Source: a virus
Lineage: Duplodnaviria > Caudoviricetes
Strand: one strand, 5' to 3'
DNA: 64,000 nt
IMG/VR virus record: IMGVR_UViG_3300043429_000757
Location: 1,022-65,021 of that record
Below the pieces are notes generated by a model. That model saw only the letters and a list, made by a program, of their open reading frames with translations. It was not told the origin of the DNA and searched no databases. This document shows positions 1 to 64,000 of the stretch, in pieces (within the stretch, counting starts at the first letter, position 1; each line of letters begins with the position of its first letter). The translations under genes were made by a program, and so were the position numbers.

Positions 1-188
1 GCCTGGTCGGATAGCATCCGGTCGGCCGTATTAATCGCGTCGACCCGGTCGGGCGTGAAATATTCCGAAACCAGGTTTTCGACCTGGTCGATTAATTGAA
101 CGCGATATTCGGAATATTCCGCCGACCAGGTAACGCGAAATCGGCCGACTCCGGGAAAAGACCCGGCATATACCAGGCGCCGGCTCAT
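1..188 (-). CDS. Early hypothetical protein, runs off window start (MSRRLVYAGSFPGVGRFRVTWSAEYSEYRVQL...)
   Basis: Hand-translated; ATG at 188 overlaps the DUF932 stop (ATGA); frame open to position 1; not in ORF track. Confidence 0.7.
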   Translation of the reverse strand, partial: MSRRLVYAGSFPGVGRFRVTWSAEYSEYRVQLIDQVENLVSEYFTPDRVDAINTADRMLSDQ

Positions 189-1282
189 GCCACCACCTCG
201 ACCAGGTCCAACAGGCCGCCGGCCTGGGTTTCGAATTCGACCCGGTCGGACTGCCAGGGGATCGACCTGGCATATGCGGTGGCGCCGGTCACCGCGTCCC
301 ACACGGTTTCGATAGGCCGGCCTTCGTCGAGCATATGGGCATGTTGCACGCGTGCGGCCACGCGTGGCCCAAACCGATTGGCCAGGAACTTATCGACCTT
401 GTCGATTTTGCTGGCCTGGGCGCCGCGCAAGACCCCGGATATATTGGACGCGCTGGCGCGGCTGTATTCCAACAGGGCCGGGGTAACCTGGTCGATAAAC
501 TTATCCGGCGCGCTGGCGGTATGCCGGATGCTGATTTCATCCAATTCGTGCGCGCCCCAAACAATACGGTTTGCGCAAACAAAATCAAACAGGAAGGTTT
601 TGACCCGCAGCGACCCGGCGCCGGTTTCGCTATTGGTCACGAAGAACCCGCGCGCAAGCTCGCCGGCTTTACCGTCACGCCGACCCGGCAGTTCTATGCG
701 GTTGATTTCATCAGCCAGGAAGATAAAGCAATCCCTGTCGCCGGCATATAACGTGGTGTTCGCCCTGGTGACCTGGTCGAGCGCCTTACCCCAGGTGCCA
801 GGGACGCGCCAGTCACCGGTTACGCCATCGCCAAAGCGGTCCATCAGGGCCGCGACTACGTCCCCGTCCCAAATGCGGCCATAGTTCGGGCCCGTCACGG
901 CGCGCAGCTCGGACACGCCATTGCGGGACAACAGGACGCCGATATCCTTCGCCTCCCGCTCGACCTGAAAACCGTAATTCAGGCAGTCGGCAGCCAGCGG
1001 GGCCGGCAGCTGCCGCAGGTAAGCGCCTGGCGCGCCGACCAGGTTTGCGGCCTGGCCCATGGCCCAGTGCGTGGGCGCATAGCCGTGGCCGTTGGGGCCT
1101 TCGATCAACAGGCCCCGATTGTCGTCAGTCGGGACGGCGCGCAGACGGCGGCTGCTGACCACGGCCGCGCGGCTGATGGCGCGGCGCGTTTCCATGGCGG
1201 CATGCATCTCCGGAAGGGAAACAAAGCGCTCTTCCTCAGGACGGGTGGCCCACTGGGTGTTGGCCTGCATAAGTGTTGTCAT
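185..1282 (-). CDS. DUF932-family protein
   Basis: FFVTNSETGAGSL...CANRIVW...IRHT motif typical of DUF932; AGAAAG RBS and sigma70-like promoter upstream. Confidence 0.75.
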   Translation of the reverse strand: MTTLMQANTQWATRPEEERFVSLPEMHAAMETRRAISRAAVVSSRRLRAVPTDDNRGLLIEGPNGHGYAPTHWAMGQAANLVGAPGAYLRQLPAPLAADCLNYGFQVEREAKDIGVLLSRNGVSELRAVTGPNYGRIWDGDVVAALMDRFGDGVTGDWRVPGTWGKALDQVTRANTTLYAGDRDCFIFLADEINRIELPGRRDGKAGELARGFFVTNSETGAGSLRVKTFLFDFVCANRIVWGAHELDEISIRHTASAPDKFIDQVTPALLEYSRASASNISGVLRGAQASKIDKVDKFLANRFGPRVAARVQHAHMLDEGRPIETVWDAVTGATAYARSIPWQSDRVEFETQAGGLLDLVEVVA

Positions 1283-1335
1283 CTTGAACTCTCTTTCTAA
1301 CTTTCTAGGAAACCGGGAAACCGTCCCGGCGGCGG

Positions 1336-1373
1336 TGTTTGCATTCTACATGCAAACAGGGACGGGCCGTCAA
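1336..1373 (-). promoter_or_regulatory. Sigma70-like promoter TTGACG-N19-TAGAAT with palindrome TGTTTGCAT-N5-ATGCAAACA over the -10
   Basis: Read directly upstream of DUF932 gene. Confidence 0.6.
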
Positions 1374-1585
1374 GCGACCCGAGGATCGTCGAGCATGTCG
1401 CGCGCCCACTGGCGGTATCTCGCGAACAGCTCCGGGAAAGCTTCCAACAGGCGCGCCTTGTTGTCACTGTCGGCGCGATAGTAGGCCACGCCGATCGCTG
1501 CAGCAAAGCCGCCGCCCACTTTTTCCATAGCCATTGCCGCGCGCCAGTTCCAGGTGGCCAGCTCTTGATCTTGCTGGTCGGTCAT
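1370..1585 (-). CDS. Small early hypothetical protein (GGGF...AYYRAD..N...LLEAFPE)
   Basis: 71-aa ORF, coupled to upstream ORF; motif common in phage early regions. Confidence 0.75.
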   Translation of the reverse strand: MTDQQDQELATWNWRAAMAMEKVGGGFAAAIGVAYYRADSDNKARLLEAFPELFARYRQWARDMLDDPRVA

Positions 1586-1809
1586 ACCGTGGCCTCCATG
1601 TGGTCGAGCGCATCGATGATCCCCTCGGCGCAGTTATAGATCGCGACCGGGCTTATCCAGGCGCGCGAGTCATCCTCAGGCCGGCCGGCCGCGACTATGT
1701 CGCTGCAATACTGGCGCACCGCCTCAAGGACCAGGGCCTGGGTCAAGGGGCCGCCGGGATTCATCACCATCAGATGGGTGATTTTCTGCACGTTGTCTCT
1801 GCGCCGCAT
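1582..1809 (-). CDS. Small early hypothetical protein
   Basis: 75-aa ORF in tightly packed operon. Confidence 0.65.
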   Translation of the reverse strand: MRRRDNVQKITHLMVMNPGGPLTQALVLEAVRQYCSDIVAAGRPEDDSRAWISPVAIYNCAEGIIDALDHMEATV

Positions 1810-1810
1810 G

Positions 1811-2284
1811 TCAGGCCTCCCGGATGTTGAACATGGTGTCGGACAGGTAGTCGCGGATTTTCCCGTTCAGGTCGATCGCGTCCGTCAGGCGATCGACACT
1901 GATCTCATCGGCCAGGTCGGACAGGTCGACCTCGCTGGCCAGGTCGGCATAGTCCAGGACCTCGGACCAGTCGACATTACTGATCAGGTCGGACGGGCTC
2001 AGCTCAGCGGCCAAGCTGGCCAGGTTGACGCCCTCGCCAATTGTCCGCAGTTGGGCGGGGATCAGCTCGCCGGCCAGCTCTGCCAGGTTGACGTGCGCGG
2101 CCAGTTGGCGCATCTCATCATCGCTGAAAATCACCCGCTGCAGTTGCGGCGTCAGGTCAAACGCGCGCGCCTCAAGCGCGGCCAACCTGGCGGCCAGGGG
2201 CGCCAAACGCTGCTCGACCGCGGCCTGGACCGCGGACTCAAATGCCACCTGCAAGGCGGCCACGATAGGGTTCGTTTCGGACAT
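1811..2284 (-). CDS. Acidic protein with about 9-aa [VI]-D/N-L-x-x-L-A-x-E repeats
   Basis: Start moved to MSETNP (2284) behind AGAAAGAGAGAAAG; repeats VNLAELAGE, VNLASLAAE, LDYADLASE, VDLSDLADE. Confidence 0.75.
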   Translation of the reverse strand: MSETNPIVAALQVAFESAVQAAVEQRLAPLAARLAALEARAFDLTPQLQRVIFSDDEMRQLAAHVNLAELAGELIPAQLRTIGEGVNLASLAAELSPSDLISNVDWSEVLDYADLASEVDLSDLADEISVDRLTDAIDLNGKIRDYLSDTMFNIREA

Positions 2285-2337
2285 GTCTTTCTCTCTTTCT
2301 AAGTTGCAGGCCTTGCGGGATGCTTGGCCTGATCGGG

Positions 2338-2368
2338 ATTCTACATCACAACTATCAACTGGTGTCAA
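2338..2368 (-). promoter_or_regulatory. Sigma70-like promoter TTGACA-N19-TAGAAT
   Basis: Perfect -35 and the same ATGTAGAAT -10 context as the promoter at 1336-1373. Confidence 0.6.
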
Positions 2369-2517
2369 CTATCCCCGCCAACAATCCTGTGAAACAGCCA
2401 AAGCCAGAACAGGCGCAGGGCGAGCCCCCGCTGCGTGTCCGGGACCACTTCGGGCTCCGCCGGCTGACTGTTGGCGATCATCTGCTTTCTGACTTTCTTG
2501 CGTGTGGTCCGGTTCAC
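2365..2517 (-). CDS. Small hypothetical protein with hydrophobic C-terminus
   Basis: GTG start overlapping the upstream stop (GTGA). Confidence 0.5.
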   Translation of the reverse strand: MNRTTRKKVRKQMIANSQPAEPEVVPDTQRGLALRLFWLWLFHRIVGGDS

Positions 2518-2888
2518 CCTGCCGGCACGTAAAGGGACTGCCTGGTGGTCAGGACCAGGTCGCGCATAGACACCCAATCCTCATGCGTCAGCGTGCCCAA
2601 AGCCATCAGCACCAGGTGCATTTTGTGCGCCATCTCGGCCCGATATCCAGGGCCATCGTTCGGGTCTTCCAGGTCCCGCAGGTTTTCCATCAGCTCGGGG
2701 TTCATCCACTGGCGCTCGGCGTCCTGGTAAATTTGCAGAGACACTGAGGTGATGATGTCTTCCAGCCGATAGCCGGTCTGGCGACCGACCCGATTGCGGA
2801 TTGGCGCCGGCCAGGACTCGACTACCAGGCGGACGCCGTTGGCGGTCGTGTGAACCCTGGACACGGTTGGGTACTCTACGTGTTTCAT
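2514..2888 (-). CDS. Hypothetical early protein
   Basis: 124-aa ORF with TAGAAAGGTAGAAAGAG RBS. Confidence 0.7.
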   Translation of the reverse strand: MKHVEYPTVSRVHTTANGVRLVVESWPAPIRNRVGRQTGYRLEDIITSVSLQIYQDAERQWMNPELMENLRDLEDPNDGPGYRAEMAHKMHLVLMALGTLTHEDWVSMRDLVLTTRQSLYVPAG

Positions 2889-2930
2889 CTCTTTCTACCT
2901 TTCTATGGTTACCTGGTCATCCAGGCAGGG

Positions 2931-2962
2931 ACACTATAGCATAGTGTTTTTACGATCGTCAA
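2931..2962 (-). promoter_or_regulatory. Sigma70-like promoter TTGACG-N18-TATAGT with palindrome ACACTAT-N3-ATAGTGT over the -10
   Basis: Read directly; extended -10 (TGc). Confidence 0.6.
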
Positions 2963-3375
2963 CCCAGCATCGCGGCGCGCAATTCGGCCCAGGATATCCC
3001 CGTCCAAGGCCAGCGCGCCATAGGCGGCGTGTCGATTCCCATGCGCACCAGGTCCAGGGCCTGCTCCCCCGCAAACAGCAGCAGCTCCGACTTGTGGGCA
3101 TGGGCAGTGCCGGGCGGGAAATACTGGACCAGGATGTAGGTCGGGCAGCGCAGGTCTGCGTGCTTGACATGGAAGGCCACCTGGTGCGGAGACAGGGCGA
3201 TCTTGCGCCCACGCTTGACCACCTTGAGTTCGACCATCACGAACTCCCCATGCGGGAAGGCGACCAGGCAGTCCGGGATGCCCAGGTTCACCCTGGATTC
3301 AATCCGGGTGAAATGGCAATTTGGGACGTTGTCTTTCAGGCGCTTGTACAGGTTCGCTTCGGGCTTCGTTGCCAT
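2959..3375 (-). CDS. PD-(D/E)XK nuclease, Holliday-junction resolvase / VRR-NUC-like
   Basis: E...RIE...GIPD...VELK...LSPHQVAFH signature. Confidence 0.8.
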   Translation of the reverse strand: MATKPEANLYKRLKDNVPNCHFTRIESRVNLGIPDCLVAFPHGEFVMVELKVVKRGRKIALSPHQVAFHVKHADLRCPTYILVQYFPPGTAHAHKSELLLFAGEQALDLVRMGIDTPPMARWPWTGISWAELRAAMLG

Positions 3376-3973
3376 CGTCTTTTTCCTCTTCAGGCTCTTC
3401 CTCGATCTGCCTGGGCGTCACGTCCACAATGGGCCCGGCCTGGCCGCCGTACAGGCGCTTGATCTCGTCAAGCTTACGCATGACCTCTTCCTTGGACATG
3501 CTATCGATCGTCCCGTGCCTGATCTCCTTGCGGTCGATGTAGATCGTGCCCAGGGCCTGACCACGGCGATACTCTGCCTGAACGGCCGCGCCGTACGCGC
3601 CGGCAGCCAGCGCCTGGTCCCGGATGACCTGGAGGTCGCGCATGTGCCGCTCAAAGGTGGTGGCGTACTTTTCGCCCAGCTCCCGGCGGCGTTCCTGGAT
3701 GGCAGCCACGATGTGGGGGCTCTTGTCAGGGTCGGTCAGCTCCCGGGCCCGGTTCTTTGCCCAGATTTCGCTGTACCCGGCGCGGATGGCTGCCTCCTTA
3801 AGGGTCACGTGTCCATCGCCGGCCACGAACTCCTCAACGAACTTCCACTCCTGCGGTGTCAGCACCCGGGGTTTGTGGGGCTTGACCGGCGCGGTGATCC
3901 GAGCCTCGACCCGCTGGTCGATTCCCCCCAAGCTCTTGCCGGCCAAGAACTTCTCATCCTTGTACGTACCCAT
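3299..3973 (-). CDS. terS: Terminase small subunit
   Basis: LTPQEWKFVEEF...EAAIRAGYS..A...A.EL HTH signature of Terminase_2-like TerS; start moved to MGTYKD. Confidence 0.85.
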   Translation of the reverse strand: MGTYKDEKFLAGKSLGGIDQRVEARITAPVKPHKPRVLTPQEWKFVEEFVAGDGHVTLKEAAIRAGYSEIWAKNRARELTDPDKSPHIVAAIQERRRELGEKYATTFERHMRDLQVIRDQALAAGAYGAAVQAEYRRGQALGTIYIDRKEIRHGTIDSMSKEEVMRKLDEIKRLYGGQAGPIVDVTPRQIEEEPEEEKDDGNEARSEPVQAPERQRPKLPFHPD

Positions 3974-4188
3974 CAGGCGACCCTCCACAGCCGCCAGCCC
4001 TCGCCGTACTTGCGGATGGTGAACCGCACCCCAGGGTGCCGCTTGGCGTACATGTAGGCCGCGCTGCGCAGGTTCTTGATCCAGTCCGCGTCCAGCACCA
4101 GGAAGCTGTCGCCGACCGCCATGTCAGGGAAGGGGTAGACCTGCCGTTGGCGGTCGTCAGGCAGGGGCACGTGTCTCTCGATTCTCAT
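3973..4188 (-). CDS. Small putative DNA-binding protein (YPFPDMAVGDSF...GWRLWRV)
   Basis: Motif widespread in phages; start at MRIERH. Confidence 0.75.
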   Translation of the reverse strand: MRIERHVPLPDDRQRQVYPFPDMAVGDSFLVLDADWIKNLRSAAYMYAKRHPGVRFTIRKYGEGWRLWRVA

Positions 4189-4261
4189 GGTCCGATTGTG
4201 CAACACTTCCACAGGGTAACGCAACCGCCCGTCCGGCCCTTCCAGGGCAAATTCAGGGTTC

Positions 4262-4471
4262 CTATAGACTTTTTTTGACCAATGTATGTTTTTTTTTTTT
4301 CAAAAAGTCATCGCGCGCGCATTTTATGTGAAATTACATCCTTGAACACACTGTAATGTCCTGTACACGTCTAACCTATTGATTTCATTAACTTCTTACA
4401 CCATTACGTCTATTACGTCATTTTCCAAAAAAAAAAAAACAAAACACATGAATTTGAAAAAAAGTCTATAG
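4262..4471. other. AT-rich element bounded by perfect 15-bp inverted repeats; candidate replication origin
   Basis: CTATAGACTTTTTTT (4262-4276) / AAAAAAAGTCTATAG (4457-4471); inner poly-T/poly-A arms; repeated TTAC/GTAA and 2x ATTACGTC; largest internal non-coding gap. Confidence 0.6.
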
Positions 4472-4516
4472 AAACACCGAAATCTCGGCCACAGCCCCGG
4501 TCCGTGGCCCTCGGCC

Positions 4517-4532
4517 CTGTATGCCTGTACAG
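4517..4532. promoter_or_regulatory. LexA (SOS) box-like site CTGTATGCCTGTACAG
   Basis: Matches the beta/gamma-proteobacterial CTGT-N8-ACAG consensus; intergenic. Confidence 0.45.
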
Positions 4533-4575
4533 CCCACCAAGGGTAAACCCCCACAAACCGTCCCCCATGCCCCTC

Positions 4576-4791
4576 CTACTGCAACTCCCCCGGCTCGCAC
4601 CATTCCCCTGTCATCAGGCGTGCTGCCACTGACATGGGGAGGGTGTCCGCCACTTCGATGGCGGTGATGGCCTTGTCGCCGAAGCAGGGCCCGACGAAGG
4701 CGTACTTGGTGTTGCCGGCGGTGATGATGAGCAGTTGGACCGTGGGCCGTGGCACGAGGCCCTCGATGAGTCCTTCGAACGCCGGGGTCAC
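4576..4791 (-). CDS. Hypothetical protein
   Basis: 71-aa ORF coupled to upstream gene. Confidence 0.6.
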   Translation of the reverse strand: MTPAFEGLIEGLVPRPTVQLLIITAGNTKYAFVGPCFGDKAITAIEVADTLPMSVAARLMTGEWCEPGELQ

Positions 4792-5036
4792 TTGAGGACC
4801 TCTTCCCAGCCTGGCCCTGTCTTGCCTTCTTTGATGCCCAGATCGAGGGACAGGCGCTCGACTTCGTCTTCCAGCCGGCGCTTTTGGACTCTGAGTTGGT
4901 GGACCTGGTTGGCCAGGTGTTCCATGGAGTCGTTTTGGACCTCGATGCGGCGGCGCAGGGAGGCGATGTACTCCTTGGTCTCCAGGCAGTCGATGGGGCG
5001 TGGTGGATTTTCTGTGGAAAATTCAGCGGGTCGCAT
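4788..5036 (-). CDS. Coiled-coil hypothetical protein
   Basis: 82 aa, heptad pattern, AGGAG RBS. Confidence 0.7.
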   Translation of the reverse strand: MRPAEFSTENPPRPIDCLETKEYIASLRRRIEVQNDSMEHLANQVHQLRVQKRRLEDEVERLSLDLGIKEGKTGPGWEEVLK

Positions 5037-5038
5037 GT

Positions 5039-5251
5039 TCAGCTCCTTTTGCTGCGAAGTTCTCTGTCCCTGGCCAGGGCCAGCATGAGGCGGTTGGGGT
5101 ATTTGTTGGCGGCCATGGCGCGGCTGATGTAAATCTCCACGGTCCGTTTGGAGATGCCCAGTTTACGGGCCACGAGGTCGGTCTGTCCAAACTCGCAGAT
5201 GGCGTCCAGGACTGCCTGCTCGCGTGGGGTTAAGTTCAGTGGTTTGGGCAC
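5039..5251 (-). CDS. LuxR/GerE-type HTH regulator
   Basis: LTPREQAVL...VARKLGISKRTVEIYISR. Confidence 0.85.
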   Translation of the reverse strand: MPKPLNLTPREQAVLDAICEFGQTDLVARKLGISKRTVEIYISRAMAANKYPNRLMLALARDRELRSKRS

Positions 5252-5260
5252 GTGGGTCTT

Positions 5261-5449
5261 TCACAGTTTGATGCCGCGCAGTTGGCGGCAGCGCTCGCGT
5301 TCGGCGGGGGTGATGTCTGGGCTGATCTCGGCGACGGGGCACAGGTGGTCCCTGGGCGGCCGTGGTCCGTGGCTCGCGAGCCAGACGATGCTGGCCATGG
5401 TGCCGAGCATGATAGTGGCCGCGGCGATGGCGAGCAAGACGGCTTTCAT
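5261..5449 (-). CDS. Small membrane/secreted protein
   Basis: Hydrophobic N-terminus; C.VAEISPD...RERCR. Confidence 0.7.
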   Translation of the reverse strand: MKAVLLAIAAATIMLGTMASIVWLASHGPRPPRDHLCPVAEISPDITPAERERCRQLRGIKL

Positions 5450-5676
5450 GCTTGCCCCCTTGCTCTCATTCTGAGTTTGGTCTGGCCCTCCGCAGGCAAC
5501 AGTTCTTCTGCCATGACATTTCTGCCGCCAATCACATAGCTGACCCTGCCGTATCTGTTCATGGTTACCTTTTCAACAGTTCCGATGAAGGGTTCTCCAG
5601 CCCATGTGAACGGGTAAACGGGCACAACGTCTCCGACCTGGCAGTGAACCTTCTTGTAATCAATGCCGTGTCTCAT
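5446..5676 (-). CDS. Small SH3/KOW-like hypothetical protein
   Basis: Start moved to MRHGID; VGDVV...GTVEKV...VSYVI. Confidence 0.6.
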   Translation of the reverse strand: MRHGIDYKKVHCQVGDVVPVYPFTWAGEPFIGTVEKVTMNRYGRVSYVIGGRNVMAEELLPAEGQTKLRMRARGQA

Positions 5677-5768
5677 GCCTGCCCTCTTGCGCGGATGTAT
5701 GAGATTGTTATGTGCTGCCCAACGAACATTCCAGCCAAGAAACACAAAAGTAAAGTCCACTCATCCAT
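5673..5768 (-). CDS. 31-aa membrane peptide (MDEWTLLLCFLAGMFVG...)
   Basis: Overlaps both neighbours; hydrophobic. Confidence 0.5.
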   Translation of the reverse strand: MDEWTLLLCFLAGMFVGQHITISYIRARGQA

Positions 5769-6021
5769 GATTCGTCCCCCTTGCTCGGATGGCGTCTGCG
5801 CAGTCTTGGGCCGCCTCAGCATAGGTTGTATATGGCGGCGTGACTTGAAACAATTCTTCACACACCTTCGCACACGCCTCACGCTCGTCATCAATCAGCT
5901 TCTGTATCTTGCTCCCATACATCGACACAACAATTGAAGGCAAGCCTATCTCCATCGCCCGCTCGTACAGTTTGATGCGCTCAGGGGCCACAGTGACGGT
6001 AACCTCATCTGTATGTTTCAT
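5761..6021 (-). CDS. Hypothetical protein (EREACAKVC...CADAIRARG family)
   Basis: Very common phage accessory motif. Confidence 0.7.
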   Translation of the reverse strand: MKHTDEVTVTVAPERIKLYERAMEIGLPSIVVSMYGSKIQKLIDDEREACAKVCEELFQVTPPYTTYAEAAQDCADAIRARGTNHG

Positions 6022-6262
6022 AGAAGCCCTCCTTGAGCAACATGGCATCTGAGTATTCGTGCTTGAACCACTTCCACATCTCGGCGCGTTCTTCTTTGAC
6101 CTGGGCCCATAGGATCAAACAGTACCAACTCCATCGTTCGTCGTTCCAGTCGTAAGCCTTTTCAGACAACAAGCGGTGAGACGTAATGGAGACGTTCATG
6201 CTTAGGTAACTGAGCAGCGCCTGTAGCTTGTCCTTGTGGGTTCTCATGCGTTTTTGGTTCAT
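6005..6262 (-). CDS. Trp-rich hypothetical protein
   Basis: Start at MNQKRM coupled to upstream stop. Confidence 0.6.
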
Positions 6263-6495
6263 GCTTCCCCCTTTGCCGCAGCAATTGCAGCATAGGCTTT
6301 GTCCATTGCGTCTGTCCACCCGATCACCGCCATTCCGGGGCCGTCTTCAATTTCAACAAGGCGACTCAACGCCTCCAGTAATTGCGCGTTGACCGCATGA
6401 AGTCGGCGCAGTTCGGCTGCGGCTGCTCGGCGTGGCGGATATTCTTTTTCTTCCAAGGCATCAGCCAGCCGCAGGGCTTCTGGTTGTTGGGTCAT
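6259..6495 (-). CDS. Hypothetical protein ([11 protein letters not shown]...AAAELRRLH family)
   Basis: Common phage accessory motif. Confidence 0.75.
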
Positions 6496-6496
6496 G

Positions 6497-6709
6497 TCAG
6501 TACTCCACCTTTTCGATCTTGAATTCGTGCTCGCAGTGTTCGCAGGTCACTTCCCAGTCCTTGAGTCTTTCCCATCGGTTGTTAAAAATGTGGCCTGAGA
6601 TGTCGTGCTCTGTGTCGTGCTGTGGCTCAGACAAGTCGTTGGACTCATCGCACTTTGGGCAGGTAACGTACAGGCTCCAGTCCAGTTGCGCCGTGGGTGG
6701 CCTAGTCAT
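6497..6709 (-). CDS. Zinc-ribbon protein
   Basis: CPKC...CEHC. Confidence 0.75.
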
Positions 6710-7023
6710 TTCTTTTCTCCTATGCCGTGCGCGGCCTCGATGGCGCGAGCGATGTCGTATGCATCGTTGATTGATGCCTCACCCATTTCGTCGCAGTACC
6801 GATTCCAGATGTCGTCTATCTGCTCCTCCGTCAGCGGCTGGCGCTGTGCTGCGGGTGGGGTGGTGTAGATGGCGTGCTGTTCGTATTTCTCACCTTGCGC
6901 CTGCTCTTTGACTCGATATTCAAGCCACCTGTCGGACGCGCCCTTGCTGGCATGAATTGAAAGCCACTTACGCCTTCCGACAACCTTTACTGCCCAAGCC
7001 ACTGGTTCAAAACTGTTATTCAT
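6706..7023 (-). CDS. EPVAW...PLTEEQI family accessory protein
   Basis: EPVAW, YTTPP, PLTEEQI, ARAIEAAHGI. Confidence 0.75.
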   Translation of the reverse strand: MNNSFEPVAWAVKVVGRRKWLSIHASKGASDRWLEYRVKEQAQGEKYEQHAIYTTPPAAQRQPLTEEQIDDIWNRYCDEMGEASINDAYDIARAIEAAHGIGEKK

Positions 7024-7180
7024 ACTGTTTCCGTTTCTTTGCTTCTGTCATTTTGGCGTTTATCATGGACTGACACGAGTGCGGCACGTCATTGAGGTCT
7101 ACCAACTTCCATTTGCCAGCTACTTGCATCCACTTGAGAGACCCCCTGCCGCAGTATTTACATCTGGAGTTGTGGGTCAT
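7016..7180 (-). CDS. 54-aa Zn-finger-like protein (MTHNSRCKYCG...PHSC)
   Basis: Hand-translated; fills gap, coupled to upstream stop. Confidence 0.65.
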   Translation of the reverse strand: MTHNSRCKYCGRGSLKWMQVAGKWKLVDLNDVPHSCQSMINAKMTEAKKRKQYE

Positions 7181-7752
7181 TTCTTTCCCCAACGGATGGT
7201 GGGCTGCGGATCAGCCAAGCGATACACGCCGTCGATGTTGTAAACGTAGTAGTCCGGCTCCAGCATCCGAGGTTTTGCATTTGGCGCATAAACCAGCACA
7301 GTCATCGGTGCTGGCGGGCAAATTTTTGCTGCCTTTTTTGCTGCGGCTTCAATCGTTGTCTCGCGCTCAATGACAACATCTTGGGCGCGTTCGCGCCCTG
7401 CAACGAACCTGCGGAACCTGAATGGCGGCTCCCACACATGGTCTGGGACTTTTGCCGCTTCATCGACCCACGCTACCGGCTCCTGCAAAGGTGCTGCGGG
7501 TGGGGTGGCTGGGCCGTAGTAAAGAGGCACAACATCGACCTGCGCGGGCTTGCGGTAATACAAGTTTGTGTAGTCGTGAACATCCACCCACGCCACCGGC
7601 TCCTGCTTCTCAGCCTCTGCGATGGCGGTGCGGAGGGCGGTGATGGCTTTGGGGGCAATGTCTACCTCAAGGATGTGCGCCTCGTCATGAGTGTCCATGT
7701 TGACGTACATCTCCAGCGCCTCCAGCGCCTGACGCATTGCTTCGATGCTCAT
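7177..7752 (-). CDS. QEPVAW family accessory protein (two copies of motif)
   Basis: MRQALEALE...QEPVAWVD x2. Confidence 0.75.
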   Translation of the reverse strand: MSIEAMRQALEALEMYVNMDTHDEAHILEVDIAPKAITALRTAIAEAEKQEPVAWVDVHDYTNLYYRKPAQVDVVPLYYGPATPPAAPLQEPVAWVDEAAKVPDHVWEPPFRFRRFVAGRERAQDVVIERETTIEAAAKKAAKICPPAPMTVLVYAPNAKPRMLEPDYYVYNIDGVYRLADPQPTIRWGKK

Positions 7753-8009
7753 GTGTTGTTCTCCCTAAGCATCTTCTCAGCGTCATACAGGATATCTCGG
7801 TACTGGTAGTCGTACTGGTTGATCTGCTCATCAGTGAGCCCAACCCACGGCCGCTTCGGCGCAGCGGTGTAAAGCGCGATGTCCGCGGTCCGTGTTCCCA
7901 GCTTACCCTTGTGTTTTGCGGGAATCACTTCCGTGTCGCTGTCAAACTCCAGGTCCGTGGTCCATGCAACGGGCTGCGGTGCCCCTGCCTGTTCAATGGC
8001 GGTGCTCAT
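7749..8009 (-). CDS. QPVAW...WVGLTDEQI family accessory protein
   Basis: Paralogous motif set; start at MSTAIE. Confidence 0.7.
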   Translation of the reverse strand: MSTAIEQAGAPQPVAWTTDLEFDSDTEVIPAKHKGKLGTRTADIALYTAAPKRPWVGLTDEQINQYDYQYRDILYDAEKMLRENNT

Positions 8010-8356
8010 GTCAAGTCCTTCCACTTCCACCCGAACATCTGCTCGGTGTTCTTGATCTGCTCGTCCGTGGGCTTCCTGAAGACGTGGAACATGGTGCTCG
8101 GTCCGTGGTCCCCGTCTGGTGGTGGGTCAATCACCCAGGCCCCCGCCGCCTTCGGCGGCTCGTAGAGCTTGTAGACGGTAGTCGGGTCGATGCGTTCTAT
8201 GCCCCGGTTCCAGGACATGCCGAACATCGTGACGTCGGCCAGAATGTCCTGCGCGCGCTGCTCCGGGGTCCGTGGCGCAGTCTTCGCGCCGCACCGCGAG
8301 CAGGTCAGCCCTTCGGACAGGTCGGCGTTGAAATGCCACTCGTGTTTGCAGTCCAT
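8006..8356 (-). CDS. Hypothetical protein with N-terminal C-x-H...C-x-x-C
   Basis: 116-aa ORF, GGAG RBS. Confidence 0.65.
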   Translation of the reverse strand: MDCKHEWHFNADLSEGLTCSRCGAKTAPRTPEQRAQDILADVTMFGMSWNRGIERIDPTTVYKLYEPPKAAGAWVIDPPPDGDHGPSTMFHVFRKPTDEQIKNTEQMFGWKWKDLT

Positions 8357-8622
8357 TAAAACTTCTCCTTGAAGAAGCGGTCGATGATCTGGGCCAGCTC
8401 GTCGAGGTGGAACTCCCCGCCCTCGCCGCTGGCCGCGCTGATCCAGATCATGCCCGGGCGCCCACCTTGCTGGAGGGTGTATCCGCCAATGTGAACCTCA
8501 TCGCCTTCATCTTTGGCCGAGGTGTGCTTCTCGCACTCCTCCCAGATAAAGCGCGCGTTGCCCTCACCGAGCACTTTGCGCTCGCCTTTGGTCAGGCCGT
8601 TCCACCACTCATTGAAAGTCAT
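8356..8622 (-). CDS. Hypothetical protein (MTFNEWW...)
   Basis: Start moved to 8622 behind AAGGA. Confidence 0.65.
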   Translation of the reverse strand: MTFNEWWNGLTKGERKVLGEGNARFIWEECEKHTSAKDEGDEVHIGGYTLQQGGRPGMIWISAASGEGGEFHLDELAQIIDRFFKEKF

Positions 8623-8863
8623 GATCCTTGCTCCTTGAAAATATTTGCTTGATCCGCTGCCAGGCCAGCCGGCGCAGGGAGATGTTGCGAAGCTGTGCCT
8701 GGGTGCGCAGCAGCTCTGCCATGGTGTCGCTGTCGTGCTTGGACAGAAGCTTCCAGCCCTCTTCAAATTCCTTGCGCGCCAGCTCGCGGCCCTCGCTCCA
8801 GCCCTTGGCGTAGGCTTCTGTTTCGACGTCGGCGAACGTGCGCCGTTTGTATTTACTGTTCAC
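8609..8863 (-). CDS. Hypothetical protein
   Basis: 84-aa ORF in operon. Confidence 0.65.
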   Translation of the reverse strand: MNSKYKRRTFADVETEAYAKGWSEGRELARKEFEEGWKLLSKHDSDTMAELLRTQAQLRNISLRRLAWQRIKQIFSRSKDHDFQ

Positions 8864-9048
8864 GGTAGTAGCTTCCTGTCAATGCGTGCCAGCAGCCTTT
8901 GGTAGGCCGCCCGGTCACGCTCCAAATCTTCAATCTCCACGCCCCACAACTCAACGTCGGGGCACATGCCTATTTCAATGGTCACATGCTCGATGGCCAA
9001 GGCCAGGGCCTGACGCACGAGGATGAGGTTTGTTCCGGTGAAGGTCAT
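8860..9048 (-). CDS. Hypothetical protein
   Basis: ATG overlapping upstream stop. Confidence 0.6.
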   Translation of the reverse strand: MTFTGTNLILVRQALALAIEHVTIEIGMCPDVELWGVEIEDLERDRAAYQRLLARIDRKLLP

Positions 9049-9365
9049 AGCGGCATGTCTCCGTGCCATGGTTCGTCCTTCATGCGCTTGAGGTTGAAGA
9101 TGAACCGGTATTGCGGGTGTACCTTCACGAACAAGCGTGCGTAGAAGGCGATGTGGTCGTTGCTGATCTTGTAGTCCGAGCCGCGGGTAGTGATCATCAC
9201 CTCCCAGCGGATGCGGTTGATGATGAGCCAGTGGCTGATCTTCCTGTGGCCGGCATTGATGGCATCCAGCGTGAAGCGTTCAAAGTGCTCCCACACGGCT
9301 GGGTTGGCCGCGTTGAAGGCGTTGAACTCCCGCTGACGCAGGTGGAACGGGGTGTTCATGCTCAT
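9045..9365 (-). CDS. Conserved phage protein (F..NP.VW..F...RIRWE...KISNDH.AFYARLF)
   Basis: Recognisable phage motif; start moved to MSMNTP. Confidence 0.75.
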   Translation of the reverse strand: MSMNTPFHLRQREFNAFNAANPAVWEHFERFTLDAINAGHRKISHWLIINRIRWEVMITTRGSDYKISNDHIAFYARLFVKVHPQYRFIFNLKRMKDEPWHGDMPL

Positions 9366-9568
9366 GGCTGGTCCTCCCCAGGTGAGTCCACACGGAACCC
9401 CGCTTCGGCATATTCCCACTTGTCGCAGGTCACGCGGTCCACGGTGTACTTCATGTAGTTCGCCGAGCCTTTGTTCAAACACATAGCCTGCACGGGACCA
9501 AAGCCCTCGCACTTAGCAATCATGTCGGACCAGTATTTGCAGTCCAGGCACTGGTTGACGGCCCTCAT
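9362..9568 (-). CDS. Cys-rich small protein
   Basis: CLDCKYW...C...CDKW. Confidence 0.65.
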   Translation of the reverse strand: MRAVNQCLDCKYWSDMIAKCEGFGPVQAMCLNKGSANYMKYTVDRVTCDKWEYAEAGFRVDSPGEDQP

Positions 9569-9768
9569 AGACGTATCTCCAGAAGCTTCTCGTCCGAGTC
9601 CTCGCTGACGTACCGAGAGAACAGGGTGATCTCGATAGTGCCGTCGAGCGTCTCGATCACCAGCTCCCGGTTGGCGCTGACCTGCCCATCAATAAGACCG
9701 TTCTCCTTGATGGGCCCCACGCTGATCGAAGTGACCTGGTGGATGTTGAGATTGAAGTTCTTACTCAT
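9565..9768 (-). CDS. Small beta-rich hypothetical protein
   Basis: TAGAAAGGAGAAAGG RBS; TAAAAT -10 upstream. Confidence 0.7.
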   Translation of the reverse strand: MSKNFNLNIHQVTSISVGPIKENGLIDGQVSANRELVIETLDGTIEITLFSRYVSEDSDEKLLEIRL

Positions 9769-9837
9769 GCCTTTCTCCTTTCTAAGTTGGCTTGGTAATT
9801 TTACTGATCGCGGCGGAAATTGATCTAGGAGTTTTCC

Positions 9838-10293
9838 CTATTTCAATTCAAGGGTGTCGTGGCCCATGCCGCAGGCAACGCTGAACTGCGACGCAATACG
9901 CACTGCCTCTTGAGCCGACAGGCCCGCGGCCAGTGCGCCTACGGCGTAGTCGCGGCCACTGCCGAACACGTACCAGCCGTCACGCATGGCAGCCTCGGTG
10001 AAGTCCATTGGGTGAGGGCTTCGCTCGTACTTGAGCACGCGGCAGTCGGGTGTGATGGCCAAGAAGGCCACCCAGTCGTCTTTGTTGCGCATGCACGGCG
10101 GCGCCTGAGCAGGATCAGCGCCCTGCCCGAACCACTCGAACATCTCCTGCGCCAGGTCCCAGTCCCCAGCAGCAGCGCACAAGTAGCCGTGAATGCGGCG
10201 CACCTTCGTCACGACCCTTGTCATGTCGCTTTGCGTCGACTGCTTGTCAGCCGTCAGGGTCTTGGCTCGATGGTCCCAGATGATGATAGTCAT
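9838..10293 (-). CDS. Ntn-hydrolase (HslV/proteasome beta-like) peptidase
   Basis: Start at MTIIIWD gives N-terminal Thr; ADKQST, TKV, GSGRDYAVGAL motifs. Confidence 0.75.
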   Translation of the reverse strand: MTIIIWDHRAKTLTADKQSTQSDMTRVVTKVRRIHGYLCAAAGDWDLAQEMFEWFGQGADPAQAPPCMRNKDDWVAFLAITPDCRVLKYERSPHPMDFTEAAMRDGWYVFGSGRDYAVGALAAGLSAQEAVRIASQFSVACGMGHDTLELK

Positions 10294-11198
10294 GGGGCTT
10301 CCTCCGCTGCTACTTCCTTGAGGTTGACCCAGCAGGGGCTGACCCATGTCAGTCGCTCGCCGGGCAGTTTGCGATAGTGCCCCTTGCGGTAATGCGCGCA
10401 GGGTGAGCCGTGCTCAAACCCTCCCCGCTGCAACCGCTCGATGGCCTCGTCGCGCTCTTTGATGCCCACACGCGTGCTGGTCAGCAGGCGAAGCTGATGC
10501 ATCATCCGAATGCCGGCCATGCCGCCAGGGATGGCGTTCAAGCCCATCGGGGCCAGCGTGTACTTGGCCACGGCCTCTTCCTCCAGCGCGTAGATTTTGC
10601 CGAGTGAGTCGGCAGAGCCACTGATCTGGATGACAGGGTGCATGGGGATGCCTTGATGCACCAGTTGGTACCACACAGAGTGCAGCAGTGAACCGGTGTT
10701 GGTCTCGGCCTTGTAGCCATGTTCCCGCATTCGGGTCAGGATGTCCCGCTTGGTGATGCCGATGTAGCCGTGCTGCAAGGGTTTGACAGAATCTTTTGTG
10801 AACCGCTTGTCGTCCGAATCGACCTTGAATCGAATGTGGTAAATCGAGTACTCCTTCAAAAGCTCCCTGTCGTAGGCAAAGTGCAGCGGGATGTCCACAC
10901 GCAGGGAGATGTGGTCAGGCGCGATCTTGGTTGTCTCTCCTTCCGGAAAGCGAGAGCCAATGAACATGGTCTGCAAACGAGAGCTCCCATCCTGCCCTGT
11001 CCTGACAGGGTCTGACAGGTTGATCACGGTGATGCCGCCGTCATCCTTTGGATTGCGCGCCATCGCCGCGAGGACGTGGGTGCCCCGGTCCTTTTGAACT
11101 GCCTTAGGGTGAGATTTCAAGGCGTCTCGAAGAACCTTCTCCAGGTAATCGGCCCGTGCGCCGTCACCGAAGATCGTTCGAAGGTTCTTGTACTTCAT
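10290..11198 (-). CDS. Protein with GIY-YIG-like nuclease core and C-terminal HYRKGHYR motif
   Basis: YSIYHI...YIGITKR...R..EH...E...N; start moved to MKYKNL. Confidence 0.6.
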   Translation of the reverse strand: MKYKNLRTIFGDGARADYLEKVLRDALKSHPKAVQKDRGTHVLAAMARNPKDDGGITVINLSDPVRTGQDGSSRLQTMFIGSRFPEGETTKIAPDHISLRVDIPLHFAYDRELLKEYSIYHIRFKVDSDDKRFTKDSVKPLQHGYIGITKRDILTRMREHGYKAETNTGSLLHSVWYQLVHQGIPMHPVIQISGSADSLGKIYALEEEAVAKYTLAPMGLNAIPGGMAGIRMMHQLRLLTSTRVGIKERDEAIERLQRGGFEHGSPCAHYRKGHYRKLPGERLTWVSPCWVNLKEVAAEEAP

Positions 11199-11365
11199 CA
11201 GAACCACCCGAACCAAATGCCTGTGCCATGCACGCATCCGACGGGGAAGAACACCGCCCCTGCAATCAAGAAGCCCCAGGAGGCTGTTTTGAGGCAGGTG
11301 ATGACGTGAGTGAACCAGGCCAGGACGACCCAGATGCCAACTGCAAATGGAAGAAGCTCGCTCAT
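11198..11365 (-). CDS. 55-aa membrane protein (MSELLPFAVGIWVVLAWFTHV...HGTGIWFGWF)
   Basis: Hand-translated; coupled on both sides; two hydrophobic segments. Confidence 0.7.
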   Translation of the reverse strand: MSELLPFAVGIWVVLAWFTHVITCLKTASWGFLIAGAVFFPVGCVHGTGIWFGWF

Positions 11366-11736
11366 GTCTCAACCCTTTCATAAGTCGTTTCAAAGATGTC
11401 CGGCTTGCACGGGTAGTGCTCGCCCTTTACGCCGGTGATGATCCAGTCGCCGGGGCAGACAATGTGCCCGCCTTCCAGTGTGTCGATCCAACCGTGCTTG
11501 TGCATGATCACGCCACAGTTCACGCAACTGCGCTCACCTGCGTAGGCTTTGTCTGGGTGGCGAAAGTAGCGCACCACCTCGCCTTCCCAGCCGTGCGCTT
11601 TGCGGTGCTCGCCAGAGATGCTTACCAGCCGCCCGTTCTGAAAGCCGTCCTGGTTGCTGGCGTAGTCCAGCGGATGGTCTCCGTTCTTGAACCACTGCGT
11701 GGCCTCGATTACCACGGGCTTCTTGCGGAACTTCAT
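11362..11736 (-). CDS. PGDYG-like phage protein
   Basis: MKFRKKPVVIEA.QW...TLEG...PGDWII.GVKGE.YPCKPDIF..TYE. Confidence 0.85.
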   Translation of the reverse strand: MKFRKKPVVIEATQWFKNGDHPLDYASNQDGFQNGRLVSISGEHRKAHGWEGEVVRYFRHPDKAYAGERSCVNCGVIMHKHGWIDTLEGGHIVCPGDWIITGVKGEHYPCKPDIFETTYERVET

Positions 11737-12101
11737 AGGTCCACCCCGTCAATCAAGTGAGATAGGTTTCGGTTGATCCGGTCAACGTGGGCCGCGATCC
11801 GCGCTGCTTGATCCCCCAGCGGTGACTCCGATCGTTGACCAAGAGCCTTCTCGACCGGGCTGCTGGCCTCAGGCCGCGCTGACAGAACGGGCGTGAGCCG
11901 CCCCGTCAGCCGATCCAGTTGCTCTTCTATGGCCGACACGCCCATGGCGATGCGTTCGAGGTTCTCCTCGATGCTGCTGCGCGGGCGAACCTGTTGCAGG
12001 CCGATCGATGCGCCTGCTATCGTCGAGTTGGACCATGCCGCCTTTTTCTCTTCTATTTCACGCTGCTGCGCCTCGTGGCTCGGCCTTTGATACCCCATCA
12101 T
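11733..12101 (-). CDS. Coiled-coil hypothetical protein
   Basis: 122-aa ORF in operon. Confidence 0.65.
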   Translation of the reverse strand: MMGYQRPSHEAQQREIEEKKAAWSNSTIAGASIGLQQVRPRSSIEENLERIAMGVSAIEEQLDRLTGRLTPVLSARPEASSPVEKALGQRSESPLGDQAARIAAHVDRINRNLSHLIDGVDL

Positions 12102-12613
12102 CGCTCCACTCCTTGCAGCTCGTCGGCAACCAGTTGGGCGTAGCCGGCAATGTCAACCCAGCTATCGACGTGATCCGGGTCGCCGTTGACGATACGCCCG
12201 ATCTTGTGGGCGATCATCTCCAGAGACTCCCACTGGCTGTCAGTGAATGTCTTGTTGTGAAGACGGGCGTGCTCTGACATCGCACGCTTGATGTCCTGCG
12301 TGACCTTGGCGTGGCCAGAGAACTTGCCGTAGCGGTCGCCGCGCTCCGTGAGGATCGCGACGATGCCCCCGCCCTCGTGGACGGTCAGAGTGGTAGGTGC
12401 CTCTTCTTGCTGCACCGGGGCTTCCACTGGTGCCTGTGCCGCCTCCTCTTGGGCGATCTTTTCGGCCTGCTCCCTGATGTGCTTGAGCACCACGTAGACC
12501 ACGGGCGCTGAGACGCCAAACTTCATGGCCACGTCCTTGGCCTTGGCGTTGGGGTTCTTGGCCAGGAACTCGCGGACCTGGGCGGTTTTGGATTTTGCTT
12601 TTGCAGTTTTCAC
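12098..12613 (-). CDS. HTH fused to DUF6378-like domain
   Basis: N-terminal VREFL..NP.AKAKDVA.KFGVS; C-terminal ERG..YG...KIGRI..GDPDH.DSWVDIAGYA.L. Confidence 0.75.
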   Translation of the reverse strand: MKTAKAKSKTAQVREFLAKNPNAKAKDVAMKFGVSAPVVYVVLKHIREQAEKIAQEEAAQAPVEAPVQQEEAPTTLTVHEGGGIVAILTERGDRYGKFSGHAKVTQDIKRAMSEHARLHNKTFTDSQWESLEMIAHKIGRIVNGDPDHVDSWVDIAGYAQLVADELQGVER

Positions 12614-12623
12614 GGGGTTCTCC

Positions 12624-12878
12624 TTAAAGGTTGGAGGTCAGGGGAAGAAGCTTGGCGATGTACGAGCCGGCCGCAAAGACGGCAAGTCCATACACCAAGC
12701 AGAGGGAAAGGGCGGTCAGGGGGCGCTTCTTGGGGATGCCCAACAGTCCTGCTTGAACGAGCTCCTCGTCGCTGTTGAGCGCAGGAAGAGGCTTGTTGTA
12801 CTGCAGGCCGATGAGTACCTTGCCGGTGTTGTAGTAACGCCCACTGGCAGCTAAGGCTTTAAAGACATCGGGGTTCAA
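12624..12878 (-). CDS. Small membrane protein
   Basis: YNTGKVLIG motif, C-terminal hydrophobic helix. Confidence 0.65.
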   Translation of the reverse strand: MNPDVFKALAASGRYYNTGKVLIGLQYNKPLPALNSDEELVQAGLLGIPKKRPLTALSLCLVYGLAVFAAGSYIAKLLPLTSNL

Positions 12879-13018
12879 AACGGTGCCTCCTCAAGTTCTT
12901 CAACAGGCGCATCGGGGCGCTTCAAGAATTCTTCAGGTGCCTGCTCAGAAGGCATGACCCAACGAGTGCCATCCCATTGAGGGAATGGCCAGGGCCAGGG
13001 CTGTAACTTAGGGCTCAT
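12875..13018 (-). CDS. 47-aa protein (MSPKLQPWPWPFPQW...EEAPF)
   Basis: Hand-translated; AGAAAGGAG RBS; TTGACA-N16-TAAGAT upstream. Confidence 0.6.
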   Translation of the reverse strand: MSPKLQPWPWPFPQWDGTRWVMPSEQAPEEFLKRPDAPVEELEEAPF

Positions 13019-13047
13019 CTTCTTTCTCCTTTCTGTTCGTGGAAACT

Positions 13048-13224
13048 CTATCTTAACGACTTCAATTCTTTTGTCAACTCCTCAACTCGCTTTTCTGCTT
13101 TCAACCAAGCGTCACGCCACAAATGGCTCTCGTCAAGCTTATCCGCGGCGGCTTGAAGGATTGGTGCAATAGGGGCGTGGCTTGGGTAGTCAGCAAGGTC
13201 GCGCAGAGTGTCGGATAGCTTCAT
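13048..13224 (-). CDS. 58-aa protein (MKLSDTLRDL...AADKLDE)
   Basis: Hand-translated; ATGA coupling. Confidence 0.6.
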   Translation of the reverse strand: MKLSDTLRDLADYPSHAPIAPILQAAADKLDESHLWRDAWLKAEKRVEELTKELKSLR

Positions 13225-13445
13225 GACTGGGACTCAAGAAACTCCTCCTCCCAGAGCAGCTTCTGGGCCTCGGAGATGCTGTTGGTGATGTCGATGTAGC
13301 GCAGCTTGTTGCTCGGTCCAATCACCGGCAACATGACGCGTTTTAAGTGTAGCTCCGCAGGCATTTCCATGCCTGTGAGTCTGATCTCTTCCCAGACCTC
13401 AAAAGTGAGTTCTACGGGCAGGGATATCTCCGTCTGGTACTTCAT
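13221..13445 (-). CDS. Hypothetical protein
   Basis: 74-aa ORF with AGAAAGAAAGAGG RBS. Confidence 0.65.
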   Translation of the reverse strand: MKYQTEISLPVELTFEVWEEIRLTGMEMPAELHLKRVMLPVIGPSNKLRYIDITNSISEAQKLLWEEEFLESQS

Positions 13446-13776
13446 TGGGGGCCTCTTTCTTTCTGTTCTCGTTGATACGCTGAAGGGTGAGTGACTCTTT
13501 GTGTGCCTTCTCGAATGCGGCCTTTACCAGCTTGGCCAACAGTCCGCTCTTGGGGGACTTGTAAAACAGGCTCATCTCGTCGAGCATGAAGTACGCCTCC
13601 TCAGGCATGGACACGGTACGGAAGCGGCTGCCGGTGCGCTTGGAGGGCGACGCGCGCATCTCCTGCCATCGGTCCTTCTTTGGGCGGCCGTTCTTCTTCG
13701 GCCTGCCTCTCTTGCGCTTGCGCACGTAAGGCTCCGGATAGGCCGGAACCACTCTGTTCTTAACCCATGTAGGCAT
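13399..13776 (-). CDS. Putative DNA-binding protein with AT-hook-like motifs and RHH-like segment
   Basis: KRKRGRPKKNGRPKK; FRTVSMPEEAY.ML..M. Confidence 0.65.
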   Translation of the reverse strand: MPTWVKNRVVPAYPEPYVRKRKRGRPKKNGRPKKDRWQEMRASPSKRTGSRFRTVSMPEEAYFMLDEMSLFYKSPKSGLLAKLVKAAFEKAHKESLTLQRINENRKKEAPNEVPDGDIPARRTHF

Positions 13777-13793
13777 GATTCTCCTTTCTGTGG

Positions 13794-13821
13794 AAAAAGA
13801 GGCCAGGCACGCGGCCTGGCC
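13794..13821 (-). terminator. Intrinsic terminator downstream of polA
   Basis: GGCCAGGC-N5-GCCTGGCC followed by TCTTTTT on the minus strand. Confidence 0.75.
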
Positions 13822-13869
13822 AAGTTGGAGACTTCCCCCAAAGGGCAACTGCAAGAAGCCCTGAGGCAA

Positions 13870-15747
13870 TTATGCCGCGGCCCCCCAGCTCGGTCCAGTC
13901 TCAACGTCCACTCGGCTGGGCACTTCCAGCTTCACGGCGTTGGCCATGATGTCTGCAGCCTCGCGGGCCTCCTCAACGCTCTTGACCGACAGGGCGATCT
14001 CGTCGTGCACTTGCAGGCGGATGTCAAAGCCGGCCTTGGCCAGCGCCACCATGCCGGCCTTGGTCTGGTCGGCGGCCGAGCCCTGGATGAGCCTGTTCAG
14101 GCCCTTGTAGGTGCCGGCGCGCTTGATCCGTGAGCCGTATTCAATGACTGCCTGCTCGCGAGGCAGCGCCTTGTTGACGCCCCACTCCACTGGCTCCCAC
14201 AACGGGAAGCGGCATTTGCGGCCCAGCAGCGTGCGGATCGCGCCGCCCGAGGCCGGGTGCTCGATGCGCTTCATCACCGCGTCCACGGTGCCCTTGAGGA
14301 AGGGGACCTTGCTGTGGAAGGTGGCGATCAGCTCGCTGGCCTCGTCCAACGGCAAGTCCAGGCTACCCGCCAGCTTGGGCTTGCCCATGCCGTACATCAG
14401 CCCCAGGCCGATCGTCTTGGCCGCCTTGCGCTTGATGCTGGCCATGTCCGCGACCATCTGGTGGAAGTCGGTATCTGGGTTGTCGCGGTAGGCCTGCGCC
14501 ATCTTCTCAGCACCCGGCAGGCCCAGAAGTGTGGCATAGTGCACCAGCAAGCGCGGTTCCTGCGAGGAGAAGTCGTTTGCCGCCCAAAGCTGGCCCTCCT
14601 CCGGCAGGAACAAGCCCCGCACCAACGGGCCGATCACCTCATGCCTGGCCGGCACCTGCTGCAGGTTGGGGTTGGCCGCCGACAGGCGCCCGGTGACCGT
14701 GCCACCGTCCTCGTTGCGCATCTGGTTGAAGTGGGTATGAATGCGCCCGTCCTTGGCGCTGTGGCGCAGGTAAGGCTCCAGGAACGTGCCGTGGGTCTTG
14801 TTGAGCTCCCGGGCCTCCACGATCATCTTGGCCATGGGGTGCTCGTGCGTGTCCAAGAAGCTCTTGGTGAAGCTCGGCGCGCCCTGGGCGGTGCGTGGGT
14901 ACTGGATGCCCAGCTTGTCAAAAGCATGGGCGACGCTGGCCGCAGCCCAGATGTCCACCTTCACGCCGGCCTGGTTCTTGATGTACTTGAGGATGTCCTG
15001 CTCCTTGGTCCGCATCTCTTCCATCTTGGCCTCGCACTCGGCGCGATTGAAGCGGATGCCCTTGAGCGTGATGTCCACCAGCACCGGCAGCACCTCTGTT
15101 TCAAGCTGGAAGATCGACTCGACCTCGTCGTTGCGCATCAGCGCCTTGAAGTGGTGCCAGAGCTTGAGCGTGAGGGCCGCGTCCTGCTCCGCGTACTCGC
15201 CCACATGCATGGCCGGCAGCTTCCACAACTCCTTCTTGGCGTGCACGCCGAAGTCTTGCGCCGCCTCCTTCAAGCCTTGCTCGCTCTTGATCTCCTTGAG
15301 GTAGTCAAAGCCCAGGCTGTTCAAGGCGTAGCTGAAGCGGTTCTCGTCGAGCAGCGGCGCTGCCAGCATGGTGTCGTAGATCGTGCCACTCACCTTGAAG
15401 CCGGAGGCTCTGAGCCAGCCGAGGTCGTAGGCGGCGTTGTGCATGATCTTGTCTGCGGGCGTCGCAAGGACATCGGCCACCCATCGCTCCACAATCCGAC
15501 GATCAAGGTTGCCGCCGCCGCCATGAGCAACAGGAAAATAGCCTGCCCATCCGTCAACTGCAATTGCGTATCCAACAATGTAGCCGTCATTACGAGGCCA
15601 GCCTGGGCCCAGGGATTCCATGTTGGGATCACACGTTTCGAGGTCAATTGCAATCTCCTTTGCTTCACTGAGGTTGGGGAACGATTGAGGGGGCACCCAC
15701 TCGGAAATCCGGGGGAACATGGACATGGTCTTGGTGTCGCGTTTCAT
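13870..15747 (-). CDS. polA: Family A DNA polymerase (3'-5' exonuclease + polymerase, no 5' nuclease)
   Basis: DLET, HNAAYD, YAEQD; TGRLS..NPNLQQVP; DFSSQEPR; KTIGLGLMYG; IQGSAAD; QVHDE. Confidence 0.97.
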   Translation of the reverse strand: MKRDTKTMSMFPRISEWVPPQSFPNLSEAKEIAIDLETCDPNMESLGPGWPRNDGYIVGYAIAVDGWAGYFPVAHGGGGNLDRRIVERWVADVLATPADKIMHNAAYDLGWLRASGFKVSGTIYDTMLAAPLLDENRFSYALNSLGFDYLKEIKSEQGLKEAAQDFGVHAKKELWKLPAMHVGEYAEQDAALTLKLWHHFKALMRNDEVESIFQLETEVLPVLVDITLKGIRFNRAECEAKMEEMRTKEQDILKYIKNQAGVKVDIWAAASVAHAFDKLGIQYPRTAQGAPSFTKSFLDTHEHPMAKMIVEARELNKTHGTFLEPYLRHSAKDGRIHTHFNQMRNEDGGTVTGRLSAANPNLQQVPARHEVIGPLVRGLFLPEEGQLWAANDFSSQEPRLLVHYATLLGLPGAEKMAQAYRDNPDTDFHQMVADMASIKRKAAKTIGLGLMYGMGKPKLAGSLDLPLDEASELIATFHSKVPFLKGTVDAVMKRIEHPASGGAIRTLLGRKCRFPLWEPVEWGVNKALPREQAVIEYGSRIKRAGTYKGLNRLIQGSAADQTKAGMVALAKAGFDIRLQVHDEIALSVKSVEEAREAADIMANAVKLEVPSRVDVETGPSWGAAA

Positions 15748-17243
15748 AGTCGAAATCCTTTTTGCTCGTTCTTGGGTAGGACAACATGCAGTGTCTGCTT
15801 GGCGCGGGTGATGCCCACGTACAGCAGCCGGTTGATGTCGTCGGAGTTCTTGTCGTAGTCCTTGGCAAACCTGGTCGACAGGTCCGTGAGCAGCAGGACG
15901 TTGTCCGCCTCCCCGCCTTTGGCGCCGTGGATCGTGGACAGCTTGATTGGCACGTGGCCCGTGAGCCGTGTGTTGCGGCGCAGGAGCGAGATCAGGTAGT
16001 CACGCCGCTCCTCGCTGATCTTGGTCAGCGCCTTGTGCCAGATTTCTGTGGAAAGAAGCCCGTGCTTTTCTTTCAACAGATCGAGCGTGTAGCTGGCGGT
16101 CGTGTCGGCCGTGCGCAGCATCTTGTGGCCGTGCTTGATGTAGCTGCTGTCGAGGTACTTGTAGACGTGCTTGACGACAGGGTAGGGCACCTCGCCGCCC
16201 TTGCGCAGCTTCTCCCAGCCCAGCACCGCGGTGAGCACTGCTTCGCTGACGCTGCGTTGGCCGTGGCGCTCGAACAGCAGCCCCTGGCTTTTAATCCAGT
16301 CGTGCATGTCGGTGAGCATGTAGTTGGTGCTGGCCAGGATGAGCCAGTTACCGGTGCTGATGTCGACCTGCTGGAAGTCGTTGTAGTAGTGGACGCTGCC
16401 CACCTCCTCGCGGGCCTTCCAGACCTTGGGCTGGCGTTTGCGGATGCGGTGCACCACGCGGTCGGCCAGGGCATGCACCTTGGCCGGTACGCGGTAGGAC
16501 TGGTCGAGGACCTTGATCTGGCCCTCGAAGTTCAGGAAGCTGTCGACGTCTGCCCCGGCCCAGGTATAAACGGCCTGGTCGTCGTCGCCTGCCAGAAAGC
16601 AACGCTGGGCGCGCAGTGCCAACTGCTCGACCAGCCTCCATTGCAAACGCGAGAGGTCCTGCGCCTCGTCAATGATCAGGGACTCCAGGTGCGGCAGGCG
16701 CTCGGGGAACTGGCAGGCCTGCTCCAGCAGGTCGGTGAAGTCCAGCAGGTTGCGGCTGGTCTTGTAGTGGCGGTAGGCGCGCTCGACGTACTCGAAGTGG
16801 AACCACTCGATCTCCATCTGCGACTGGTTGTAGTGGGTGCGCAGGTCCAGGCCCTTGATCCGTGCAATGTTGATCTCGTTGAGGATGGGGTTGTCCGCCT
16901 TTACGGCGAACTCTTCCTCGCCGCTCTCAATGGCAAGCTCGATGCCGGCTTCCTGGGCAAACTCCTTGTAGTGCTCAGGCGCCATCATGTCCTTGGTGCT
17001 GATGGCCAGGCACCGGTACGCCAGGCTATGCAGCGTGCGAAACCACGGGAAGTCCGTGTCGGGGTTCAGGTGCGGGAACTTCTGGATGGCCCTGTCGCGC
17101 GCTTCTGTGGCCGCCTTCTTGGTGAAGGCGAAGTAGCCGATCTGGCTCGGGTGCACTGAGCGGCCCAGCTCTGTCTCTACGATGCCCAGCAAGAACGTCG
17201 TCTTGCCGCTGCCGGGTGGGCCGAACACTTTGGTGATGTTCAT
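15744..17243 (-). CDS. Superfamily 1 (UvrD/Rep-like) helicase
   Basis: GPPGSGKT, DEAQD, GDDDQAVY, QSYR, TIHGAKGGE, YVGITRA; start moved to MNITKVF. Confidence 0.93.
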   Translation of the reverse strand: MNITKVFGPPGSGKTTFLLGIVETELGRSVHPSQIGYFAFTKKAATEARDRAIQKFPHLNPDTDFPWFRTLHSLAYRCLAISTKDMMAPEHYKEFAQEAGIELAIESGEEEFAVKADNPILNEINIARIKGLDLRTHYNQSQMEIEWFHFEYVERAYRHYKTSRNLLDFTDLLEQACQFPERLPHLESLIIDEAQDLSRLQWRLVEQLALRAQRCFLAGDDDQAVYTWAGADVDSFLNFEGQIKVLDQSYRVPAKVHALADRVVHRIRKRQPKVWKAREEVGSVHYYNDFQQVDISTGNWLILASTNYMLTDMHDWIKSQGLLFERHGQRSVSEAVLTAVLGWEKLRKGGEVPYPVVKHVYKYLDSSYIKHGHKMLRTADTTASYTLDLLKEKHGLLSTEIWHKALTKISEERRDYLISLLRRNTRLTGHVPIKLSTIHGAKGGEADNVLLLTDLSTRFAKDYDKNSDDINRLLYVGITRAKQTLHVVLPKNEQKGFRL

Positions 17244-17476
17244 TCTTCCTCCCACTCGTCCGCTGGCCACACCAGCACCGGCGTGTGCTCGCCCACGTAG
17301 GCGCCTTCGATGTTGAACTCGATGAACTCGCGCGCCTCTTCGTGCGTCATGCCCTGCTTGATCAGGTTCTCCCTGATCTGCTCGGCGTCGTACACCAGCG
17401 CGCTGCACAGTCCTTTGTCCCGCCAGACCATTGCAGGCCCGATGATGGCGTTGTCGTGTCCGTCAATCTTGAGCAT
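17240..17476 (-). CDS. Conserved small phage protein (DG.D.AIIG...EEAREFIEFNIEGAYVGE.TP)
   Basis: Recognisable motif. Confidence 0.8.
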   Translation of the reverse strand: MLKIDGHDNAIIGPAMVWRDKGLCSALVYDAEQIRENLIKQGMTHEEAREFIEFNIEGAYVGEHTPVLVWPADEWEEE

Positions 17477-19008
17477 CAGAATGGGCTCCTCTGGGTGCGT
17501 TGCTCGGGCGTTGCGAACGGGGCGTCTTGCCGGTCAAAGCGCGGGATGCGCCAGCAGCGCGCCGCTCTGTTCTTCAAGAAGAGGCTTATGGGTTCGCCCC
17601 CGAGGTCGCGGATGCGCTGGGCCATCTTGGGCGCTGTCATGCCCTTGAAGTTGTTGCGCACCAGGTGCGCTTCGAGGTCCTTCATGCGGAAGTAGGTCTT
17701 GGCCTCTTCCTCATCTGTCCACGGCCGGCCCATGAGAATCTCATCGCGGTCCATGGCCTGTTGAAGGTGGGTGCAGAACTCTTCAAGCAAATCGTTGAAG
17801 CGGCCGGTGATGCTGGTGTCTTCGCTGGCCTCGGTGATCTGCTCAGTCTCAACCATCTCCTTGAGCAGCGCGTTAAGGAGCTGCTCCCAGTCTTGCTTGC
17901 GCAGTGTGGGCGGCAGCAGGTTGATCTTTTCAACGCAGGCCTTCTGGAAGGCTGCCTGGGCGAACAGGCTCTCAGTGTCGAGCTCGATGCGTTTGCCGTT
18001 GATGTCGAGGAACCACAGGGGCGGGTCGCTGTTGTACTTGGACAGGGAAGACATCTGCGGGGCGTCTGGCCCGTGGGCCCCGATCCCATGCTTGCGTGTC
18101 CTGCACAGGCCGCTGTTGCAAAAGCTGTTGAGCGGGGCGTCCTTGCACTTGTACTTGTAGTCCTTCTTGTGGAGCTGCTTGATGATGATCTGCAGCTCGT
18201 TGTTGGGCAGCGGAGGCGCCACGTACTTGAAGTTGTGCTCGGACAGGGCGTTGTCCCAGTTCACTGGGTGCACCTTCTTGAGGTAGATGCCGATGTTGAA
18301 GAGCGCGTTGTTGCGTGTGCCCTCTGGCACGCCCTGCGCGCACAATGCTTGCAGGCATGGAGGGCCATCTTTGATTGGGTGGTCAGCCTGCTTGGGCTGC
18401 TCGGGGAACTGAAGGTCTGTGGGCTGGACCCACTGGTCGTAGAGGCCGTAGAACTCTTCAAGGGTTGCTGCTGTGCCATCGTCCTTGATGGCGTAGCGCA
18501 TGGTCTGGTCACTGCCGAAGTAGGGCAGGTTCAGGAAGTTGCCGGTGTCGCCGCGGTCGACCAGAATCTCTGACTGCTTGGGGAATATCTCTCGCCCTGC
18601 TTCACCCAGCAGCGCCGCTGCAGCCTTGAGGAACCGCTGCATCTCCGAGGCGGGGATGGGGTCCTTGACGAAGAGGAAGACGTGAGCGCCACCAGACTTG
18701 CTGCGACACACCACCATAGGCAGGTCCAGGCTGCGGATTTTCTTTATGAGCCCGGCGTGGTCCAGTGGATACTGGTCAATGTCAATACAGCCCCAGATGC
18801 ACGTGTTATCCGCCCTGATCGGAATAATCCCCAGACTCGGCTCAGCGCCTTCGAGGTGTTTGGACCAGAGGTCGTCAGTCGGTGGCTTGCGCACCACGAC
18901 GGCCTTGCCTGCCTGCTTTCCGTCCCCTCGTGAGGACTCGATTTTGTATGTTCCATAGGCGATGTCCAGGCCGGAGAAGATCGCCTTGAACCTGGTGATG
19001 TCAGTCAT
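17476..19008 (-). CDS. Archaeo-eukaryotic-type primase with PriCT domain
   Basis: CIDID, SKSGGAHVF, EIFPKQ, GNFLNLPY, PPCL...EGTRNNALF. Confidence 0.88.
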   Translation of the reverse strand: MTDITRFKAIFSGLDIAYGTYKIESSRGDGKQAGKAVVVRKPPTDDLWSKHLEGAEPSLGIIPIRADNTCIWGCIDIDQYPLDHAGLIKKIRSLDLPMVVCRSKSGGAHVFLFVKDPIPASEMQRFLKAAAALLGEAGREIFPKQSEILVDRGDTGNFLNLPYFGSDQTMRYAIKDDGTAATLEEFYGLYDQWVQPTDLQFPEQPKQADHPIKDGPPCLQALCAQGVPEGTRNNALFNIGIYLKKVHPVNWDNALSEHNFKYVAPPLPNNELQIIIKQLHKKDYKYKCKDAPLNSFCNSGLCRTRKHGIGAHGPDAPQMSSLSKYNSDPPLWFLDINGKRIELDTESLFAQAAFQKACVEKINLLPPTLRKQDWEQLLNALLKEMVETEQITEASEDTSITGRFNDLLEEFCTHLQQAMDRDEILMGRPWTDEEEAKTYFRMKDLEAHLVRNNFKGMTAPKMAQRIRDLGGEPISLFLKNRAARCWRIPRFDRQDAPFATPEQRTQRSPF

Positions 19009-19027
19009 TTCTTCTTTCTTGTGAGGA

Positions 19028-19122
19028 GGGGCCTACTCATGGCCAGGCGGGTACCCGTATGTTGCCTCCTGGAAGCTACCCAGGATGACTCAACTATCAG
19101 TGACCCAGCCACTTTCGGCCCC
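19028..19122 (-). ncRNA. Structured intergenic RNA candidate with GAAA/GAGUA internal loop
   Basis: GGGGCC-GAAA-GUGGCUGGGU ... GCCUGGCCAU-GAGUA-GGCCCC; inner GUUG/CAAC and UCCUGG/CCAGGA stems. Confidence 0.55.
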
Positions 19123-19126
19123 AAAA

Positions 19127-19900
19127 TCAGAATGGTGCTGGCCCGTTGCCCGTGGCGCCCGACTCGCTCTCGTGCTTGACCTTGACATCACCCGCGCCGA
19201 CTGACTGCGCGAACGACTTGGCCGCGTTGTAGATGTCCGCGCTGGCCACGTCGCCAATGCGCTGAATCTCCCAGCCGAACCACTTGCCCTTATCGTTGGA
19301 CTCGGCCACGGTGGTCAGCAGGTACGTCTGGCTGTACATCGGCGGCGTGAAGAGACCGTTCTTGCCCGACATCTTCACCGACTGCATCATGGAATTCCAC
19401 TTGCGGCTCTTCTTGAGCTGCGTGGACTTCATGGTGATGAGCGCCGGCTCCGGTACGCCAGCGGCGTTGACCAGCATGACGTAGTAGTTGGCCGTGTTCT
19501 CGATGTAGTTCCCGTTGTCCAGGTAGTCCTTGTTGTCGCCAGGCTCCTTGTGAGTCTGCGCGAGGATGTCGCTGGTTGCGGGGTAGATGTGCACGGGTGC
19601 ACCGCTGCCCTGGCCGCGAGGCGCCCACTCAATGTACTGGCGCACGTAAGCGCACGGCACAACGGTGATGCCCTTCTTGCCGTCGTAGAGCTCGCCGGTC
19701 ACAGAGTTGAGGATCATGCCCGGCAGTGCGCCGTCCACTTCGCCCACCTCAGGGCTGGTGCTGGTCAGCAGCCGCAGGAACGGCAGTGCATAGTCGTCCT
19801 GCGTCATGCCGTCAAAGCCGGCGCCAGCGTCCTGCTCCAGGTCGCTCATGATCGCCAGTGCGGTGCTGGCCTTTTGTTCCGCGATCTCGTTCTTTGCCAT
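19127..19900 (-). CDS. Putative single-stranded DNA-binding protein
   Basis: Position in replication module; LPFLRLL..SPEV, YIEW.PR, MKSTQLKKSRKWN, C-terminal APF; start MAKNEI. Confidence 0.7.
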   Translation of the reverse strand: MAKNEIAEQKASTALAIMSDLEQDAGAGFDGMTQDDYALPFLRLLTSTSPEVGEVDGALPGMILNSVTGELYDGKKGITVVPCAYVRQYIEWAPRGQGSGAPVHIYPATSDILAQTHKEPGDNKDYLDNGNYIENTANYYVMLVNAAGVPEPALITMKSTQLKKSRKWNSMMQSVKMSGKNGLFTPPMYSQTYLLTTVAESNDKGKWFGWEIQRIGDVASADIYNAAKSFAQSVGAGDVKVKHESESGATGNGPAPF

Positions 19901-19916
19901 GATAAATTTCCTTGGT

Positions 19917-20471
19917 TCACTTGGTCTTGATGGTTGCTTTTTGGCCGATGTACACGCCAAACAGCTCTGTGTCGACTTGGTCACCCTTCTCGACACGCTC
20001 TTTCACCCAGGCCTTGAGGGTCTGGGGTTCGATCTTCTGTGCCTGCTCAGCAGGGTAGCCTTGCTGGCCCAGGAGACTCAGTAGACGAACGCAAAGCTCG
20101 TCTTCGTTGCGCCCAAAGCGGACGCTCACGGTGTTCTTGATCAGGTCGTCGAAGCCCCGATCGCGCAGCCATTGGAAGGCCTCTTCCTGTCGGGCCTTGG
20201 GGATGCTCGCGCTGTAGAAGGGCTTGATGTCAACGGTCGAGCCGTCGCCCATCACGAACTTCTTCATGCCTGCCTCGGCCATGGCCTCGGGGATCGTTTG
20301 CTCAGTGAGCTTGCGGTACTGCTCAGACTTTTCTGAGACGGTCTTCTCAAGGTCCGCAAGCTCTTTCTCAAGAAGCTTGGCTCGCTTTGCAAGGCCCGCG
20401 ATGCCTGTTACCTGCTCGTCAGAAACTTGCAGGGCACCGGCATCTTCCTCAAATAAATTCGTAAGACTCAT
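19917..20471 (-). CDS. Conserved replication-module protein
   Basis: IPEAM...AFQWLRD.G..DLIKN...I.PQTLKAWVKE; start MSLTNL. Confidence 0.75.
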   Translation of the reverse strand: MSLTNLFEEDAGALQVSDEQVTGIAGLAKRAKLLEKELADLEKTVSEKSEQYRKLTEQTIPEAMAEAGMKKFVMGDGSTVDIKPFYSASIPKARQEEAFQWLRDRGFDDLIKNTVSVRFGRNEDELCVRLLSLLGQQGYPAEQAQKIEPQTLKAWVKERVEKGDQVDTELFGVYIGQKATIKTK

Positions 20472-20793
20472 CAGATTCTCCTTTCTTGAAAAGATCAACC
20501 TCCAACGGGATGTAGCGTCTCTCACGCTTGTCCCACTTGAGGCACTTAAAGCGGCCGTTGTTCTTCGCGGCTGCTACTGCGCAGGTGATACCTATCGCAG
20601 ACGGATCACCAATGAGAAGCAAGAAGTCCTCGTCGGTGAAGCGTTCGAGTTTGCGCTGAATGCGCCGCACTGTCGGGACGACAGAAAAGGCGATCTGCGC
20701 ATTGAAGGGCAGGATGGTTTCGATCTGGCCGTAATCCAAGGCGCTCGCAATGTTGTGCTGCGAAGTCTCAGAGACGACATATACCTTTGGCAC
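20449..20793 (-). CDS. Conserved Rossmann-like hypothetical protein
   Basis: VYVV...A..YG...DFLLLIGDP...LKWDK....Y. Confidence 0.75.
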   Translation of the reverse strand: MPKVYVVSETSQHNIASALDYGQIETILPFNAQIAFSVVPTVRRIQRKLERFTDEDFLLLIGDPSAIGITCAVAAAKNNGRFKCLKWDKRERRYIPLEVDLFKKGESDESYEFI

Positions 20794-20878
20794 TTTTATT
20801 TCTCCTTTCTGAAAGCGGACATGCAGTGTACACTAGCTTTTCAGGGACTTGCAACCCCCTGCCAGAAAGTGAGACATC
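20794..20878. promoter_or_regulatory. Divergent promoter region; minus-strand TTGCAA-N18-TACACT with AGTGTACACT palindrome
   Basis: Only divergent junction in the window; AGAAAG RBS on both strands. Confidence 0.6.
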
Positions 20879-22330
20879 ATGAACCAATTTCTTTCGACGT
20901 ACCCGTTCAAGAACAAGCCGTTTTTGCATCAGCAGGCTTACCTTCAACGCTTCTGGGATTGCCCAGTTGCGGCCCTGTTCGCCGACATGGGAACAGGCAA
21001 AAGCTTCATGCTGATCAACAACGCGGCCATGCTCTACGACACGGGCAAGATCAACGGGGTGCTGATCGTAGCCCCCAAGGGCGTCTACCGCAACTGGTAC
21101 GACACCGAAATCCCTAAGCACTTACCCGAGCATGTGGTCTACCGCATGGCCATCTGGGCAGCAAGCCCACGCAAGGCCGAGCAGCAGGCGCTCGATGATC
21201 TGTTCACCGTCACAGAGGACCTCAAGATTCTCGTGATGAACGTCGAGGCCTTCAGCACGGCCAAGGGCACAGCCTTTGCCAAGCGGTTCCTGCTGGTGCA
21301 CAACGCGCTCATGGCGGTCGACGAGAGCACGACCATCAAGACGCCCACATCGACGCGCAGCAAGAACACCGAGAAGGTGGGCCGTGGCGCGCGGTTCAGA
21401 CGCATCATGACGGGCTCCCCGGTCACGAAGAGCCCGATGGACCTGTACCAACAATGTGCTTTCCTGTCCGACGGCTGCTTGAACACGGGCAGCTACTACG
21501 TCTTCCAGGCTCGCTACGCTGTGACCGTGGAGCGCCAGCTCAACACGCACAGCTTCAAGCAGATCGTCGGCTATCGCAGGCTCGATGAGCTCAAGGAGAA
21601 GCTCGATCGCTTCGCGTTTCGCGTGAAGAAGGAAGAGTGCCTGGACCTGCCGGACAAGCTCTACGTCAAGCGTGAGGTGGACCTGACCGACGAGCAGGTC
21701 AAGGCCTACAACGAGATGAAGACGATGGCTCTGGCGCAGATCAACGGCGGCCTGGTGAGCACGGTCAATGCGCTCACGCAGATCATGCGGATGCACCAGA
21801 TCGTCTGCGGCCACGTGAAGATGGACGACGGCACGGTGGTGGAGCTACCCAACAACAGGATCAAGGAGTTGCTTGGCCTGGTCGAGGAGACGGACGGCAA
21901 GATCATCATCTGGGCCACGTACCGACACGACATCGAGGCCATCAAGATGGCCCTGGCCAAAGAGTACGGCATGAACACCATCGGTACGTACTACGGCGAC
22001 ACTGATGGGGACGAGCGCAAGCGCGTGCTGGAGGAGTTCCAAAAGCCCGACAGTGACATGCGCTTTTTCATTGGCAACCCGAGCACGGGTGGCTACGGCC
22101 TGACCCTGACCGCGGCCAGCACGATGGTCTACTACAGCAACAGCTTTGACCTGGAAAAGCGCTTGCAGTCCGAGGACCGCGCACACCGGATCGGGCAGAC
22201 CAAGAACGTGACCTACATCGACCTGATTGCGCCAGGCACGGTGGATGAGAAGATCGTGAAGGCCCTGCGTGACAAGATCAACATCGCAACCCAGGTGCTG
22301 GGAGAGGACCTCAAACAATGGCTCATTTGA
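20879..22330 (+). CDS. SNF2-family (SF2) helicase
   Basis: DMGTGKS, DEST, TGSP, GYGLTLT, QSEDRAHRIGQ. Confidence 0.95.
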   Translation: MNQFLSTYPFKNKPFLHQQAYLQRFWDCPVAALFADMGTGKSFMLINNAAMLYDTGKINGVLIVAPKGVYRNWYDTEIPKHLPEHVVYRMAIWAASPRKAEQQALDDLFTVTEDLKILVMNVEAFSTAKGTAFAKRFLLVHNALMAVDESTTIKTPTSTRSKNTEKVGRGARFRRIMTGSPVTKSPMDLYQQCAFLSDGCLNTGSYYVFQARYAVTVERQLNTHSFKQIVGYRRLDELKEKLDRFAFRVKKEECLDLPDKLYVKREVDLTDEQVKAYNEMKTMALAQINGGLVSTVNALTQIMRMHQIVCGHVKMDDGTVVELPNNRIKELLGLVEETDGKIIIWATYRHDIEAIKMALAKEYGMNTIGTYYGDTDGDERKRVLEEFQKPDSDMRFFIGNPSTGGYGLTLTAASTMVYYSNSFDLEKRLQSEDRAHRIGQTKNVTYIDLIAPGTVDEKIVKALRDKINIATQVLGEDLKQWLI

Positions 22331-23022
22331 TCCCCTGGTCGCACCAGTTCGGGTACAAGAAACTGGACCGGATGGACACGTCGTCAGGACGTGTTTACAA
22401 AACCGAGGATTCTGTACATGTCCCGTCGGTCACCACGATCCTGGACCGCACGAAGGACAAGGCCAAGCTCAAGGAGTGGGCCGACCGCGTCGGGCAGGCG
22501 GAGGCTGACAGGATCAAGGGGCAGGCGGCCTACGTCGGCACGCACATGCACGCGACGCTGGAGAGCGTACTGACGGGCGAGCCAATGACGTTTGGCGCTG
22601 ACTGGTTGGCCATGAAGGGCCACCTGATGGCACTCAAGCTCGTTGATGCATACTTTAGCCAAATTACCACGGTTTATGGCTCGGAGATAAACCTGCATTT
22701 TGGGCACCGGTATGCCGGAACGACCGACCTGGTGGCCACGTACCGGGGCAAGCTGGCCATCGTCGACTTCAAGCAGTCGGTCAAGCCCAAGCGGTACGAG
22801 TACATCACCGACTACTTCCACCAACTTGCGGCGTACGCGATCGCGCACGACTACATGTACGGCACGCAGATTGACTTTGGCGCTGTGCTGATTGCCGTGC
22901 AGGACGGCACGACTCAAGAGTTCACCACCACTGGCCGTGAATGGGCTGCATTCAAGGCTCAGTGGATGGAGAGGCTCACTGCGGCGGAGCGGGCTGCTGC
23001 GCAGCAGCCACCAGCGGGCTGA
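22318..23022 (+). CDS. PD-(D/E)XK exonuclease (Exo5/MGME1-like)
   Basis: PSVTTIL, GTHMH..LE, E...YAGTTDL...IVDFKQS...QLAAYA. Confidence 0.88.
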   Translation: MAHLIPWSHQFGYKKLDRMDTSSGRVYKTEDSVHVPSVTTILDRTKDKAKLKEWADRVGQAEADRIKGQAAYVGTHMHATLESVLTGEPMTFGADWLAMKGHLMALKLVDAYFSQITTVYGSEINLHFGHRYAGTTDLVATYRGKLAIVDFKQSVKPKRYEYITDYFHQLAAYAIAHDYMYGTQIDFGAVLIAVQDGTTQEFTTTGREWAAFKAQWMERLTAAERAAAQQPPAG

Positions 23023-26000
23023 CCGTGTCGAACGGGAAGAGCTGCTGGAACATCGACCGCGAGCTGGGGTTGGGTGCACCACCGCCTCCGCCCCCACCGC
23101 CTTGCGGCGCCTGGCCCTGCGGGCCCTTGGGCGGCAGCACGCCAGGCACCCCACGGGTGTTGGGGGCCACGGGCATCAGGCGCAACTGACGCGCTGCCTG
23201 ACCCTGTGGAGTGAAGATGGGCTGGACGGTGTCTCGCAGTTGCGAGGGCCGCGGTTCTTCAGGCGCGATGTAGTTCAGCGCAGGGGTCACCGCGTTGCGA
23301 CCAACCGACACGCCCATGGCACCCAGCTTGTCGATCAGCCTGTTGGCGATGCTGGTCTGCTGCTTGGCTGTCTTGCCCTTTTCAAGCAGCAACGCCATCA
23401 GCTCTGGGTCCTTGGCAGCGTTCTCCATGACCTGGCGCACAGTCGCGTTGGGCAGCGCGTCGAAGATTTGGCGGACAGCCTTGGAGCCGGCCGCGGCGGC
23501 GATCAGCGAGTTACCTCCAGGGGAGACTCCAGTACCGACCGCAGAACCAACGACGCGAAGCCCGAGTTCAGTGACAGCATCTGCCCCTTCGATCAGGTTG
23601 TCTATTGGGATGCCGTTCTTGACTGCCGTCTCAACCTTCACCATCGGGTTGATGAGCCGCTTGAGATTTTTGATGTCCGTCATGGACATGGCGCCGCTCG
23701 CACGCATGATGTTGACGAGCGACGGCTGTGTGCGCGACAGCGGCTCAAAGAGCGCGTCGTTGTAGGCGGAGATGCTGAACTTCCCCGACAGGCCGCCCGC
23801 CTTCGTGTAGGCGTAATCGAGCACCGTTGAACGCAGGCCATCCAGCGCGTCCGGGCCGCCCGCCTTGGCCAGTTGCGTGATCCGTGTAAAGCCCTTGACG
23901 GGGTTGCGACTGTTGATGATGTCGCCGATGACGCGGGTGGGGTTCTCCGAAGACAGAACCTGCGCAAATGCTGTCTGGCCAAGAAGATTTTTTTCGATGG
24001 AGCTGTTCTGGCTCTTGACTTGCAGCAGCAGGTTTTGTGCATGCGTAGCATCGCGCAGGTCGTCCATGATGCCCAGTTTGTTGAGCATGGTCTCGTTCTG
24101 CTGAGCAAAGCGCGTGAGCTTGGCCGTGTTTAACTGCTGGACGTAGGCGTTCTTGGTCTTGTCGTACACGGTCTCAATCGCGTCAGCGGCAAGAAGGCGC
24201 AGCACGCGGTTCTGTGCATCACGAACTGACACGACGCCTGTATCAGACAGTTCGGCCATGGGCTTGAACATCTGCGCCTGAGGGCTGTTCTTGCCGAACT
24301 TGGTCACCGCTTCGTCGTATTGCGTGCGGAGAAACTTCACGGCGTCTTCCACCTGCTCCATGCGCTGCATGGTGACGTCGGCATTGGAGCCGAATGCCCG
24401 GGAGACCAGAATTTCAGCAGGCAGCTTTTCCGCTCCGCCGCGAACCTTGCCGCCGGTGATGGATGCAGTCTTTGCAAAGGTGCGCGTGAAGGTGTCGTTC
24501 AGTGCGTTGGAGAAGGCGCGAGCCTGGTCAAGAATGGGGTTCTTGACCGTGCTCAAGTCGTCAAGCAGAGAGCTGGCAACCTTGGCGTACATCTCCGCGT
24601 TGGCTGGGTCATTGCGCGCTGCCTCCAACAGGTTGGAACGGTAGTTCACAAGCTCAGACAGCGGAACAGGCTTTGGTGTGGCGATAAAGGAGCCCGGCAC
24701 TTTGCCGGTGTCCAAAAACTCCTGCGTGTTGCGCCCAAGCTTGTACTTCTGCACAGCAGCCTGATCCAGGCCAAAGCTGTCCATAATCCTGCGGACCATG
24801 TCGGGGACCGCCTGGTCGTAGACCGCGTCACCGATCTCTGCTGCGCGGGCCAAGAACATGTCGGCCGTCTGCCTTGGCGCAAGGCTCGGTGCCACCAGCT
24901 TTACATCCTGGAAGGTGACGGTCTTGGGGCGATCCTTGCCGTAGTCCCACCCGCTTTGCACCGTCGTCAGGGTCTTTTTCTGCACCGGCGTCGTCAGCTG
25001 CCTGATGGCTTCAGTCCAAAGCTCGCGCTCCGCCATCCGTGCCTGGCTGAGTGCGAGTTCTGTTTCGGTCTTGATGATGTCGCCAATCTGGGCGCGGGCA
25101 CCGGGCGTATCCTTGGTGATCTGCGCAATCTTCATTGCAGAGTTGGCATCGGCCTGTGCCAGGCGCGCGTCCAACACAGTGCGAAACCTGGTGTCACGAA
25201 GCTGGGCCGCCGCCCGCAGTGCGGCGGGGTTGCCCGTCATGGTTTGCAGGTTCTTGACGAGAAGCTCGTACGCATCCATCGCGTCCTTGCCCTGCTTTGC
25301 CGTCTGCGCGCCAAACTGCTTGTGGAAGTCCCCCAGCGACTTCTCCAAGTCCATCAGAGTAGGACTGGCCGTCTTTTGCGCAGCGGTTGGAGCAACGCCC
25401 CGAGGCAATTGCTGCCGCAGTGCCGCGATCAGCGCCGCCGGGTCCTCCTTGTTTTTCTCCAAGGCATCAAGCAGGATGTTCACTGCCTTGTCTTCCATCC
25501 TGGCGGACTGCGCGGCTTTCGCCCCGCGAGCGTACTGAAGGCCTTGCTTGGTAAGGTTCACGCCCTCCACCAGTAACCTGCCCGGAGAAAGAACCCCGGC
25601 CGTGACTTCTGCTCCTAGCCGTGGCACCGTTTGACCGGGGAAAAACGCTTCAGCAGTGCCGCCCGCTACCCCCATAGCAGCGGCAGTGCCGGCCTCTGTT
25701 GCCATGAAAACACCTGGGCTTCGGCGGGCCGACTCTCCAACCGCGGACAAGAACCGAGAAACGCGGTTGCCCGTCATGTAAGGAATGCCGAATGCCGCTG
25801 GCGCAGTCGAAAGAGCCGAGCCAAAGGTCTTGCCGCCTTCGCGGTAGGGCACCAAGTCGTCCCGCGGCACAGCAGGAAACCAGCGGTCAAGCTCTTGGCC
25901 AAACAAGTACCCAGCACCGATGCCGAAGAGAGTCGTGGCGACCGGATAGGCAGGTGTGAGCGGGCCCAAAACAGGCAACACGGCAGGTGCCGTTTTTATG

Positions 26001-26299
26001 CCGAATTGCGCACCCGCCAAGGCGCCAGCCGCAACAGGCATGTCACGACCTGCGCCTTGGAGAGTGCCAAGGGCGACCTGTTCCATGCGCTGAGACGCGG
26101 TTGGGCGAGCCTCTTCCAGCAGGGCATCCATCCCGGCGGAAAACTCGGTCGTTGGGGGCTCTTGAAAGGCTTTGAAGGGCTCGCTGATTGCCTTAGGCAC
26201 GGGCACGCCCAAGACGCGGCTGCCACCTTCAAACCTGGTGGGCACGTCCTCAAGAAGAGCATCCATTCCAGAAGCCGTCTTGTCTTTTTCGTCTGCCAT
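22976..26299 (-). CDS. Large internal virion / DNA-ejection protein
   Basis: 1107 aa, helical Ala-rich, last of four large genes after the nozzle. Confidence 0.7.
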   Translation of the reverse strand: MADEKDKTASGMDALLEDVPTRFEGGSRVLGVPVPKAISEPFKAFQEPPTTEFSAGMDALLEEARPTASQRMEQVALGTLQGAGRDMPVAAGALAGAQFGIKTAPAVLPVLGPLTPAYPVATTLFGIGAGYLFGQELDRWFPAVPRDDLVPYREGGKTFGSALSTAPAAFGIPYMTGNRVSRFLSAVGESARRSPGVFMATEAGTAAAMGVAGGTAEAFFPGQTVPRLGAEVTAGVLSPGRLLVEGVNLTKQGLQYARGAKAAQSARMEDKAVNILLDALEKNKEDPAALIAALRQQLPRGVAPTAAQKTASPTLMDLEKSLGDFHKQFGAQTAKQGKDAMDAYELLVKNLQTMTGNPAALRAAAQLRDTRFRTVLDARLAQADANSAMKIAQITKDTPGARAQIGDIIKTETELALSQARMAERELWTEAIRQLTTPVQKKTLTTVQSGWDYGKDRPKTVTFQDVKLVAPSLAPRQTADMFLARAAEIGDAVYDQAVPDMVRRIMDSFGLDQAAVQKYKLGRNTQEFLDTGKVPGSFIATPKPVPLSELVNYRSNLLEAARNDPANAEMYAKVASSLLDDLSTVKNPILDQARAFSNALNDTFTRTFAKTASITGGKVRGGAEKLPAEILVSRAFGSNADVTMQRMEQVEDAVKFLRTQYDEAVTKFGKNSPQAQMFKPMAELSDTGVVSVRDAQNRVLRLLAADAIETVYDKTKNAYVQQLNTAKLTRFAQQNETMLNKLGIMDDLRDATHAQNLLLQVKSQNSSIEKNLLGQTAFAQVLSSENPTRVIGDIINSRNPVKGFTRITQLAKAGGPDALDGLRSTVLDYAYTKAGGLSGKFSISAYNDALFEPLSRTQPSLVNIMRASGAMSMTDIKNLKRLINPMVKVETAVKNGIPIDNLIEGADAVTELGLRVVGSAVGTGVSPGGNSLIAAAAGSKAVRQIFDALPNATVRQVMENAAKDPELMALLLEKGKTAKQQTSIANRLIDKLGAMGVSVGRNAVTPALNYIAPEEPRPSQLRDTVQPIFTPQGQAARQLRLMPVAPNTRGVPGVLPPKGPQGQAPQGGGGGGGGAPNPSSRSMFQQLFPFDTVSPLVAAAQQPAPPQ

Positions 26300-26311
26300 G
26301 CTGCTGCTCCG

Positions 26312-28345
26312 TTACTGAGGGGCCCTGATGCGTTTCAAAGTCACGCCGTTCACAAGCACCTCTGTGCCGGGAGGATACCTGCGAATGTCTGCCTCGGAAT
26401 ACACAGCCGGAGGAAGGCCCAGTTGGCCCAGGAACTTCTGATACTCCATGGCCTTCTCGCGCGCTTTGCCCTTGTCCTCTGGAGAGAGTCCAGAGTCGTC
26501 GGCCCCCATCTTCCGGTAGGACGCGATCCCCTCGCGAAGAACTTGGCCAAGGGCGATGAGACGCGTGCCATAGACGTCAGGGTCAGTCCACGCGCTTGGC
26601 TGGATCGCCATGACCTTGTCGATGTTTTTCTGTTCCCAGACGCTGCCGGCCACGCTCTTGAGCATGGCCTCCTTCAAACGCTCTGCCATAAGTTCAGCGT
26701 TCTTGCGCGCCAGCGTCACTGAGGATGCAGGGTCGCCCAGCCCAGGGATGGCTGACACGCCGGCGACCGCCGCCGCGCCTGGGCCCGCCACATCAAACCG
26801 GGTGGCCCACAGCGTCATGGGCCGTGGTCCTTGAGCCGCCGCACCTGCTGCGGGCGCACCTGCAGCCGGAGCCCCAGGCGCAGGCATCCCTGCCGCAGGC
26901 GCTGCACCAGCGGGCACTGCGGCAGGAGCCACCGCACCCGCTTCCGGAGCAGCAGGGCGTGCCCCTGCCGTGGGGTTCATCACCGGTTGCGGCACGGTTG
27001 GCAGGCCCAGTCTCTTGCGGGCCGCCTCGGCCTGCGCCACAAAGTCAGGGAGCACACCTGGAACCTGCACGATACCTGGGATTCTTGTGACAGGGTCGAC
27101 CTTGAGCTCTTGCCGTCCCAGTTTGAACTGCATGATGGCGGAGGCCATCAGCTTGTTTTCTTCAGCGTTGGTCAGGCCTTGGGCGTACCTGTCTGTGAGG
27201 CCAGGCATGTTGACGACGTTCCACTGCCAGTCGCCCTTGCCCCAGATTGAGTCACCCATCTTGAGCTTCTGAGCTTGAAGCTTGGCGTCAGCGCGCAGGA
27301 CATCCTTGAAGATGTCCGTCTTGCGCTTGAGCAGCTCGTTGTTCTGGGTGACGACCTGGTCAATATCCTTCTCACCCTGCTGAAGGGCCAAGACCTTGAT
27401 CTGGCGGTCGATCTTGTCCATGGCCTCCAGTTGCTTGCCGATCGCCGTCGGCAGCGTCTTGGTGGCCCCTGCCAGGCGCGAGAAGAAACTTCCCTTGAGC
27501 GGGCGGCCACCTTCGTCGACGTTGGCCGCAAAGCCAAAGGCCCGCTGGCCCAGCTCAAACAGCATCTGGGCTTCCGACAGCTTCCTGTCAGCGCCCAACG
27601 CCTTCTGGTACTCCGGCAGACGCGCCTCCATGGCGCTTGTCAGCGTGGGCACAGCAGCCGGGGCCCGCGCCAAAAGCTTGTTCATTTCCGTCTTGGCAGT
27701 GCTGACCATTGCCGGGTCAAACAGCATGTCCTCATCGTCCCGAGCGGTACCGTCAGCAGGGGTCACGCCGCTCGGATCAGACCCCGTTTGAAAATGTTGG
27801 ACGTAGCCGCCGCGGGCCATCTGCACGGGCGGCGGGCCGCCTGCCGGTGGCGCATCAGCGCCGCCCATCAGCGCCGCAATGCCGCCGTCTTGCGGGGGAG
27901 GCGCCATCTCTGCGCCAGGTGTGCCGGGGCCCATGGGCGGTGCACCAGGGGGCGGGCCGCCAGGGGCTGCTCCTTGGGGCCCAGGAGGCGCCATCGGGGG
28001 CTGTGGCCCTTGGGCCATGGCTTGTGAAGGAGGCAGCGCGCCAATCCCGCCGCCCTGGGCGAGGACGGGCTGAAGCATTGCGAGCACCGACTCGGGGGTC
28101 TCCGTGGCAGCGGCGTAGCCGACCATGTCGGCCAGTTCGTCGCGGCGCGCGTCGATCGAGCGCATGTCCCCGCGCAGGTTGTTCATGAGGATTTCGGGGG
28201 AATCCGGACGGCGTTCGAGGTACTTGCCCTCGCCCTCATCCTCGTCTTCGCCCTCATCCTCATCCTCTTTTTCGCTCATGGAGTCCATGAACCCCTGCAT
28301 GATCCCGACGTTTTCGATGTCGTCGTCCATCATTTTTTCTTTCAT
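26312..28345 (-). CDS. Internal virion / ejection protein
   Basis: Acidic N-terminus, Pro/Gly linkers, MARGG motif; synteny. Confidence 0.7.
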   Translation of the reverse strand: MKEKMMDDDIENVGIMQGFMDSMSEKEDEDEGEDEDEGEGKYLERRPDSPEILMNNLRGDMRSIDARRDELADMVGYAAATETPESVLAMLQPVLAQGGGIGALPPSQAMAQGPQPPMAPPGPQGAAPGGPPPGAPPMGPGTPGAEMAPPPQDGGIAALMGGADAPPAGGPPPVQMARGGYVQHFQTGSDPSGVTPADGTARDDEDMLFDPAMVSTAKTEMNKLLARAPAAVPTLTSAMEARLPEYQKALGADRKLSEAQMLFELGQRAFGFAANVDEGGRPLKGSFFSRLAGATKTLPTAIGKQLEAMDKIDRQIKVLALQQGEKDIDQVVTQNNELLKRKTDIFKDVLRADAKLQAQKLKMGDSIWGKGDWQWNVVNMPGLTDRYAQGLTNAEENKLMASAIMQFKLGRQELKVDPVTRIPGIVQVPGVLPDFVAQAEAARKRLGLPTVPQPVMNPTAGARPAAPEAGAVAPAAVPAGAAPAAGMPAPGAPAAGAPAAGAAAQGPRPMTLWATRFDVAGPGAAAVAGVSAIPGLGDPASSVTLARKNAELMAERLKEAMLKSVAGSVWEQKNIDKVMAIQPSAWTDPDVYGTRLIALGQVLREGIASYRKMGADDSGLSPEDKGKAREKAMEYQKFLGQLGLPPAVYSEADIRRYPPGTEVLVNGVTLKRIRAPQ

Positions 28346-28360
28346 GTTGACCCCTTACCT

Positions 28361-30307
28361 TCAACCAAAAAGTCCCATTTTCTTCGCACCAGCGGCCGTG
28401 GTCAGAGCGCCGAGGCCCACGCCAACAGCCTGCTGGAACGGGCTTGCAGTGGGCTGGCTGGCCACCTGCGTCGACATCTGGCTCGACGGCGCGCCTTTGT
28501 AGATGTCCGACAGGAAGCCGGCCTGCTGGTACGGGGCGTAGACTTTCTGCAACTGGTTGGCACGTGCAGCATCGATCGTCTGTTGGTTGAACGCCTGCTG
28601 AGCCTGGCCCACGTTGTACAGAAAGTTGATGTCGCCCTGCTGCAGCGCCTGCGCAGTCTGACCCAGCGCGCCTTGCTGCACGCCGAGTTGACCGAGTTGA
28701 CCGGCCAACGCGCCAAGGCCCTGGGCCTGAGCCTGGCCAATGCCAAACTGCTGCCCGGCCAACTGGCCGATGCCCTGGCCAAGGCCTTGGAACTGCTGGC
28801 CCTGCTGGCCGTAAATGTTGGCGACCTGCCCGCCCATCTGGCCATACTGCCCGGCCTGCTGGGCGAGGAGGTTGGCGATGTTTTGGTTGATGGCCGACTC
28901 CTGCCCGGCCAACGCGCCTTGCTGCGAGGCCAGGTTGCCATACTGCTGGGCCGCCTGCATAAACTGCCCGGCAGCCTGTTGGCCAAGCCCTGCCTGCTGA
29001 AGACCGAGCTGGCCAAGTCCCTGCCCTGCTGCAACCTGATTTTGTGCCAGGTTGCCGTACAGCCCCGCTGCGCCCTGACTGAGCCCCGCCTGCTGCGCGG
29101 CAGCAGAGACCTGACCCTGGCCCGCGGCCATGAGCTGCTGCGCGGCGTTTTGGCCCAGCCCCGCCTGCTGCGCGGCAACCTGCGCCTGCTGCGCCCCAAG
29201 CTGGCCAATGCCCTGCCCCGCCTGCATTTGGCGCTGCTGTTGCTGCTCAAACGAGGCCTGCGCCTGCGCCTGCGCCTGGGAGTAACCCTGGGACAGCAGG
29301 TTGGCGATGGTGTTGGCCTTCTGCTCCATCAGGTTGCGCTCCATCTCGGCGCGCTGCACTCCTTCACGCTCACCGCCAAACGCGCCCGCACGGACAGCCT
29401 GCGCGGCCAGGCCCTGCTGCGCAATCGCCCCCTGGCGATTGATTTGCCGCATGGTCTCGTCGATCACCTGCTGGCGGTACGGGTCCATGAAGGACTGCGC
29501 CGCGGCAGGGTTGTAGCCCTGCTGGGCGCCACCAAGCGTGCCAATGCCCTGGCTCAAAGCCTGCTCGGCCTGGCCAAAGCCCGGCTGGTTGGAAGCCATT
29601 GCAGAGGCCAGAGCCCCGCCGTACATGGCGTTGATGCCCTGCTCCATTCCGGGTGCTTGCGCCGATCGTGCAGCCATCTGCTGCGCCGTGGTCAATCCGC
29701 CAAGACCCTGGCCGATGACGTCCATGGCCGGCTGAAGGTTGGCCTGGCTGGACTGTGCCGCCATGTTCTGGGCCGTGGCCAGCGAGCCAAGGCCCGTGTT
29801 GATGTCTTGATAAGCCGGGCTGAACCTGCCGGAAGTGTCTGACGCCAGTGCCCGCTGCCCGGCCGCGCCCAGGTAACCAAGCCCCTGGGAGATTGGAGCA
29901 AGGCCCGCGGTCATGCCAGCAGTCGCACCTCCCGCCTGCTGCATGGCCCGCTGCGCGTCAGTGAACTGCGCCCGGGTGTCGGCTCCTCGCAGGATGTCAG
30001 CGGCCTCGGCCGTGGTGCCATAGGCCCCGCCAAGGGCCTGGTTGGCCGCGGCCATGTAAGGCGTAAACGCGCCTACGCCTTGCTGCTCGGTGGCCTGAAT
30101 GGCCGCCAACTGCGCAGGCGAAAACCCCGCCACCTGGTAGGCGGGGAGCTGCTCGCCCAGCGGGGTGCGCTGCCCGATGACGTTGCCCTGGTCATCAATG
30201 ATGTTGTTGTAGGCAAGGGCCTGCGCCTGCTGAAGAAGCTTCAGCTTGTACGCTTCGATCTTCGGGTCTTCCCGAACGATCTGTTGGGTGACTGTTTCTT
30301 CTGCCAT
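28361..30307 (-). CDS. Gln/Gly/Ala-rich ejection (pilot-like) protein
   Basis: VAGFSP.Q, FMDPY.QQVID, AGAFGG.R motifs; 11-residue-like Q/G periodicity. Confidence 0.75.
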   Translation of the reverse strand: MAEETVTQQIVREDPKIEAYKLKLLQQAQALAYNNIIDDQGNVIGQRTPLGEQLPAYQVAGFSPAQLAAIQATEQQGVGAFTPYMAAANQALGGAYGTTAEAADILRGADTRAQFTDAQRAMQQAGGATAGMTAGLAPISQGLGYLGAAGQRALASDTSGRFSPAYQDINTGLGSLATAQNMAAQSSQANLQPAMDVIGQGLGGLTTAQQMAARSAQAPGMEQGINAMYGGALASAMASNQPGFGQAEQALSQGIGTLGGAQQGYNPAAAQSFMDPYRQQVIDETMRQINRQGAIAQQGLAAQAVRAGAFGGEREGVQRAEMERNLMEQKANTIANLLSQGYSQAQAQAQASFEQQQQRQMQAGQGIGQLGAQQAQVAAQQAGLGQNAAQQLMAAGQGQVSAAAQQAGLSQGAAGLYGNLAQNQVAAGQGLGQLGLQQAGLGQQAAGQFMQAAQQYGNLASQQGALAGQESAINQNIANLLAQQAGQYGQMGGQVANIYGQQGQQFQGLGQGIGQLAGQQFGIGQAQAQGLGALAGQLGQLGVQQGALGQTAQALQQGDINFLYNVGQAQQAFNQQTIDAARANQLQKVYAPYQQAGFLSDIYKGAPSSQMSTQVASQPTASPFQQAVGVGLGALTTAAGAKKMGLFG

Positions 30308-30310
30308 GGG

Positions 30311-32617
30311 TTACGCCTTTACAGCCCCGCCTTCGAGCTTTTTCATGAGTTTGTACATGCGTGCAGCTCCCTTGCGTCGGCTGCCGCCCCCAGCGTTGCG
30401 TACCGCCTTGGCGGTGAAAACGAACTCGCCATCCGACAGCATGGCTGGAATAGAGTCCGAAGTGCCCGTGCCCGGGCCGTTGATCGGGCCCGTCTTGCGC
30501 GGAAACTCAGTGGGCTGCGGCTGCCCGCCCTTGGCCAGCCTTTGGGGTTGGCCGTAGAGCAAAGGCACCCCGTACAGACCTGCCATGTTGTAGGGCTGCG
30601 GTATCCCAGCAGGCCTGTTTGTGATGCCGCCGGGCGCCACGAGCCCCGGACCGCCAATCGGGATTGAAGAGTATTGCGGCGTCGGAATGACCACCGGTTG
30701 AGGCGCTGGTTGGGGCGTGTAGCCCCCTCCCAAACCGCCAGCGAACATGTTAGGGTTATCCCTCATGTAGTCAAGACCGGTGTAGTCGCGATTGAACGCC
30801 GGGTTGGGGTTGCTCGGCGAGCTCTTGAAGCCGCCGGCAGCACCGGCCACGGCCAGTCCGGTTGCCGCGAGCGGGCCGTACTGACGGAAAAAGCTGACGT
30901 CTTTGGGCAGGCCCGGCCGGCTCGGCGAGATGTTCTCGCTGTAAAAGTCCTTGGCGCCTTGGGCCATGCGGCTGAAGAAGCCCGGCTCCTCTGATCCCGC
31001 CCCCGAGGGGACTGCTGCGCTTGGCGCCGTTGCCCCGGGAGCAGACCTCCCGTAAATTTGGTCCAGGGCGTCTTGGGAGGCGGCAGGGAACGAAGTCGCC
31101 GCCCCGGGAGCCGCAGGGGCCGCAGGGGCCGCCCCTGCTCCAGTGGCAGGACTGAACTCCAACGGCACCTGGGTGAACTTGCTCATTGGGTCCCTGGTGG
31201 CCAATGAATAAGACCTGGCACCGTTGCCTACATCGTACTCGTAGCGGCCCACGATCCTGTCGGGGAACTTTTGCTGCAACTCCGCGACACGGCCAATATC
31301 CCCCTGTTGCGCGGCGTCATATGCTAGGCGTTGAGGAGAAATACCTTGCTCTTGCGGCTCAAATGGCATGAACCTGCTTGCCTGAGCGGAACCCTCGATT
31401 TCCACCGGGGACACAAGGTCTGCGGCGGTTCCAACGGCCCCGGGGGCGCCTGTTGGGGCAAGGTTCTGCGCCGTGATTTCGCCGCGCCTGAAACCCTCCT
31501 GAGCTCTTTGGCGTATGTCTTCCGCGGTCACGCGACCTTCGTCCAACAGGCCAGTGTTGTTTCGCACGCCTGCCATGGCGGCTGCGGAAGCGCCGGACAT
31601 CAAGCCCATGCGCAGAGCGTCCTGCGTGCTCATGCCACCCAGCTTGCCAATGCCCGCGCCAATGACGCCTGTAGCCAGGCCAGTGTTCAAAGCAGAGCCT
31701 GCAATACCCGGCAAGTACTTGCCGACCGCTGCCATGGGGTTGGCGCCCATGACCGTGCCGCCGCCACCGATGTAACCCATGGCACCGGAAATCAGAGCGT
31801 CTTTCACCGAGCCACCAGCCAATAGGGTAGTTGCGCCTGATGCCAGGGCCGTTGTGCCGGCAGAGCCTAGGGCCGCGCCAAGGGCAGTTGGTCCGAGGAC
31901 CGTGGCCAACGCAATGGTGCCCAGAATGCGTCCGACAGGGGACTTGGCGACCTTCTTGACGACGTTGACAACTGACTTGACAACCGACTTAATGGCGCTA
32001 AAAACTTTTTTGAGAAAGAACTCCGGCATGCCGGTGTTCGGATTGATTGTGCCCGCGCCGCCTCGGCTGCGCAAAAGCTGCGCCTCCTCCGGTGTGATGT
32101 GCGCCAGCATGGTGTCGCCACGGCGTCCTTGGGAGGCCAAATACGATGCAACGTCTGCCAGGCCACCCTGGGCCATGGGCATCGCTCCCATGTCCTCCAT
32201 CGGGGGCTCCTCCATCATGGGTGCTTGCGCACCCTGGATGGAGGTCATTTTTAACTCGTTGAGCACCGTCAGGACAGCGCCGAGGAATTCCGGGTCGTAC
32301 TCTTCGGGGATGTCTTCGGGGTCGATGACGTCATCGCGGATGAGCTCCTCGCGCATCTGCCTGTAACGGTCTGGGCGTTGGGAGAGCTGCTCAAACACCT
32401 CGATAAGCTGCTCAAGCTCAGACGGAGTCAACGCCAGCTCCTGCATGTTCTCACGCAAGGCCTGGCGGAGCATGTCCTGCTCCTCCGGCCGGGCCATTCC
32501 GAGGGCAGTTTGCGCAGCGTCGTACGCGTCGAAACTGGTTACCGTAGGCATCTGAGATGCCTGGTCGTCCTGCATGCCTGCCCCTTGGGGCAGCGCCATG
32601 ATGCCTTCATTCGCCAT
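30311..32617 (-). CDS. Internal virion protein with glycine-zipper membrane segment and GPGTGTSDSI...GEFVFT C-terminal domain
   Basis: Start MANEGI behind GGAAAGGA; GR.GDT.LAHI...GG.GTINP.TG.PEF domain; tape-measure-like C-terminus. Confidence 0.75.
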   Translation of the reverse strand: MANEGIMALPQGAGMQDDQASQMPTVTSFDAYDAAQTALGMARPEEQDMLRQALRENMQELALTPSELEQLIEVFEQLSQRPDRYRQMREELIRDDVIDPEDIPEEYDPEFLGAVLTVLNELKMTSIQGAQAPMMEEPPMEDMGAMPMAQGGLADVASYLASQGRRGDTMLAHITPEEAQLLRSRGGAGTINPNTGMPEFFLKKVFSAIKSVVKSVVNVVKKVAKSPVGRILGTIALATVLGPTALGAALGSAGTTALASGATTLLAGGSVKDALISGAMGYIGGGGTVMGANPMAAVGKYLPGIAGSALNTGLATGVIGAGIGKLGGMSTQDALRMGLMSGASAAAMAGVRNNTGLLDEGRVTAEDIRQRAQEGFRRGEITAQNLAPTGAPGAVGTAADLVSPVEIEGSAQASRFMPFEPQEQGISPQRLAYDAAQQGDIGRVAELQQKFPDRIVGRYEYDVGNGARSYSLATRDPMSKFTQVPLEFSPATGAGAAPAAPAAPGAATSFPAASQDALDQIYGRSAPGATAPSAAVPSGAGSEEPGFFSRMAQGAKDFYSENISPSRPGLPKDVSFFRQYGPLAATGLAVAGAAGGFKSSPSNPNPAFNRDYTGLDYMRDNPNMFAGGLGGGYTPQPAPQPVVIPTPQYSSIPIGGPGLVAPGGITNRPAGIPQPYNMAGLYGVPLLYGQPQRLAKGGQPQPTEFPRKTGPINGPGTGTSDSIPAMLSDGEFVFTAKAVRNAGGGSRRKGAARMYKLMKKLEGGAVKA

Positions 32618-32621
32618 GGTT

Positions 32622-32676
32622 GTCCTTTCCGAGTGAGCCTGAGGGCCCTGCATGGGGCCGCGCGCCTGGAAAGGAC
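32622..32676 (-). promoter_or_regulatory. RBS-sequestering leader hairpin
   Basis: GUCCUUUCC ... GGAAAGGAC perfect 9-bp stem; TAGACA-N18-GATAAT promoter upstream. Confidence 0.6.
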
Positions 32677-32725
32677 GCGATATTCGGCCTGATTATCTGC
32701 CATAGCCGGCTGAGTTGTCTACGGG

Positions 32726-33052
32726 TCACAAGCGGTCCATTTCCAGGTAAGACAGGTAAAAATGAACCCCCGCTATGCTGGAGGTGACCTGTAACTTGTC
32801 CCCCGCCTCTAAGACGCACGGAATCCCGTTGAAGACGTCAAAGGTCGTGTTGACAGTCAGGCTGCGATCCTTTTGCAGGTAGTAGGTGGTGCCAGTGCCC
32901 ACGTGGGTAACAGTGATCGAGGCGACGCCTGAGCCAGCGTTGGTGACGCGCAGGGACCGGACAACTGCCGCGTTGGCCGCAGGCACTTCGTAGAGGTCCG
33001 TTGCCGTAGCTGCCGACGGGATGAGCGGTTTGCGGAAATATTTATTGGCCAT
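32726..33052 (-). CDS. Small beta-sandwich tail-associated protein
   Basis: T.LY.VPA...S.RVTN...VLEAGDKL.V. Confidence 0.75.
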   Translation of the reverse strand: MANKYFRKPLIPSAATATDLYEVPAANAAVVRSLRVTNAGSGVASITVTHVGTGTTYYLQKDRSLTVNTTFDVFNGIPCVLEAGDKLQVTSSIAGVHFYLSYLEMDRL

Positions 33053-33060
33053 TTTTTACC

Positions 33061-34476
33061 TTACCGACTGATTTCTTCCCAATCCAAAGAACCGAGAACC
33101 TGGTCTCCGTTGGATGCTGATGTGCAAGCCAACGTGATCTCATAGGCAGTTGCTGTAAAAGAGTCGCGCTCAAGCTGAGTGGTAAATAGCGCCGCTTTGA
33201 GAATGTCGACGCTGGTTGCGCCCTGGTTGGAGCCTTGAAAGTAGCCCGTCGCCAAAATGCGGCCAGTGCCCGTGGCAAAGGACGAGCCGGTGATGTTGTA
33301 CTCAACGGCAGAGTTTGCTCCCGCACTGACCCAGGTGCCGCCAGTTGTGGTTCCTGAGGCAATCACAGACCACTGATAGTTGGCGTTATTCGTGATGCCC
33401 AGTATCGAGATTGCCGTCAAGATTGCAATGGCATCCAGCCGAGTTGTCTTCAACCGGAACGACACGACCGGGTAAAGCGTGCCGGCAGTAGTCAGGGTCC
33501 GAGGCGATGTAATCGGGTTTCCTGCGGTCAACTGGGCGCCGCGCAGCTCATACCCGCCCTCAGAAATCACCGTCGAACAAACCTGCTTCAAGGTGCTCGC
33601 TCCTGAGGTAGCTGCCAGATTTGTCATCTCATAGCGCAGCGGTAGCGAAGCGGTGGTGATGTAGGTGGTAGTGACGAGATTGGCGTGGTCAAAATTGTGC
33701 GCGGGAACAAAGGCGCCATTGATGATGAAGCCAGTACGCACGGTGCCAAGGCCCAGCCACTCAACGTCCATGTACAAAATTTGCGCTTTAGAGGAATCCA
33801 GCGTCAGGCCTGATGGGCCCGTGCCGTCCAACGGGTCCTGGTTCCAATTTGCCTGCGCTATACGGGTGTTGATCGGAGCACCTGTTACGCTGCTGCGTTC
33901 GACCATGTAGTTGGTTGTACCATCGCGCTCAAAATAAATGCCGTTGGCCTGTCCATAGTAACCCACTCGCTGGCGCAAATTGGCCTTGGCAGTGCCCAGC
34001 ACAAAGGTACTCATCACCAGCAGGCTTTTGCCCGGCTGGTATGAAAACACTTTGATGGTTTCACGGATGATCTGGTCCCCGTTGGCCGAACCGACAGTCA
34101 GGTTGACCAGACCCTCGTCTGCGCTGAACGTGGCCGCTGCGGTACCGGTGATGCTGTTGGCCCACAGGTTATTGTCCGCGTAGCGGTGGGAGGAGTCGAA
34201 CAGGGTCAGGGGATTGCTGACGCGCAACCGCCCAAAAGCATCAACGTTGGTGCCCCCAATTGAAATAGGAACTGGCAAACCGGTTGTATCCATAAATCCT
34301 CCGCCATCCCCGTACCAGGCATAGGCTGTGTCTTTGTCCTCAGTGGTGACCGGCGTGTAAGTGCTGTTAAGCTGAAGAATCACCTGCTCCAGCGACCGGA
34401 TGAGCTGATCGATTTGCTGCGGGCTATACCCCTGCGTCGCCGCATTGGGCAGACGGACGTTGGTAATCTTGCTCAT
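33061..34476 (-). CDS. Virion structural protein (short helical N-terminus + beta-rich domain)
   Basis: DAFGRLRVS.P.TLFDS, YQPGKS, EWLG.G.VR.GF. Confidence 0.7.
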   Translation of the reverse strand: MSKITNVRLPNAATQGYSPQQIDQLIRSLEQVILQLNSTYTPVTTEDKDTAYAWYGDGGGFMDTTGLPVPISIGGTNVDAFGRLRVSNPLTLFDSSHRYADNNLWANSITGTAAATFSADEGLVNLTVGSANGDQIIRETIKVFSYQPGKSLLVMSTFVLGTAKANLRQRVGYYGQANGIYFERDGTTNYMVERSSVTGAPINTRIAQANWNQDPLDGTGPSGLTLDSSKAQILYMDVEWLGLGTVRTGFIINGAFVPAHNFDHANLVTTTYITTASLPLRYEMTNLAATSGASTLKQVCSTVISEGGYELRGAQLTAGNPITSPRTLTTAGTLYPVVSFRLKTTRLDAIAILTAISILGITNNANYQWSVIASGTTTGGTWVSAGANSAVEYNITGSSFATGTGRILATGYFQGSNQGATSVDILKAALFTTQLERDSFTATAYEITLACTSASNGDQVLGSLDWEEISR

Positions 34477-36329
34477 CGCAACCCATCCGGCTGGATGTCA
34501 ACGCGCATCGTGCCAAAGCGCCAGTTGCCACCCAGTTCGTCGCTCTCAATGCGAAGCTGAATCTGCCTTCCGCGCGCCCGCGTGTCCACCTTTTGCGTCC
34601 CAGGTGCAATGACGTACGGATCGAGTGAGCTGGGGCTGGCACTGGCTTGCGGGTAAGGACGCAGCAAGAGCCTGACTGTCAGGTCGCCGATTTGGTTCTT
34701 AAAGTCAGGGATAAAGCGGCTCATCAAGAGCATCTGGTCTCCGTCACCGATGTCAAAGTAGCCGGAGACGATGTAGGCGCTGATCGGGTCACTGACGGCG
34801 TCGTAGCCGTCTTCCTGGTTGTACAGCCGCGTGCGCCCCGCAGTAAGGCCATAAATGGTCCCGTCGTACGTGGGCGCCTGTGTCCCATCTGGGTCGTAGG
34901 ACGCCGCAACGGGCTTGTCAAACGTGCTCATGTCCGCCCAGGCAGTGCGAGGCATCGAGCCGATCGACCACACGTTCTCCAAGTAGTTGTATGTCACGAA
35001 CCGGTCCACATAGTCGCTCGTGAAAGAGCAGTACCACCAGGTCACCTCGTTGAACTGTGCATTCAAGCCCACGTTGACTTGAAAACCTTGCACCAGGTTG
35101 ATGTCTTTGAAGACGTAGTCCTGCACCGTGCAAGGAATCTTCTTGACGGTACCGTCAAACACGAAGAACGCATCACGGCCCATCCAATAAGCTACGCCAT
35201 TGACGTCAATTGCCGCGTGAGGCGCGATGCATCCGCAGTTTGCACCGAGCTGCTGGAAACCGAAGGTGTACGGCGGCCCAACATACGACTGACCATGCAG
35301 TGAGGTGTCCGTGAAGATCAGAATCTGCCCGCGAGAACGAATCGCCGAGACAATGGTGTTGCCGTCCGTGAGCCGTTGTCCGCCGGCCGTGTTGGTCGCC
35401 GTGGCCACAAAGTCACCGATGTTCTCCTGGCTCGAAAAGCGCACAAACATCGGGTCCTGCGTGCTCGGCGAGCCCAACGTGGTCTCCGTCCCAAAGCACA
35501 CCAGGTGCCGGTCAGGAGTGGACACGAGCGCGTACTTGTTCTTCGTGGGGGCCCCAGCAATGATCGTGGCCCGCGAGCCAAGGCCCCCGCTTGGGTCCCA
35601 CTCGTACACGCCGCCATCCAGCACCTGGGCGATCAAGTTCTCGCCGTAGGTGTCAAACTGCCAGACACGGGGGAAGAGTTCCAAGGCCGCTGACGCAGGG
35701 CGAGGCGTACCCCAGGCATACGTGCCCCAAGAACCAATGCCCCAGCCAAAATCAGAGAAGCCTTTGTCGGGGCCTACGCTGATCTGGTATTCGGCATCCG
35801 CTGTGCCCGCAGTTACCGTCGACGATGCTGCCACTGGAGAGGTGATCTGGTAGGAGTTGGCGGTGATCACCTGGTCAATTTGAAACTGGTTTTGCAGAGA
35901 CGCATCTGGGATTCCGCCGGGGTTTCCAGTGACGTTAGAGAAGACCACAAAGTCCCCCTCCAAAGCACCGTGAGCCGGGTCGTTTACTACCACGGTGTTG
36001 CTTCCAGCCGTCGTTGAAAACGTTACGCCAGTGGAGGAGTGGCGGATCGGTGTGATATCCGCCCAAGTGCCGCCGTAGTAAGCGTAGAGCTTGCGGTTCG
36101 TGCCGATTGCAGCATAAGGAGCCCCGGACAACGACGACCACGTGAAAACTTCAGAGGTGGTGCCAACGAAGTACGCTTCGACGTTGTCAAAATTCTTCCA
36201 GCCGCCCAGCTTCTCCGGTAGGCCGTAGCGGAACCGAATGTAGTCGCAATCGACCCAGCCACCCTCCGCACCGTATTCGGTGTTCTGCTTGTCTACCCCT
36301 GGCTTGAGAAATAGGCGCAGCAAAGCCAT
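34473..36329 (-). CDS. Tail nozzle / tubular protein B-like
   Basis: RFRYGLPEKLGGW, beta-propeller-like repeats, R.RGRQ, WRFG..R.DIQPDG.R. Confidence 0.75.
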   Translation of the reverse strand: MALLRLFLKPGVDKQNTEYGAEGGWVDCDYIRFRYGLPEKLGGWKNFDNVEAYFVGTTSEVFTWSSLSGAPYAAIGTNRKLYAYYGGTWADITPIRHSSTGVTFSTTAGSNTVVVNDPAHGALEGDFVVFSNVTGNPGGIPDASLQNQFQIDQVITANSYQITSPVAASSTVTAGTADAEYQISVGPDKGFSDFGWGIGSWGTYAWGTPRPASAALELFPRVWQFDTYGENLIAQVLDGGVYEWDPSGGLGSRATIIAGAPTKNKYALVSTPDRHLVCFGTETTLGSPSTQDPMFVRFSSQENIGDFVATATNTAGGQRLTDGNTIVSAIRSRGQILIFTDTSLHGQSYVGPPYTFGFQQLGANCGCIAPHAAIDVNGVAYWMGRDAFFVFDGTVKKIPCTVQDYVFKDINLVQGFQVNVGLNAQFNEVTWWYCSFTSDYVDRFVTYNYLENVWSIGSMPRTAWADMSTFDKPVAASYDPDGTQAPTYDGTIYGLTAGRTRLYNQEDGYDAVSDPISAYIVSGYFDIGDGDQMLLMSRFIPDFKNQIGDLTVRLLLRPYPQASASPSSLDPYVIAPGTQKVDTRARGRQIQLRIESDELGGNWRFGTMRVDIQPDGLR

Positions 36330-36331
36330 GA

Positions 36332-36514
36332 TCAGCCCTTCTTTCGTGCAGCCCGCATGTTGTCAACGAGATTTGGGTAGGGTCTGCCGGCGGCTTTGGC
36401 CATTTTCTTGGCAGCGGCCTTCTTGGCCGGCGTCAGTGCCTTGGGCTTGCCCAGGCCTTTCGGCCGCTTTTTGTCCCATACGGGGGTGTTCTTCATGATG
36501 TTCTCCTTGGTCAT
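36332..36514 (-). CDS. Small basic protein
   Basis: Lys-rich; AGRPYPNLVDNM.AAR. Confidence 0.7.
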   Translation of the reverse strand: MTKENIMKNTPVWDKKRPKGLGKPKALTPAKKAAAKKMAKAAGRPYPNLVDNMRAARKKG

Positions 36515-37029
36515 GTGGACAGGAAGAAGGCGCGCTCTTCCTTGCGACGGCGGTCCAGTCCTGCGAGCACTTTACCCCCAGCCTTGTTCCAAAGCAAGAA
36601 AGCGTCCGCCGCTGCCTCCCACTCTTGCCGGTTGGCCTTGATGCGAATCGTGCTGCGCTGTAGGTTGCCCAGCCCTAAGTTGAAGCTAAAAGAGACCAGA
36701 GCGTCAAAGCGGCCTTGATGCCCAGCAGCAGGGGGAACAAGTCGAAGAACACCACGTTCAAAACCTGCGACATCAGTCTCGAAGAGATCATCAATTTCCT
36801 GCTTGGTCCAGACACGGTTGTGCTCCGGTTTGAGTGGGTATTCACTGCGGATCATGGGGATGTCGTCCTTGGTTTTCCCCGGGGGCCGCACCATCGGGAA
36901 CCTGATCTGCTCCTGGTACAGGACGTGGCCGTATCCTATGGTCCACATGTGCGCCGGGCACAGGTACGGGCGGTTTCTGTACCCCTCGTACTTGTGCATC
37001 ATTGCAGCAGCGGCCTTGCTCAGTTTCAC
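36511..37029 (-). CDS. Endolysin, GH24 (T4-like) lysozyme
   Basis: YEG....Y.CPA..WTIGYGH, FDALVSFSFNLG, W.KAGGKVL.GL.RRR..E; GTG start overlapping holin stop. Confidence 0.93.
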   Translation of the reverse strand: MKLSKAAAAMMHKYEGYRNRPYLCPAHMWTIGYGHVLYQEQIRFPMVRPPGKTKDDIPMIRSEYPLKPEHNRVWTKQEIDDLFETDVAGFERGVLRLVPPAAGHQGRFDALVSFSFNLGLGNLQRSTIRIKANRQEWEAAADAFLLWNKAGGKVLAGLDRRRKEERAFFLST

Positions 37030-37529
37030 TTCTTGCTCCACTGGCGAGACCCGAACCAGAAGCCGATGATCCCACCCAGCATGGCCATCTCGTCGCTGGA
37101 AAAGATCAGGCTGCTGTACTTGACCACATCGTCGATGTTGGTGATCAACGTGGGGTGATTCCACAGATACAACGCCATGAAGGCATTGATCAGCACAAGC
37201 TCAATCACGAAGATGTACGTTACCGTCGGACGAACCGTGCCGACATAGTTGGCAACCCACTGACTGGCCTTCTCTAAAACCCTCTCGTCGTGCTTGAGCG
37301 CAGCCTCAGTCATCTGCGCCTCGGTCTGCATCATGACCTGATCGGTGCGGATTTCTTCAATCTTCTGCTGGGCAGCGTAACCTTGAGCGGCCAAGGCCAA
37401 CTCACGCTCGTTCTGGAGCCGAGCCAGTGCGAGCTCATGCTTCTGGTCAGACTTGTTTTGAAAAAACTCGAGCAGTTTGGGCAAGCCGCTGATCAGCAAG
37501 CCGCCGAGGGTGGAAATCAAAGATAGCAT
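37026..37529 (-). CDS. Putative holin (3TM GTA-holin-like)
   Basis: VRPTVTY, IIGFWFGSR; adjacent to endolysin. Confidence 0.75.
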   Translation of the reverse strand: MLSLISTLGGLLISGLPKLLEFFQNKSDQKHELALARLQNERELALAAQGYAAQQKIEEIRTDQVMMQTEAQMTEAALKHDERVLEKASQWVANYVGTVRPTVTYIFVIELVLINAFMALYLWNHPTLITNIDDVVKYSSLIFSSDEMAMLGGIIGFWFGSRQWSKK

Positions 37530-37942
37530 CAGTTTCTCCCGGTTGTAATCACATCGTCGCCCTTGCGGACGGTCACTTTGCTGCCCTCAACCTCAACCTG
37601 CATGGGCGGCTCTTTTCGGTCTAAACGGTCGAGCTTGTCGATCAACTGTCGCATGACTTCAAACTCAGGCTTCTCCTGCTTCGGGTTGGCCCCAGCAATG
37701 CCGTTGAGCATGGAGATCAGCGCCGTCAAAGCGGCAGACACCAGCCCGATCACAGCAGCGATTTTGGATTCCTCCAACATCAGGCTGGCACCTACGCCAA
37801 CCACAACAATGGCTGTGATGTACGCCAGCCCATGCTTGCCGATGGCCTTGCCTGCCACCTCCTTGGCAGGAGACGCCGCCTCCAAGCGGTCCAACTCCGC
37901 CCTGGCCTGGGCCTTAAGTAGGGCAATCTCAGGGTCGTTCAT
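37529..37942 (-). CDS. Two-TM membrane protein of lysis cassette
   Basis: Two hydrophobic helices. Confidence 0.7.
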   Translation of the reverse strand: MNDPEIALLKAQARAELDRLEAASPAKEVAGKAIGKHGLAYITAIVVVGVGASLMLEESKIAAVIGLVSAALTALISMLNGIAGANPKQEKPEFEVMRQLIDKLDRLDRKEPPMQVEVEGSKVTVRKGDDVITTGRN

Positions 37943-37950
37943 GGCGCACC

Positions 37951-38685
37951 TCAGAAGAACTGCATGAAAGCAGCGTTATTGTTAGAAACAGGGAAAATCC
38001 AACCGGAGTTGTTGCCAAGGTTAGTGTTTGTACCGTTTGATGCATTCCACGTCGCACCCCCGGTAGCATTGTTGTCTCGGATAGAGACGTTGCTTACAGT
38101 GACAGTGCCACTTGATTTGTAAAGCACCCCCTGGACCCCAGGAGTCGTCGAGTTTATGGTGGTCGGATAAAGCCCTGTTGCGGTAAATCCCGTCACAAAA
38201 GTAATGACTCCCGCGCCAATGCTCAGAGTGCCTTGAGAAAGCGTCACATTTTTAAAACTACACTGATCGCTAATGACTACAGCCCCTCCCCCAGTAGCAA
38301 TGATCTCAAGGTCGTTATTGCCTATCAGCTTTAAGTCCCCAGTGATCGTGCCCGTAGCAGCATTGGGGGTAAACGTAAGCCCCGCGTTATAGTTAAACGC
38401 CATCCCCGGAGCGTTAAACGTAAGGTCTCTGGATATTGAAATGTAGCCGCTTGACGTAGAAGAAGAAAAAGTGCCCGTAAATCCAGTGAATGTGATACTC
38501 CTGGCATAACGTACGGCAGTAGTGTCTACGATGCACAACGCACTTCCAGAGTTCGCATCGAAAAAGACATCGTCAGATGCGGTAGGTACGGATTGCCCTC
38601 CCGTGCCCCCGGATGTCGCGGCCCACTTTGTGCCCGCTGTGCCGTTCCAAGAGGCATTGCCGCCTACCCAGTACCTGCTTGCCAT
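37951..38685 (-). CDS. Beta-helical tail/adhesin-like protein
   Basis: RYWVGG...W..TSGG.GG.SVP...DDVFFD...GNNSGWIF. Confidence 0.75.
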   Translation of the reverse strand: MASRYWVGGNASWNGTAGTKWAATSGGTGGQSVPTASDDVFFDANSGSALCIVDTTAVRYARSITFTGFTGTFSSSTSSGYISISRDLTFNAPGMAFNYNAGLTFTPNAATGTITGDLKLIGNNDLEIIATGGGAVVISDQCSFKNVTLSQGTLSIGAGVITFVTGFTATGLYPTTINSTTPGVQGVLYKSSGTVTVSNVSIRDNNATGGATWNASNGTNTNLGNNSGWIFPVSNNNAAFMQFF

Positions 38686-38687
38686 GA

Positions 38688-40835
38688 TTACGCCTGCGTG
38701 GTTACGGCGACAACATCCCAGACCCCGTCCGGCGCGTTGTAGACGCAGCCGACGTACGTTATCTTTGAGGCCGTTGTAGTCGAAGGCAGCGTGGTGCCTA
38801 TTACGCGGTAGCTGGCACTCCAGCTTAGCGTCCGAGACACGCCGTTGTCCTTGATCCGAAGCAGCATCTTCTGCCCGTCACCAGGCGTGCCGCTTGGCGC
38901 GTTGATCGTGGCGTTTGTTGCCAGTGCGTTAATGCAGTACTGGTTTCCAGAGTCCGCTGTCGGCGTAATTGTGGCCGCGCTGGAAATGGAGACAATCCCC
39001 GTTATCAGTCTCCCGCCAATCAGCTCCAGGCTACCGTTGAACGTGGCATTTGCCGAGTTCCAATAGGCCCTCGGGTTGCCGTCGCCATCAGACAGCACGA
39101 TGTAGTTGCTGGCGGTGCGGATGTCGAGGCCGCCTTGGTTTCCATTGTAGGAACCGAGGATGGTGTTTTTTGCCCCAGTAGTTATGGTGTCACCAGAGCT
39201 GTACCCGACAAATGTGTTGTATGTGCCGGTAGTTATATTGTACGCGGCATAGTTGCCAACAAAAACGCTGTGTGTAACAGTCTTAGCAAATGATTGATTA
39301 CCTGCCGCTCTGTACCCGATAGCCACATTTCTTGCGGAGTTCCCCCAAAGGAAGAGGTCGCTACAAAGGCTATACGCGCCTACAGTAACATTCTCCCCAA
39401 GACTCATGTAGTCGTACCCGCCAGATAGATAACCAACCGCCACTGACCCCGTACCAGTGTTATCCAATGCCGCATAAGTGCCTACGGCCGTGTTTTGACT
39501 ACCAGACACTAGATTGGACAGAGAGCTCGTTCCGACAGCTACGTTTGAACTGCCTGTGGTTAGGTTGTAGAGGCTCTGCGACCCCACGGCTGCATTGTTA
39601 GCGCCTGATGACACAAACCTTAAAGAAAACGCTCCGATTGCGACGCTGCCGGCCCCGGTATTGCTTGCTGGGGTAGCAGAGCCATACATCGCGGAAATGC
39701 CAACTGCGACGTTATTTCCGGCGCGCATGTTGTACATTGCATTAAACCCAACCGCGGTGGACTGAGACGAGGTTGTGTTTGAGAAAAGGGCGTCTTTTCC
39801 TAAGGCGGTGTTGTTGTTTCCAGTTGTGTTTGAGCTTAGCCCCCCACCGCCCACGGCCGTGTTGCTGCTTACAGCCCCCGCGCCCAGGCCTACCTCAACC
39901 CCGCTGACACCAAGCTTGGCCCCGTCAAACGTGAGGTTTGCAGACTGCGCTACGGCACTCGAAGAGGATGCGTAGAACACTCGGCCGGATGTGAACGATG
40001 AAAGGCCCGTGCCGCCGTTGGCAGTCGGCAGTGTCCCGGACACATCAGTGGTCAGTGCCACTTGAGCCAACGTGGAATTCGTGCCGTCGGAGCGCAGCAC
40101 CCGGTTGGCTGTCTGCGTGCCGACCAGGGCATTGATCGCGGCCTGCTGTGTCGTCTGGCCAGTTCCGCCGTTGGCGATCGCGACCGTTCCCGTGACGTTT
40201 GAGGCCGTGCCGGTTGTGTTTTGGTTGAGAGTCGGGACGTCCGCAACCTGGATCGCGGACATTGACACGTTTGTGCCGTTCCCGCGCAAGTATTGACCCG
40301 AGGTCACCGCCCCTGCCAAAGCATTGATCGCAGCCTGCTGCGTCGTCTGGCCAGTTCCACCGTTGGCAATGGCCACGGTACCTGTTACGTTGCCGGCTTC
40401 GACGCTGTAAAAGCTCGTGCCGTCCGTGAAGATCATTACCTTGTCGCCAGGGGCAATGACAACCGACTGCGCGCCTGGCGGCGTGGTGATTGGAGGCCCC
40501 AAGGACAGCCAGTTGTAGACGGTTGCTGGATATGCGGTGTCGTTCCAAATGACGTACTGCTTGGAGACCGGAGGCGCGTAGACGGTGAACGCCGCGGTGG
40601 TAGTGGTCGTAAACCGCAAAATGGCATACACCGCCTGGTTCGCGGACCCGGTCGCCGTAGGCCCGTTGAACGTGGTCAATGCCTGGTCAGCAGAAGTGAC
40701 TGACACCGTCTGGTAGCCGGCAATGGCTCGGTCAAAGACGTAGGCGAAGTTGTTGTTGGTGATCGTGCCCCATGTATTGGCCTCTGTGCCAGGGGTGATC
40801 AGCTCAACTCGAAGGCTCTGCGAATAGGTGCTCAT
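38688..40835 (-). CDS. Tail fibre / spike protein 2
   Basis: WG.ITN.N anchor; 2x TGTVAIANGGTGQTTQQAAINAL; about 14-aa N-x-A-V-G repeats. Confidence 0.85.
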   Translation of the reverse strand: MSTYSQSLRVELITPGTEANTWGTITNNNFAYVFDRAIAGYQTVSVTSADQALTTFNGPTATGSANQAVYAILRFTTTTTAAFTVYAPPVSKQYVIWNDTAYPATVYNWLSLGPPITTPPGAQSVVIAPGDKVMIFTDGTSFYSVEAGNVTGTVAIANGGTGQTTQQAAINALAGAVTSGQYLRGNGTNVSMSAIQVADVPTLNQNTTGTASNVTGTVAIANGGTGQTTQQAAINALVGTQTANRVLRSDGTNSTLAQVALTTDVSGTLPTANGGTGLSSFTSGRVFYASSSSAVAQSANLTFDGAKLGVSGVEVGLGAGAVSSNTAVGGGGLSSNTTGNNNTALGKDALFSNTTSSQSTAVGFNAMYNMRAGNNVAVGISAMYGSATPASNTGAGSVAIGAFSLRFVSSGANNAAVGSQSLYNLTTGSSNVAVGTSSLSNLVSGSQNTAVGTYAALDNTGTGSVAVGYLSGGYDYMSLGENVTVGAYSLCSDLFLWGNSARNVAIGYRAAGNQSFAKTVTHSVFVGNYAAYNITTGTYNTFVGYSSGDTITTGAKNTILGSYNGNQGGLDIRTASNYIVLSDGDGNPRAYWNSANATFNGSLELIGGRLITGIVSISSAATITPTADSGNQYCINALATNATINAPSGTPGDGQKMLLRIKDNGVSRTLSWSASYRVIGTTLPSTTTASKITYVGCVYNAPDGVWDVVAVTTQA

Positions 40836-40874
40836 GTCGGTTCCTCAACAACTGTCTGAATTTTGCCACCTTGG

Positions 40875-41777
40875 TCATTGGCTGTCATCCACGATGACCC
40901 AGCCGCCGGGGGAAGTTCCACTCACAATAGACCAGCCGGCGGCCTGGGAGTCATTCACAGGGCCCCACGAAGGCGTTTGTGCATCAGGCACCTTGATCCA
41001 CCCTGTGACAATGAACCCCTCCGCCAACGACGCGTTTTCGACCTGCGAAAAAAGGAAAGCGGACGTCACCGCACGTAGATCGGTTACCTGCGTGCCCTCC
41101 GTCAGTGAGAAGAAGAACCCCTGCGAGATGTCAATCAGCTCGGCCGACGCCAGGGCCTCCTGTATGGACTCAACAATCACCTGAATAATTGTTGCGGGGT
41201 CTTCGACCGTGACGTTTTCTGAGAACTGGACATCGAACTGCGCGGAAATGCCTGCCTGATCCCCAATGACAACGTCTTCGAGAACGGCCAGATTGAATTG
41301 CGCCGTGATCGCATTGATGTCGGCCAGGTCCAGGGCCTCAACCCGCGACATCAAAAACGCTGATTGTTGGGTGCTGGAGTCCTCTACTGCCGAGACACTC
41401 TCCGTAAGACTCTGAAGAAACTCAGAGTACACGTTCTGAGCATCAGACACCGAGATGTCCTCGGTTCGAGACGAGGCAAACTGAGCAGAGATGCTTGAGG
41501 CATCGTCCGAGGAGGACCCCTCCGTAATGGCCTGCAGGAACGCCGCCAGTTGAAGACTGGAGTCGTCTAGAGACAGGGTTTCGATCACCGACCCAAAGAA
41601 AACGCCGGCGGTCGAATCGACGTCATCTACCGTGATCGACTCAATGGGCCCAAAAAGAAAAGAGGACTGTTGAGTGCTCGCGTCTTGAGCCTCAACAGCC
41701 TCGGCCAGTGACAGGGCGTAGTTGGTTCCCCCGAGCGATGCGAACGGGGGTTCAGCGAATGCAGCTACGCCGAACAC
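40875..41777 (-). CDS. Acidic repetitive virion (fibre/whisker-like) protein
   Basis: MFG..AFAE.PFASL N-terminus; about 21-aa F...E...D repeats; W-spaced C-terminal repeats. Confidence 0.7.
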   Translation of the reverse strand: MFGVAAFAEPPFASLGGTNYALSLAEAVEAQDASTQQSSFLFGPIESITVDDVDSTAGVFFGSVIETLSLDDSSLQLAAFLQAITEGSSSDDASSISAQFASSRTEDISVSDAQNVYSEFLQSLTESVSAVEDSSTQQSAFLMSRVEALDLADINAITAQFNLAVLEDVVIGDQAGISAQFDVQFSENVTVEDPATIIQVIVESIQEALASAELIDISQGFFFSLTEGTQVTDLRAVTSAFLFSQVENASLAEGFIVTGWIKVPDAQTPSWGPVNDSQAAGWSIVSGTSPGGWVIVDDSQ

Positions 41778-41788
41778 GGCTCATGGCC

Positions 41789-41968
41789 TCACTGAACCTG
41801 CTCGGCCTGTGGTACTTCCGGCATGGGCAGTTGAGGCATCGCTTGCTCACGAATGCCTTGAATCAGGTCCGCGACCTGCTCAAACGGCTGCTTGCCCAGC
41901 AAGCCCACGATGTAGTTCACGGCAGGCAGGGGAAGCTTGAGTTCGATAGTGACAGTTTTTTCGTCCAT
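41789..41968 (-). CDS. Small fibre-associated protein
   Basis: LG.QPF.QVA.LI..I..QA motif. Confidence 0.7.
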   Translation of the reverse strand: MDEKTVTIELKLPLPAVNYIVGLLGKQPFEQVADLIQGIREQAMPQLPMPEVPQAEQVQ

Positions 41969-41980
41969 GTGTTTCTCCAA

Positions 41981-42259
41981 TTACTTGTGCGTGCTAATTG
42001 CTTGCTGAAAAGGGGCCAGATCGTATCCATCCAACCACGGCTGATTGAGCATGATTTCCAGGTGCTCAACGTTGCGTTTGATGCAATCAGGCCAATCCGA
42101 TTCTGACATATACGTGGGCTTGCCAGCAAGCAGCAAGCGTACCGAATCCATCGCTGCGTCGTAATGCCGAGCAATTTCCTCCGCTGACGGCGTAGGCATC
42201 GCCAGATTAATGGGCTGTCCCTCTTCAGTGGGCGCAATGGGCGTCATAGGTTCTGTCAT
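41981..42259 (-). CDS. Putative tail-fibre assembly chaperone
   Basis: EEIA.HY.AAMDSV.L...RNVEHL.IM; directly after fibre. Confidence 0.65.
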   Translation of the reverse strand: MTEPMTPIAPTEEGQPINLAMPTPSAEEIARHYDAAMDSVRLLLAGKPTYMSESDWPDCIKRNVEHLEIMLNQPWLDGYDLAPFQQAISTHK

Positions 42260-42260
42260 T

Positions 42261-45200
42261 TCATGCTCCTTTAAGTTGTGCAATTTCTTGCTGAAGTTGT
42301 TTTACCTGTGCGGTCAGGGCCTTGATGGCGGAAACTAGGTACGGATCAAGGTTACGCTGAATGCCGTAGATTTCATCCTCGCCAACAAGCTCTTTTTCTT
42401 CCTCTGAAGCGGCATGTTTGCTGACCTGTGACGGCAGCACCCGCATGTAATCCTGCGCTTTAAAACCAACATCATGATTCCCGGTTAGGATGTAATCAAA
42501 CTCAAATGGCTCCAGCGCATTGATGACCTCAAGGCCGTTTTCGACGGCGATGAAGTTTTGCTTGATGCGAGCATCAGAGGTAGTAGACCAAGTGGTTAAG
42601 TTGTTGCCTTGGTACACACCCCCGCCGTTGGGGTTGATAAAGCCAGTATTCGCGCCCTTGCCGGTAGAGTCGTAACCGATGACATATTCATACGTTACGG
42701 TTGCGGCGCTCGGGTACGCAAAATTTCCAATGTAAATGTTTTGAGCGCCAGTTGTGATGGCGTTTGTGGTTACACTGCCAGATGTGGCGTATCCAGCGCT
42801 ATACCCTATTGCTACATTGTTAGAGGGCGTGGTAACAGCGACCAAGGCTTGATAGCCAATGGCCGTGTTATTACTGCCGGTGGTCAGGTTCTGCAATGCA
42901 GAGGCACCGGTCGCAACGTTGTAGTTGCCACTGGTGATTGACTGCAATGCACGATTTCCAATGCCCGCATTAAACTGCCCACTTGCACCACTTACGAGAC
43001 CCGCTGCAAACCGCCCAACATAGGTATTGAATCCGCCAGATGAATGGTTGTAACCCGCACGATACCCAAAACATGAATTGCCTGCGGCAGTGTTGAGGTA
43101 AGCAGCCTGATAGCCAACAGCAGTATTATCGCTGCTGGCTGTATTAGAGTTTAAAGCCTGATAACCAATAGCTACATTGCTTGATCCGGAAGTATTGTAT
43201 TGCAGGGCAAATGACCCCAATGCCGAGTTATAGTTTCCGCTCGTAATGTTGTAAAGAGTTTGAAACCCTATTGCTTCGTTGTAAGCACCAGTATTGTTGG
43301 CTGGGGTAGCGGAACCATACATAGCGTCTTTCCCAAGCGCCGTGTTAGCTCCACCCCGCATGTTGTACATCGTGCCTCGACCAACAGCAGTCTGACTGCC
43401 GGCTGTGGTGTTGTTTCTGAGTGCGTCGGCTCCTACTGCTACGTTACTCTGCCCAGTGGTGTTACTTAGCAGGGCATACGCGCCAACGGCCGTCAGGTAC
43501 GTGGTGTTGGTTGCGTTTCCTAGTGCCTCCACCCCAACTGCGACGTTATATCCGTTACTGGTGGAGCTGGCGTCAAGTGCATACGTGCCTATGGCGACGT
43601 TGTAAGAGGCGCTATTGCCTGAGTTATACCCGGCGTTCTTGCCCACATAGACATTCCCGATGTTGCTAGAGCCGTAGGCATTCCATCCGGCGTATTCTCC
43701 GACAAACGTGTTGGCGTATCCGCTATTAAGGTTGTTTCCCGCATTAAACCCAACAGCAGTGTTGCTAGACCCTGAGTTTAAGTAATAGCCAGCTTGACCC
43801 CCAACGACAGTGTTATAGCTCCCCGTCTTTGAGTAAAAACTGTAGCCTGCGGCGTTATACCCAATGAACACTGACTCAGTGTGATTGCTGCTGTATCCAC
43901 TGGCACTGTAAAGCGCATTAACTCCTATTGCTACAGTGTTGCTGCCTGAAAAGTTATAAGACGAGGAGTTCCCAATTGCAATGTTGCCGTTGCCGCCGCC
44001 GCCGTTGCGAAGGGCATTTGGTGCAATTGCGACGTTGTTGTTGCCAGTACTAATACTGTATCCCGCCTCGACGCCAACTGCAACATTGGTGGCCCCGCTT
44101 GACACGTTGTAAAGAGAATTTAGGCCAATTGCAACATTGGCGTACCCGGTGTTACTTGCAGGAGTTCCAGAACCCCGCATCGACGCAGAGCCGACAGCAG
44201 TGTTATTGCTGCCCGTCATGTTAAGCATGGCTTGATAGCCAACAGCGGTGCTATCCCCCGTTGTCGTATTGTTGTATAACGACTGATAACCAACAGCAGT
44301 GTTGTTAGAGGCTGTGGTGTTGGAATACAGCGCAAGAGAACCAAGCGCAGAGTTATAGTTGCCAGTTGTGTTGGAATAGAGGGACTGATACCCTAAAGCG
44401 GCTGCATAAGTTCCCCCGTCTATGTTGTATAACGAGTACGCTCCTATGGCAGTACTATTATACATAGTAGACGCAGTACCGCCACTGCCATACGCCGCGT
44501 AGTACCCTATAGCAACATTATTCCCGCCACTATTTAAATTGTAGAGGCTATAGGCCCCAACCGATGTGTTAGACACTCCATAAATATTGCCGTATTGGGA
44601 AAGCCTCCCGACGGCAGTGTTACCAGAGTAAAGGTTGTACCGAAGAGCCCCTGCTCCAACCCCGGTGTTGTCTGTGCCCCCAGAAGAAATAGAAAGAACG
44701 CTCGAACCAATAGCCGTGTTAGAGGCATCGGCCCCACTCCCTCGGCCTACGGTAATGCCATAGACTGTTAAATCTGACCCGGAGTAAAGCAGATTTGCCG
44801 AGGTGGTCGTATTGCCACTGCCATCGCTATATACAACCCTGTTGGCCGAAAGCCCGGTCAGTGAGCCGGCAGACGTAGCTGTGGCGGCGTTGCCAGTGAT
44901 GCTGATGCCCCAAGTACCGCTGGCGTTCGTGCCTGTGGTGCTGGGAGCGCCTACGGTGTTGTAGCTTACCGTCAGCGCACTGGAACCGTTGAAGGTAGAG
45001 CCCGACGCGCCGCCTGCACCACCGTCGTTGAACGTGACGGCGTTGGCCACAGAAGCAGCTTGCCCCGTGGTATTGCCGGTGCCGCCCGCCAATACGGGCA
45101 ATGTGCCAGCAGTTAAAGTCGTTGCTCCAGTCGAGTACAGCGCATTGTTGGCTCCGACAAACGTTGTCAGCCCCGTGCCGCCGTAGGCAGGCTGGATCGT

Positions 45201-46037
45201 GCCGCCTTGCCATGTGCCTCCAGAGACAACGGTGGTCCCCAGGTTCAGGGCATTGGTGCCCCACGTGACATTTTCCGGCAGGTAACCGTGCACGTCCCAT
45301 GTTCCGCCGGACGTGGAGTTGCCCATCAAAGCAATACCCGCAGCGCCTCCTGGCGACACAGTCCCGACCGTCGTAGCGGAGTTGTTTTGAATGGTCAGGG
45401 TGCCTGTGGCGTTGTTGTTGAACTGAAACGTGGTCGTGTCAGTCAACGTAGTCGCGTCAGGGAGCTGAAAGGTGTGCCCTCCGGTACCAACCAACTGCTG
45501 GTTGAAGTCGGATGCCGCGGTCAGAATTGTGACCCCTCCGGAGGCCGTTATGGTCTGCAGACCCTGGTTGATCCGATTGACAAAAATGTTCTCGTTTGCA
45601 TCCCTGAGCACCACTGAGTTGGCGCCAGAAGAGGCTGTTACTCCCGTGCCGCCGTACGCCACCCCTACGGTAGTGCCTTGCCAAGTCCCAGACGCCACTG
45701 TGCCCAAGGGCGAGACATTGCCGCTTGCGTCAAGGTTGACGGACCGGCCCGACGGGTACGTCACAAAGACGTTGACCACACCTGAAAAAGTGACCGGGCT
45801 GCCCGAATTGCTAGACGCATAGACGGTGGTTCGGGTAAGCGTGGGTCCAGTGGTGGAGTACGTGCCAAGGCCCACCTCCCAATTGCCCGCGCCGTCCGTG
45901 GCCGAGTAATAGGTGGTGTTGGTGTTGCCAACTGCACTGAACGACTGGAAGCCCTGAACTGCCCCTGTAAGCGTGAAGCTTACAGTCGTGTTAGCGGTGG
46001 CCGTCTCTTGGACGCGGTTCGCAAGGACCAAGGCCAT
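42261..46037 (-). CDS. Long tail fibre with C-terminal intramolecular chaperone (peptidase S74)
   Basis: RVQET anchor; dozens of N-x-A-[VI]-G-x-x-A-L repeats; TSDARIKQN...GFKAQD...coiled coil. Confidence 0.9.
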   Translation of the reverse strand: MALVLANRVQETATANTTVSFTLTGAVQGFQSFSAVGNTNTTYYSATDGAGNWEVGLGTYSTTGPTLTRTTVYASSNSGSPVTFSGVVNVFVTYPSGRSVNLDASGNVSPLGTVASGTWQGTTVGVAYGGTGVTASSGANSVVLRDANENIFVNRINQGLQTITASGGVTILTAASDFNQQLVGTGGHTFQLPDATTLTDTTTFQFNNNATGTLTIQNNSATTVGTVSPGGAAGIALMGNSTSGGTWDVHGYLPENVTWGTNALNLGTTVVSGGTWQGGTIQPAYGGTGLTTFVGANNALYSTGATTLTAGTLPVLAGGTGNTTGQAASVANAVTFNDGGAGGASGSTFNGSSALTVSYNTVGAPSTTGTNASGTWGISITGNAATATSAGSLTGLSANRVVYSDGSGNTTTSANLLYSGSDLTVYGITVGRGSGADASNTAIGSSVLSISSGGTDNTGVGAGALRYNLYSGNTAVGRLSQYGNIYGVSNTSVGAYSLYNLNSGGNNVAIGYYAAYGSGGTASTMYNSTAIGAYSLYNIDGGTYAAALGYQSLYSNTTGNYNSALGSLALYSNTTASNNTAVGYQSLYNNTTTGDSTAVGYQAMLNMTGSNNTAVGSASMRGSGTPASNTGYANVAIGLNSLYNVSSGATNVAVGVEAGYSISTGNNNVAIAPNALRNGGGGNGNIAIGNSSSYNFSGSNTVAIGVNALYSASGYSSNHTESVFIGYNAAGYSFYSKTGSYNTVVGGQAGYYLNSGSSNTAVGFNAGNNLNSGYANTFVGEYAGWNAYGSSNIGNVYVGKNAGYNSGNSASYNVAIGTYALDASSTSNGYNVAVGVEALGNATNTTYLTAVGAYALLSNTTGQSNVAVGADALRNNTTAGSQTAVGRGTMYNMRGGANTALGKDAMYGSATPANNTGAYNEAIGFQTLYNITSGNYNSALGSFALQYNTSGSSNVAIGYQALNSNTASSDNTAVGYQAAYLNTAAGNSCFGYRAGYNHSSGGFNTYVGRFAAGLVSGASGQFNAGIGNRALQSITSGNYNVATGASALQNLTTGSNNTAIGYQALVAVTTPSNNVAIGYSAGYATSGSVTTNAITTGAQNIYIGNFAYPSAATVTYEYVIGYDSTGKGANTGFINPNGGGVYQGNNLTTWSTTSDARIKQNFIAVENGLEVINALEPFEFDYILTGNHDVGFKAQDYMRVLPSQVSKHAASEEEKELVGEDEIYGIQRNLDPYLVSAIKALTAQVKQLQQEIAQLKGA

Positions 46038-46048
46038 TTAACGCCCCT

Positions 46049-46654
46049 TTAAGAAGTTGCAGTCGTGCTGTACGTGACGGTTACGGTGTCGCCTGCAGTC
46101 GTGATCTTCGCCGTGCCAAACGCGCCGGCACTGTACAGGGTACCAGAGGTGTTGCCTTGTGTCGAAGACGCTCCGGGCCCAGTCACCAGGAAACAACCTC
46201 CGACCGTGCCGCCCGCCCCGGTGATGGTATACGTGATTGCCGTAGCAGTCTTTGTGGTCACGTTGGCCGGGGAAGCGCCCGAAGAAGAAGCGGCACTAAA
46301 AGTGGCAGTGCCGCGAACAGGGGAACCGCCCACGGTGTAGTTGGTGAACTCGGTCCAGCCGGCATGCGAAGCCATCGTGTCGCCCGCCAGGAAGGTGGGA
46401 GCCGCACCAGAGATGAGACCCAAGAACGGGCCTACGGTGGTGTATCCCGATCCGGACAACAGCGTATCAAGCATCAGTTCTTTGCCGATCGCATTGACCA
46501 GGTTGGGGAAGCCCTCTTCCCACTTGACATTCCCGTCGGCGTCACGGCACACGATTTGATAGTGGCCGGCAATCCCCACCGACTCTGCGCCAACAACGTT
46601 GGATTGCATTGTCACCAGGGCATGATCACCAAAATTTGAAAATTCGTTCGACAT
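46049..46654 (-). CDS. Tail structural protein
   Basis: D..GNVKWE...NLV...GK...GTLYSAG.F. Confidence 0.75.
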   Translation of the reverse strand: MSNEFSNFGDHALVTMQSNVVGAESVGIAGHYQIVCRDADGNVKWEEGFPNLVNAIGKELMLDTLLSGSGYTTVGPFLGLISGAAPTFLAGDTMASHAGWTEFTNYTVGGSPVRGTATFSAASSSGASPANVTTKTATAITYTITGAGGTVGGCFLVTGPGASSTQGNTSGTLYSAGAFGTAKITTAGDTVTVTYSTTATS

Positions 46655-46663
46655 GGCGGCTCC

Positions 46664-47101
46664 TTAAACAAGTCTGATGATCGCATTGGTTTGATCATCC
46701 GGTGGAAAAACAATGGTGAAGGTACCATTGGTCGAGGCCTTGGCACCACCAAAATCCAGGACGCAGACCGACGGGTTTCCTGGAGCGGAATCATTGTAGA
46801 TCAGGGCCCCATACGCGGTGATGGTTGCACTGGTAAAAGATAGGTCAACAAAGTCCGCGATGGCCGTCGTTCCCGCCGCAGAAGGCGTGATGTTGGTGAG
46901 CGTGCCACCGCCGGCCGCATAAGTACCGGAGTTGGGCACTTCGCCTGCGCTCGTGTACGCCGTGGTCGAAGCATTGAACGACGGGGTGTTGTCGTACAAA
47001 GCCAGCTTGAACGTGCTGCCGGTGCCCGTGGTGAAGTTGTGCACGGCCTTCATGAGCTCCACCTTGAAGCTCGTGCACATGAAGTTCCCGTTGAAGGCCA
47101 T
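46664..47101 (-). CDS. Tail structural protein
   Basis: CTSFK.EL...FKLALY...GALIYN...VLDFGG. Confidence 0.8.
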   Translation of the reverse strand: MAFNGNFMCTSFKVELMKAVHNFTTGTGSTFKLALYDNTPSFNASTTAYTSAGEVPNSGTYAAGGGTLTNITPSAAGTTAIADFVDLSFTSATITAYGALIYNDSAPGNPSVCVLDFGGAKASTNGTFTIVFPPDDQTNAIIRLV

Positions 47102-47103
47102 CG

Positions 47104-47391
47104 TCAGTCCCTCATCAAGTGGGCCAGGTCCAAATGACCGGCTTGTCGCAGGCGACCCTGGATCGTCAGCCTGTCCTGCGCAATGGCCTCGTGCATGTAG
47201 AACTCCACGACGGCCTTGATGCGCTCCTTGAAAGCCCTAGCCTGCTCTCGAACGGCCGGGTGGGACTGGTCACCGACGAAGATGATCTTGTCCGCGGCGC
47301 GTTGAGAAAGCTCCTCCACCGACCACCCACGGTTATGGGTGGTCTCCACTTGGACCGGGTTGACGAGGACGGTTGGTTGCACGGAGATCAT
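47104..47391 (-). CDS. Hypothetical protein of tail module
   Basis: V.TT.NRG...EE...QARAFK. Confidence 0.75.
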   Translation of the reverse strand: MISVQPTVLVNPVQVETTHNRGWSVEELSQRAADKIIFVGDQSHPAVREQARAFKERIKAVVEFYMHEAIAQDRLTIQGRLRQAGHLDLAHLMRD

Positions 47392-48044
47392 GGGCCAGGT
47401 GAATCAGATTTGAGGGGGATGCGGATCATGCCATCGCGGTACTCATCGCGACGGCGGCGGCCCTGCTGCTCAATGCCCAGACCCTGCACAGCTTCTTTGT
47501 ACGACTGGCGGAAATACTGCATCATCTCAATCGGGCCCTTGGTGTAACTGTACGCCTGAATCAGGCAAGCGTACAGCAGCGCCTCGGGGGCATTCGTGCT
47601 GATCCACGTAGTGGGGTTGCCCGATGACAACTGCGCCGGGCGATAGATGTAGCCCAGCTCGACGTCGTAGCTTTGGGCAGGGGTGGGAGACACGTAGAAG
47701 GTGTTCTGGTCCCAGACGGAGTAATATTTCGGCACCCCTGTCTCGGTACCATCAGGCCAGTACTCCTTCATAAACGAGGTGTCTCTGAAGTCCAAAAAAA
47801 TCTGGTCATCGTTGACCTTGACCATCAGGTAGCGATGGGTCAGGATGTCCGATGGCGCGGTCAGGAACTTGTTCCCAGAGGTCAGGTTGCCCGTAACCTC
47901 CAGCTTAAAAACGTCCAGGTCAATCTCTCGAAGAATCTGGTTCTCCGCCATCGTGATGAACGTGTTGATGACGGCGCTCGTGAAGACGTTCGACTGCACG
48001 TCCGTGTAGTTTCTGATGTTGGTGACGAGTTCGTCGTAGGTCAT
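47388..48044 (-). CDS. Head-tail adaptor-like protein
   Basis: MTY.EL...I..AE..I.R...G.PKYY...P.ALLYA.L. Confidence 0.75.
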   Translation of the reverse strand: MTYDELVTNIRNYTDVQSNVFTSAVINTFITMAENQILREIDLDVFKLEVTGNLTSGNKFLTAPSDILTHRYLMVKVNDDQIFLDFRDTSFMKEYWPDGTETGVPKYYSVWDQNTFYVSPTPAQSYDVELGYIYRPAQLSSGNPTTWISTNAPEALLYACLIQAYSYTKGPIEMMQYFRQSYKEAVQGLGIEQQGRRRRDEYRDGMIRIPLKSDSPGP

Positions 48045-48391
48045 GACACGCTCACTGTAACGGAGCCCACGACCCCTTGAGAGACCACAGGCTGGCCTTC
48101 AAGGTACGGGCGCATATCGTTGGTGCCACGGGCGCTGCCGTAGCTTTGGAAAGCAGTAAAGCCGGGCGCGCCTACAAACACGGACACAGGCTCGATGCGA
48201 TCGGGCCGCGGGTCGCGTAGGGCTATAGCGTCGCCCCGGTACCGCAGCGGCTCAAGCTGGGGCTCCTTGGGCTCGTAGTCATCCGGGCAAACCATAAACC
48301 CGCGCCAGTTTTTGCGCAGGGTGTTGTATGGGTAACGCTGGCCACAGTAGTCGCACAGGGCCAGGGAGTATTTGCCGGATGCAAACGCCAT
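48041..48391 (-). CDS. Cys-motif protein (CDYCG...VCPDDYEPKEPQL)
   Basis: Start moved to MAFASG. Confidence 0.75.
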   Translation of the reverse strand: MAFASGKYSLALCDYCGQRYPYNTLRKNWRGFMVCPDDYEPKEPQLEPLRYRGDAIALRDPRPDRIEPVSVFVGAPGFTAFQSYGSARGTNDMRPYLEGQPVVSQGVVGSVTVSVS

Positions 48392-48392
48392 G

Positions 48393-49058
48393 TCATACCC
48401 CCATGTCCGGCACAAACTGGACGCTGGCGGTGTCGCGATCCTCCAGGGCAGCGCGCTGGAAGTCCTCCTCGTAGATCGCCTTCAGCGCGGCGCCACGGTC
48501 AGGAGCAAACTTCAAGGACAGGTAGTAGGCCAAACCTGAGGCCAGGCACGGCAGAAAGCGGAAGTTGACGTCCGTGGTGTTGGTGTACGCCCCTGCATCC
48601 TGGATGCGCCGAATGCGGTAGTACACGAAGGTGTAGTTCTGGTCCGCTGCGGGGTAGAAAAACACCTTGGGCACACTTGTACGCTGCACGTAGAACTGTG
48701 CAGGTCGAGCCTGCGAGGTCTTGTCAGGCACATTGAGCCAGTCCTCACGGCTGATGCGCTCAATGTAGACGTCAGTGTTGATGCCCTGGTTGTTCTGCCG
48801 AATGATGGCTTCGAGCACGTTGACCGTGTCCGTGGGCAGCGTGATCTCATTGACCCCCTGGGTCAATGAGTAAGTCGCCTGCTCGATCGTCCACAGGTTC
48901 AGACCGCGATTGGCCCAGTCAAGGAAGAGCAGATTGAGCGACCGGCGAGCCGAGTTGAGCTGATAACCGCTCGTTGCCCGAATGCCGCAGCGTTCAAACG
49001 CTTCCTCGACCAGGTCATCAACCGCCAGGTCGAACGTGGTGGTGCCCGATGTGGCCAT
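48393..49058 (-). CDS. Head-tail adaptor (P22 gp4-like position)
   Basis: EEAFERCG...ARRSLNLL..DWANRGLNLW. Confidence 0.75.
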   Translation of the reverse strand: MATSGTTTFDLAVDDLVEEAFERCGIRATSGYQLNSARRSLNLLFLDWANRGLNLWTIEQATYSLTQGVNEITLPTDTVNVLEAIIRQNNQGINTDVYIERISREDWLNVPDKTSQARPAQFYVQRTSVPKVFFYPAADQNYTFVYYRIRRIQDAGAYTNTTDVNFRFLPCLASGLAYYLSLKFAPDRGAALKAIYEEDFQRAALEDRDTASVQFVPDMGV

Positions 49059-49283
49059 TTAGCAGACCGCCCCGCCCTTTTTGTAGCCCTTGGACATCAT
49101 GCCGCCGCCCATCTTGCCAACGGGCTTGCCCATGGCCATGCGCTTGTGCTGATTCACAGCACCGCCCTTTTTCATCATGATCGGGCCCGACGTCTTGCTG
49201 GGCTCAGATGTCACGTGGTTCTTCGCGCCGCTCATCACAGCACCGCCGCCACGAGTGGCGCATCCCATACCTTTTCCAGCCAT
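49059..49283 (-). CDS. Small basic Met/Lys/Gly-rich peptide
   Basis: TRGG, MKKGG, YKKGG. Confidence 0.7.
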   Translation of the reverse strand: MAGKGMGCATRGGGAVMSGAKNHVTSEPSKTSGPIMMKKGGAVNQHKRMAMGKPVGKMGGGMMSKGYKKGGAVC

Positions 49284-49285
49284 GA

Positions 49286-49483
49286 TCAGGCTCCTTTCTT
49301 CATTGCACGGCCCTTGACGTCGGCCGTTTTACGTTTCACAGCACGGCCCATCTTGTCGGCCATGTCGGAATTCTTCATCATCGAGCCGTCAGGCATCTTG
49401 TGCATGCCTGCCATGCCGCCTTTGGCCATCTTGTTCTTGGCGGCGCGCATTCCGCGTACCGGAAGAGCTTTCTTGGTTGCCAT
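49286..49483 (-). CDS. Small basic peptide
   Basis: MAKGG, HKMPDGSMMK. Confidence 0.7.
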   Translation of the reverse strand: MATKKALPVRGMRAAKNKMAKGGMAGMHKMPDGSMMKNSDMADKMGRAVKRKTADVKGRAMKKGA

Positions 49484-49484
49484 T

Positions 49485-49730
49485 TCATCCTACCTTTCGG
49501 ATTTCATCCAACTTTGCCTCAAGCCTGTTGAACCGCTGGTCCACATGACTGAGGAATTTATCGAATCGGTCGTCAACTTCCTTGCGTGTGACATGGTCCC
49601 GGGCAACCTCTTCACGGGTCTTGTTCAAGAGAATGCCCAGTCGACTTATCTCATCAAACTTTGATTTCAACAGGAAGCCCATAACCCCCACAATCGCCGT
49701 CAAAACGACGTTCCAGATCATCATCTCCAC
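49485..49730 (-). CDS. Single-TM + coiled-coil protein
   Basis: Hydrophobic N-terminus; LLNKTREE.A...RLE.KLD. Confidence 0.7.
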   Translation of the reverse strand: MEMMIWNVVLTAIVGVMGFLLKSKFDEISRLGILLNKTREEVARDHVTRKEVDDRFDKFLSHVDQRFNRLEAKLDEIRKVG

Positions 49731-49733
49731 GGC

Positions 49734-50021
49734 TCAGCACCTCCACCTCTTTCGCGCTTGGCGAAGGCGGCTGTTGGGGTCCTTTGCCGCGTCAGGAAAC
49801 TGCTTCATCTGCCCCTCGGAACGCGCGCAATACGACGCCCTGCGCTTTGCTTCTGCCGCCGACGGTGTCTTGGTGGTCACCGCCGTCTTCAGCTTGCTGC
49901 CAGGGTTGGCCTTGCGAAACGCTGCAACGCCTTTTTTGGTCATGCCGGCGCCGTCCTTGGTGGCGCGGAAATTCCCGCTCTTCACCGAGGCCTTGATGCC
50001 CATGCCTTTGGAAGCCATCAC
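49734..50021 (-). CDS. Basic protein, DUF6321-like
   Basis: G.T.KG....NPGSKLK...RR.SYCAR..G...PNSR...A...W.C. Confidence 0.75.
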   Translation of the reverse strand: MMASKGMGIKASVKSGNFRATKDGAGMTKKGVAAFRKANPGSKLKTAVTTKTPSAAEAKRRASYCARSEGQMKQFPDAAKDPNSRLRQARKRWRC

Positions 50022-50320
50022 ACTGCCGCTCCGCCGTAAAACATGAGCATCACGCTGGTCACCTGCGCATCATTGACGTCAATGAACACGCCATCCGAGA
50101 ACAGGACGCCTACGTCAGGAAGAATGATGTCGTAAGCGCCGGCTGCTGCCGGGGTGATGACAGTGATCAATGCGGTGCCGGCTGACGTCGACCCGTTTTT
50201 CAGGGAAAAAGAGGACGCCGTCCCAGAGCATGTGTAGTAGAGGCCAGCAACACGAGTTCTACCCGCAATTGCTTGGGCATCAGCAGTCTTAGTGACTGTT
50301 TGGATGTTGCTGTTGCTCAT
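50018..50320 (-). CDS. Small virion protein
   Basis: 100 aa beta-rich, in capsid cluster. Confidence 0.7.
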   Translation of the reverse strand: MSNSNIQTVTKTADAQAIAGRTRVAGLYYTCSGTASSFSLKNGSTSAGTALITVITPAAAGAYDIILPDVGVLFSDGVFIDVNDAQVTSVMLMFYGGAAV

Positions 50321-50332
50321 GGCGAGCCCCTA

Positions 50333-50608
50333 TCAAGCAGGAGTAACGGTGGTGGCGTTAGAGCCTTTCCAAGCAGAACCTGCCGTAGCACCGGTGGCGG
50401 TGTAGATCACGCCAGTGGCGATGTCCACGACCGTTTTGCCGGTCACTTTGCCGGTGGTGTTGATGGCATTTGCAATAGCACCCAGGGCGGCTGCAGTTGC
50501 GGTAGGGAGAATAATGGTGCCAACAACGGTGCCAACGACGTCGCCGGTAATTGCGCCCTCAAAGCCATTGTCAGACTTTACCGGGCCAGAGAAGGTAGTG
50601 CGTGCCAT
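50333..50608 (-). CDS. Capsid decoration/fibre-like protein (MARTTFSGPVKS.NGF)
   Basis: Start moved to 50608 behind GAGGA. Confidence 0.75.
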   Translation of the reverse strand: MARTTFSGPVKSDNGFEGAITGDVVGTVVGTIILPTATAAALGAIANAINTTGKVTGKTVVDIATGVIYTATGATAGSAWKGSNATTVTPA

Positions 50609-50613
50609 TTCGG

Positions 50614-50692
50614 TCCTCACATGCGAGTTTTGGTGCACCTGTCTGCATGTCGTCAGCCGGGACTGTCAGATGCACCGGGGACCCCGGGATGG
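50614..50692 (-). ncRNA. Pseudoknotted cis-regulatory leader RNA candidate
   Basis: 10-bp stem GGUGCAUCUG/CAGGUGCACC; loop ACAUGC complementary to GCAUGU abutting RBS GAGGA. Confidence 0.55.
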
Positions 50693-50712
50693 GCTCAATA
50701 TACCCTATTTGC

Positions 50713-50746
50713 AAAAAAAGAAAAAGGGGCCGAAGCCCCTTTTTTC
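50713..50746. terminator. Bidirectional intrinsic terminator after MCP
   Basis: AAAAAGGGGC-CGAA-GCCCCTTTTT. Confidence 0.9.
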
Positions 50747-50774
50747 TCGGCCGGGAACTCCCAACCCTTGCTTC

Positions 50775-51683
50775 TTAGGCTGCGCCAGGCGAGCCAAAGA
50801 TGCCGCGCGGATCGCTGAAGCCGAAGCTGTAGCGCTCACGAGCCTTGTAGCGAACGTTGCCGGTGTCGAAGTCGCCCTCGAAGCCGGTTTTGATCGCCAC
50901 ACGGGTAAAGCCCTTCATGCCGTTCGGGGCGTCGGTCTTGACAAACCATGCATCCGGATCGGTCAGGAAGTGGTTCACGGTATAGCCTTGCGGCACCATG
51001 CCCATGTTCTTGATCGCGTTCAGATCATTGTCGGCAGTACCAACACGCAGAGTCGACTTCAGGATGCGGTCGGCCGTGAACATCAGCTCTTTCGGGATGA
51101 TGAGCTTCAGGCCTTGGACGGCGATCTTCAGGCCACGCTCGTCGGTGAACGCAGCAATGTCGATCAGCGCCTGCTCCAGCGAGGTCTCCGACAGGTCAGC
51201 CGGGACAGCCAGCTCGTTGCGCAGGTCGGCGGCACCCAGGGTCGGGTGGTCGTCTGCACACAGAGGCTTGCCGTCGCCGCCGATCGAGGTGGTGAACGCG
51301 CCATTGAGCACGGCCGCCGCCTTGATCTGCTTGGTCTGAGCCATCGAACGTGCCAGGGCCTTGGTGTAGCGGGCCGACAAGCGGTCGTAGAGGTTGTCCT
51401 CCACGGCCTCTTCGGTCAGCGAGAACGCCAGGGCGATGGTCTCGTGGGTGTAACGAGCCGTGTAGACCTCTTGCGCCTGGTCGTAAGCGACGCCAGCGCC
51501 CTCAGTCTTCACGGGAGCTTCGCCGAAGCCAGATTCCATCACTTCTTCCTCGAACGCGCGGTCCGAAGTTTCCATGGTGTAAATCTGCTCGTGCTCGTTC
51601 TCGTAGTTCTTGTACTCCAGGCCAAACAGAGCATTGAGACCAGGCTCAAGCTCTTTCACCAGTTGTGCACGTGAAATTGCCAT
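50775..51683 (-). CDS. Major capsid protein
   Basis: MAISR.QL.KELEPGLNALFG..Y; SDRAFEEE; YKARERYSFG.SDPRG; strong codon bias; terminator downstream. Confidence 0.9.
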   Translation of the reverse strand: MAISRAQLVKELEPGLNALFGLEYKNYENEHEQIYTMETSDRAFEEEVMESGFGEAPVKTEGAGVAYDQAQEVYTARYTHETIALAFSLTEEAVEDNLYDRLSARYTKALARSMAQTKQIKAAAVLNGAFTTSIGGDGKPLCADDHPTLGAADLRNELAVPADLSETSLEQALIDIAAFTDERGLKIAVQGLKLIIPKELMFTADRILKSTLRVGTADNDLNAIKNMGMVPQGYTVNHFLTDPDAWFVKTDAPNGMKGFTRVAIKTGFEGDFDTGNVRYKARERYSFGFSDPRGIFGSPGAA

Positions 51684-51694
51684 GATTGATCTCC

Positions 51695-52276
51695 TTAGGT
51701 GCTAAAGCCCGGCGTACCAGTGCTGCCGTACATGTGCTCATTGATCTTCACAACGAGAACGGCGTATTGGCCCATCTCGTTGCCCGGAACGTTCCACAGG
51801 CCCACTGCCTTCAGATTGGCAGAAGCACTCTCGGTGAACGTGCCACTCATGGTCATGTTGGACACGCCCGTGGTGGTGCTACCGGTGGTGCTGGCAGTAA
51901 TGTCGGCGTTGGTGCCGATATTCGCCTGGGTGGGGGTGCCAGCATTCTGGATGATAAACAACTGGTTGGGATCGTCAATCACGTCGGCCACGATCTGACC
52001 AGCAGTGATGTTGATGGAACCCGGGTAGTAGTTCTTCCAGGTGGGCTTGCCCGTGGAGGGATCGATGTAGTTGCAGCCGTTGAAAACGCCCACAGCCACG
52101 GTGTGATCCGTGTTGTTGAATTTGACCAGGTAGCCATTGTCAATGGTCACCAGATCGCCTTGGTAAATCGCCCCGGACTGGTTATCAGCAATCAGATATC
52201 CGTACTGCTTCTGGGCGCCAGTAGCGGACAAATTGCCGAGAGGACGCAGACCAAAGGGCTTGTTCACGTTTGCCAT
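51695..52276 (-). CDS. Capsid cement / minor capsid protein
   Basis: MAN...PFGLRP...IYQGDLV...GVF.GC.Y.D...DDP...F; upstream of MCP. Confidence 0.75.
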   Translation of the reverse strand: MANVNKPFGLRPLGNLSATGAQKQYGYLIADNQSGAIYQGDLVTIDNGYLVKFNNTDHTVAVGVFNGCNYIDPSTGKPTWKNYYPGSINITAGQIVADVIDDPNQLFIIQNAGTPTQANIGTNADITASTTGSTTTGVSNMTMSGTFTESASANLKAVGLWNVPGNEMGQYAVLVVKINEHMYGSTGTPGFST

Positions 52277-52304
52277 TTGATGGTTCCTTCACAAAAAGTT
52301 TTGG

Positions 52305-52787
52305 TTAGCTGCCTCGTGAACCGCTGCCAAAGGACACGCGCGATTGACGCGTGGGCTTCGTAATGACCATGCTCGAATGAGCGTTGGCCTTCATCAGTTC
52401 ATTGTCAGCAGCCTGCAATTGGTCGTTCGCACGAGTCTGGTAATGCGCGTTACGCTCTTCAATGGTCTCGTCTGGGATACGTGCAAGCAAGAGACCTCCC
52501 ACGCTGATCACGCCAGCATGTCGGCCATCTTCAACCGTTGGCACCTGGTAGTCGGGATATTCGTCGCCCCTCACCAGCTCATACCCCTCACGGAGCTTGC
52601 CGGCAATGTTGGTGCGGTCTTCAATCCCGCCTGCTTGTGCCCGAATCCAACGGTGCTTGAACCCAGGGGGAGCCGGCGGAGCATCAAGTCGAGACGGGGG
52701 AGCCCATGGCTTGCGTCGCGTATTCTTCGCACGAGATTCGGCCTCGCGCGGGGTACGGCTGAGAGTCGGAATTTTGACGTCGCTCAT
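52305..52787 (-). CDS. Conserved capsid-cluster protein
   Basis: W.PPS.LDAP..P.G..HRWIR...REGYELV...GGLLLARIP. Confidence 0.8.
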   Translation of the reverse strand: MSDVKIPTLSRTPREAESRAKNTRRKPWAPPSRLDAPPAPPGFKHRWIRAQAGGIEDRTNIAGKLREGYELVRGDEYPDYQVPTVEDGRHAGVISVGGLLLARIPDETIEERNAHYQTRANDQLQAADNELMKANAHSSMVITKPTRQSRVSFGSGSRGS

Positions 52788-52791
52788 GATC

Positions 52792-53724
52792 TCACTCCTT
52801 CACGTACTTGGCGTATTCCTCAAGTGGAACACCCAGCTTTTTGGCAATTGCAACTTGACTTGGCGTCAATTTGACAGTGCGGCGCGCATTTGAAATTCCG
52901 GAGGACCGGGAAGCAGGCGCCACAGCCTGCACGTTTCGCTGTGGCCTGTTTTGGTTGGGCGCAGCATTCTGTTGAAACTTCTGTGGGAATGTTTCACGAA
53001 TCCTGCGATCGAGCTCATGATAATACTCATCCGAGCTGGCGTCAAACCCCTCAACGGAAATAAGTTGTTTGTGAATGCCCCACGCCGCATGGGTCATCGC
53101 CGTATCCCGGCCATACCAGGGATTGCGCTCCGCCCACTCCTCGACCCGGGGGTCAACCTGGCGCGGGGGCTGCTGCATCGCCGGCTGGGGCGCCGGCTGG
53201 GCCGCGGCGGCCTGCTGTTGCGCTGCAAACTGTTGCTGATACGCCTCACGCTGCGCGGCTTGGGCCTGGATGCTACTTTGCTCGTTGGTCAGAGCAGCCA
53301 GCCGCTGCATGGCCTCAGTTTCAGTATCCACGTCCCCCTCTTCCCGGGCCTTGCGAATAATCTGTTTCAAAGCTACGGTTTGCGTCTCAATGCGGCTTTG
53401 TGCCTCGGCGACACGCTGCCCGTCCGTGTTCAGGTATTGCTGCTCAAGTTGCTGGGCCCGGGCCTGCACGCTGCGCGCATACTCCAAGGCGGCCTGTTCA
53501 CGACGCTGCGTCTCGCGCAGGCGAGCGGTCAGTTTGTCAATGCGCTTTTTGACGTTTTCGCTGTAGTCGTCGACCTCGCTGCGATGTTCCGCGGCACCAG
53601 AGGTGTCTACCGCGGGGTCCTGCGGCTGATCCAACAGTTCAGCCTTCCCCTCTTCATTGATCTCAACGGCAGCAGGCTGCTCGTCCTCTCCGATCTTAAA
53701 TTGCAAGTCCATTTGGTCCGCCAT
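52792..53724 (-). CDS. Scaffolding protein (putative)
   Basis: Acidic N-terminus, coiled coil, W..RNPWYG, C-terminal LT.SQVAIAKKLGVPLEEYAK. Confidence 0.75.
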   Translation of the reverse strand: MADQMDLQFKIGEDEQPAAVEINEEGKAELLDQPQDPAVDTSGAAEHRSEVDDYSENVKKRIDKLTARLRETQRREQAALEYARSVQARAQQLEQQYLNTDGQRVAEAQSRIETQTVALKQIIRKAREEGDVDTETEAMQRLAALTNEQSSIQAQAAQREAYQQQFAAQQQAAAAQPAPQPAMQQPPRQVDPRVEEWAERNPWYGRDTAMTHAAWGIHKQLISVEGFDASSDEYYHELDRRIRETFPQKFQQNAAPNQNRPQRNVQAVAPASRSSGISNARRTVKLTPSQVAIAKKLGVPLEEYAKYVKE

Positions 53725-53735
53725 ATTGCTCTCCT

Positions 53736-54206
53736 TTACATGTGCAGAATGTCTTCAGGGTCGTTGACCACGCCTAGCACCTCATCGTCATTGATGAGGC
53801 GAATCTCTCCGCCGTCAATTGGGATACGGGCTCCCGCATAACGGCCAAAGATGATCCAATCACCTTCCTTGCACCACGGCCCGGTCGGAAATTTGGACTC
53901 GTCCCCGTACGCCAGGTCGCCCATTTTCAGGACATACCCGCACACGGTGGCAAGCTGCGTCTTTCGCTGCGTCTCTTCAGCCAAAACGATGCCGCCTTTG
54001 GTCTTCTCAGCCCCGCGGTAAGGCAAGATGGCAATGCGCCATCCGGTGGGCCTGGGAATCGTGTCAATGACGGACTGATCAAGCTTCTCGGGGTCAAACC
54101 CCAGCTCCGTGTAGGCATCGTCCAAGGCTGGTTCCTTGGCAGCGGCCTGTTCGGCCCATTTGCGCTCAAGTGCGGTCATTTGGACCGGTGCAGTTTCGAT
54201 TTCCAT
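53736..54206 (-). CDS. groES: GroES-like co-chaperonin
   Basis: P.GWRI.I.P...KTKGGIVL...G.W..F.RYAG...RLINDDEVLGVV. Confidence 0.9.
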   Translation of the reverse strand: MEIETAPVQMTALERKWAEQAAAKEPALDDAYTELGFDPEKLDQSVIDTIPRPTGWRIAILPYRGAEKTKGGIVLAEETQRKTQLATVCGYVLKMGDLAYGDESKFPTGPWCKEGDWIIFGRYAGARIPIDGGEIRLINDDEVLGVVNDPEDILHM

Positions 54207-54221
54207 GGCTCTCCTTTCAGG

Positions 54222-54422
54222 TTAAAAGTCCTCGTCTTGGTCCCCATTGACCTTCTTCAAAAGGCCTCTCACGGATTCTTCGACCAGGTTCAAACCCTCA
54301 AGGCGGCCCATCATGAAGCGGTAACGCTCCATGTCGGAAATACCTCCACTGAGCACAATTTCGTGTGCCTGTTGACGGTGCTTTCTGATTTCTTTCAAGA
54401 CTGCTTCTGCAAATTCAAGCAT
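54222..54422 (-). CDS. Small portal-cluster protein
   Basis: L.GG..DMERYR...G...GL. Confidence 0.7.
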   Translation of the reverse strand: MLEFAEAVLKEIRKHRQQAHEIVLSGGISDMERYRFMMGRLEGLNLVEESVRGLLKKVNGDQDEDF

Positions 54423-54479
54423 GGTCGTTTCCATGAAAAGCAGTCGGTTTTGCGCCCCGACTGAAGGCGTTGGCGAAGA

Positions 54480-54752
54480 TCAGTATATCTTCACCGGACG
54501 GTTACCGTCCTTTTTCTTCACAACCATCGACGGTCCTTGCACGCCCTTGGCTTTTTTGATGACGTCACCGCCCTTGGCCATCTTGCGTGACTTGCCCGCT
54601 TTGTCGTAGGCAATTGCTGCGGCCTGCTTCACTGCCGCGGCCTTGCTCTTTGGCTTGCTGGTGCCAATCATCCCGTCTTTCTTGTAGTCGCGCACGATCT
54701 CGCCAATGTTGGAGCTGATCGTCTTCTGACTTGAACCCTTTTTAAGCGGCAT
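54480..54752 (-). CDS. Small basic protein (MPLKKGSSQKTIS.NI...QA.AIA)
   Basis: Recognisable phage motif; carries MAKGG. Confidence 0.8.
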   Translation of the reverse strand: MPLKKGSSQKTISSNIGEIVRDYKKDGMIGTSKPKSKAAAVKQAAAIAYDKAGKSRKMAKGGDVIKKAKGVQGPSMVVKKKDGNRPVKIY

Positions 54753-57075
54753 TTTGTACTCCTTGAGGTGCCTGCTGAGCCTTGCCCATCTGCAACGCCA
54801 ACCGCTGCTGGTCCAGAGCGGTCTTCTGCTGCAGTCGTTGCTGATCCAGCGCCAGCCGCTGCTGGTCGATCTGGTTGTCTGCCTGGTCGTTCTGCGCGCG
54901 CTGCTGCAGCTCTTGCTGCTTGAGCGCGATCAGCGGGTCTTCCCCGCCGCCGCCAGAAAGCTCGTCTTGCATCGAGCGAACCTCTTGCATGTACTGCGCA
55001 ATCTTGAGCGCCACCATGCCTTCCTTCTGGATGACAGAGATCATGCGGTCTGGGTCGACGCCGTAGAGCTTGAAAAGCTCGGCTTCCACGTCCTCCTCGG
55101 CCTTCAGGCGCACGTGGTCCAGAATGTGGCGCTGCAGCATCATGGCTGACATCGGATTGGACTGCAAAATAGGAGACAGGCCCATCATCAAGTGTGCTGC
55201 AATGTGCGCGTCGTGCTGTTGGCCGGCAAACGCCTTGAGCTGCATGCCGTTGAGCACGTCGCCGTTCTCCGAGGCCGGGTCCCGAGGCCTCTGCGTGTTC
55301 TGAGGCAGCAAAATGCCGTCGATGTCTCGCACGTTGAGCGCCGCATACACGCGGTAGTAGGCCTCGTACATGTTGTGCATGTTCGGGGCACTCTGTGCAA
55401 GCTGCAGCTGCATCTGAGCAAGCTGAATGCGCTGCGCGGTGCTGAAAATGTTGGGGTCGGCCACCGGCAGCACCGACACCATGTCGTTGAAGTCCGATTT
55501 CTTGACGCGCCGGGACGCGCCAGGCACTTCGTAGGGGTACTCGTCGGGCAAGAAGGTGCCAAAGCCTTCAAACAGCAGCCTGAACTCCAGCGTCTGCGCG
55601 TAATGCATGCGCTTGTGGATGCTGGACATGACCATAGAGCCGCGCTCCAGCAGCGCCAGGGTCGTTCCGACCTGCGCGTATTGGTTGCCGTCGCCAACTT
55701 GCATGTCCGCGGTGCTGGAGAGCCGTTTTCCGGCGTCCACGAGGAAGCCAAGCAGGCCAAAGAGCACCTGGCTGGGCTCTTTGTACGGCAGCGGCATGAG
55801 CGAGGCCGTGAGTTCGGCGCCGCCAGCGTCAATGTCGCGCCATTCGCCCGGCTGAATGGGCGTGGAGTCGTCCGCGATCCGCGCGCCCTTGGCTTTGAAG
55901 CCTGCCGGCAGGTTTGCGAGCGTGCCAGCGTCGATCAACTGGCGCAAAGCGCTCGTTGCGCCCTTGGAAAGGCCGCCAACGAGGTGCACAAAGCCCAATC
56001 CGTACGCGCCCGGGCCCTCCACAAGCACGTAGTGGACGAAATAATTCTTGCGGTCCTTGTTTTTCGACTCTTCGCGCCAGTTTCGGCGCACTCCGATGAC
56101 CTGCAGCGTGTCTTCGGCCAGCGTGACAACGTACGGTAGCTTGATTCCGGTCGGTTCGCCCTGGTCATCCTTGTCTTCAAAGCCTGGGATGTCCAAATCG
56201 ACCATCATTTCCAGCAAAAAGACCTCGCCGATGTCATCCGTGGGCTGCACGCCAACCGCTTTGTTCACCGCTTCCTTGATTTGGCTGGGATCAGCAGGCG
56301 ATGCAGCGGTGTCGACCCTGACATCAAGGTACTCGCCGGCCACAACACGCTTGCGAAAGTCGTTGGAGTCCATCGCAATGCGGTGCGTGATCCGCGCGCA
56401 CTGGCTCATGACGCTCGAACCGTTGTACGGGATGTACACGTCGTCGGCCAGGCACAGTTTTGACACCATCCGGCCCAGTTGGTAGTCGTAGTAGACCTTC
56501 TTGAAGGTTGATCCACCGTAGCCGGTGTAGAAAAGTAGCTGATCAAACTCCGGTGTGTACTCCTCCATCACCGTTGTGATCTGGTAGTTCATAAAATCCT
56601 GCACGCGCGAGGCCTGCTGGTACTTCTCCACCGTCTCTTTGCCCACGATTTGGCTGCGAACAGGGCCTCCGGCGGGCAAAAGCTCCTTGAATGCCTGTGC
56701 CTGGAACTGCACGATGGCCTCGGTGAGCATCGGATGGGCCACGCCAGAGGCTCCGCGGAAGGGCTTTGTGCGCTCTTCCATGCGCAAGCCCAGCAGATCA
56801 AGGCCCTTGGCGTACATCTGCTCCCAATCGGAGCGCGAACCCTTGTCTGCCTCGAACAAAGCGCTCACGTCAAGGGCGATCCTGCCCAGGTCGTCGGGGT
56901 CAATGACCTCTGCCAGGTTGGCGTAGAAGTCGACCTCGTCGGCTTCGTCCTCGCCGATCTCAACCGTGGCGCCTCCGTCCTCGTCGATGACCACCTCAAT
57001 GTCCATCTCAGGCTCTGGTAGGCCCACTACGACGTCCAGAACGGGCGCCCGGTTAAGTGCTTTGTCGATTGGCAT
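54742..57075 (-). CDS. Portal protein
   Basis: 777 aa; GS.FKKVYYD, GLGF.HL.GGL...LRQLIDAGTL.NLPAGFK, PLPYKEPS; synteny. Confidence 0.88.
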   Translation of the reverse strand: MPIDKALNRAPVLDVVVGLPEPEMDIEVVIDEDGGATVEIGEDEADEVDFYANLAEVIDPDDLGRIALDVSALFEADKGSRSDWEQMYAKGLDLLGLRMEERTKPFRGASGVAHPMLTEAIVQFQAQAFKELLPAGGPVRSQIVGKETVEKYQQASRVQDFMNYQITTVMEEYTPEFDQLLFYTGYGGSTFKKVYYDYQLGRMVSKLCLADDVYIPYNGSSVMSQCARITHRIAMDSNDFRKRVVAGEYLDVRVDTAASPADPSQIKEAVNKAVGVQPTDDIGEVFLLEMMVDLDIPGFEDKDDQGEPTGIKLPYVVTLAEDTLQVIGVRRNWREESKNKDRKNYFVHYVLVEGPGAYGLGFVHLVGGLSKGATSALRQLIDAGTLANLPAGFKAKGARIADDSTPIQPGEWRDIDAGGAELTASLMPLPYKEPSQVLFGLLGFLVDAGKRLSSTADMQVGDGNQYAQVGTTLALLERGSMVMSSIHKRMHYAQTLEFRLLFEGFGTFLPDEYPYEVPGASRRVKKSDFNDMVSVLPVADPNIFSTAQRIQLAQMQLQLAQSAPNMHNMYEAYYRVYAALNVRDIDGILLPQNTQRPRDPASENGDVLNGMQLKAFAGQQHDAHIAAHLMMGLSPILQSNPMSAMMLQRHILDHVRLKAEEDVEAELFKLYGVDPDRMISVIQKEGMVALKIAQYMQEVRSMQDELSGGGGEDPLIALKQQELQQRAQNDQADNQIDQQRLALDQQRLQQKTALDQQRLALQMGKAQQAPQGVQNAA

Positions 57076-57084
57076 GTCGTTTCC

Positions 57085-60000
57085 TTATGCGTGGGCCTTG
57101 ATGAATGCCGTATTCTTGTCGACCAGGCCACCTTTTTTGAAGGGAACCCCTTCTTTTTTCACACGGGCAGCAGACTCGGTACCCCAAATCACTGCCGGAT
57201 GCATTATCTCCGTGCCATCGGGCTTTCTCAACGTGACTGAGCTGTACTCGAAGCCCGGACCGAGGTCCTTGACCACTTCCTTGAGGTTACGAGGCAGCTT
57301 TTCGTAGAGCTGTGCTTGGGCGGACTCCGCTCCAGGGAACGCCACAAAGTTGACCCCGCGGTTGATTGCCGCTGCAATCGCGTTCTTTGCCATGAGCTGC
57401 TGGATCACCTGCGGGGAATTCTCCATGCCAGGGAAGGACTCTTTGAGTGAGTACGTCCCTTCTTGGATGCGCTTGTTGATCTTGGCGATGTCGCTGTCAA
57501 CCTTGCCAATCTGCTTGAGAACCTCGTTGTACCGATCGCCCGACTGCCCTGTTGAGCGAAGCTGCACGAACTCCTTCATCAAGGCATCCTTCTTGTCCAT
57601 CAACGGCAGATACTTCTCGTGGAAATCCGTCGACACGTTTCCGCCCAAAGGGCCCAGCTTGCGGATGTCGTCAAGCCGATCCGATTGCAGCTCGTGGATA
57701 TAAATCCCCTTGGTCGGGCCTATGCCAGGGATTACTGTCTCGTGTTCGGAGAATCGACTGAAAGCAATGGGGTCCGGGTCGTTTTTCAGGCCGGAGTGCT
57801 GGCCACGATACGGTTTTACGCCCGCAGAAATCGTCCGATCAAGTGCCGCCCGCAGGGACTGCCCCTCCCTTTGTATCTGCGACCTCAGGTCCCCCCTGAG
57901 AGCCTCTGTGATGTCCTCCACCTGCTTCTGAGCCTCTTTGTTGCCTTCGACAAGCCCGGGCACGTACTGCCTGATTTGCGGGACGTTGTACTGCGTAGCC
58001 AGTTTTTCAGCGGCTTCAGTTATGGTGTCCTCAGCGGCTTTTCTGGTTATCTGAAGCGACCCAAGAGCCTGCTGTTCTGGGTCGTTCATCCTTTCCCTAA
58101 CCAGTCCTTTATACCTGCTGGAAAGGGTGGGATAGAGGAGGGTGTCTTCCAGATCAGCAAAGTCTCGTCTTGCTTTTTGCGCCTGCACATAAGGCGTGAA
58201 CGCCGTGGTTATCTGGCTCACAAGATTGGGCGGGGTACTCTTGGTCAGCTCCTGAATGCTCCTGGACAGGTTGTTGACCTCTTCCTCACTCTGCCCGAGC
58301 GTGCCATAGGTCTTTGACCTGACATTGTCAAATAGTGTCTTGAGGCGCCCTGACTGCGCCGCCACCTCAGGCAACTGATCCTGGATCAAATGGATTACGC
58401 CCATGGGGCGGTCCTGGTACGGGTTGTCCATCGTGCGATAGAAACTGGTCGAATCAGGCTCCACCACTTGAGTGCGATATCGGGCCGGGTCAGAGGACTG
58501 CTTCAGACGATTGAGCAGGTCCGAAGGCGTGATCTTTGCCGTGGCGTCCAAGTCAGCCAGCGCCTCCTGTGCGCGGCCAATTTCATGGTCACGGAACTTG
58601 CCCTTGAGCTGCCCCAAGATTTGATCCTTGCGCACCGGGCCAGGCAGCGACGCCGCAAATTGATCGATTCTGCCGACAAAGGGCGCGTCCGCCGTCGGCC
58701 TTGGCGTGTAGAGGGGCTCCGCCTCTCTGCGAAGCGGAGCCGCGTACGAGGCACCAGGCACTGCAAGCTGGCGGTTGTACTGCTGGAAGTCCTTGGCCAC
58801 GTCACTGGCGGCCTGGCCCGCGCGCCGCGCTGCGTTGACCCCGCCGCGCACAACACCGGCCGGGTTGACCAGGTTCGCGAGCGTCTCGCCGGCCGTGTAA
58901 AAGCCCTTGGCCGTCGGGTCCTCAGGAGGCGCCTGCCGCACGCCCGCGCGCGTCATCTTCTCCTTGATCCAGTCGCTGCCCATGACAGGCTTGTCGACGT
59001 TGTAGCCCAATGGACGCAGCGCCATCGTAGCAATGTCCACCGGTGCGCCCACCAGGTCGTACGGCAGCTCCGACGCTCCCTTGGCCGCGGCCACGTACGC
59101 CGAGCCAGTGTTGAGCGCATCGCTGATGGGACCACGCCTGCGGCCCTTGCCAGAGCTGGGCGTGACAAAGGCCGGGCGGCGCGCCGCTTCCAGCTCCGCG
59201 TCACTGACCTCGCCCTCCTTGGGGCTGCCCTCGGCGCGCTTGACGATCAGCTTGTCCAGGGGGATGATGTCCCGGCCGGCATTCATGCGGTAGCTCTGCG
59301 AAGGGATGACTTGCAGGCGCTGGTCCGGGGTCCACATCTTCCGGTCCTCAACCGCACGCGCTTCTGCCTCCCCCAACAGACGCTTGTAGTACAGGTCGGC
59401 CGCGCCCTCTTGCGCAGCCCTGTCCATGGTCTTCAAGCTTTTCTTGTGGTAATCCAAGTACTCCTGGTACTTCTTGGCAATCTCCGGGGTCACTTCATCG
59501 CTCTGCCACGCCACTTTGGCAAACTTTTCAATCGAGGTCGGCTGAGCCATACGGCCCCTGACCTCCTTCAAAATTTCAAATGCCTGAGGGTCATTGAAGG
59601 CCATGTTCTTTGAGCCACCTTGGCCAAAGCCCTCTCGGAACTGAATCCCGTGCTGCAACTCATGAAGCATGCCCTTGGCGTTCTCGTTCTTCCCGCCAGC
59701 GGTGCCCAAACGGATCGACGCGCCAGGCCCCGACCCGCCCATCAGCACGCTGCGCGTAGAGTACGGGTCCTTGCTCGTCATGATCTTGCCCAGCTCAGGG
59801 TAATTCGCGAAGAGTTCCGGATGCGACAGCACCCGCTCCGCCGGACCCTGTAGAACAGCCTCACGAATCGTCGCGCCTGCGTCCGATATTTCCTGGCGCC
59901 ACATGCCGTCCGGAGCCTTGAAGTTGCCCGTCGCCTTCCAAACCTCCTCAGGCGCGGCGCCCTGCTTGGTCATCTTCTGGGCCAAGGCATTGGAGGCCGC

Positions 60001-61467
60001 GTTCCAGCCCTTGGCGCCCTTGCCAATAAAAATTCCTGCCAGCGCCCCAGGCACGCCCACGCCAGGCATGTTGCCCAAGGCCTGGCCAGTGCGATACGCG
60101 TCACTGCCCGAGGCGCCCGGCTCAAGGCCCGCGTAACCACGCAGTCCTTCCATGACAGGAGAGACAATCGACTTGAGCGCACGCGAGGCGCTGGACTCCT
60201 CGGTCACCGGCTGCTCTTCGGGAGAGCTTGTCACCTCACCGCCCTTTTCAAACCGGCGCACGCCCAGCGTCTCCGAAGTCAAGGTGGGCTGCTCCAATGT
60301 GGGCGCGCCCAGCGTCGAGCGCATCAGTCCGCGCGACTCGTTTTCCGCCGCGCGCAGCTTGAGCTTGTACTGCTTGGCCAAAGCCTGCAGTTGCTCCTTG
60401 GCAGACTTGCCGCCCTTGCCCTTGCTCTTGGGCTCCTTGATCGCAAAGTCCTGGCCCGTGGCCAGCGGTCCAGCAGCCAACTCCATTTCCTTCGGAGCCG
60501 CCGCGCCACCGCCAGAAGGCACCATCACCCGGCTCATGCCGACAGCCTGACGGGGACTGGTCCGCGGACCGAGGTCCTCGAGCATCTGCTGCGACTGCGA
60601 CAGGTAGTCGGCCGCGGCCTCGTCTTCAGTCTGCGGCTCACTCGCGTCAATGAGCGCGTTCATCGCATCAAGGCCCGCGGAGCCGCCCTTGGCAAAGGAC
60701 TGCACCGGTGTCTGCTGCGGCGCGCCATATCCGGCGTACTGGGCCAGCAGCTGCTGGTAGTAGCCCTCCGAATCAGGCTCTTCAGACTCTTGCACGACCT
60801 CGCCTCCTTCAGCAAAGTGCTCGACCTCCCCGCCATGGGCCATGAAGCGATTGGCCACGGACATTGAGCCGAAGTTGAACCTGTCAGGATTGCTTACAAC
60901 ATCAATCGCCAGCGCGCGGTTTGCCGCGTCGGTCTTTGCCCGCTGCGCCGCCGCCTGCTGGTACTCCTGAACTTCCTTCTCTTCAAACGGCAGCGTCGGC
61001 GCCGTCATGGAAAACGCCTCAGGCGTCTTGGGCGCTGTCATCTCAAACTTGCTCGCCACCACCGGCTCAGAAGGGCCAGCGTAGTCCGTCTCGCGGCTGC
61101 CGGCGTTCCAGTCATTGACCGCCTTCTCGTACGCCGCGTACTGCGACTCGTACGGCTTGTAGACCTCTTCGTTGTACTTGGCCGCCGCGTCGTTGTAAGC
61201 CTTGACCTGCGCCTGGTACGGGTTGTACACCTCAGTCTGGTACTTGGTCAACGCGTCGTTGTAAGCCTGGCGCTGGCGCTCGTAGTCCTCCAACATCTGC
61301 TGGCGCTGGTTCAAGTACGCCTTGTCAGAAGGCCGCAGAAAAACCGTCTGCCCCGGGTTTGCAATCCCGCCCACGGCAAAGTTCTGGATAGGCTGCGCCG
61401 TGTTCAGGTCAACAGGCTGAGACAGCGCGTCATCAGTAAGCCGGTAGGGCGAGAGATCGTCTTGCAT
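57085..61467 (-). CDS. Large polyvalent protein (LPD23-like + zincin HExxH module + further domains)
   Basis: WKATG....DG.WRQEISD (LPD23-like), HELQH.IQ..EGF..GG, Y.RL.GEAEAR; C-terminal IHELQSD domain. Confidence 0.8.
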   Translation of the reverse strand: MQDDLSPYRLTDDALSQPVDLNTAQPIQNFAVGGIANPGQTVFLRPSDKAYLNQRQQMLEDYERQRQAYNDALTKYQTEVYNPYQAQVKAYNDAAAKYNEEVYKPYESQYAAYEKAVNDWNAGSRETDYAGPSEPVVASKFEMTAPKTPEAFSMTAPTLPFEEKEVQEYQQAAAQRAKTDAANRALAIDVVSNPDRFNFGSMSVANRFMAHGGEVEHFAEGGEVVQESEEPDSEGYYQQLLAQYAGYGAPQQTPVQSFAKGGSAGLDAMNALIDASEPQTEDEAAADYLSQSQQMLEDLGPRTSPRQAVGMSRVMVPSGGGAAAPKEMELAAGPLATGQDFAIKEPKSKGKGGKSAKEQLQALAKQYKLKLRAAENESRGLMRSTLGAPTLEQPTLTSETLGVRRFEKGGEVTSSPEEQPVTEESSASRALKSIVSPVMEGLRGYAGLEPGASGSDAYRTGQALGNMPGVGVPGALAGIFIGKGAKGWNAASNALAQKMTKQGAAPEEVWKATGNFKAPDGMWRQEISDAGATIREAVLQGPAERVLSHPELFANYPELGKIMTSKDPYSTRSVLMGGSGPGASIRLGTAGGKNENAKGMLHELQHGIQFREGFGQGGSKNMAFNDPQAFEILKEVRGRMAQPTSIEKFAKVAWQSDEVTPEIAKKYQEYLDYHKKSLKTMDRAAQEGAADLYYKRLLGEAEARAVEDRKMWTPDQRLQVIPSQSYRMNAGRDIIPLDKLIVKRAEGSPKEGEVSDAELEAARRPAFVTPSSGKGRRRGPISDALNTGSAYVAAAKGASELPYDLVGAPVDIATMALRPLGYNVDKPVMGSDWIKEKMTRAGVRQAPPEDPTAKGFYTAGETLANLVNPAGVVRGGVNAARRAGQAASDVAKDFQQYNRQLAVPGASYAAPLRREAEPLYTPRPTADAPFVGRIDQFAASLPGPVRKDQILGQLKGKFRDHEIGRAQEALADLDATAKITPSDLLNRLKQSSDPARYRTQVVEPDSTSFYRTMDNPYQDRPMGVIHLIQDQLPEVAAQSGRLKTLFDNVRSKTYGTLGQSEEEVNNLSRSIQELTKSTPPNLVSQITTAFTPYVQAQKARRDFADLEDTLLYPTLSSRYKGLVRERMNDPEQQALGSLQITRKAAEDTITEAAEKLATQYNVPQIRQYVPGLVEGNKEAQKQVEDITEALRGDLRSQIQREGQSLRAALDRTISAGVKPYRGQHSGLKNDPDPIAFSRFSEHETVIPGIGPTKGIYIHELQSDRLDDIRKLGPLGGNVSTDFHEKYLPLMDKKDALMKEFVQLRSTGQSGDRYNEVLKQIGKVDSDIAKINKRIQEGTYSLKESFPGMENSPQVIQQLMAKNAIAAAINRGVNFVAFPGAESAQAQLYEKLPRNLKEVVKDLGPGFEYSSVTLRKPDGTEIMHPAVIWGTESAARVKKEGVPFKKGGLVDKNTAFIKAHA

Positions 61468-61508
61468 ATTTCCCCGTTCGGGTCAAGAGTGTCGCCCCAT
61501 TTTATGCC

Positions 61509-62969
61509 TCAGTAGTACTCCGGGACAAGCCCTTCTTGACTGGGCTCCTCGTCCGGCGCGTCAGTGGCCAAGGTCACGAAGTTGCCCTGGCGAAAGCGCA
61601 TCAGCGCCATGGTCGTCACGTCCACCATGTCGTCGTTGTCGCCGTGCGGAAACGACGCGCATTCCTCCACCAGCTCCTCGGCCCAGTCCGTATCCGGCGC
61701 CCAGACAATCCCCGACTCCAGCACCGGCGCCACCGCGTTGGCCCGGGCGACCTTGTCCGTCCCCGTCTTGCGCCCGCCAGGCGAGTACATCGTCACCGGG
61801 ATGTCCATCCGCCGCAGCTCCTGCTGCAGCGGCGTTCCCGTCGCCTTGGCCTCGATCAGCAGGTTGTCAGGCTGCCAGTGGTCGTACTGCTCCTTGGCCA
61901 CTTTTTTAAGCTCCGGGAAATCCCACCTGCCCCGCTTGACGTCGAGCAAGATGATGTTGGCCCCCGAGTCCTCGTTCAGGTAAAACACGCCCCAGGTCGC
62001 GATGACAGAGAAGTCAGCCGTCTCCTTCTTCGAGTACGCCGTGTCCAAGGTCTGAATGATGTAGTTCACCACCGGTGGATCGTCATGCTGCCAGACCTTC
62101 CACCACTCCCGCTTCAAGATCGCGCCCTCGTCGTTCGTGGGCTGCTGCTGGTACATCGCGTTCCACTTCTGCACCGACAACGACGCCTTGACCGCCAGCA
62201 ACTCGTCCAGCTTCCAGAACTCAGGCCATAAGGGTTTACCACTAGGCAAGATGGCCGGGAACTCAATCACCTCCCACTTGTCAGCGTTGTGGCTCGACTG
62301 CGCCTTGATCAGCCGGGCCGTCATGTCCTTCGTGCCCCAGCGCGTCATCACAATCACGATCGCCCCGCCCGGCTGCAAACGAGTACGCGGACCCCCCTGG
62401 TACCACTCCCAGGCATTGTCCAAAGCCAGGTCCGACAAGGCATCCTGCTCCGAATGCGGATCGTCAATCACCAGCACGTCCGCACCCCGCCCGGTCATCG
62501 CACCGCCAACACCGACCGCAAAGTACTCGCCACCCTTGTTCGTGTCCCACCGACCAGCAGCCTTTGAATCCTGCTTCAAGCTCACCTCAGGAAAAAGCTC
62601 CTTGTACGCAGGCTGGTCCATCAGGTCCCTGACCTTTCGACCAAAGCGCACGGCAAGCTCTCCGTTGTGGGTTGCTTCAATGGCCTTGGTCCGCGGAGCG
62701 CGGCCCATGAGAAACGCCGGCAGCAGGTAGGACGCGAACTCCGACTTCGTGTGCCGGGGCGGCATGTTGATGATCAGGCGCTTGAGCGTGCCATTGGCAA
62801 TTCGGTCAAAGGCCGCGGCCATCTTCTCATGGTGCGCGCCAAGGATCGCCTCTGGCCAGACGTACCGCACAAAGTCGATGAAGTGAGTCCTTGCTCTGTC
62901 CTGAGCTTCAAGTTGCGAGAGCCGCAGTTCAAGGCGCAGTCGCTCCGCGTCGACGTCGTCAGGGATCAT
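61509..62969 (-). CDS. terL: Terminase large subunit
   Basis: NMPPRHTKS, TGRGAD..VIDDP, MTRW, DTAYS...D.S, IEAKATG, FP.G..DD.VD. Confidence 0.97.
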   Translation of the reverse strand: MIPDDVDAERLRLELRLSQLEAQDRARTHFIDFVRYVWPEAILGAHHEKMAAAFDRIANGTLKRLIINMPPRHTKSEFASYLLPAFLMGRAPRTKAIEATHNGELAVRFGRKVRDLMDQPAYKELFPEVSLKQDSKAAGRWDTNKGGEYFAVGVGGAMTGRGADVLVIDDPHSEQDALSDLALDNAWEWYQGGPRTRLQPGGAIVIVMTRWGTKDMTARLIKAQSSHNADKWEVIEFPAILPSGKPLWPEFWKLDELLAVKASLSVQKWNAMYQQQPTNDEGAILKREWWKVWQHDDPPVVNYIIQTLDTAYSKKETADFSVIATWGVFYLNEDSGANIILLDVKRGRWDFPELKKVAKEQYDHWQPDNLLIEAKATGTPLQQELRRMDIPVTMYSPGGRKTGTDKVARANAVAPVLESGIVWAPDTDWAEELVEECASFPHGDNDDMVDVTTMALMRFRQGNFVTLATDAPDEEPSQEGLVPEYY

Positions 62970-63298
62970 GATTGTTTCACGTGAAGAAGTTTGTCATCCA
63001 AATGCCGCTGCTGGTGACATTTGCGGCATAGCCAGGTGATCTGCAAGGGCCTACTGTAGTCCTCGTGATGCTTCTGGGCAACAGGGTCACGGCAGACGGA
63101 GCACGGTTCGGGGGCGATCTTGCCCCGGCGCTGGTACACGTTGGCGTACGAGCGGGCGATCGATCGCTGCTTTTGACCCGGTTCGAGGTCCGCGTGCCGC
63201 GGGCGATGGGCCCTGGCGTACGCAGCATGGCACGCGCGGCAATACCGCTGGGGCAGGCGGTCATTGGGCAAGCCGCATTTCGAGCAGGTTGTTTTCAT
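62966..63298 (-). CDS. Zn-binding HNH-like protein coupled to terL
   Basis: CxxC x3; HHEDYSRPL.ITWLCRKCH...H. Confidence 0.75.
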   Translation of the reverse strand: MKTTCSKCGLPNDRLPQRYCRACHAAYARAHRPRHADLEPGQKQRSIARSYANVYQRRGKIAPEPCSVCRDPVAQKHHEDYSRPLQITWLCRKCHQQRHLDDKLLHVKQS

Positions 63299-63751
63299 GG
63301 AACGAATTGTATTTCAACTGCGAAAAATTTTTGGGCCAAATCGAGGTTTTTTAGAAGGGGGTGGTTTTCATGGAACAAGAAAACTGTTTCGCGGCCCACT
63401 GACAGCGCAAAACCGGGCCAAGGCCGGCGCAGCCTGGGCAGCGGCCCGTTTTTTGGACCCTGGGTCCGGGTGGGGGGTCCGGGCGCCGCGGTCCGCGGAC
63501 CAGGCGCCGGGCGCCGCGGCCACCAGGCGCGCACCAGGTAACGCGGCCACCTGGTCGGCGGCCTGGTCGACCAGGTGCACGGGCCGCGGACCTGGTTTGC
63601 ATGTACATGCAAACATGGGCCACCAGCTGCAGGACCAGGCGCGCCGGCCTGGTCGACCTGGTGCGAGATACCAGGCGCGCGGACCAGGCGCCAGGTGGCC
63701 GTGGCTCACGGCCTGGCACGGCCGGCGGCCGGCCTGGTGGGTTAATGGGGC
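63299..63751. other. Non-coding probable genome-end/packaging region: A/T-tract segment followed by GC-rich, palindrome- and CCWGG-rich segment
   Basis: AAAAATTTTT, G-runs, 2x GTTTTCATGGAAC (63291, 63364), palindromes CCTGGTCGACCAGG (63562-63575) and GTTTGCATGTACATGCAAAC (63595-63614). Confidence 0.55.
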
Positions 63752-64000
63752 TCGACCAGGTGGGCCGGCTGCAGCTCGACCAGGTGGTGACCAGGACGTC
63801 GACCAGGTGGGCCGGCTGCAGCTCGACCAGGTGGTGACCAGGACGTCGACCAGGTGGGCCGGCTGCAGCTCGACCAGGTGGTGACCAGGACGTCGACCAG
63901 GTGGGCCGGCTGCAGCTCGACCAGGTGGTGACCAGGACGTCGACCAGGTGGGCCGGCTGCAGCTCGACCAGGTGGTGACCAGGACGTCGACCAGGTGGGC
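63752..64000. repeat. Perfect 47-bp tandem repeat, at least 5.3 copies, cut by window end
   Basis: Unit TCGACCAGGTGGGCCGGCTGCAGCTCGACCAGGTGGTGACCAGGACG starting 63752, 63799, 63846, 63893, 63940, 63987. Confidence 0.95.

Follow-up and report, generated by a model that had tools for sequence, protein, structure and literature searches.

The first lines of this stretch raise the question of why genes of a phage should be written in so restricted a set of DNA words. An earlier note on the window, by which we mean the whole stretch of 64,000 nucleotides that was analysed (bases 1022–65021 of a 65,021-bp record), had counted 17 CCWGG in positions 1–802 and only 6 GAG/CTC in positions 1–781, and both counts were reproduced by program (9 CCAGG and 8 CCTGG; 2 GAG and 4 CTC, identical for 1–802). 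The other 800-nt bins of the window held 0–16 CCWGG (mostly 0–9) and 10–39 GAG/CTC, and the last bin (63201–64000) held 34 CCWGG and 10 GAG/CTC. The anomaly in 1–802 is real, but these coordinates are only the edge of a larger island, part of which lies beyond position 1 and part at the far end of the window. The source phage is podovirus-like, of the HTVC023P type and from fresh water, and appears to be lytic; according to bioRxiv 10.1101/2019.12.14.876532, no known group of marine viruses is more abundant than the HTVC023P-type phages.

The island, a clade-conserved DNA "word island", sits between the small and large terminase genes. It extends from window position 63,400 through a 47-bp tandem array spanning the junction of the record ends, and on through the 1,021 bases preceding the window, to about window position 1,280, and its signal fades by about 3,200, giving a total extent of roughly 3–4 kb. 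It has two parts. One is a control region, non-coding and about 0.9 kb long (an A+T-rich block, a G+C-rich block and the perfect 47-bp tandem array); the other is a set of neighbouring small operons, each behind a host-type promoter-like site, with DUF7227, a 69-aa ORF, DUF932 and three or four more small ORFs. Both its genes and its spacers draw on a few words built around a 13-base palindrome. The "terminal repeat" of the record is the tandem array overlapping itself. In a comparison of four assembled-contig sets of public runs, a 6,808-nt contig spanned the last array unit and the island without differences; array pieces occurred at 2.4–5 times the depth of this contig, which suggests about 3–5 array copies in all, these depths from assembled contigs being uninformative on physical ends. 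The features, in window coordinates, are:

1..188, minus strand: 3' two-thirds of the 69-aa ORF, which starts at 188, overlapping the DUF932 stop, and ends 21 bases before the window (phrog_7884, E 1e-08); 6 CCWGG, one CCAGG-N7-CCTGG dyad among them.
185..1282, minus strand: DUF932-family gene, 365 aa (PF06067, E 6.9e-07; phrog_1362, E 1.6e-42); 3' part (185–802) strongly biased, 5' part GAG/CTC-poor and less CCWGG-rich.
1283..1373, minus strand: promoter-like TTGACG-N19-TAGAAT and DUF932 leader TAGAAAG-T-TAGAAAGAGAG (putative consensus matches from pattern scans), with an imperfect inverted repeat over the promoter-like site and a 5' leader hairpin.
1370..2368, minus strand: three small, putatively early ORFs (71, 75 and 157 aa) preceded by the second promoter-like site (2368) and biased to an intermediate degree (repeated 8-mers at z 3.1–3.4 in this "early upstream" set).
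2514..2962, minus strand: 124-aa ORF (orf124, 2514–2888), with a third promoter-like site at 2962 and a CCTGG-N4-CCAGG dyad in the leader.
2959..3988, minus strand: 138-aa nuclease/helicase-like ORF and small terminase subunit gene (3299–3988) (phrog_2165, phrog_51, Terminase_2); bias almost gone, weak z-scores of the same sign.
61509..63298, minus strand: large terminase gene and 110-aa zinc-ribbon HNH-like gene (Terminase_6C; phrog_2340); ordinary composition, the island boundary on that side.
63299..63400, no strand: A+T-rich block without genes, immediately upstream of the HNH-like gene; sharp island edge (200-nt bins).
63401..63751, no strand: G+C-rich non-coding DNA with dense ACCWGGT-type sites (8–10 CCWGG per 200 nt) and, at 63595–63614, a 20-bp perfect palindrome similar to the inverted repeat over the DUF932 promoter.
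63752..64000, no strand: perfect 47-bp tandem repeats (Tandem Repeats Finder: 5.3 copies, 100% matches), each unit with three ACCAGG-type sites 11–12 and 24 bp apart; the array overruns the record end and goes on in the first 125 bases of the record.

The density of CCWGG is 28.7 per kb in the island (81 sites) compared to 4.8 per kb elsewhere (298 sites). An artefact of codon usage or amino-acid content can be excluded because the deviations, both the CCWGG excess and the GAG/CTC deficit, survive amino-acid-preserving shuffles. The 12 CCWGG in the 3' part of DUF932 compare with 5.9±1.6 when its own synonymous codons were permuted, with 1 of 1000 shuffles reaching 12, and with 4.4±1.7 under the codon usage of 14 large genes; for its 4 GAG/CTC the corresponding expectations were 9.2±1.8 and 20.6±3.4. 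CCWGG was likewise in excess in the 69-aa ORF (6 vs 2.6±1.0) and in the DUF7227 gene just ahead of the window (13 vs 9.0±1.6), where GAG/CTC was also rare (2 vs 6.2±1.6). Among five control genes, DNA polymerase, TerL and orf71 did not deviate, TerS deviated mildly on GAG/CTC, and orf124, a neighbour of the island, had 9 CCWGG against 4.7±1.5. The shift had been described as a gradient inside the DUF932 gene, and this is borne out for CCWGG and for the Glu codons, of which 6 of 9 are GAG in the 5' part, but less so for GAG/CTC, which is depleted gene-wide (6 in the 5' part against 15.7±3.2 expected from genome codon usage) and steps up at the DUF932 start.

The described switch of Glu and Tyr codons to GAA and TAT is equally evident, with GAA in 17 of 20 and TAT in 10 of 13 cases in island genes vs 29% and 23% in reference genes, and AAA is preferred there as well. 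The frequent palindromes that had been listed are present in the sequence, and their excess also goes beyond synonymous shuffles, with 46 palindromic 6-mers in DUF7227 (23.2±3.9 expected) and 71 palindromic 4-mers in the 3' part of DUF932 (54.5±5.4 expected). Repeated 8-mers are in excess in the island genes in both direct (346 vs 128±17, z about 13) and inverted orientation (274 vs 125±18, z 8.5), and 40 of the 62 recurrent coding 8-mers are found in the non-coding part too. The vocabulary is strand-symmetric: z-scores of words and their reverse complements correlate with r 0.71–0.73 in the island vs 0.23–0.58 in ten sets of control genes. The island is poor in many AG/CT words, AGA/TCT included, and the AG/CT dinucleotide odds are 0.61–0.70 compared to 0.98. 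The genes are real, and their bias lies in the DNA itself, at synonymous positions and at some that are not synonymous.

Bare CCWGG, which had been proposed as the word on display, is not the unit, because its flanks are non-random and its dyad arrangements fixed, and its sites are densest in non-coding repeats. The enriched word is a palindrome with the consensus TCGACCWGGTCGA, of which CCWGG is the core. The 81 island sites read G.CGA-CCWGG-TCG.C, with 54–59% agreement per flanking position, while the 298 sites elsewhere show no preference, and 30 of the 37 genome copies of CGACCWGGT fall within the island, that is, within 4.6% of the genome. Leaving the array aside, there are 8 site pairs at a spacing of 12 nt, 7 of them arranged as CCAGG-N7-CCTGG and none in reverse, and six close relatives have 4–7 pairs in the same arrangement vs 0–1 in reverse. 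The palindrome is also arranged as a 16-bp double palindrome, and sites in the array recur at 23–24 bp. Density peaks in the non-coding DNA and the perfect tandem array adjoining the terminase genes, and another 55 or so sites are scattered over some 2 kb of coding sequence; these coding sites follow the palindromic consensus and not the array unit, in which the right halves are GGTGG. RNA structure was rejected as an explanation: summed folding energies of island genes were 1.5–1.75 SD below those of synonymous permutations, with the controls TerS and portal at −3.0 and −2.7 and the 5' part of DUF932 at +0.2 SD. Searches of Rfam gave just two sub-threshold matches, at a terminator hairpin, which were taken as chance.

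The island is common to 25 of 38 related loci. Its signature is retained in 17 relatives (r 0.59–0.89) and in DSL-LC04 (r 0.66), across which backbone G+C ranges from 0.49 to 0.62 and the divergence of the island about equals that of TerL. Compared to the relative L003, 3 of 58 synonymous third positions differ inside CCWGG and 158 of 558 outside; codon-class-matched tests in four relatives pointed in the same direction with modest p values of 0.02–0.26 (classes with at least 8 in-site codons). Outside the sites, synonymous divergence from the closest relative is 0.26–0.30 in the island and 0.10 in TerL, a difference that constraint would not lead one to expect and that agrees with recombination or conversion. 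Conservation of site positions in DUF932 is lost once protein identity is down to about 78%, and the word-carrying tripeptides D-Q-V and D-L-V are lineage-specific, an inserted Gln included. The word itself varies, being GG-CCWGG-CC in the low-G+C subclade and DSL-LC04, of CCSGG/GCGC type in the sister lineage L022, and of AAGCTTG and GCGAGC types at the same place in two pelagiphage relatives. CCWGG is absent from 8,458 nt of L022, where a weaker remainder of the signature is kept, and from the surroundings of DUF932 in L024 and L025, which have 1.4–1.6 per kb outside. That the word changes between lineages and the place is constant fits a co-evolving protein and site, and the CCWGG core shared by subclades with differing flanks could point to a host factor reading CCWGG. 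Gene order is rearranged in relatives, DUF7227 preceding DUF932 in many loci, and DUF7227 is strongly biased whether it lies beside the array or one gene further off.

We tentatively read the island as a homotypic cluster of putative sites for a DNA-binding protein, centred on the control region beside the terminase genes, and put the probability of this at roughly 0.4. The palindromes would then most likely be sites for a sequence-specific, dimeric protein, either of the phage, for instance its small terminase or some early regulator, or of the host; candidates by position are the small terminase, the HNH-like zinc-ribbon protein and a LuxR-type HTH encoded at 5039–5251. Such a protein would first assemble on the tandem array and then cover the early genes that flank it, and the role of the centre could be in packaging, in replication or in shutting off early genes. 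Selection that favours many sites and disfavours competing words would have recoded synonymous positions together with a few residues, and would account for the small vocabulary, the excess of palindromes and the deficit of GAG/CTC and AGA/TCT. However, a binding array alone leaves the general depletion of AG/CT words and the GAA/TAT/AAA preference unexplained, and W and WW signals gave no peak at 10–11.5 bp (island 3.2–4.1, background mean 5.1), hence no sign of wrapping. No ParB_N domain was found in the phage, and profile searches and PDB sequence searches gave no solved or named relatives of the island proteins.

Early expression of the region is plausible because the island has the only three matches in the genome to a sigma-70-like promoter (putative, from a consensus pattern scan). 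In the cultured relative HTVC027P, the genes gp30, gp33 and gp34 between the terminase genes peak early or early-to-middle, according to PMC12753301. The early operons are oriented towards the array, not away from it. It is possible, but in our estimate rather improbable, that the between-terminase region is a "landing pad" encoded in synonymous and a few non-synonymous positions of the first-expressed genes, with a lineage-specific short palindrome dense enough for its cognate protein to coat all of the early region and so to shield or time the DNA, and with the word policed by host restriction. Such a coat might be, for example, a roadblock to translocating nucleases, an early-gene shut-off or an organiser of packaging and replication, and its word would be CCWGG where tolerated and another where CCWGG is cut.

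The binding-site reading has to be weighed against four others. CCWGG is the Dcm/EcoRII motif and the motif of class II DISARM, and the earlier note had proposed that this DNA is the first to enter the cell, purged of host-defence words and possibly displaying CCWGG densely as a host-methylated "self" word. The word-level depletion is indeed real and strand-symmetric, the host-type promoter-like sites and the early between-terminase genes of HTVC027P are in its favour, defence pressure on CCWGG is clear in the clade (L022; L024 and L025 around DUF932), and PMC12455610 reports that in Autographiviridae the sensitivity to Type I restriction is decided by the absence of motifs from the leading region. 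However, the early operons are transcribed towards the array, the enriched word extends beyond CCWGG, the short palindromes on which restriction usually acts are enriched, and L022 retains part of the signature although free of CCWGG; nor was a cytosine-5 or N6/N4 methyltransferase found in the phage (PF00145 and PF01555 absent). The words that the backbone avoids speak against a selection to lack defence target words: CAGCTG occurs 3 times in the rest of the genome vs 22.7 expected, and the island, 4.6% of the genome, has 4 of the 7 genome copies of CAGCTG and 3 of the 20 of CTAG, the opposite of a harder purge. Of an anti-defence strategy written in synonymous sequence, the DNA-level bias beyond shuffles stands, the anti-defence role is hypothetical, palindromes avoided elsewhere are present, and we hold this explanation to be unlikely. 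Concerted evolution, in which frequent short-patch conversion or template switching, near the array and at a recombination hot spot, would spread a few words into adjoining DNA as far as the proteins allow and leave the genic sites functionless, seems to us about as doubtful. It would accommodate the excess of both direct and inverted repeats, the recurrence of coding 8-mers in the non-coding part, the raised synonymous divergence, the rearranged gene order and a bias that fades with distance on one side, but the coding sites match the palindromic consensus and not the array unit, one strict dyad arrangement is kept in relatives, third positions are more conserved inside sites than outside, and the bias of DUF7227 is strong regardless of its distance to the array.

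Vsr-type repair raises CCWGG in E. coli, and a host Dcm/Vsr-type methylase with very-short-patch repair on heteroduplexes could convert CTWGG and CCWAG to CCWGG by biased gene conversion. The ratio of CCWGG to CTWGG+CCWAG, 81:6 in the island vs 298:249 elsewhere, and the CCWGG core common to subclades with different flanks are in its favour; yet the rest of the genome is without the signature (298 CCWGG vs 303 expected), the flanks, the dyads, the other enriched palindromes and the AG/CT deficit are unexplained, no Vsr was found in the phage, and third-position G+C is not raised (0.76–0.79 vs 0.82 in TerL), which makes it an improbable source of the island, less so only than transfer from elsewhere. 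G+C-biased gene conversion was rejected on the same third-position values. A foreign module that retained the composition of its donor is very unlikely. One island edge is sharp, GAG/CTC depletion stops at the DUF932 start, and DUF932 is common on plasmids and integrated elements according to bioRxiv 10.1101/2025.06.20.660599; but the signature is kept across the clade (the 17 relatives and DSL-LC04) despite the range of backbone G+C, and the bias exceeds what codon usage can give. Sharp edges at gene boundaries had been named as a sign of simple horizontal transfer, and the sharp edge falls in non-coding DNA. No close bacterial homologue exists among the 9 bacterial DUF932 loci found, which are from distant phyla and at most 44% identical, and a host origin of DUF932 was rejected.

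The function of the between-terminase control region is not described in the accessible parts of bioRxiv 10.1101/2019.12.14.876532, PMC12753301 and a further paper on HTVC023P-type phages, and titles and abstract openings of work on CCWGG overrepresentation in phages or on DUF932, found with search wordings that were not exhaustive, mention no such island. If a protein does bind, the island would be an unusually clear second code over protein-coding DNA at kilobase scale, under which k-mer diversity drops to half of the value expected for these proteins and residues change. Host restriction specificity, here for CCWGG, can decide which word is usable by such a region. For annotation, composition-based tools would label the island foreign DNA, wrongly.

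Arrays bound by one protein are known from sopC of the F plasmid, the P1 iterons and the 13-bp KorB operators of IncP plasmids. The island resembles them in its perfect, non-coding tandem direct repeats with a short dyad in each and in the dispersed nearby copies of a 13-bp odd-centred palindrome, but differs in the roughly 55 further sites over about 2 kb of coding DNA and in the shift of its whole k-mer vocabulary; moreover, no ParB-type gene was found in this phage, which appears lytic. Packaging and replication sites may lie in phage genes, and the GATC hexamers of the P1 pac site and oriC are clusters of a methylation motif. Here, too, a putative cis-acting-type region beside the terminase genes runs into coding DNA, and a short methylation-target motif is far above chance density; however, the island measures kilobases where theirs measure 100–300 bp, and its motif has specific flanks. 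Nucleoprotein complexes of phi29 p6 coat the genome-end regions with a 24-bp period, p6 reading DNA bendability and not a palindrome. The 23–24 bp recurrence of the array sites is alike by pure analogy, by which a regulatory or replication role of a coated early region is conceivable. With the leading regions of Autographiviridae (PMC12455610) and the first-step-transfer region in the two-step injection of T5 (bioRxiv 10.1101/866236), as far as the accessible parts of these sources describe them, the island shares small genes of unknown function, putative host-type promoters, a word content unlike the rest of the genome and adjoining non-coding repeats, but its signal is mainly an enrichment of words and palindromes, and palindromes that the backbone avoids are present in it.

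The beginning of the window belongs to a real, strong and clade-conserved sequence anomaly, for which the coordinates and the motif given in the earlier note are corrected here. That note described positions 1–802 as saturated with CCWGG and purged of GAG/CTC, and its counts of 17 CCWGG and 6 GAG/CTC (2 GAG and 4 CTC) were exact on recount; elsewhere in the genome the CCWGG density is 4.8 per kb, and 800-nt bins contain 10–39 GAG/CTC. Both deviations persisted in amino-acid-preserving shuffles of the 3′ part of the DUF932 gene, where 12 CCWGG were observed versus 5.9±1.6 when the segment's own synonymous codons were permuted and 4.4±1.7 under the codon usage of 14 large genes, and 4 GAG/CTC versus 9.2±1.8 and 20.6±3.4, respectively. 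The 69-aa ORF and the DUF7227 gene deviated in the same way, and the DNA polymerase, the large terminase (TerL) and orf71 (a 71-aa ORF upstream of DUF932) showed no deviation under these shuffles. The proposed switch of Glu and Tyr codons was borne out (GAA 17 of 20 and TAT 10 of 13, versus 29% and 23% in reference genes), as was the excess of palindromes.

The 65,021-bp virus record, of which the window covers bases 1022–65021, is rated 100% complete in the class 'direct terminal repeats', and nearly all genes are on the minus strand. In minus-strand order, TerL is followed by a 1,460-aa protein, portal, structural genes, DNA polymerase, helicase, primase and small genes, then by the small terminase (TerS), a nuclease-like ORF, four small ORFs and DUF932. 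Ahead of the window, the record's first 1,021 bases (L049) contain DUF7227, a terminator hairpin and the last part of a tandem array. Genes in and next to the anomaly are:

62966–63298, minus strand, HNH-like gene
61509–62969, minus strand, large terminase, directly after the HNH-like gene
3299–3988, minus strand, small terminase
185–1282, minus strand, DUF932 gene
69-aa ORF, minus strand, after DUF932, its end 21 bases before the window

A 138-aa ORF (2959–3375, minus strand) overlaps the end of the TerS gene and matches phage families annotated as 'DNA helicase' and 'endonuclease' (phrog_2165, phrog_93); no Pfam match was found for it. TerL identities of 78% to phage DSL-LC04 and 55–59% to phage 023Pt_psg01 and the Pelagibacter phages HTVC027P and HTVC023P place this phage among the HTVC023P-type podoviruses, whose podovirus morphology is described in bioRxiv 10.1101/2019.12.14.876532.

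The anomaly in 1–802 stands, but its limits do not, as the true island is far larger and crosses the record junction. In its final 800 nt the window has 34 CCWGG, and it closes with perfect 47-bp repeats (5.3 copies, 63752–64000) that extend into bases 1–125 of the record (2.6 copies). Since these repeats cross the junction and contigs from public runs connect the window-end flank with the array and the array with DUF7227, the island is a single piece from 63,400 across the junction to about 1,280, and weaker to about 3,200. Array pieces in assembled contigs had only 2.4–5 times the coverage of the unique contig beside them; the 'direct terminal repeat' is therefore probably the array overlapping itself and not a physical end. 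The terminase-side edge is sharp and within non-coding DNA. On the opposite side GAG/CTC depletion ends at the DUF932 start, and CCWGG enrichment is patchy beyond it (orf124, 9 versus 4.7±1.5 in shuffles).

CCWGG is indeed enriched, but as the core of a longer palindrome and not as a unit in itself. The 81 island sites have the flanks G.CGA|CCWGG|TCG.C, which are lacking at the 298 sites elsewhere; GACCAGG occurs 46 times versus 1.3 predicted from the remaining sequence, and 30 of the 37 genomic copies of CGACCWGGT are inside the island. Sites outside the array are most often 12 nt apart; of the eight pairs so spaced, seven read CCAGG-N7-CCTGG and none is reversed. There are two copies of a 16-bp double palindrome. 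GCCGGC/GGCGCC-like words form a second family, and the depleted words are those with AG/CT (CAGA/TCTG 0 versus 21 expected, AGAG/CTCT 0 versus 15; AG/CT dinucleotide odds 0.61–0.70 versus 0.98). Against synonymous permutations, island genes had 346 direct (128±17) and 274 inverted (125±18) 8-mer repeats and few distinct 8-mers (z −10.9); six control sets drawn from elsewhere in the genome gave direct and inverted z-scores of 0.2–5.2. Deviations of words and their reverse complements correlated at r 0.71–0.73 in the island versus 0.23–0.58 in controls, and from this symmetry the constraint acts on duplex DNA rather than mRNA. RNA folding of the island was not unusual, and no helical periodicity was found in it.

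A genome-wide scan for TTGAC-N17–20-TAnAnT gave three matches, all on the minus strand, preceding orf124, orf157 and DUF932, and DUF7227 has a weaker match. These putative promoters, at consensus level, make the island the probable host-polymerase early region, transcribed towards the array. Searches of the phage for a cytosine-5 or N6/N4 methylase, for Vsr and for ParB came up empty. A purine-rich TAGAAAG-N-TAGAAAGAGA leader directly before the start codon is shared by early genes, among them three of the four just named, and is located at:

window 1285–1307
window 2285–2300
window 2890–2905
892–911 of the bases before the window

The leader is composed of exactly those words that are depleted in island bodies. 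The non-coding region contains, at 63595–63614, a perfect palindrome of 20 bp (GTTTGCAT..ATGCAAAC) that resembles an imperfect one at about 1335–1358 over the DUF932 promoter-like site; the two look like an operator pair. Two identical 25-nt G+C-rich hairpins with A and T runs (151–175 and 954–978 of the bases before the window), placed after DUF7227 and after the 69-aa ORF, are probably bidirectional terminators, and two Rfam sRNA hits below threshold fall on the second. The minus-strand ORF at 5039–5251 encodes a 70-aa LuxR/GerE-type helix-turn-helix protein (PF00196, E 9.7e-09), which may be a phage transcription regulator and counts among the candidates for the DNA-binding protein proposed below.

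Among 38 IMG/VR loci with a DUF932 relative, near-duplicates included, 25 had at least 12 CCWGG per kb around it and two more had 11.7–11.9. The trinucleotide signature correlated with the island in 17 of the relatives with enough flank (r 0.59–0.89) and in DSL-LC04 (r 0.66), and was matched neither in loci L024 and L025 (r 0.15–0.19) nor among six distant DUF932 loci (−0.29 to 0.07). Island G+C in the 17 relatives was 0.58–0.68 versus 0.49–0.62 in flanks; third-position G+C was not raised. CCWGG has been purged in sister phages. Locus L022 has none in 8,458 nt and carries CCSGG- and GCGC-type repeats in the corresponding position, L024 and L025 have none around DUF932 and 1.4–1.6 per kb outside, and L034 has 0–0.6 per kb. 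This purging implies that CCWGG-specific restriction would operate in some hosts of the clade. In the low-G+C subclade and in DSL-LC04 the flanks read GG|CCWGG|CC, and dyads are absent. DUF7227 lies downstream of DUF932 in this phage, L001–L003 and L028, and upstream, still strongly biased, in L004, L006–L021 and others; the order of the module differs within the clade.

Synonymous third-position difference from the closest relative (L003) was 0.26–0.30 in island genes outside sites, 0.10 in TerL and 0.17 in TerS; within CCWGG sites it was 3 of 58. Comparisons with four relatives in which codon classes were matched went in the same direction with modest p values. At a protein identity of about 78%, site positions had turned over. 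Tripeptides D-Q-V and D-L-V, which encode GACCWGGTC, are lineage-specific, anecdotally at three places; CCWGG-poor L024 has L-D-A-V where this phage has L-D-Q-V, a residue absent from distant homologues.

We favour, at a probability of roughly 0.4, the reading that a control region adjoining the terminase genes is surrounded by a homotypic cluster of sites for a putative dimeric DNA-binding protein. This reading draws on a 13-bp palindrome with fixed dyad arrangements that is densest in the perfect tandem array, conserved at synonymous sites, symmetric at duplex level and, in other lineages, exchanged for different words at that place; it leaves unaccounted the general AG/CT-word avoidance and the raised synonymous divergence. 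The earlier proposal, first-entering DNA selected to lack host defence target words and possibly to display a host-methylated self word, seems unlikely, and those of its parts that are open to test fared poorly. The backbone has a palindrome deficit against Markov expectation (CAGCTG 3 versus 22.7, CTCGAG 2 versus 13.8, AGATCT 0 versus 9.2, CTAG 17 versus 51) that reads as the classic restriction-avoidance pattern and is absent from the island; palindromes so avoided (CAGCTG, CTAG) occur in the island, palindromes are enriched there and the word extends beyond CCWGG.

Three further explanations each cover some of the observations and fail on others. Patch conversion, with the repeats as source, is about as doubtful as the defence proposal. 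A repair bias linked to a host methylase seems less probable still. Foreign origin is very improbable, and no close bacterial homologue of DUF932 was found. The remaining probability is assigned to causes outside these readings.

Comparable islands of 1.5 kb, with 0.43–0.50 G+C in genomes of 0.36–0.37, lie between the two terminase genes of two pelagiphages:

3900–5700, HTVC027P (L051)
4900–6900, 023Pt_psg01 (L052)

Each has words of its own (AAGCTTG/GGCTTGA or GCGAGC/GCAAGC), placed close to promoter-like sites and within a gene, and the coding sequence of gp32 is made of the repeats. For the HTVC027P island genes gp33 and gp34, PMC12753301 reports high early-to-middle expression.
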